Below are positions 1 through 23,463 of a DNA stretch of 23,463 bases, in pieces. Positions within the stretch are counted from its first letter, which is position 1. Each line of letters opens with the position of its first letter. The position numbers and the translations under genes are program-made. Location: positions 1-23,463 of the forward strand of contig JBHLNS010000049.1 in NCBI GenBank assembly GCA_048941285.1, read 5' to 3'. The notes beneath the pieces were generated by a model that worked only from the letters and a program-made list of their open reading frames with translations, made no database searches and had not been told where the DNA came from. Source of the DNA: Promethearchaeota archaeon (GTDB taxonomy: Archaea > Asgardarchaeota > Lokiarchaeia > Sigyniarchaeales > SOKP01).

Positions 1-179
1 GAAAACTTAACTCACTGGAAGAATTAAATCTATGGGGAAACCGACTTAAATCACTACCTAAATCTATAAGTGCGTTGCCCAACCTAAAATTAATAGATTT
101 AAGTTTCAATAAATTTGAACACATACCATTAATTTTAAAACAATTAGAAAGAAAAACAGATCTAACAATTAAGTTTTAA
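1..179 (+). CDS. Leucine-rich repeat protein, 3' fragment (runs off the window's left edge)
   Basis: Not in the ORF track. Frame from nt 3 reads KLNSLEELNLWGNRLKSLPKSISALPNLKLIDLSFNKFEHIPLILKQLERKTDLTIKF*, with TAA at 177-179. Contains two LxxLxLxxNxL repeats and resembles the C-terminus of 6190..7692 (LTELNLWGNNLRSLP). Confidence 0.9.
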   Translation, partial: KLNSLEELNLWGNRLKSLPKSISALPNLKLIDLSFNKFEHIPLILKQLERKTDLTIKF

Positions 180-202
180 CTGGCATTAGTGATATAACCA
201 AA

Positions 203-448
203 ATGATAAAGAAAAGTAAAATTCAAATTAAGATAAATGAAGAAAGATGCACTGGTTGTATAATATGTAAATTGTGGTGTTCATTTTCACATTATAAAAT
301 CTTTAATCCCTCAAGAGCAAATTTAGAAATTGAAGAACGATATAGTTTAACACCTAGGATTATTTTTTTAGATACTTGTACTAATTGTGGGAAATGTGCT
401 CAGCATTGTCTTTATGGAGCACTAAAAATAGTGGAGGACTTAAAGTAA
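203..448 (+). CDS. 2[4Fe-4S] dicluster ferredoxin, likely AOR partner subunit
   Basis: Two CxxCxxCxxxC motifs (CTGCIICKLWC, CTNCGKCAQHC). Stop TAA at 446-448 overlaps the AOR ATG at 448. Confidence 0.9.
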   Translation: MIKKSKIQIKINEERCTGCIICKLWCSFSHYKIFNPSRANLEIEERYSLTPRIIFLDTCTNCGKCAQHCLYGALKIVEDLK

Positions 449-2352
449 TGGAATGGAAGGGGTATACAGGTAATATAATCAATGTAGATTTATCCAATAA
501 TAGAATTTATTTATCTAAATTGAATATCGCGGATGTCAATCAATTCATTGGGGGGATTGGAATTAATACAAAACTCGCAGCTGATTTAATTACCCCAAAT
601 ATAAATCCTTTATCTCCTGAAAATTATATAATAATTGGAGTTGGCCCCTTGGTTGGCACAATCACTCCAGGCTCCTCACGTGTTGTTGCTACTAGCAAAT
701 TCCCGGCAACAGGGGCAATCGCTTATTCCTGTGGTAGCATGAGTTTTGGGTTTAACCTGAAACAAGCGGGATATGACCACATAATTATCTCAGGAAAAGC
801 TGATGAGCCTTGTTGTTTAAATATTTTGAATAATCATATTGAAATTTGTAATGCTAAAAAGTTATGGGGAAGAAGTATTATAGAAACTCATGATGCGCTA
901 AAAAAGAAATTCAAATCATGCGGAACCCTTGTAATAGGACAAGCAGGTGAAAATATCGTTTTTAATTCATTAGCTCTAATAGATAGAACAGCCACGATAG
1001 GACGCGGGGGATTGGGAGCAGTTATGGGATCAAAAAACTTGAAAGCAATTGTCACTATAGGATCAGAGGGTATTGATATATCTGATCCAAAGAGATTTAA
1101 TATTCTCTATAATAGATTATTTGACCGAATCAAAAATTATCCTCATAGGGAATCATGGCATAAATTAGGAATGCTAAGGTCTCTACCTGTTGGAATGCTC
1201 TTTAAAGTTTCAGGACAAAATCAAAAAGCAAGACAATGTGGAGAACGAATTTACCTTAAAAATCTAAAAAGACGACGAATTGCTTGTCCATCATGTCCTA
1301 TGGGTGATAAAGATATTTTAGAACTAAAAGAGGGTAATTCAATTGGATTAATCCATTATGCTACCTCGATTATAAATCCATTCCTAATGTTTGTAGATCT
1401 TGACGGATTAAATTATAATCACGAAGCCATTTTGGCTCATGATAAATGCAATCAATATGGTTTGGATTATATGATGATAGTATGTCTTTTCAATTATTGT
1501 AATAAGTTAAGTGAAAAAGGAATATTAACCAAAAATAACTCAGGAATTGAATGGAATACAGATATAAATACTCTGCTTCAAGTAATTGAAAAAACTGCTC
1601 ACAGAACTGGATTTGGGGATGTTCTTGCTGAAGGAATTCAAAATTTTATGAAAAAGTATAATATTGAAGGTGAAAAGTTGTCACATGTGAAGGGTTTGGA
1701 TATTGTTTTTGAGCCACGGTTAGTACATCTTGGTACAATGGAATTTGAACAAATAGTCAACCCTAAAGGCTCTCATGTAGCTTCTGGTGGGTCTCCTACT
1801 TATATGGGTGCTGTTTTACCTATAAATAAGTTTAAATCTCACTTCAATAGAATGGGCATCCCATCCTATGCTTTCAAAAGGATCTTTACTCCCCCAGTAC
1901 CAGAAATGATGATTAGTGTTGGGCGATTAACACGATATGCTGAAGATTGGTATACTGTTTTAACATCTTTAGGATTATGTGCAAGGGCTCAAATTAATCG
2001 ATTTTACGGATTAGCATCTGTTACTGAATTCTATAATGCTATAACTGGATTTAATTTTACAACTGAAGATCTACGAATTGCAGCTGAGAGAACATGGAAT
2101 TTATTAAAATTAATGAATGTGAAAGAAGGGTTTTCGCGAAAGGATGATAGTATTCCAGAAGATTGGTTTAAACCTTTAAAGTTTGGAAATAATACATTTA
2201 AAATGCTAGATTTTTTTGGAGAAACAATCATTACTCCAGATATTGCAAATAAGCTACTTGATGACTATTACGAGGAACGTGGGTGGGATAAATTCACTGG
2301 AATTCCGACTCAAGAGAAAATTAAAGAATTAGGCTTGGAGAAATTTCTGTAG
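448..2352 (+). CDS. aor: Aldehyde:ferredoxin oxidoreductase (tungstopterin AOR/WOR family), divergent
   Basis: N-terminal GYTGNIINVDLS, GGIG, GRGGLGAVMGSKNLKAIV, YGLD, SLGLC and C-terminal YYEERGWD..GIPT. Start moved from 385 to ATG 448 because of the TAATG overlap, GGAGG at 433-437 and the family-typical M..GY.G start. Confidence 0.9.
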   Translation: MEWKGYTGNIINVDLSNNRIYLSKLNIADVNQFIGGIGINTKLAADLITPNINPLSPENYIIIGVGPLVGTITPGSSRVVATSKFPATGAIAYSCGSMSFGFNLKQAGYDHIIISGKADEPCCLNILNNHIEICNAKKLWGRSIIETHDALKKKFKSCGTLVIGQAGENIVFNSLALIDRTATIGRGGLGAVMGSKNLKAIVTIGSEGIDISDPKRFNILYNRLFDRIKNYPHRESWHKLGMLRSLPVGMLFKVSGQNQKARQCGERIYLKNLKRRRIACPSCPMGDKDILELKEGNSIGLIHYATSIINPFLMFVDLDGLNYNHEAILAHDKCNQYGLDYMMIVCLFNYCNKLSEKGILTKNNSGIEWNTDINTLLQVIEKTAHRTGFGDVLAEGIQNFMKKYNIEGEKLSHVKGLDIVFEPRLVHLGTMEFEQIVNPKGSHVASGGSPTYMGAVLPINKFKSHFNRMGIPSYAFKRIFTPPVPEMMISVGRLTRYAEDWYTVLTSLGLCARAQINRFYGLASVTEFYNAITGFNFTTEDLRIAAERTWNLLKLMNVKEGFSRKDDSIPEDWFKPLKFGNNTFKMLDFFGETIITPDIANKLLDDYYEERGWDKFTGIPTQEKIKELGLEKFL

Positions 2353-2355
2353 GAA

Positions 2356-3042
2356 TTAAATAAATTTTAAAGAGATATCGATATATGACTCATTTTGATT
2401 TTTCGTAATGTGAATTTTTTCAACGCTACAAATAACTTTTTTATTAAGATTAAGCATATAGATTGCTTCAGTAATCCCACAAGCAATATAAAAAAAATAT
2501 GTAAATTCTTCTGAATCCTTTAAATATTCTGAATTACTTAATCGAAATAAAGCATAATTTTGAGTGAGTTCTTGTACTGAAATATTGAGATCATCTTGAA
2601 AAAAATCATATGAATCATAGAATTTTTGAAACAATTTCAACTGAGAAATTTGATCTTTTGTTTTTCTAGCTTTCTTGAATTCTTCAATATAAGCATCACC
2701 AATAGGAAATTGAAATTTCTTAAGAATTTCATGACCTATTTCCTTGAAAATAGTTTCATTCTTTGGAAATTTATTTTTTAATCCAAATAATAGTGCTTTT
2801 AGAAATGAATTAACTAACTCTTTATTTAGATATTCTCTTCTTTTGCTAAAATATAGATGAGCTGAACCAATTTCTTTTTTCGATACAAATCCTTCGTTTT
2901 CTAAAGATCTTAGATGTGTTGATACAGTATTACGATGAGCTCCTGTTTTTTCAGACAGATCAGTTATAGTTAATCCGGACGGAAAAGCATCCAAGGTTTC
3001 TAATATCTTTGATTTATAATCATTTTTTCTAATTGAATTCAT
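2356..3042 (-). CDS. Transcriptional regulator, N-terminal winged HTH (ArsR-like) plus C-terminal V4R-like ligand-binding domain
   Basis: GLTITDLSEKTGAHRNTVSTHLRSLENEGFV is the HTH with wing. The C-terminal IACGITEAIY and V.CSVEKI pattern resembles V4R/H-NOX-like folds (inference). Confidence 0.75.
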   Translation of the reverse strand: MNSIRKNDYKSKILETLDAFPSGLTITDLSEKTGAHRNTVSTHLRSLENEGFVSKKEIGSAHLYFSKRREYLNKELVNSFLKALLFGLKNKFPKNETIFKEIGHEILKKFQFPIGDAYIEEFKKARKTKDQISQLKLFQKFYDSYDFFQDDLNISVQELTQNYALFRLSNSEYLKDSEEFTYFFYIACGITEAIYMLNLNKKVICSVEKIHITKNQNESYIDISLKFI

Positions 3043-3070
3043 TATAAAATATTCAATTTAATTACATGCT

Positions 3071-3106
3071 TTGATCAATTGTTGTGTATTGCACAATTTT
3101 TATATA
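3071..3106. promoter_or_regulatory. Candidate operator palindromes and TATA box in the divergent intergenic region
   Basis: TTGATCAA (3071-3078) and TTGTG-N5-CACAA (3082-3096), immediately followed by TTTTTATATA (3097-3106). Lies between the divergent regulator and radical SAM genes. Confidence 0.5.
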
Positions 3107-3167
3107 TTGGTTTTGACTCAAATATAAATTAACACCTTAAGTAAAAAAACCAATTAAAGGTTAAATA

Positions 3168-5006
3168 ATGAAAGATACTCGTATTTTATTAACTACTCCC
3201 ACTTATCCATATCCCACACTTCCCGCAAATGATTCTTTAACTGATGCTACTGGACAACGTTTCACTCATGGTGATGATATATTTACAATAATTTCTCATA
3301 CACATTGCTTTGGAAACCATATTTTGGCACAAAACATTAGCACACCTTCTACTTTACTTGAATATCCTAGATGGGAGCATTTTACAAATGAAGTCGATAA
3401 GGGTTATGACTATATCGGAATTAGTTGTTTTCCAGTACATTTAGATAATGTATTAAAAATGTGTGAATACATTAGGAAAAACTCACCTGAGACTCAAATT
3501 CTTATAGGATCATATGGGGCACAAGCATTTAAGGCTAAATATGATGAAGAAACTCAAAAAAAATATGTTGATTACGCAGTAAAAGGAGAGGGAGTAAATT
3601 TTCTGCGTAACCTACTTGGAGAGGATACAAATCGTCCAATTGAACAAAAACTTATGCCTAAATGTGGGGGTTCTCTTTGGTTTATTGATAAATATCCAAG
3701 AGGTACTATTGGATTCTTAGTTTCTGGTTTGGGATGCCCTGGTGCTTGCGATTTTTGTTCTACCACTGAAATGTTTGGTTATAAACGAATACAATTACTC
3801 TCGCCAGAAGAATTAATAAAACATATGCATTTATATCATAAGTATTTCCCGGATGTGAGTCAAATATTTGTAATTGAGGAAGACCATTTTCGATATCCAG
3901 AATATTTGATAAAAACTAAGGAATATTGGGAAAGCAGTCCTAAAGTCGTAGAGTCACTTGATTGGTTCGCATTTGGTTCAGTAGATCATATTTGGAATTT
4001 TGCTGATAAATATGGATGGGATGCTGTAGCAGAAATTGGAATTGGTGCAATTTTCATCGGAGTAGAATCCAAATTCGCTGGAGAGCACGGTTACACTAAA
4101 GTAAAAGAAGCAGATGCACGAGAAGTTTTTAATAAACTTCATAACATGGGAATACGCACTATCGGTGCTTGGATATGTGGATGGGATTTTCATGATCATT
4201 CAAATATACATGAGGATCTTAATTATTTTGTAGCATGTTATCCTACATACGAACAGTTAACGCGTTTATCTCCGTTCCCTGGCACAGCATTGTATAATAA
4301 AATGAAAAAAAGTGGACGCTTAAGAGATGTTCCATGGGAAGATGTGCATTTCTGGAGTGGTTCTCAAGAAAATATTGCGTTAGAAATCCATGAAACTCTG
4401 AATTTAACAGAATATGGGTATGATCTTATTTATAAAACATGGGGGCCATCAATTCTTAGGAAACTTGATGTTATACTCAGGGGGTATGAATATTGTTTGA
4501 ATTCTGATAATCCTATAATGAGAGATCATAAATCTCAATTCTTTAAACAACAAGCAGCTGTATTGCAGAGTGTTTGTGGCGCAATGGACCGCTTTGCACC
4601 TAATGGAGTAGTCCGGAGAAGGGTTCGAAAAATAGATCAAAAGTATCGAGATCTAATCGGTGAACCGACAGCAATCCAAAGTGTTTTATCCCGAAATTTA
4701 GAAAAACGCGCTAAAAAGTTAAAAATAAGAAATTTTTTAGATCCTATTAACCGATATCCTAAACAGGAACCAGCAAAACGATATCTTTATCTAAAGAATA
4801 AGAAATTGAGCGAAGGAGATATTCCATATAAAACTCAACTATTATCAAATAAACCATTCGACCTAAGATGGAACAAATTTAGGTTTAAACAGAGATCAGC
4901 ATTTTTGAGTTTTTTATCTATATTAAAATCAAGCAAAACTAACAGTGGATTAGATAAACATATCATAAAAGGATTAAAAAAACAAACTATAGCTTCAGCT
5001 TTTTAA
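3168..5006 (+). CDS. Cobalamin-binding (class B-type) radical SAM protein
   Basis: GCPGACDFC is the CxxxCxxC motif. N-terminal YDYIGISCF...ILIGSYGA...VDYAVKGEG Rossmann B12-binding pattern, plus IFIGVES and LSPFPGTALY motifs. Confidence 0.88.
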   Translation: MKDTRILLTTPTYPYPTLPANDSLTDATGQRFTHGDDIFTIISHTHCFGNHILAQNISTPSTLLEYPRWEHFTNEVDKGYDYIGISCFPVHLDNVLKMCEYIRKNSPETQILIGSYGAQAFKAKYDEETQKKYVDYAVKGEGVNFLRNLLGEDTNRPIEQKLMPKCGGSLWFIDKYPRGTIGFLVSGLGCPGACDFCSTTEMFGYKRIQLLSPEELIKHMHLYHKYFPDVSQIFVIEEDHFRYPEYLIKTKEYWESSPKVVESLDWFAFGSVDHIWNFADKYGWDAVAEIGIGAIFIGVESKFAGEHGYTKVKEADAREVFNKLHNMGIRTIGAWICGWDFHDHSNIHEDLNYFVACYPTYEQLTRLSPFPGTALYNKMKKSGRLRDVPWEDVHFWSGSQENIALEIHETLNLTEYGYDLIYKTWGPSILRKLDVILRGYEYCLNSDNPIMRDHKSQFFKQQAAVLQSVCGAMDRFAPNGVVRRRVRKIDQKYRDLIGEPTAIQSVLSRNLEKRAKKLKIRNFLDPINRYPKQEPAKRYLYLKNKKLSEGDIPYKTQLLSNKPFDLRWNKFRFKQRSAFLSFLSILKSSKTNSGLDKHIIKGLKKQTIASAF

Positions 5007-5043
5007 TTTTTTCTAAAATCACTAATTTTATATATGATTTCAA

Positions 5044-6129
5044 ATGAGCCAGAAACTAAGAATATTCCAAACTCCGGGGAATAGTCCAATAAAAAAAATC
5101 CCTAAAGATTATTTTCCAGAACGATCTGGTTTTTGGTTTGAACTTTCAGAAGGTTTAGACGCTAAAAAAAGGATGTTTTTTAGAGATAGCAAGCATGGAA
5201 ATGATAATCCCAATGAAGTAATTTTATTTATCCATGGTAATCCAGAGAATTCATACACATATAGAAAAGTTATAAAAAATGTGGTCGATTGGGCTAAAAA
5301 GCCATACAGAATTGTTGCTATAGATCATATTGGGTTTGGTTTATCAGATCAAGCAACATATGAAATGGTTTGCATGGATCATGCTGCTAACTTAAACCAA
5401 CTCGTGAATTATTTAAATTTAAGGAATATAACCCTTGTTATTCATGATTGGGGAGGACCAATTGGCGTCGGTGCTTTCTTAAAGGAACCTGAAAGAGTAA
5501 ATAACCTTATTATTTTAAATAGTACAGTTTTTCCTATGCCCCCAAATGGAATTACTTATCAAAATTATCCAGGATCATGGTTAAATTGGGCAAGAGGCCC
5601 AAAGATTATCCCCAACAGATTATGGGGTGCATTTGCGGCTTTTTCGATTTTTGCTAAGCCAATGACTCCTACAAAATTATTTATTAAAATGATTTTTTCG
5701 ATCTTAGCAAAACAGTTAGGTATTTTTAAGAGAAATGAAAAAATTGCCCAAAAGATATTTAAAAAACAATTTAAAAGCAAATCTAACACATTAAGTTCTA
5801 AACGACTTGTACTCCAAACGCCTTTCTGGGGTTATGGAAACATCTACATTGAATCTAAACTAGGGAAACGAGATACATCAGATTTTTATCGCTTTATCCA
5901 AGATAATATAAGCCGTTTTTGGGGTTTGAATGGTCAAAAAATAGGTGTTAGGGCAATTTGTGGCGAATGGGACCCTTCAGCTAAACCTGAAGTAATTGAA
6001 CAATGGATTGCACATTTACCTCAACTTAAAGGTCATGTTAAAATATTCCAAGATGTAGGTCATTTTATTGAAGAAGTTAAACCTAAAGAAATAGCTAATG
6101 AAATAATTAATGTTGCTGGATTAGTTTAA
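5044..6129 (+). CDS. Alpha/beta hydrolase, haloalkane dehalogenase subfamily III / OleB-like
   Basis: HGNP oxyanion motif, DHIGFGLSD, HDWGG (Asp nucleophile followed by Trp), ILNS, GEWD (candidate acid) and VGHF (catalytic His). Confidence 0.8.
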   Translation: MSQKLRIFQTPGNSPIKKIPKDYFPERSGFWFELSEGLDAKKRMFFRDSKHGNDNPNEVILFIHGNPENSYTYRKVIKNVVDWAKKPYRIVAIDHIGFGLSDQATYEMVCMDHAANLNQLVNYLNLRNITLVIHDWGGPIGVGAFLKEPERVNNLIILNSTVFPMPPNGITYQNYPGSWLNWARGPKIIPNRLWGAFAAFSIFAKPMTPTKLFIKMIFSILAKQLGIFKRNEKIAQKIFKKQFKSKSNTLSSKRLVLQTPFWGYGNIYIESKLGKRDTSDFYRFIQDNISRFWGLNGQKIGVRAICGEWDPSAKPEVIEQWIAHLPQLKGHVKIFQDVGHFIEEVKPKEIANEIINVAGLV

Positions 6130-6176
6130 ATTTATAATTAGATTTCTAAATTTATAATAAGATTGCTTTATAATAA
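6127..6176 (+). repeat. Tandem 20-bp direct repeat carrying TATA-like TTTATAAT
   Basis: TAAATTTATAATTAGATTTC (6127-6146) and TAAATTTATAATAAGATTGC (6147-6166) are 18/20 identical. A third partial copy TTTATAATAA starts at 6167. Confidence 0.7.
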
Positions 6177-6189
6177 TCATAAAATTTTC

Positions 6190-7692
6190 ATGAAATTAAC
6201 TCCCAGATCTATTTATACTGAATTTAAAAAGGGAAATTTGGAAAAACAATCGGCTATAGATCAATTATTTACATTAATAAATAATTTTGACGATCCAAAA
6301 TTACGAATTGAAAGTATTGAAGTTTTAATAAAAATTGGTTCAAAGAATGACCAAGTTTTTAATCTATTTGAAAATCTTTTAATATCTGATTCTCATGAAG
6401 AAGTTAGAAACACAGCAATAAAAGCAATTAGACAAAATTTTATTGAAAAAGCCTTAAAGCCAATGAAATGGGCATTCCAATATGAGTCCTCTATATATTG
6501 TCTTTTATCTATTATCTCCACATTAGGTATGATAAATAACGACAAGGCTAAATCTTTTTTAATTGACAAAATAAAAAATATTGATATTTTTCAATTTACT
6601 AAAAGCCTACAAAATACTTTTAACAATGGGAAAATAAATGTTTTCACAAACATACGGCTTTCAGAAATCCTAAGTAATTACATACTTATTAAATACTTTA
6701 AAAAAGAATTCGATAGCATTAATTACAGCTTAAATGAAGGGTTAGTAATCTCATTAGACTTATCTGGAATCAGTACAAATGTATTTGGATGGAAGATTTT
6801 AAGAAAATTACCTGAATTCATTGCAACTCTTAAATTTCTTCAGAAATTGGATTTAAAAATCAATAGAATTGCGAAATTACCTTCAAGTATTGGCAATCTT
6901 GATTCTCTAACTTATTTAGATATAAGCAATAACAACCTTAAGAGTTTACCTGAATCCTTTGGTTCTCTAAAATCGTTAAAATACTTAGATTTGAAATACA
7001 ATAAAATAAGCGAAATACCAAATACTATTGGAAAATTAAAAGAATTAAACATTCTAGATTTAAGACATAATACTATTAAATCTCTTCCAAATGAAATCTC
7101 GGGTTTGAGTTCATTAGAAATTCTGGATCTACATGGAAATAAATTGAATAACTTACCAGAATCAATGGAAGGATTTAAATCCTTGAAAAGATTAGAATTA
7201 GGTTTAAATAAATTAGAAATTCTCCCTGATTCAATTACTAATCTTAAATCTTTGATGAGTCTGGGTTTAGGAGGGAATAATATTACAGTAAATTTTTCAC
7301 TTCTAAGCAATTTAAGTTCACTTCAAGAATTAAATCTTTATGATAATAATATAAAATGTCTTCCCGATGAAATTGGTTTACTAAATTCTTTAGAAACATT
7401 AATTCTCAGAAATAACAATCTTAAATCCTTGCCAGAGTCATTTAAGAAGATGGATTCTCTCAAGAAGCTAGATTTAAGCTGGAATAATCTTATAAGCCTT
7501 CCAGAATGGATAGATAATCTTTCTTCATTAACAGAATTAAATTTATGGGGAAATAATTTAAGATCTCTTCCTTCTACAATAGGTAATCTCTCATCATTAA
7601 AAGTTCTTAATTTAAACTTCAATAATTACATTAGAAAAATTCCAGAATCTCTAAAAATTTTACAAGACAAAGGATTAAAAATTTACAAATAA
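6190..7692 (+). CDS. HEAT-like repeat plus leucine-rich repeat protein (about 12 LRRs of 23 aa)
   Basis: N-terminal helical repeats (ENLLISDSHEEVRNTA) followed by 12 LxxLxLxxNxLxxLP-type repeats. ATG 6190 (MKLTP) is preferred over TTG 6163 because it aligns with the paralogue start MSLTP at 15834. Confidence 0.88.
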   Translation: MKLTPRSIYTEFKKGNLEKQSAIDQLFTLINNFDDPKLRIESIEVLIKIGSKNDQVFNLFENLLISDSHEEVRNTAIKAIRQNFIEKALKPMKWAFQYESSIYCLLSIISTLGMINNDKAKSFLIDKIKNIDIFQFTKSLQNTFNNGKINVFTNIRLSEILSNYILIKYFKKEFDSINYSLNEGLVISLDLSGISTNVFGWKILRKLPEFIATLKFLQKLDLKINRIAKLPSSIGNLDSLTYLDISNNNLKSLPESFGSLKSLKYLDLKYNKISEIPNTIGKLKELNILDLRHNTIKSLPNEISGLSSLEILDLHGNKLNNLPESMEGFKSLKRLELGLNKLEILPDSITNLKSLMSLGLGGNNITVNFSLLSNLSSLQELNLYDNNIKCLPDEIGLLNSLETLILRNNNLKSLPESFKKMDSLKKLDLSWNNLISLPEWIDNLSSLTELNLWGNNLRSLPSTIGNLSSLKVLNLNFNNYIRKIPESLKILQDKGLKIYK

Positions 7693-7700
7693 CCTACTAA

Positions 7701-9458
7701 TTATTGAGTTTCATATAATTCTTTAACTTCTTCTATAGTTGTAATATCTTTTGGTCCCTTTTCAGGTCGTAATCTTAAAAAAACAGGAAATCTCATAGAA
7801 TATCCAAGTGTAGCAAATTTATCACTAATAGTTATCTCATCTCCCGTTATTTCCATTACAACCTCAGGTTTTAACCATACATCGGGTTTATCTTCACAAA
7901 TGACAATTTTTGGTTTTTTTTCTACAATATATTGTTCCATATCTTTTGTTAAAGACTCAGATAGTTCATCAGTTAATCCTGAAAAGAATCGCGTAAAAGC
8001 TACAAAAAGATCCTTGTCAGGATCATATACCGCGCCCACATATGTTCCATAGACTCCTGTTCTTCGGCCTTTTCCATAAAAAGCGCCAACTAGAACTACA
8101 TCTATAGTGTCTTTCAATTTTCCACCTTCCAGACTTTTTAATTTAAGCCAATTGTAGCCCCGATTTCCAGCTTGATAAATTGAGTCCTGTTTAATCGATT
8201 TTGCCATTATTCCTTCAGTTCCTTCTTTTCTAGCTTTATTAAAGAATTCGAGTAGTTCATCAATGGAGTTGATCAAGACAGATTTAACTAGCTTTAATTC
8301 ATCTCTTTCCTCAACAATTTCTTCTAATTTTTTCCTTCTTTCTGGAAGAGATTTGTCAACATATGATTCATTCCCAAATTTTAAGAGATCAAATACAAAC
8401 AGACATACTGGAACTTCCTTAGTAATGTTTTCAACATCGTGTTTTCGTCTCCTCTGACTTAAAACTTGAAAAGGTAGCATTTTTTCGTAAACTGCATCCA
8501 TTGCCACAACTTCACCTTCAAATATTACATTTTCGGTTTTAATGTTCTCTCTTATAACTTGACAAACATCAGGATACTGATCAGAGACATCCAAAAGACG
8601 TCTTGAAAATAGGATAACATTATTATCGTTTTTATGAATTTGAAGCCTTTCTCCATCCAATTTATATTCCGCAATAAAGGGAGCACCTAACCTATTTATG
8701 AAATCGGTATATACTTCTCGTGAAGCAAGCATACTGAGAATAGGCGTACCATAATCAATATCAATTTTATTTACTTCTTCTAACCCTTTTTCTGCTATTA
8801 TTTTTGCTATATGACCTAAATCTGGATATAAGGTATAAGCTCTTTCAATATAACTTTTATTATCCTTTAAACCCGTGAAAGCAAGAGCTAAACCTTCTAT
8901 TATTGTTGGTGATTGAACTCCTATTCTCAATGTTGAAGTAATAATTCGCAATAAATATTTCGTTTCTAAAGGAGAACTTCTTCTCATCAGTCCCCTTAAT
9001 ATTCCAAGTTTTGTATCGTGGGAACCAGCACCTTCTGTTAATGCAATTTTTTTTAATTCAGAATATAATTCAGAAATTTTTAAAGAAGTCCCAGAATTTT
9101 CATCATTTTCTTTATAATCAAATAATGATTTTTGTTTCCTCTTTTTAGATAAAATTAACTCAGCAGCAGCCCCTATATCTCCTTTTTTTACTAGAACCTC
9201 CTTTATCCTGGCCGCATTGACTCCAGAGTGTATAGATAATGCTTCAATTATCATTTTCTCAGCTATTCCCATTTTTGGGAATTGTTTAATGTTTGGGGTT
9301 AATTGTCCCTGCAAGAGATAAATAATTTTATCTAAATCTTCAAAATCTTTACTTTCTTTTATTGTTAAAAAAAAATTAGACAAAATATCAATCATTTCAA
9401 GTCTTTTTGTGGTACTTTCAAGCTTAGAAAATAATTCTGATAACTTATTGAACCTCAT
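7701..9458 (-). CDS. lig: ATP-dependent DNA ligase (archaeal type)
   Basis: Motif I EYKLDGERLQIH, III FEGEVV, IIIa FVFDLL, IV EGIMAK, V WLKLK and VI SMRFPVFLRLR, plus the N-terminal DNA-binding domain. Confidence 0.97.
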   Translation of the reverse strand: MRFNKLSELFSKLESTTKRLEMIDILSNFFLTIKESKDFEDLDKIIYLLQGQLTPNIKQFPKMGIAEKMIIEALSIHSGVNAARIKEVLVKKGDIGAAAELILSKKRKQKSLFDYKENDENSGTSLKISELYSELKKIALTEGAGSHDTKLGILRGLMRRSSPLETKYLLRIITSTLRIGVQSPTIIEGLALAFTGLKDNKSYIERAYTLYPDLGHIAKIIAEKGLEEVNKIDIDYGTPILSMLASREVYTDFINRLGAPFIAEYKLDGERLQIHKNDNNVILFSRRLLDVSDQYPDVCQVIRENIKTENVIFEGEVVAMDAVYEKMLPFQVLSQRRRKHDVENITKEVPVCLFVFDLLKFGNESYVDKSLPERRKKLEEIVEERDELKLVKSVLINSIDELLEFFNKARKEGTEGIMAKSIKQDSIYQAGNRGYNWLKLKSLEGGKLKDTIDVVLVGAFYGKGRRTGVYGTYVGAVYDPDKDLFVAFTRFFSGLTDELSESLTKDMEQYIVEKKPKIVICEDKPDVWLKPEVVMEITGDEITISDKFATLGYSMRFPVFLRLRPEKGPKDITTIEEVKELYETQ

Positions 9459-9522
9459 AAATCATCAATTGAATTTTATTGAATTTAAGATGTATTAATC
9501 TTTTAGAATCTTCAATAATAAT

Positions 9523-9543
9523 AAAAAAGAATATAATAAAAAA
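9523..9543 (-). terminator. Oligo-T archaeal-type terminator candidate after the gelsolin-like gene
   Basis: The minus strand reads TAA-C-TTTTTT-ATTATATTC-TTTTTT immediately after the stop codon. Confidence 0.45.
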
Positions 9544-9544
9544 G

Positions 9545-10465
9545 TTATATTAGTTTTGAGAGTTCTATAAATTTCTTTTGAATTGCTGTTTTTATCTTTG
9601 GATCGACCCCAGAGAAACTATTCGTTGTAAAATTTAGTTTACTCCCTTCTTTTATTGAGAACTGTGCAATTGGACCATCCATTTGTTCAACTGCAAAGCT
9701 TCCATCTGGTTTCTTCGAAATCCAGATATCATCATAATGTTCTAAAATTGCTGAAAAAACAAATGCTATTTTTGCGTCAGTCATTAAACTATCAGTTGAA
9801 ACATTTGCTGCGGGTGCTGGTTTTGCTTCTGTCTTAATTGTTGGCATCGGTTCTGCTAGATCATATTCAGAACCTGCCTCTTTTGTTGTGATAGGTTTAG
9901 CAGGTTTTGAAAGTGGTGCTATAACTTCTGATTTAACTGGTGTTGGGGCAGTAGGAGTTGGTTCTGGTTTTGTTGTAGCTTGTGTTTCTCTTTTTGGTAT
10001 TGGCTTTGGTTCTAATTTTGGCACGGGTTTTGATTCTACCTTTGGTGTTGCTTTTATTGCAGCAATAGGTTTAATTGCTCCCGCTTCAAAAGTAACAATA
10101 TAATTATCTAATTCAGTAAATTTCCTATTTAATATTTCTTGAAGCTCTTCGTTCATTTGTGTGTCTTCTGGAACTTTTCCCACTTTTCGTGCATCAATTT
10201 CTTTAATCCCTTTAATATCTCTCCCAATTATGCTTTTACCAACAACGTACCCATGCCCTTTAAGAGATTCTGCTTGCCTAAGAGCAGTTCTCCGAGCTAC
10301 TAATCCTTGTTTAACACCATGCCATAGAAACAAATTTTCACTACCTTCATCTAAAACTATAATCGAAGTTTCTGGCATAAAACTGTCTTTACTCCATTTA
10401 ATTGGGACAATTTCCCCTCCTGGACGAGCATCGAACATTAATGCATATGAAGCGATCTTGATCAC
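9545..10465 (-). CDS. Gelsolin-like domain protein with Pro/Lys/Thr-rich linker and uncharacterised C-terminal domain
   Basis: SIIVLDEGSENLFLWHG...VARRTALRQAESL matches the gelsolin-repeat pattern (hhLD.G..hahW.G.......A...A..L). Residues ~130-222 are low-complexity (PKVESKPVPKLEPKPIPK, PEPTPTAPTP). Start codon is uncertain (GTG 10465). Confidence 0.72.
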   Translation of the reverse strand: MIKIASYALMFDARPGGEIVPIKWSKDSFMPETSIIVLDEGSENLFLWHGVKQGLVARRTALRQAESLKGHGYVVGKSIIGRDIKGIKEIDARKVGKVPEDTQMNEELQEILNRKFTELDNYIVTFEAGAIKPIAAIKATPKVESKPVPKLEPKPIPKRETQATTKPEPTPTAPTPVKSEVIAPLSKPAKPITTKEAGSEYDLAEPMPTIKTEAKPAPAANVSTDSLMTDAKIAFVFSAILEHYDDIWISKKPDGSFAVEQMDGPIAQFSIKEGSKLNFTTNSFSGVDPKIKTAIQKKFIELSKLI

Positions 10466-10698
10466 CTATAAAATTAATTTAATCATAACTTTGTAATATA
10501 ATTAAAATAGTGTTAATAAATTTAAAAATTGAGTTTTCGTAGTTTTTTGAATTAAAAATTTCTAACAAATAAAAAATGTAAAAATTGAGGAATTAAAAGA
10601 TAAATAATAAATTTAATTGCGTAAATATTTAAATTATTAATTGCATAAGAAATTCATTAAAATAATCATATCTCATAAATTTACAAAAGGGTACACGA

Positions 10699-11784
10699 AT
10701 GGAATTAAATAAATTGATAAGAGAAAATTTAAGGAAATTTTCTGCTTATGAACCTTTTGAAATACCTATAGAAGGTGACTGGGTTAAACTAAACACAAAT
10801 GAAAATCCTTTTCCTCCAATCCCTGAAGTGTTAAATGATTTAAAGATTGCAATAAATGAAAACTTACAACTTTATCCTGATCCAACTTCTTTTGAGTTGC
10901 GAAAAGAAATCTTAAATGTCTTATTGCGAGATAAGGACACATTAACTAATCGAAATTCAATATTTATTGGAAATGGTTCAGATGAGATACTAGATGTCAT
11001 TTTTAAGGTCTTTATTGACCCAGGAGATGAAATAGTATTATTTTACCCAACTTATGGACTATTTAAAGTATTAGCAACCCTGTATAATGCTAAAGTTAAT
11101 GAAATTCAACTGAATGAAGATTTTTCAATTCCAGATAAAGCCTTTTCGGCTAAAGGAAAACTAATGTTCATCAATTCTCCAAATGACCCAAACGGTAAAT
11201 CTATTGGTAATGCCATAATTTTAAAGTTATGTGGAAACTTTCCTGGTATTGTTGTTGTTGATGAAGCATATGCAGAATTCGCCTCTCAAACCTGTTTACC
11301 ATTATTAAAAAAAGTACAGAATTTAATCGTATGCCGATCTTTTTCAAAAGGTTTCTCTCTTGCTTCTTTAAGGATTGGGTATGCTTTAGCAGAAGCTGAA
11401 ATTATCAAAGAAATGAATAACGTTAAATTACCATTTAACACTAATTATCTTGCTCAAATAGCTGCTTTATCATCCATAAGACATCATGAAAAGATCCAGC
11501 AGCATAACAAGAAGATATTAGAAGAGAGAAAGAGAATTTCTGAAGAATTAAGTAACTATAAGGGTATTACAGTATTGCCTTCTGATTCTAATTTTATATT
11601 TGTAAAATTTGAAGATAAATCCAAAACATTAAAATTTGTATGGGATCTAAAGGAGGTAAAGATCTTAGTGCGCCACTTTAGTAAACCAGGGCTCTATAAT
11701 TACATAAGAGTTACTATTGGAGCAAAGGAAGATAATAACAAATTTTTAAATGCATTTAGAACAATAGCAAATAAATATTTATAA
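10699..11784 (+). CDS. hisC: Histidinol-phosphate aminotransferase (PLP class II)
   Basis: KLNTNENPF, YPDP, GNGSDEIL, SPNDPNG, VVDEAYAEF, RSFSKGFSLASLRIGY (PLP lysine) and YIRVTIG. Confidence 0.9.
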   Translation: MELNKLIRENLRKFSAYEPFEIPIEGDWVKLNTNENPFPPIPEVLNDLKIAINENLQLYPDPTSFELRKEILNVLLRDKDTLTNRNSIFIGNGSDEILDVIFKVFIDPGDEIVLFYPTYGLFKVLATLYNAKVNEIQLNEDFSIPDKAFSAKGKLMFINSPNDPNGKSIGNAIILKLCGNFPGIVVVDEAYAEFASQTCLPLLKKVQNLIVCRSFSKGFSLASLRIGYALAEAEIIKEMNNVKLPFNTNYLAQIAALSSIRHHEKIQQHNKKILEERKRISEELSNYKGITVLPSDSNFIFVKFEDKSKTLKFVWDLKEVKILVRHFSKPGLYNYIRVTIGAKEDNNKFLNAFRTIANKYL

Positions 11785-11821
11785 TTTCTTTAAATTATTA
11801 TAATTTTAAAAGTTAGCTAAG

Positions 11822-13015
11822 TTGATAAAAATTTCTAATACCTTTTTCCCTTCAAAGAAAGCGCAAAATGATGTAAAATGTCCATATTGTGGATATGTGA
11901 TATCAAAACCTTTTCCGAAGGACAGTTTATGCCCTAAATGTCAGAAATTTTTAGCAAATCTATTTGATTTAACAACTGGTAAGGATGAAAAACCCCAACC
12001 AAAAGAATTTAAGACAAAAACAAGTACTTTGTCTTCAAAATTGGGTACAAAAGCATCAGTTAAGGAACAGCCTTTAATTATCAATTTAGACAGCGATAAA
12101 ATCAAATTGAAGAAAGGAGAATACGTTAAATTGATGGGAATTACATCAATTGAAAGGACACAACTCTACTGTAGTAACAATAATTATAATTATTTATTAG
12201 AATTAACAAATAATCTTGATTTTATAGCTACAGGTATTTTAGATGGAGATCTTGACAAAATGCTTCTTATTTCAGAAAAAAAGGGAAAAAAAGAGAAATG
12301 TCAATTTTATGAAAAAAATGATATCATTTATCTTGTTTATGGAAGATTTCCTGATAAGAAAGGTAAATGGATTCTTAAACAAATGTCAAATCATTTTTCT
12401 GAATTACTACAAGGTAAGGATCCAGACACATTAGATAAATTTGAGAAATATCAAATTGGCATGGAATTTAAAAGACGAACCAAGTTTATATTACAACAAT
12501 ATGTTAAATTGCAAGAGATATTTACAGACCAAGAAATTCCATATGTGGAAGATTCCATAAGAATTGATTATCTTGGACTATCTTCTATGTCCATTGGAGT
12601 GATTTCACTTCTTCTAGGGGAAGAAAACTTAAAGTTTGATACATTAAGCAAATTCGAAGATCCAGATGAAGAAAAAGAAATGAAAGAATCAATGCTTACT
12701 GCAAAAATCGAAGCTATTGCTGCTAATACTCAAGGGAATACGGGTGCTACACCGCGATGGATTGCTGTAAAATTAGGCTTTCAAAAATATCGATTTTTGA
12801 CATTCAAGAAATATCAAAATGATTACTTTCTTTCAATGCTCTCAGAGGGAAATTTAGAAAAACTAAATCAAGTAGAAAAATTATTAAGCCCAAAAATAAG
12901 TGAGATAACATCAAATATATTTACAGGAAATTTAAAACCATTTAATGAGCTGAAAGTTGAATTAGTACAGAAATTCAATCATAGACGAAAATTTCCTCCA
13001 TTTGAATTCAATTAG
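11822..13015 (+). CDS. Zn-ribbon (CPYC...CPKC) protein with two predicted longin-like domains
   Basis: Long ORF with a C4 zinc motif at 11879-11941. Two ~130-aa segments show a beta-beta-alpha-beta-beta-beta-alpha-alpha hydrophobic pattern. The fold call is inference and the TTG start is uncertain. Confidence 0.6.
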   Translation: MIKISNTFFPSKKAQNDVKCPYCGYVISKPFPKDSLCPKCQKFLANLFDLTTGKDEKPQPKEFKTKTSTLSSKLGTKASVKEQPLIINLDSDKIKLKKGEYVKLMGITSIERTQLYCSNNNYNYLLELTNNLDFIATGILDGDLDKMLLISEKKGKKEKCQFYEKNDIIYLVYGRFPDKKGKWILKQMSNHFSELLQGKDPDTLDKFEKYQIGMEFKRRTKFILQQYVKLQEIFTDQEIPYVEDSIRIDYLGLSSMSIGVISLLLGEENLKFDTLSKFEDPDEEKEMKESMLTAKIEAIAANTQGNTGATPRWIAVKLGFQKYRFLTFKKYQNDYFLSMLSEGNLEKLNQVEKLLSPKISEITSNIFTGNLKPFNELKVELVQKFNHRRKFPPFEFN

Positions 13016-13157
13016 CATTGTTTTTTTAGATGACTTCTAAGTATATAACGCGTATAAATTATTAAGCAATTAAAGATCCAAAGAGATATTTTTTTTTTAA
13101 TATATGGGTTATTGATTATTATATCAGAAATTAATTATGAATTTAAAGGGATAATTC

Positions 13158-15641
13158 ATGATTGAGATAGTTAATGAGGATAAGGACATTTTTGAAATTT
13201 CTAATGGCATAATTGGATTAAAGTTTTATAAAACTGGAGATAATAAAGGGAGATTTACAATTAAATTCACACAAAAAAATATTAAAAAAGGTTTAATTAA
13301 AGATTGTTATTCTGCTATAAACCTTTTTACTTCGAATAATGAAAGTTTAATGGAGATTCCTTCTTATAATTATACTTTTAAACATCAAACAGAAAAAATT
13401 AATAATTCTATAGGGAGTGGGTTCAAGGTTATTTTTGAGGCAATTAATAACAGCAATTTTAGTATTTCTTTTAATATTCAATTTATAATTTATGAAAGTA
13501 AGGATTTTATCTTAGTTAAAATAATAGATATAAATGATAATAGCCAAAATCAATTAAATGTGCATAGTATATCTCCTTTAACAATAAAAAATGGTAATTT
13601 ATGGTTATCTGGAGATAATAGCCCAACAGATTTAGAAGGTATCTCTTGGTTTAAACATGGTTGGCAAAGTTGGAGCCCATGCAAATTAATTAAAGGTAAT
13701 GAGATGGATGATGAAGGGCCTAAAATTGATGTTTTTAAACGCACATTTGATAATCAAGATTATAAAATAAAAGGAAGATTTTACAGTGAATACTGTACAG
13801 TAATAACAGACATCGGGTCAATGAATTCACTAATTTTAGGTTTTACTACTCTTCATACCCAATTCACCCGAATTATCTTAGATTATGAGAAAGAAAAAGC
13901 CCTAAAATTATTAACCGCTTTTGGATGTATGGATGGGATTCAATTTCAATATTCCGATATTAACTTTTCAGAGGAATTATTTATTTGCTTTAAAACTGAA
14001 AATCTGGGTTATTATGGTTTGGTTGACTATGCAAAATTAGTTAAAAACAATAATAAGGTTAAGATAAACAAGACCATTCCAATTGGATGGTGTAGCTGGT
14101 ATTATTACTTTACTAATATTACAGAGGAAGATATGTTTAAAAATTTAGAATTTTTTGAAAAAAATACAGGATTCCCAATTGATTTTATACAATTAGACGA
14201 TGGATATTTCACATATATAGGTGATTTCACTAACATTAATTCAAAGTTTTCAAAAGGTTTGAAATCATTATTTACAAAAATAAGTAATGCAGGATTTAAA
14301 AGTGGAATTTGGACAGCACCATTTTTTGCTGAAAAAAGAGCTTTTTTATTTAAACATCATCGTGATTGGTTTTTAAAGGATAAACAGTCAGAAAAATTGT
14401 TAAAAGTTCATTATGGGCCAAGTTGGAATACTTATTTGTATGGATTAGATTTGTCGAATATAGAAGTTTTAAACCATTTGCATAAATTTTATAGCAATTT
14501 ATTATATCTTAATGAATTCAATAAAGAAAATAATCATTTTAAAATAGATTTCTTTAAAATAGATTTCCTGCATGCTGCTGTTCCTATTGAAGGTAAATTT
14601 TCCAATAAAAATCTTACAAGAGCACAAATTTTATATAACGGAGTTAAAGCGATAAGAGATGCGATAACAAATCAAAGTTATTTGTTAGGATGCGGAGCGC
14701 CTTTAGGTCCATGTGTTGGTTTAGTAGATGCCATGCGTATTGGAGAAGATACTGATCCCAGATGGGAAGAAACTAATAAACAACTTATAGATTCAGGTAT
14801 TAATACTCCATCATTAAGAGTCTCATTAATAAATATAATTTATAGATCTTTTATGCATAACAATTTCTGGATAAATGATCCTGATTGTTTGATGATTAGA
14901 CGAACCAATACAGAATTAAATCTTGATGAAATTAAGCTGCAACTTACAATATTGGGTTTGTCAGGAGGCCAGATTTTAATATCTGATGATATGACAAAGC
15001 TATCTGAAGAAGAAATTAATGAGGCAAAACTTCTTATCCCTCCTTATAATCCAAAAGGTTATGATCCTATCGTAGTTGATGCCTTTATTTCAGAATTGCC
15101 GACAATTTATATGATAGAAACTCATGAAATTATAGGAGAAAGATTTTTGGCAGCCCTCATTAATTGGGATGATAAAGTCTCCCCGAAAAAGATAAGGGTT
15201 TCAAAAATAATCCCAACTATATCTGATGTGAAGATAAATTTTTATATCTATGATTTCTGGAATGAAAACTATCTAGGAGAATTTAAAATTAACGATATTT
15301 TAAACCTGAGAAAAATCAAGCCACATTCTTGTATTTATTTAAATATTATTCCTGTTATTAAAAAATTGGAAGAAACTCCGATCCTTTTATCTTCAAATTT
15401 ACATATATCTCAAGGGAGTTGTGAAGTTAAGAAATTTGATTTTAACAGTGAATTAAATCAACTCACAATTAATTTAGAATTAAGAGGAAAAAGAAATGGT
15501 TTTTTGATTTTGAAACTTCCACAGAATCGAAAAATAATAAAATCTAACTCCAGATATATCAAAATTGACTCAAAAAACAACTTATGGAAAGTTTTTGTAG
15601 AATTTAAAGATCGTTTTGTTCTAATAATTAATATCGATTAA
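13158..15641 (+). CDS. Glycoside hydrolase family 36 (alpha-galactosidase-like)
   Basis: HGWQSWS, GWCSWYYY, FIQLDDGY, GIWTAPF, FFKIDFL (nucleophile Asp), LGCGAPL, MRIGEDT (acid/base Asp) and WINDPDC. No signal peptide. Confidence 0.9.
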   Translation: MIEIVNEDKDIFEISNGIIGLKFYKTGDNKGRFTIKFTQKNIKKGLIKDCYSAINLFTSNNESLMEIPSYNYTFKHQTEKINNSIGSGFKVIFEAINNSNFSISFNIQFIIYESKDFILVKIIDINDNSQNQLNVHSISPLTIKNGNLWLSGDNSPTDLEGISWFKHGWQSWSPCKLIKGNEMDDEGPKIDVFKRTFDNQDYKIKGRFYSEYCTVITDIGSMNSLILGFTTLHTQFTRIILDYEKEKALKLLTAFGCMDGIQFQYSDINFSEELFICFKTENLGYYGLVDYAKLVKNNNKVKINKTIPIGWCSWYYYFTNITEEDMFKNLEFFEKNTGFPIDFIQLDDGYFTYIGDFTNINSKFSKGLKSLFTKISNAGFKSGIWTAPFFAEKRAFLFKHHRDWFLKDKQSEKLLKVHYGPSWNTYLYGLDLSNIEVLNHLHKFYSNLLYLNEFNKENNHFKIDFFKIDFLHAAVPIEGKFSNKNLTRAQILYNGVKAIRDAITNQSYLLGCGAPLGPCVGLVDAMRIGEDTDPRWEETNKQLIDSGINTPSLRVSLINIIYRSFMHNNFWINDPDCLMIRRTNTELNLDEIKLQLTILGLSGGQILISDDMTKLSEEEINEAKLLIPPYNPKGYDPIVVDAFISELPTIYMIETHEIIGERFLAALINWDDKVSPKKIRVSKIIPTISDVKINFYIYDFWNENYLGEFKINDILNLRKIKPHSCIYLNIIPVIKKLEETPILLSSNLHISQGSCEVKKFDFNSELNQLTINLELRGKRNGFLILKLPQNRKIIKSNSRYIKIDSKNNLWKVFVEFKDRFVLIINID

Positions 15642-15664
15642 CATAAAATGAACATCAAAAAATC

Positions 15665-15701
15665 AAAATTAAGCTGAAGATATCGGCTCTTCAGCAATTT
15701 T
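15665..15701 (+). terminator. Stem-loop downstream of the GH36 gene
   Basis: GCTGAAGA (15673-15680), a 7-nt loop, then TCTTCAGC (15688-15695). Extendable by AAAATT/AATTTT. The 8-bp stem starts about 30 nt after the stop codon. Confidence 0.6.
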
Positions 15702-15833
15702 AATTAAAATTATTATTTTTAATATTCTTAACATTTTAATACCTCGAGGAAAATTTTATGAAAATATTAAAGTTTATTATATTTATACTCGATATATTTT
15801 GATTCATTTTAATTAATTTTACTATGAAAAATA

Positions 15834-16799
15834 ATGAGTTTAACTCCTGATGAGATATATGAAGATCTTAGGAAGAGTAAAATAAATAAAAATACTGCTT
15901 ATGATTTATTAACTTCTTTAATTGAAATTAGTGAAAATGAAAATATACGCTTAAACGCTATTACAAATTTAGAAAAAATCGAGATAATTAGTGATGAGCT
16001 ATTCAGTTTTTTAGAAAATTTACTTATTTCTGATTCAAATAGTAAGATTAGAAAAGCTGCAACTAAATTTTTAAAACATAAATTCCTTAAAAAAGCAATA
16101 AATCCATTAAAATGGGCTATGCAAAATGAAACAGATTTTGAATGCTTGGTCACAATCGTTCAATCATTAGAAAAAATTAATACAGATCAATCAAAGTCGA
16201 TTTTAATCAACGAACTCAAAAAAATATTAACAACTAAATATCTCAATAAAGAAAAAAGAATTAAAAACAAGAAATTTAAAAAAATAATTAAGAAATTTAT
16301 AAAAACGAAGAAAGTAACAGAATTTACCCACACAGAATTAGCAGAAATCTTAATTAATTATTTATCAGTCAATCATCTAATAGATCAGTTTCCTAATGTA
16401 TATTATGAAATAAACCCACAAAATGGATTAATTGAAGAACTAGATTTATCAGATTATCTAGAATATGAAGTTAAAGGTACTCCTTTTGGATGGAAAAATA
16501 ACATTCAATCAATTTCCGAAATTAGAGGTTTAAAATATTTAAAATACTTGAAAAAAATTGATCTTTCAAATAATAATATTGAAAATGTTAAGCAATTACC
16601 CAATTTAAAAGACTTAACGCATTTAATTTTAACTAATAATAATATCAGTGAAATTGAAAATTTAAACTATATTAAGAGCTTGCCACATCTTGAATACCTA
16701 GATCTAAGGGGCAATGAACTTGGAAAGAAAATTAGTATTAAAGAATTTGATCCTAAAATAAAGGTTCTTTTAAAAGAGTCGTATTTAAAAATAAAATAA
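15834..16799 (+). CDS. HEAT-like repeat plus short LRR protein (paralogue of 6190..7692)
   Basis: First ~130 aa are colinear with 6190..7692 (LTP..IY, ENLLISDS, P.KWA). Three clear LRRs: LKKIDLSNNNI, LTHLILTNNNI and LEYLDLRGNEL. Confidence 0.85.
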   Translation: MSLTPDEIYEDLRKSKINKNTAYDLLTSLIEISENENIRLNAITNLEKIEIISDELFSFLENLLISDSNSKIRKAATKFLKHKFLKKAINPLKWAMQNETDFECLVTIVQSLEKINTDQSKSILINELKKILTTKYLNKEKRIKNKKFKKIIKKFIKTKKVTEFTHTELAEILINYLSVNHLIDQFPNVYYEINPQNGLIEELDLSDYLEYEVKGTPFGWKNNIQSISEIRGLKYLKYLKKIDLSNNNIENVKQLPNLKDLTHLILTNNNISEIENLNYIKSLPHLEYLDLRGNELGKKISIKEFDPKIKVLLKESYLKIK

Positions 16800-16814
16800 A
16801 AATAAATAGTTAAT

Positions 16815-18146
16815 TTATTCAATTAGCTGTGTTTTTCCAGAACCCCAAATACCGAGGGCTACTCCCAATTCTTTTTTCTCTTTTGCAACATCTCTTACGT
16901 TTTTGCCTTCCATTACAGCATCTATAGCTTGTCTAAATGCTTTAGCACCAGCAATTGGGCCATCAGGATGGCTATGAATCCCACCACCACTACCAATAAG
17001 AATATCTTTACCCGCTTCTTTTATGCACTTCTCAACCATTCCCTGCGTAATTCCTCCGGAAGGCATTGGTAATGTGGGTTTAATATGTTGAAGTGGATAC
17101 CGAAGTGCTTTAAGATTCTGCTCATATCTTTCTTCAAGAATTTCTGCTTTTCCGTAAGGTGCAGGGATTACTACTGTATCCGCTCCACAAATACGGGGTA
17201 ACTTAGCAAAGGTTAACATGCTTGTCATACCAGTCCATTCTCCTCCAAAATATGTACCACCAAAGTCCATGTGTCCCAGAATTGGAACTTTAATTGAAGG
17301 GTCCTCTGCTATTTGCCTTAACGCTTCATAACCAGTAGCTAAATAATTTATCATTAAAGCATTTGCTCCTAATTCTATCATCTTGTCTGCGTATTCAAAC
17401 ATTTCTGGGAATTTTGTAGTGATATTAATTGTGTATAAAGTTTTTTCTCCTTTTTCTGAATCTGCTCTATCTACAGCTTCCATAACTTTGACAATCCTAT
17501 CTTCAAGAGTATTAAAAGAGGGATTGGAAATAAGCTCATCATCTTTTACTACATCACATCCTCCAACTGCTGCTTTATAAACTAAATCAGCTGCAACTTC
17601 AGCAGTATGACCTGTACATGGCTTTACCATATTATTTAAAAGGGGGCGTTCAGGAATATTCATTAATTTTCGAATACCATCAATACCAAATTTTGGGCCT
17701 TTAAAATCTTCTAACCATAATTTAGGAAATGCTAAATCAACTAGTTTTAATCCGTGGGTAATACTAATATTTCCGATAACTGTCGTAAAAAGCATTGGGA
17801 TTCCCATACCCTTAATATTTATTACTGGAAACCCAATTTGTACAAAGTATGTTCTATCTTTTATATCTTTTGGAATATAATATTCATACATTGGGATTTC
17901 ATAAACACCTAGCACTCTTGCGACATGATATTTTCTAACCTCTGCAGTTTCAGCAGGAACTCTAACCCACGTTCCAGTAGATTGTTCAATCGCTGCAAAC
18001 CGAGACAAATAATTAACATTTTGCCCTTTAGGACGTTTAATAATATATGATGCAATGATATATTTTTCCAAATCGATACCATCTAACCCAGCCGCTTCTG
18101 GAACATCAAAATACTGTTCACAAGAAGGAAAAGAGTCTTCTTCCAT
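16815..18146 (-). CDS. RuBisCO-like protein (form IV RLP)
   Basis: EQSTGTW, IGN, GPKFG, VKPCTG, GGCDVVKDDE, YGK, PSGG and GGGIHSHPDG. Equivalents of K177, R295 and H327 are substituted. ATG 18146 is preferred because the GTG at 18155 belongs to the SD-like GTGAT. Confidence 0.92.
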   Translation of the reverse strand: MEEDSFPSCEQYFDVPEAAGLDGIDLEKYIIASYIIKRPKGQNVNYLSRFAAIEQSTGTWVRVPAETAEVRKYHVARVLGVYEIPMYEYYIPKDIKDRTYFVQIGFPVINIKGMGIPMLFTTVIGNISITHGLKLVDLAFPKLWLEDFKGPKFGIDGIRKLMNIPERPLLNNMVKPCTGHTAEVAADLVYKAAVGGCDVVKDDELISNPSFNTLEDRIVKVMEAVDRADSEKGEKTLYTINITTKFPEMFEYADKMIELGANALMINYLATGYEALRQIAEDPSIKVPILGHMDFGGTYFGGEWTGMTSMLTFAKLPRICGADTVVIPAPYGKAEILEERYEQNLKALRYPLQHIKPTLPMPSGGITQGMVEKCIKEAGKDILIGSGGGIHSHPDGPIAGAKAFRQAIDAVMEGKNVRDVAKEKKELGVALGIWGSGKTQLIE

Positions 18147-18221
18147 CTTAATCACTTTTTAATTTAAGTTAAGTATAGTTTTATTAAGTAGTACTATTTT
18201 TGAGAATTCAAAAATTTTGTG

Positions 18222-18248
18222 AAAAAAAAAAGTAAAGAAAAAAATAAA
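18222..18248 (-). terminator. Oligo-T terminator candidate after the longin/wHTH gene
   Basis: The minus strand has T7 and T10 runs within 35 nt of the stop at 18256. Confidence 0.55.
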
Positions 18249-18255
18249 GTAGTTG

Positions 18256-19371
18256 TTAAACTTTAGCTTTTGCTTCAGCTTTAGCAGCGGTTCTAATATC
18301 TGAATAAGAATTTTCTAAAACCGTAAGATATTCAACTAAAACTTGATTAGCTTTTGATTTCTGGTCATATACTTTCTTAATAATGTTTAGGAGATATTTT
18401 GGAAATATTAATTCGAAATGAAAATCTGAAAGTAAAGCATAATATTCATTATTCCTTTCGTCTTGGAAAACTTGAATCATTTGAGTATCCCATAGCATCT
18501 TCAAAACCTCATCAAGATCATCAACACCTTTCTTTCTTAACTTCTCAAGATCATTTTTGGTAACTATTGCTGTTCTTAATAATCTCAATGTTTCATATAC
18601 TTGTGGATTAATAAGAATATCAATAATTCTGAGATTATCTCCTTCAGTTGGTCGATAATTTTGAAAGAACTTTTTAACTTCAACTCTATATTTGTCTACA
18701 AGTTGAGAAGGTAGACCACGACTGACTGGGTCATCCAACATTTTAACAGGAGGTACTCTTAAAGCAATAACATCTTGTATCAAAAATATAAGCTCTGAAG
18801 GCATACCTTTAACAGACGTCTCCTTGACGATTTCACGCTTAACAAGTTCAATCAAAACTCCTTCTAAATCTACGAAGCCTTGTTTATATTGGTCCTTTAA
18901 CCACACCATCAATTCTGACTTAGAAACTACTCCTTCATCTCGTAAACGATTAAGGATCATCCGTTTAATCTCATCTTGATATGTGATTGCAAGTCTTTGT
19001 TCGTTATTTAGTGTGGGATAAACAGAAAGTCTTCTGAAGAGATTAGGAATCATTGACTCATATGCATCATCTTTCAAATTCTGTAAAATAATCCGTGAAA
19101 TCTCTATTAATCCCCCTTCGTAAGAATCAGGATCATCATCAAGACTCAGGAGTAGAAGAATATAGAATCCTTTATCAGGCCCAGTATAGTATGAAGCAAT
19201 GTTTAGAGAACCTATCATTAAACTAATCATCCCAGATTCTCCACTATACTCATGAGTGCTATATACTTGCATCAATGTTTTATCACTAACATTAATTTCA
19301 TCAGGGTATTTTGCTAGAATGTCAGTCCCAACTCTTTCATCCCATCTCATAACTACTAATCCTACTGGCAT
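18256..19371 (-). CDS. uDENN/longin-like plus tandem winged-helix protein (NPRL2-like architecture)
   Basis: N-terminal GLVVMRWDERVGTDILAKYP resembles the hhh.FD...GP.h...P start of DENN/NPR2 longin domains. Two wHTH-like segments follow: ILNRLRDEGVVSKSEL...VLIELVKREIV and TLRLLRTAIVTKNDL...VLKMLWDTQMI. SD GGAGGTG and TAATG overlap with the upstream gene. The ORF is certain; the fold is inferred. Confidence 0.65.
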   Translation of the reverse strand: MPVGLVVMRWDERVGTDILAKYPDEINVSDKTLMQVYSTHEYSGESGMISLMIGSLNIASYYTGPDKGFYILLLLSLDDDPDSYEGGLIEISRIILQNLKDDAYESMIPNLFRRLSVYPTLNNEQRLAITYQDEIKRMILNRLRDEGVVSKSELMVWLKDQYKQGFVDLEGVLIELVKREIVKETSVKGMPSELIFLIQDVIALRVPPVKMLDDPVSRGLPSQLVDKYRVEVKKFFQNYRPTEGDNLRIIDILINPQVYETLRLLRTAIVTKNDLEKLRKKGVDDLDEVLKMLWDTQMIQVFQDERNNEYYALLSDFHFELIFPKYLLNIIKKVYDQKSKANQVLVEYLTVLENSYSDIRTAAKAEAKAKV

Positions 19372-22300
19372 TAATTAGCACCTCCTTTGAATTCTTCTTT
19401 TATTTCAGGTAACTTCTTTGATTTCTTACCTTTTACATCCATTATATCATCTAATGATAATCCAATTGCTTCCCATTTTTCTCCAAGTTTTTTCACAATA
19501 TATTCTTCTTTTGTTGGGTATAAAAGAGAGTCTGAAATAGACCTTTTTCCTTTTATATTTTTCTTAATTTCTCTTGCTTTTTTTACAAAACTTGGAATTC
19601 TTGCTCTTTGAATGGTACGATAAGCGATTAAACTACCTGCTACTGCAATCACAGCTCCCACAATCATCAAAAAATAGAATAAGGGAAATCCAAAAATTTC
19701 TTGCATTTTAACTACGACTGTAATGCTAGTTGATGAGGTAGAAAAATATTGTTTCTCGATATTTAATGTAGCAGTAAATGTTTGAGGCATAAAGAATGCT
19801 TCAGCTATCACTGTTCTCTCAATTGCATAGATTCCATTACCAGTATGATTAAAAAAAATATCTTTACCTTGTATGGTTAAATATACATTTGCTCCTCTTA
19901 CTGGGGCATTAGGAACTGTATCGTTATTTGGATCAGTGAGAGTTATTGCAAAATCTAACGCTGCTCCCGAAGCGATTAATATTTTAGAATCTATAAAAGG
20001 AGGTTCAGGTAAAGTGATTTCAAAAACTCTTTTCATAATGGTTAAGGATATAATAGCAATACTATGATCCCAATTCATTTTATCTAATGTTACAATTATT
20101 GAATATTCTCCATCTTGCCGTCTTTCCGTATTAAGGTCTAAGATAAATTCATTAGTATCTTCTACGAGAGATCCTGTTTCAGAAGTTCCGGGAATTGGAT
20201 CACCATTTTCATCTAATTGTTGTAAAAGATAACTCATCTCATCTAAGTTTGAAATAGAAGTGCCTCTCATCTCATCTATATAATTAAATGTGAAGTTCAA
20301 TTCTTTAAAAATATAGATATTTTGAGAGATATACAAAATTCCATCTTCCCCGTTAATAGTAGTTGGCCTTGATAAAATGTTAATATAAAATCCAAAATTA
20401 TCTATTTTAGTATAATTCTCGAGCCCTGCCGTAAACTCAATGCGATATTTTCCAACATTAGTTGCTGCTGAAGTGTCAATCTCAACTGTATAATATCCAG
20501 GATTTAATGGGTCAGGATCTAGTGTACCAGAGCCATAATCCCAATCATATCTAAATATATCCGCAATTATTGGATCATTCGTAATGAAATCATAATATCT
20601 GACAGTTATATTAATCAATTCATCATAAAATTGAGAGACTTCATTGGTAGGCAATTCATCTGGCATTGATAAATAATCATGAAAACTCATACCACTAGCC
20701 ATTGATTCTATGGATATCACAAATAATACATCTTCAGGGCTATTATAGTAAGACTTTATGCCAGAGATGGTAACAATATATGATTTGCCATAATAACCTG
20801 CTGAGAATCGATTTGAATTGATCTCAATAGTAAATATTCCATTTGTAGTATACAACATGTCTTTTTGATATACTAATGGGTTTCCGATTGCAGTACTTTT
20901 AATTATACAAGTAATTTTTGTACCAACACCATCATCATCTACCCATGGACCAAGAAGTCCATTATCAGATGTAATATATTTTATCGAAAATGTCATATTT
21001 TGACCGTAAACTACATCATAATCCGCAACAAGACTTCCATTTTGAAATTGAGATAATCTATTCTGGTAGTTTAAATCTAATTCAAATACTAAAGAAGATG
21101 CTGAATATAAAGTATATGAGTAATTATTTAAAATCTTATTTGGATCATATGCTTGATCTGAATAATTCACCCGGAAAGTTCGTTGTTCAGTCACCACCCA
21201 AAGGGAAAAATTATAATTAATTTTTCTTTTAAACCAAAATCCAAGATCACTATTAATTAAACCATAAGCAGTACCATTATCATCAGTTTTAAGGTCTACG
21301 ATATGTTCGGATGTTCCGCTTTCTTCAACTCTTACAGTAATACCCTCTACAGGTACAGTTTCAGTGTCATCAATGACACGTATATCCAATTTAGACATAC
21401 TTGTTCTCACATATTCAAGATAAATCCCTGGACCTGTATACGTAATGGTACTGGAGTTTAAACGAGTTGGATAATCCGTGTAATCAACATTATCAAAATA
21501 TACAGTGTAGTTATAACTGAGCTGATCTATCCATCTAAAAGTTGCTTCTCCAGCAGAATCTAATGCTAGAGTTTCCAATACTTTAATTGTGGAATTTCCC
21601 ACTTCTACATAACCATAATCAAATGAATCTCCGTCCCAATCATCTACTTCGAAATCTATTGTCCAAAGATCAGCAACAACCTCCACTGAAACAATTAAAC
21701 CCTTAAATTCTACTTCACCAGGAGGTTGAATTCTGCTATCATAAACTACAGCTTCATATAAACCAGATTGTAAAGTATAATTTACCGAGATGTTATAAAA
21801 TCCAAATGGGACTTTTGTAAAAGATACAATTCCATCTGACAACGTAAAATCAGTATAGGGACTTCCATCCTTTTCTAAGATATGTGTAGAATTTTTCCAT
21901 AGAGATACTTCCGCACCTGGAACTAATCGGTCATCAATATCCTTTACTATAATAGTCACTGCAGCTGCTCGTTCTGTAATAGGTAATAAATTGGTATTAA
22001 TATTATAATAATTTGCCAACCATTCAATCTCATCAGGCGCAACAGCATATTCAAAATATCTTATTTCATCGATATTACCATCATAATAATAATTATTTCT
22101 ATTCCCATTTTCTGCTGTAGCTTCAGATCCATCACCAAAGAATCCCCATCTGTCAGTACCAGTACCGAAAGCTCTTCCTCCCATAGCATTTGTCCAAACG
22201 TCTGCAGGATAATTATCTACATAAATGTATTTATCAATACCATCATAAACAACACAAGCAAAATGCCAAGCATTATCATTCAGGCCCGAAATGCTGCCAA

Positions 22301-23222
22301 AAAAATCATTTTGTCCAGTATATCCAGTAGCTGAACTAGCAAAGCCTATCCTTCCATTTCCAGTTATGAAAAAATTGAAATATTCTGATCTATCAAAATC
22401 AAAAAATGCCCAGTTATCCCAATTTCCACTACTTGCAAATGAAGTTTTAAACCAACAGCTAACAGTTACAGCTGATATTTCATTTGGTTCTGTGTAATGT
22501 AAAGCATCCTCTATATAAACAAAATCATTGGAACCATCAAAGTTTAGAGAAAAATCTCCGACCGCGCTATCGGTATCATAATCAGGATAATAACTACTAC
22601 TTGTTCCATAAAGATGACCATCAGCATAATCTAACGAATCCTCAACAATGGAGTTATACCCTCCAGATCCTTCTTCAAACTGCCACCAAGAGGTTCCAGA
22701 AGGATCGTAATTAACATGCTTACTCCCACGATGATTAATCGATGTATTTCCCCAGTACATATAAGTATCATAATCAGATTCGCCCGCATTAATACTATTT
22801 TCAAACCATATAGTTGCAAGTCCAATACTCGGAAAGTCTTTCTTTACATAGTAATTTCTTACAACATTATTTTCTACTATTCTAACATCGTACAAGTTGG
22901 GATCCATATTATAATTGTCTCTTAAGGTTGTGTAATCAAACTGAATACTTAGGAAGTTATCAGTTAAATTATAACCTCCAGGATTACTAATATTTATACA
23001 CTGACGCCACTGAAATGATACATTCCACCAAGGATCCTCACCTATTGGAGCATTTAATAATGGTTTTATAAATGTCGATTCATTATCTTTTTCTTCTTTT
23101 TCATCTAATTGTCTTAAATTTGAAATATTGGAAGGGAATATCGTCAAAATCGAACCCAGTGAAAGAATCAATAAAATGGTTACCATAATTCCCTTTTTTG
23201 TTTTCATTTTTAGTCTATTCAT
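19371..23222 (-). CDS. Large single-pass cell-surface glycoprotein: signal/anchor, DUF2341-like, LamG/ConA-like, Ig/transthyretin-like repeats, C-terminal TM and cytoplasmic tail
   Basis: KTKK plus hydrophobic N-terminus. WWN..F.WR..I...YMYWGN is DUF2341-like. WWQFEEGSG, SLNFDGSNDFV, TVSCWFKT, WHFACVVYDG and GNIDEIRYF are LamG-like. VPGAEVSL and VEGITVRV...TDDNG mark beta-sandwich repeats. TM FPLFYFLMIVGAVIAVAGSLIAY is followed by an 82-aa basic tail. About 20 N-x-S/T sequons. Alternative ATG at 23207. Confidence 0.85.
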   Translation of the reverse strand: MNRLKMKTKKGIMVTILLILSLGSILTIFPSNISNLRQLDEKEEKDNESTFIKPLLNAPIGEDPWWNVSFQWRQCINISNPGGYNLTDNFLSIQFDYTTLRDNYNMDPNLYDVRIVENNVVRNYYVKKDFPSIGLATIWFENSINAGESDYDTYMYWGNTSINHRGSKHVNYDPSGTSWWQFEEGSGGYNSIVEDSLDYADGHLYGTSSSYYPDYDTDSAVGDFSLNFDGSNDFVYIEDALHYTEPNEISAVTVSCWFKTSFASSGNWDNWAFFDFDRSEYFNFFITGNGRIGFASSATGYTGQNDFFGSISGLNDNAWHFACVVYDGIDKYIYVDNYPADVWTNAMGGRAFGTGTDRWGFFGDGSEATAENGNRNNYYYDGNIDEIRYFEYAVAPDEIEWLANYYNINTNLLPITERAAAVTIIVKDIDDRLVPGAEVSLWKNSTHILEKDGSPYTDFTLSDGIVSFTKVPFGFYNISVNYTLQSGLYEAVVYDSRIQPPGEVEFKGLIVSVEVVADLWTIDFEVDDWDGDSFDYGYVEVGNSTIKVLETLALDSAGEATFRWIDQLSYNYTVYFDNVDYTDYPTRLNSSTITYTGPGIYLEYVRTSMSKLDIRVIDDTETVPVEGITVRVEESGTSEHIVDLKTDDNGTAYGLINSDLGFWFKRKINYNFSLWVVTEQRTFRVNYSDQAYDPNKILNNYSYTLYSASSLVFELDLNYQNRLSQFQNGSLVADYDVVYGQNMTFSIKYITSDNGLLGPWVDDDGVGTKITCIIKSTAIGNPLVYQKDMLYTTNGIFTIEINSNRFSAGYYGKSYIVTISGIKSYYNSPEDVLFVISIESMASGMSFHDYLSMPDELPTNEVSQFYDELINITVRYYDFITNDPIIADIFRYDWDYGSGTLDPDPLNPGYYTVEIDTSAATNVGKYRIEFTAGLENYTKIDNFGFYINILSRPTTINGEDGILYISQNIYIFKELNFTFNYIDEMRGTSISNLDEMSYLLQQLDENGDPIPGTSETGSLVEDTNEFILDLNTERRQDGEYSIIVTLDKMNWDHSIAIISLTIMKRVFEITLPEPPFIDSKILIASGAALDFAITLTDPNNDTVPNAPVRGANVYLTIQGKDIFFNHTGNGIYAIERTVIAEAFFMPQTFTATLNIEKQYFSTSSTSITVVVKMQEIFGFPLFYFLMIVGAVIAVAGSLIAYRTIQRARIPSFVKKAREIKKNIKGKRSISDSLLYPTKEEYIVKKLGEKWEAIGLSLDDIMDVKGKKSKKLPEIKEEFKGGAN

Positions 23223-23463
23223 GTTTCATATCAATTTTTTATTAAAATTATTTTGATTTTGAATTTTAAAAAAAGCTTTTTTTATCATTAAATATACAAA
23301 CTTTACTATTTAACTTTTTATTAATGAGTTACACCATCATATATTATTAATTATTTTATAACAAATTTATAAAATAAGAGTTATTTTTACACAGATTAAC
23401 ATAATTTGCTATATAATTTGGGATGAATTGTTATCATACTAATTACTTGTTTCATTTTAAAAC

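Follow-up and report, generated by a model that had tools for sequence, protein, structure and literature searches.

A surface protein and a translationally coupled NPRL2-like adaptor in an Asgard archaeon: a candidate receptor unit beside an Arf-like GTPase

Introduction

Two adjacent genes of a Promethearchaeota archaeon encode a large, probably single-pass surface protein and a soluble NPRL2-like adaptor, and we propose that the pair is a membrane-spanning receptor unit acting together with a neighbouring Arf-like GTPase, a reading for which we regard the case as evenly balanced. It draws on the structure of the genes, their pairing across genomes, their fusions, a conserved motif and the GTPase neighbourhood. 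Asgard genomes hold dozens of small GTPases as well as longin and roadblock proteins, and in strain MK-D1, according to the available text of the source, the layout of the genome cannot match GTPases to their regulators (Tran et al., PMC10933270). The module described here is a defined trio: the tail of a surface protein, an adaptor resembling NPRL2 and the Arf-like GTPase encoded nearby. If the proposal is true, it would connect the outside of the cell to its inside in the archaea most closely related to eukaryotes, and would do so with parts of eukaryotic nutrient and trafficking signalling. The “complex surface proteins” observed on cells of Lokiarchaeum (PMC9834061) may find an explanation in this module as well. 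Literature searches, which for Liu et al. covered the available text, retrieved no published description of a surface protein coupled to such an adaptor.

Results

A translationally coupled gene pair

The window (the whole 23,463-nt stretch of DNA that was analysed) had previously been read from its sequence alone, and this sequence-only reading described two minus-strand genes of 1283 and 371 codons for amino acids, a TAATG overlap between them, a GGAGGTG in the last codons of the first and a T-run after the pair, all of which were recovered from the sequence (Table 1). Base 19371 is common to the stop codon TAA (19373-19371) and to the start codon ATG (19371-19369), and the GGAGGTG at 19385-19379 is situated 7 nt before that ATG. 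A survey of 44 junction rows, 7 of them duplicate loci, found the same 1-nt overlap as in the window pair in 25/44, a gap of 0-2 nt in 14/44 and one of 14-17 nt in 2/44, together with one fused (1/44) and two undetermined rows (2/44); a GGAGG-like site precedes almost all 44 junctions. The TAATG-type overlap and the Shine-Dalgarno site are kept in pairs spanning 29% to 100% identity, and the coupling of the genes exceeds chance. The earlier description of a tight two-gene operon is supported by the overlap and Shine-Dalgarno site of the window itself and by the 1-nt overlaps of the junction survey, which favour treating both genes as one unit.

Table 1. Features of the gene pair and of the associated GTPase gene. 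Positions are those of the window unless a contig is named.
Feature	Position	Strand	Basis
1283-aa single-pass surface protein gene (receptor-like partner)	19371..23222	(-)	ORF list, hydropathy, sequons
N-terminal hydrophobic segment, residues 10-31, likely signal or anchor	23130..23195	(-)	19-aa hydropathy windows 2.1-2.45
LamG / concanavalin-A-like lectin domain, residues 230-399	22026..22535	(-)	Pfam Laminin_G_3 and PDB match
Single C-terminal TM helix, residues about 1178-1200	19623..19691	(-)	hydropathy 2.0-2.5
82-aa basic cytoplasmic tail, residues 1202-1283	19374..19619	(-)	alignments of tails
Shine-Dalgarno-like GGAGGTG, within last codons of 1283-aa gene	19379..19385	(-)	sequence
TAATG stop/start overlap (translational coupling)	19369..19373	(-)	sequence
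371-aa soluble adaptor gene (N-domain and two winged-helix-like units)	18256..19371	(-)	ORF list, relatives
N-domain, residues 1-120, putatively longin-like	19012..19371	(-)	motif, crude secondary structure, fusions
W10-D11-x3-G15 motif of N-domain	19327-19344	(-)	column counts
First winged-helix-like unit, residues about 130-205	18757..18984	(-)	weak matches, crude secondary structure
Second winged-helix-like unit, residues about 245-320	18412..18639	(-)	PDB profile match, wHTH Pfam matches
T-rich run past stop of 371-aa gene, likely archaeal terminator	about 18211..18250	(-)	sequence
349-aa longin-plus-Arf-like GTPase gene of the window's genome	contig C43, 41686-42735		

The surface protein and its tail

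Two hydrophobic segments are present in the hydropathy profile of the 1283-aa protein (residues 10-31 and 1175-1202), the second leading directly into the C-terminal tail, in agreement with the single C-terminal TM helix and 82-aa tail described from the sequence. The ectodomain contains 23 N-x-S/T sequons, to be compared with 13.9 +- 3.2 in shuffled sequences, and the tail contains none. The ectodomain had been described as a LamG/DUF2341/beta-sandwich stalk, of which the LamG part stands and the DUF2341 part does not: Laminin_G_3 scores 40.2 bits against a Pfam cut-off of 27.6 (E 5e-10, residues 230-399), and the S-layer domain protein 4qvs_A of the PDB matches residues 178-404 (E 7.4e-9), whereas DUF2341 reaches 14.2 bits, under its cut-off of 23.4. 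Big_1 and CarboxypepD_reg are likewise under their Pfam cut-offs, and a Pfam search for FG-GAP repeats in this ectodomain found none.

Next to the membrane the tail carries R-I-P-x-F-V-K-K, and it also has a W-x2-[IL]-G-L motif. The conservation claimed for the tail is real, P9 and W49, which are P1210 and W1250 in the numbering of the 1283-aa protein, being invariant across 22 aligned tails. The first 35 residues of the window tail have a net charge of +9; across the family the same stretch is basic (+7.5) and the adaptors are acidic (mean net charge -10.6).

Conservation of the pairing, variable ectodomains and fusions

The expectation that a transmembrane protein with this tail always stands upstream of the adaptor, with a varying ectodomain, was borne out by the neighbourhood check: a profile of the tail gave 12 matches in 4 genomes, and all of them (12/12) belong to proteins that are either fused to an adaptor-family member or encoded immediately upstream of one. 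A tail-bearing upstream protein occurs at 20/20 same-genus orthologues of the adaptor. From other taxonomic families of the order, 20 loci were sampled, with paralogues of 29-55% identity, and in 13/20 the adjoining protein has 1109-2598 aa and one TM helix situated 105-180 aa from its end; two of these 13 partners, at loci L027 and L031, run off their contigs after 731 and 419 aa. In 3 closed genomes, a partner is present for 9/10 strong adaptor matches.

The ectodomains of these partners contain LamG, FG-GAP or Ig-like domains, or are absent altogether: FG-GAP was found in 4/11 large partners scanned from other modules (L021, L023, L024 and L029), and mini-partners with 2-3 TM helices retain the tail alone. 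Between the window and the syntenic locus of a congener (G000 vs G006), identity amounts to 90% for the adaptor, 76% for the tail and 14-43% for the ectodomain. The description of the surface protein as constant inside and variable outside is supported by these comparisons. Furthermore, in 9 of the best 150 library representatives the adaptor domain forms the C-terminal end of a longer or truncated protein (588-2548 aa), and the window's own genome also encodes a fusion of 2661 aa with its TM helix at residue 2185. A single origin of the coupling was considered and rejected; the 20 coupled rows occupy one side of a branch (support 94/97), but the group is defined by the coupling itself, and rows outside it (L037, L057) have TM partners carrying a related motif.

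The adaptor and its domains

The family of the 371-aa protein comprises 780 relatives, all unnamed, which form 354 clusters at 50% identity and occur in 223/301 Asgard genomes sampled. No segment of the protein exceeds a mean hydropathy of 1.54, consistent with its previous description as soluble.

The N-domain is conserved at W10 (51/56 members), D11 (43/56), G15 (52/56) and P23 (55/56), and R13 is present in 30/56 members, with K at this position in 8 more; no conserved Arg was found before strand 5 (positions 65-68) in the 56 members. A rough Chou-Fasman profile computed over 56 sequences reads b-b-a-b-b-b-a-a, which equals the strand-strand-helix-strand-strand-strand-helix-helix order of longin domains. 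From this crude order, the motif and fusions linked transitively, we infer a longin fold for the N-domain. Direct family matches were absent in several searches: Pfam assigned the N-domain to no family in 1+56+30+22 proteins (window protein, members, divergent or short relatives, N-domain pieces), and neither an NCBIfam scan of the 371-aa protein nor PDB sequence searches with the single sequence and two profiles returned anything for it. Alignment of the N-domain by hhalign gave P 0.14 with the GTPase longin extension and P 0.12 with roadblock proteins, no better than negative controls. The scanned proteins yielded no match to Pfam NPR2 (PF06218), even with E allowed to rise to 1 or 5, and the own genome and 121 Asgard genomes gave none either, though the control was equally silent. 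Pfam Longin (PF13774) had no match anywhere searched, its control being silent too. The ESM Atlas provided sub-threshold leads only, among them one cluster in which 19% of the members carry NPR2 (score 0.81), and two further homologue searches yielded fragments or a near-identical paralogue family, devoid of Pfam labels. A 125-aa paralogue consists of the N-domain alone and, like the longin extension of the GTPase, is a candidate longin-dimer partner.

Toward the C-terminus, the first unit has a weak eWH_GTF3C1 match (E 0.057, residues 136-163), and HTH_20 matches one relative at 143-159. The second unit matches 1uly_A (PH1932) over residues 248-313 when the family profile is compared with the PDB (E 4e-4), and the Pfam families HTH_20, HTH_5 and TFIIE_alpha are each matched in 5/56 members, with best E values of 2.5e-4 to 5.4e-4; TrmB and MarR are also among the wHTH families matched, HTH_20, HTH_5, TrmB and MarR each appearing in 1 to 5 of the 56 members. 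As far as such matches predict, the adaptor has two C-terminal winged-helix repeats, the support being weaker for the first.

Genomic association with small GTPases

The link to small GTPases that had been suggested from sequence finds a genomic counterpart in three kinds of arrangement. The N-domain type is fused to Gtr1_RagA (profile E 2.7e-11, Pfam E 1.3e-17), and also to TackOD1 (profile E 5.3e-27, Pfam E 4.9e-32). A longin-plus-Arf gene is situated directly downstream of adaptor-family members in three other Asgard families, the Pfam Arf E values of its products being 1.7e-23, 7e-24 and 1.8e-19. In two congeners, G003 and G006, in which the orientation was checked, a longin-plus-Arf-like GTPase gene and the window-type operon point away from each other. 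The window itself contains no GTPase gene; in its genome, the corresponding gene would be divergently upstream of the operon, as deduced from a contig join in which the ends of contigs C43 and C83 are collinear with the congener spacer and overlap by 8 nt. A GTPase orthologue occurs on the same contig, upstream of the window orthologue at ~1-6 kb, in 16/23 congeners (tally and distances derived by hand from coordinates), and a close orthologue is missing in 4/23. Synteny inside one genus is non-independent evidence. A conserved adaptor encoded beside a small-GTPase gene and made together with a surface protein suggests a surface-to-GTPase link.

Discussion

Proposed mechanism

According to the reading we favour, the two genes would give rise to one membrane-spanning unit. 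The 1283-aa protein would be N-glycosylated and anchored at the surface by a single pass, exposing LamG and a beta-sandwich stalk to the outside, and the 371-aa protein, produced 1:1 through coupling, would most likely reside on the tail, on the cytoplasmic side of the membrane. Laid out like NPRL2/NPRL3, with a longin-like N-domain bearing W-D-x3-G and then two winged-helix-like units, the adaptor would most likely offer the divergently encoded longin-plus-Arf-like GTPase a platform for docking or regulation, whether as GAP, GEF or effector site, so that surface events could set the GTPase switch, or the GTPase switch could control the receptor. The inferred parts of this scheme are the longin fold, the physical docking, any action on the GTPase and the kind of ligand bound outside the cell, and glycan sensing and adhesion are guesses as to the role of the receptor. 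A broader version, which we hold to be unlikely, would see here a eukaryotic-style receptor-to-GTPase pathway: variable lectins or adhesins would hold an NPRL/C9orf72-type longin on a constant tail, its heterodimer with the longin extension of the GTPase would switch the Arf-like GTPase, and GATOR1, FLCN-FNIP and C9orf72-SMCR8 would descend from such a receptor-tethered unit.

Alternative readings

The 371-aa protein could also be a structural anchor or biogenesis escort for the giant surface protein, helping to insert, sort or cluster it or to tie it to the cytoskeleton or ESCRT. No GTPase would then take part, and the neighbouring one would be a by-product of gene density; we consider this possible, if doubtful. 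The 1:1 translational coupling and the fusions suit a stoichiometric structural partner, and the tail is equally retained in fused forms (profile E 2e-20 and 9e-19, vs 8e-20 unfused), which suggests a structural unit. As regards gene density, the genome has 84 Arf-type matches, one per 42 kb, giving a chance of about 0.24 of finding one within +-5 kb; in the fetched stretches, most other-family loci of the order are devoid of a GTPase (among L021-L036 only L035 has one), and among the genus loci only L017 shows one. Adaptor-family members of three distant Asgard families nevertheless have the same GTPase subfamily encoded directly downstream, a RagA-type GTPase is covalently joined to the N-domain type, the W-D-x3-G motif is conserved and the position of the GTPase is kept across most congeners, all of which speak against this structural reading.

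In a second alternative, which we judge very unlikely, the pair would be a membrane-tethered transcription factor, whose winged helices bind DNA and whose surface protein retains or frees the regulator on an outside signal, like ToxR-type or anti-sigma systems. The sequence resemblance of the second winged helix to archaeal and bacterial DNA-binding wHTH proteins such as PH1932 would fit this, as would an N-domain paralogue with a clear TrmB wHTH (E 6.9e-10), but both putative recognition helices carry a net negative charge (-1.2 and -1.0) and are conserved only at hydrophobic positions, the winged-helix domains are neutral to acidic, with a whole-family mean pI of 5.4, and a domain permanently fused to proteins as long as 2661 aa would be pinned at the membrane. 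Winged helices are also present in NPRL2/3, where they are not known to bind DNA. The available text of PMC3747258 leaves the ligand of these winged helices open.

That the two genes have no functional link, being neighbours by chance or through shared transcription only, is barely credible, as the pairing holds for every tail match in the four genomes and across paralogues of 29-55% identity, outlasts the loss of the ectodomain and has turned covalent in many fusions.

Comparison with known systems

The adaptor, with its putative longin, has the same order of parts as NPRL2 and NPRL3 (yeast Npr2/Npr3), the longin subunits of GATOR1, a RagA/B GAP complex, and shares with them a tie to Rag/Arf-type GTPases, which in its case comes from gene neighbourhood and one fusion. 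It differs from them in having no Pfam NPR2 match, no conserved arginine finger located among 56 members and no DEPDC5-like partner, and in being coupled or fused to a surface-protein tail, an arrangement that, to our knowledge, is not known for NPRL2/3. In NPRL2/3, a longin domain at the N-terminus precedes at least two winged HTH repeats (PMC3747258). On the side of the Arf GAP complexes, C9orf72 (of C9orf72-SMCR8-WDR41) has W33, D34 and G38, the last belonging to a ‘GP motif’ (PMC12290439); the W-D-x3-G of the adaptor, with which its first predicted strand ends, shows the same spacing. [quoted passage not shown]

Within Asgard archaea, ‘NPRL2-like longin domain’ proteins and longin-GTPase fusions have been described as multicopy and widespread, their N-domains being fused to two-component output domains and Rag-like GTPases (10.1101/2020.10.19.343400; PMC10933270), in the same way as the N-domain type of the adaptor is fused to TackOD1 and Gtr1_RagA; the available text of these papers (Liu et al., Tran et al.) mentions no coupling to surface proteins. 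In MK-D1, GTPase genes and longin genes do not as a rule share operons, as far as the same text reports (Tran et al. 2024, PMC10933270). In MglB-MglA and SR-alpha(SRX)-SR-beta, an Arf- or Ras-like GTPase at a membrane has a roadblock or longin protein as its partner, bound to it or encoded alongside (PMC3747258, PMC10933270), and these systems differ from the present module in having neither a giant surface receptor nor winged-helix repeats.

Plexins are single-pass receptors with a cytoplasmic small-GTPase GAP domain of RasGAP fold. Homology is absent and a GAP function of the adaptor is a hypothesis, yet the general architecture and way of working are comparable: outside the cell an ectodomain of Ig-like or lectin-like type, then one TM helix, and in the cytoplasm a small-GTPase regulator, here putative, all on a single polypeptide in the fused paralogues.

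Architecture of the Operon

The two genes at the right end of contig C83 (genome G000) are best read, from their sequences and those of their relatives, as a receptor-plus-adaptor unit, made up of the surface protein P0002 and the cytoplasmic adaptor P0001. The stop/start overlap, the GGAGGTG and the oligo-T tract claimed in the sequence-only reading were all found again in the window sequence (see table), the T-rich run lying 3' of the P0001 stop codon. A survey of 44 such junctions (7 of these rows being duplicate loci) gave 25 with a 1-nt overlap, 14 with a gap of 0–2 nt, two with 14–17 nt, one fusion and two unscored cases, with a GGAGG-like site 5' of nearly every one. At three loci the overlapped adaptor start codon is other than ATG, GTG or TTG (ATT in L007 and L009, ACG in L019), which suggests either re-initiation at a near-cognate codon or sequencing error.

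Features of the window, with strand and remarks
Feature	Position	Strand	Remark
P0002 gene	19371..23222	-	ORF, 1283 aa
P0001 gene	18256..19371	-	ORF, 371 aa
Stop TAA of P0002 gene	19373-19371	-	base 19371 shared with ATG of P0001 gene
GGAGGTG	19385-19379	-	7 nt 5' of P0001 ATG
RuBisCO large-subunit-like gene	16815-18155	-	directly 3' of the operon
HEAT-plus-leucine-rich-repeat protein	6163-7692	+	LRR_14, E 9.5e-55
HEAT-plus-leucine-rich-repeat protein	15834-16799	+	LRR_4, E 4.7e-11
ORF	9545-10465	-	306 aa; no Pfam family at E <= 1e-4
ORF	11822-13015	+	397 aa; no Pfam family at E <= 1e-4

Hydropathy places hydrophobic segments of P0002 at residues 10–31 and 1175–1202; the second leaves a cytoplasmic tail of 82 aa, in agreement with the single C-terminal transmembrane (TM) helix and tail proposed earlier. 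As for the LamG/DUF2341/beta-sandwich ectodomain of that proposal, LamG stands (Laminin_G_3, 40.2 bits against a cut-off of 27.6), and DUF2341 and the beta-sandwich families fall under their Pfam cut-offs. Residues 178–404 match a solved S-layer domain protein (4qvs_A, E 7.4e-9), and the ectodomain holds 23 N-x-S/T sequons vs 13.9 ± 3.2 in shuffles, the tail none and P0001 one. P0001, described earlier as soluble, lacks any hydrophobic segment (maximum 19-aa hydropathy 1.54). The descriptive points of the sequence-only reading were all confirmed.

Distribution of the Adaptor Family

Among 5688 candidates, 780 relatives of P0001 were found at E <= 0.001; the 120 of these that were listed share 76–94% identity, and all come from Asgard bins and are unnamed or "hypothetical." When 1.84 billion representatives were searched exhaustively, 354 clusters came up at E <= 0.001, and 110 remained at E <= 1e-30. 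The family occurs in 41/41 related genomes, with 3–14 matches per genome, and in 223 of 301 genomes sampled over the Asgard phylum, being universal in some families (f1 68/68, f11 76/76, f16 19/19) but rare elsewhere (f9 4/28, f26 1/21, f20 0/5). Besides the window's copy, genome G000 itself holds three more close ones, of which one is on contig C43 and two are on C61, together with divergent or partial ones on C30, C63, C66 and C94.

A Constant Tail Beneath a Variable Ectodomain

The tail lies upstream of the adaptor in 20/20 same-genus orthologues. Twenty further adaptor loci were taken from other families of the window's order, and at 13 of them (29–55% identity) the adjoining partner has 1109–2598 aa, except where contig ends leave 731 and 419 aa (L027 and L031), with one TM helix 105–180 aa from its end. 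The rest comprise two loci with a 134–145-aa three-TM protein, one at a contig end and four that at first had no evident partner; of these four, L037 has a single-pass partner after all, with a related K-F-P-x2-V-R motif, and L038 a TM protein from which the tail is absent. Partner ectodomains match FG-GAP (L021, L023, L024, L029), LamG (L022) or only Ig-like or CarboxypepD_reg-like families (L025, L026, L035, L036); no family was found for L030, and for L028 only weak matches (InlK_D3, PilS, DUF5970, I-set), no single stretch passing. The partners align throughout over the membrane-proximal domain and TM helix, and over the motif [RK]-[IV]-P-x-[FIL]-[VI]-[KR], followed farther on by W-x2-[LI]-[DG]-[LI]; P9 and W49 are invariant across 22 aligned tails. 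Four genomes carry mini-partners (L017, L019, L033, L034) of 134–145 aa and 2–3 TM helices, which have kept the tail, lack an ectodomain and are still adaptor-coupled.

The earlier suggestion that a tail-bearing TM protein would always stand upstream while its ectodomain varies was borne out: scanning four genomes with a profile of the tail gave 12 sites, each of them either immediately upstream of an adaptor-family member or fused to one, and in G006, at the syntenic locus, identity to the window's proteins is 90% for the adaptor and 76% for the tail, against 14–43% per 100-aa segment of ectodomain. In G003 the adaptor is 94% and everything else 72–87% identical; a 446-aa ORF there occupies the place of the window's RuBisCO-like gene. 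In three closed genomes a partner sits beside 9 of 10 strong full-length adaptor matches, the tenth being truncated.

In a maximum-likelihood tree of 35 members, one branch (support 94/97) separates the 20 rows with a tail-bearing partner, all from the window's order, from the rest, a group chosen by the feature itself. A single origin of the coupling was considered and is not established, since the group was defined by the feature and TM partners also occur outside it, at L037 and L057. At L057 (G041, a 1.4-Mb genome of another Asgard family) a single-pass Ig-like protein with a juxtamembrane K-Y-P-K-I-I-R-K precedes the adaptor, and given this pairing the link with surface proteins may predate the window's order.

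Natural Fusions

Many adaptor paralogues sit in open frames of 2000–3000 aa, the match starting at query residue 2, and in 9 of the best 150 library representatives the adaptor domain is C-terminal in a longer protein (588–2548 aa, some cut). On C61 of G000, a 2661-aa fusion carries, after a signal-like segment and a TM helix (residue 2185), first the tail and then a full adaptor; a second fused copy in this genome runs off a contig end. Fused and unfused tails score equally well against the tail profile (E 2e-20 and 9e-19 vs 8e-20), so the tail is more than a tether. In G238, five tandem receptor-adaptor fusions occur on contig C9 (430352–464784), with frames of about 2655–2678 aa spaced by about 8.3 kb.

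GTPase Neighborhood

Neighbors were inspected at 10 full-length adaptor members from five genomes of other Asgard families. At L051, L053 and L065, which represent three separate families, the adaptor gene is directly followed by one for a protein of about 283 aa, in which a 125-aa extension accompanies a GTPase domain of the Arf family (Pfam E 1.7e-23, 7e-24 and 1.8e-19); at L051 and L053 a gene for a 106–110-aa coiled-coil protein comes next. A fourth member, L056, has a divergent GTPase gene. One paralogue of the extension clears the cut-off of Clat_adaptor_s, a longin-type family (23.2 bits). The best homologues of this GTPase in G000 lie at C43:41686–42735, convergent with the C43 pair, and at C61:22657–24360, just downstream of the fusion gene, and an Arf gene is found about 1 kb from the C30 copy.

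No GTPase gene lies within the window, and contig C83 stops 241 nt upstream of the P0002 gene (23222–23463). The end of C43 (41686–43014) carries a gene for a 349-aa longin-plus-Arf-like GTPase. In G003, modules 1 and 2 come first, next a gene for a 345-aa GTPase in opposite orientation, and after it the orthologues of P0002 and P0001, with the RuBisCO-like gene last; G006 has the same divergent GTPase/operon arrangement. As the C43 and C83 ends are collinear on the G003 spacer, with 8 nt in common, the window's operon is most likely the divergent neighbor of the C43 GTPase gene, the assembly having probably broken inside a three-module array. Coordinates were compared in 23 same-genus genomes with a window orthologue, which as members of one genus are not independent: a GTPase orthologue (at least 76% identity) lies on the same contig, about 1–6 kb off, in 16, on another contig in three, and four have no close orthologue. 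The GTPase and roadblock repertoire of G000 is very dense (84 Arf Pfam matches in 3.55 Mb, about one per 42 kb, and 18 Robl_LC7 matches), so adjacency of adaptor and GTPase alone is weak evidence.

Proposed Mechanism and Its Alternatives

In the receptor-plus-adaptor reading, an outer lectin or adhesin part, variable between relatives, would be joined to a constant tail carrying the acidic adaptor, which in turn would act as a platform for an Arf-like GTPase. Mean net charge is -10.6 for the adaptor (-8.8 for its N-domain, residues 1–120) and +7.5 for the first 35 tail residues. That the adaptor has a purely structural role, or one in biogenesis, we regard as possible though less probable. Less likely still is that it is a transcription factor tethered to the membrane, as its two putative recognition helices each have an acidic net charge and fusion holds the adaptor domain at the membrane.

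Adaptor Fold and Relation to Known Systems

The adaptor has no name in any library searched. Pfam returns only weak winged-helix matches for it, and the family profile matches PH1932, a solved wHTH protein, over residues 248–313 (E 4e-4); the N-domain drew no match from Pfam, PDB sequences or hhalign. Averaged over 56 sequences, a crude Chou-Fasman profile orders the N-domain as strand-strand-helix-strand-strand-strand-helix-helix, followed by two helix-rich units, each ending in a hairpin. W10 (51/56), D11 (43/56, plus 7 N) and G15 (52/56) have the spacing of C9orf72 W33, D34 and G38, which PMC12290439 counts among the essential or conserved residues of longin GAPs. Speaking against a plain equation with these GAPs, the proline of their GP motif is present in only 6/56 adaptors, and no conserved arginine was found before strand 5 in the 56 sequences, R13 being common (30/56). 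The strand and helix order, the spacing of W10, D11 and G15, and the NPRL2/NPRL3 comparison and domain fusions given below lend indirect support to a longin-like N-domain. A 125-aa paralogue consisting of the N-domain alone, with W-D-x3-G-P (L102; C66, 103770–104147), is a candidate second longin subunit; 324 relatives were found (81–94% identity among the 120 listed), and a Ser/Thr kinase fragment lies near it.

According to PMC3747258, NPRL2 and NPRL3 have an N-terminal longin domain with at least two winged HTH repeats after it, and the predicted parts of the adaptor are arranged likewise. By the family profile, an N-domain of the adaptor type also begins a Gtr1_RagA GTPase (profile E 2.7e-11, Pfam E 1.3e-17) and a TackOD1 output-domain protein (profile E 5.3e-27, Pfam E 4.9e-32). 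Such GTPase and output-domain fusions are included among the "NPRL2-like longin domain" architectures of Liu et al. (preprint 10.1101/2020.10.19.343400), and longin-GTPase fusions are likewise described by Tran et al. (PMC10933270), the architectures being the same as here. No description of a surface protein coupled to this adaptor was found in the main text of the literature searched. Longin proteins of the NPRL2-like type and longin-GTPase modules are already known from Asgard archaea, and the surface-protein coupling would be a variant of these.
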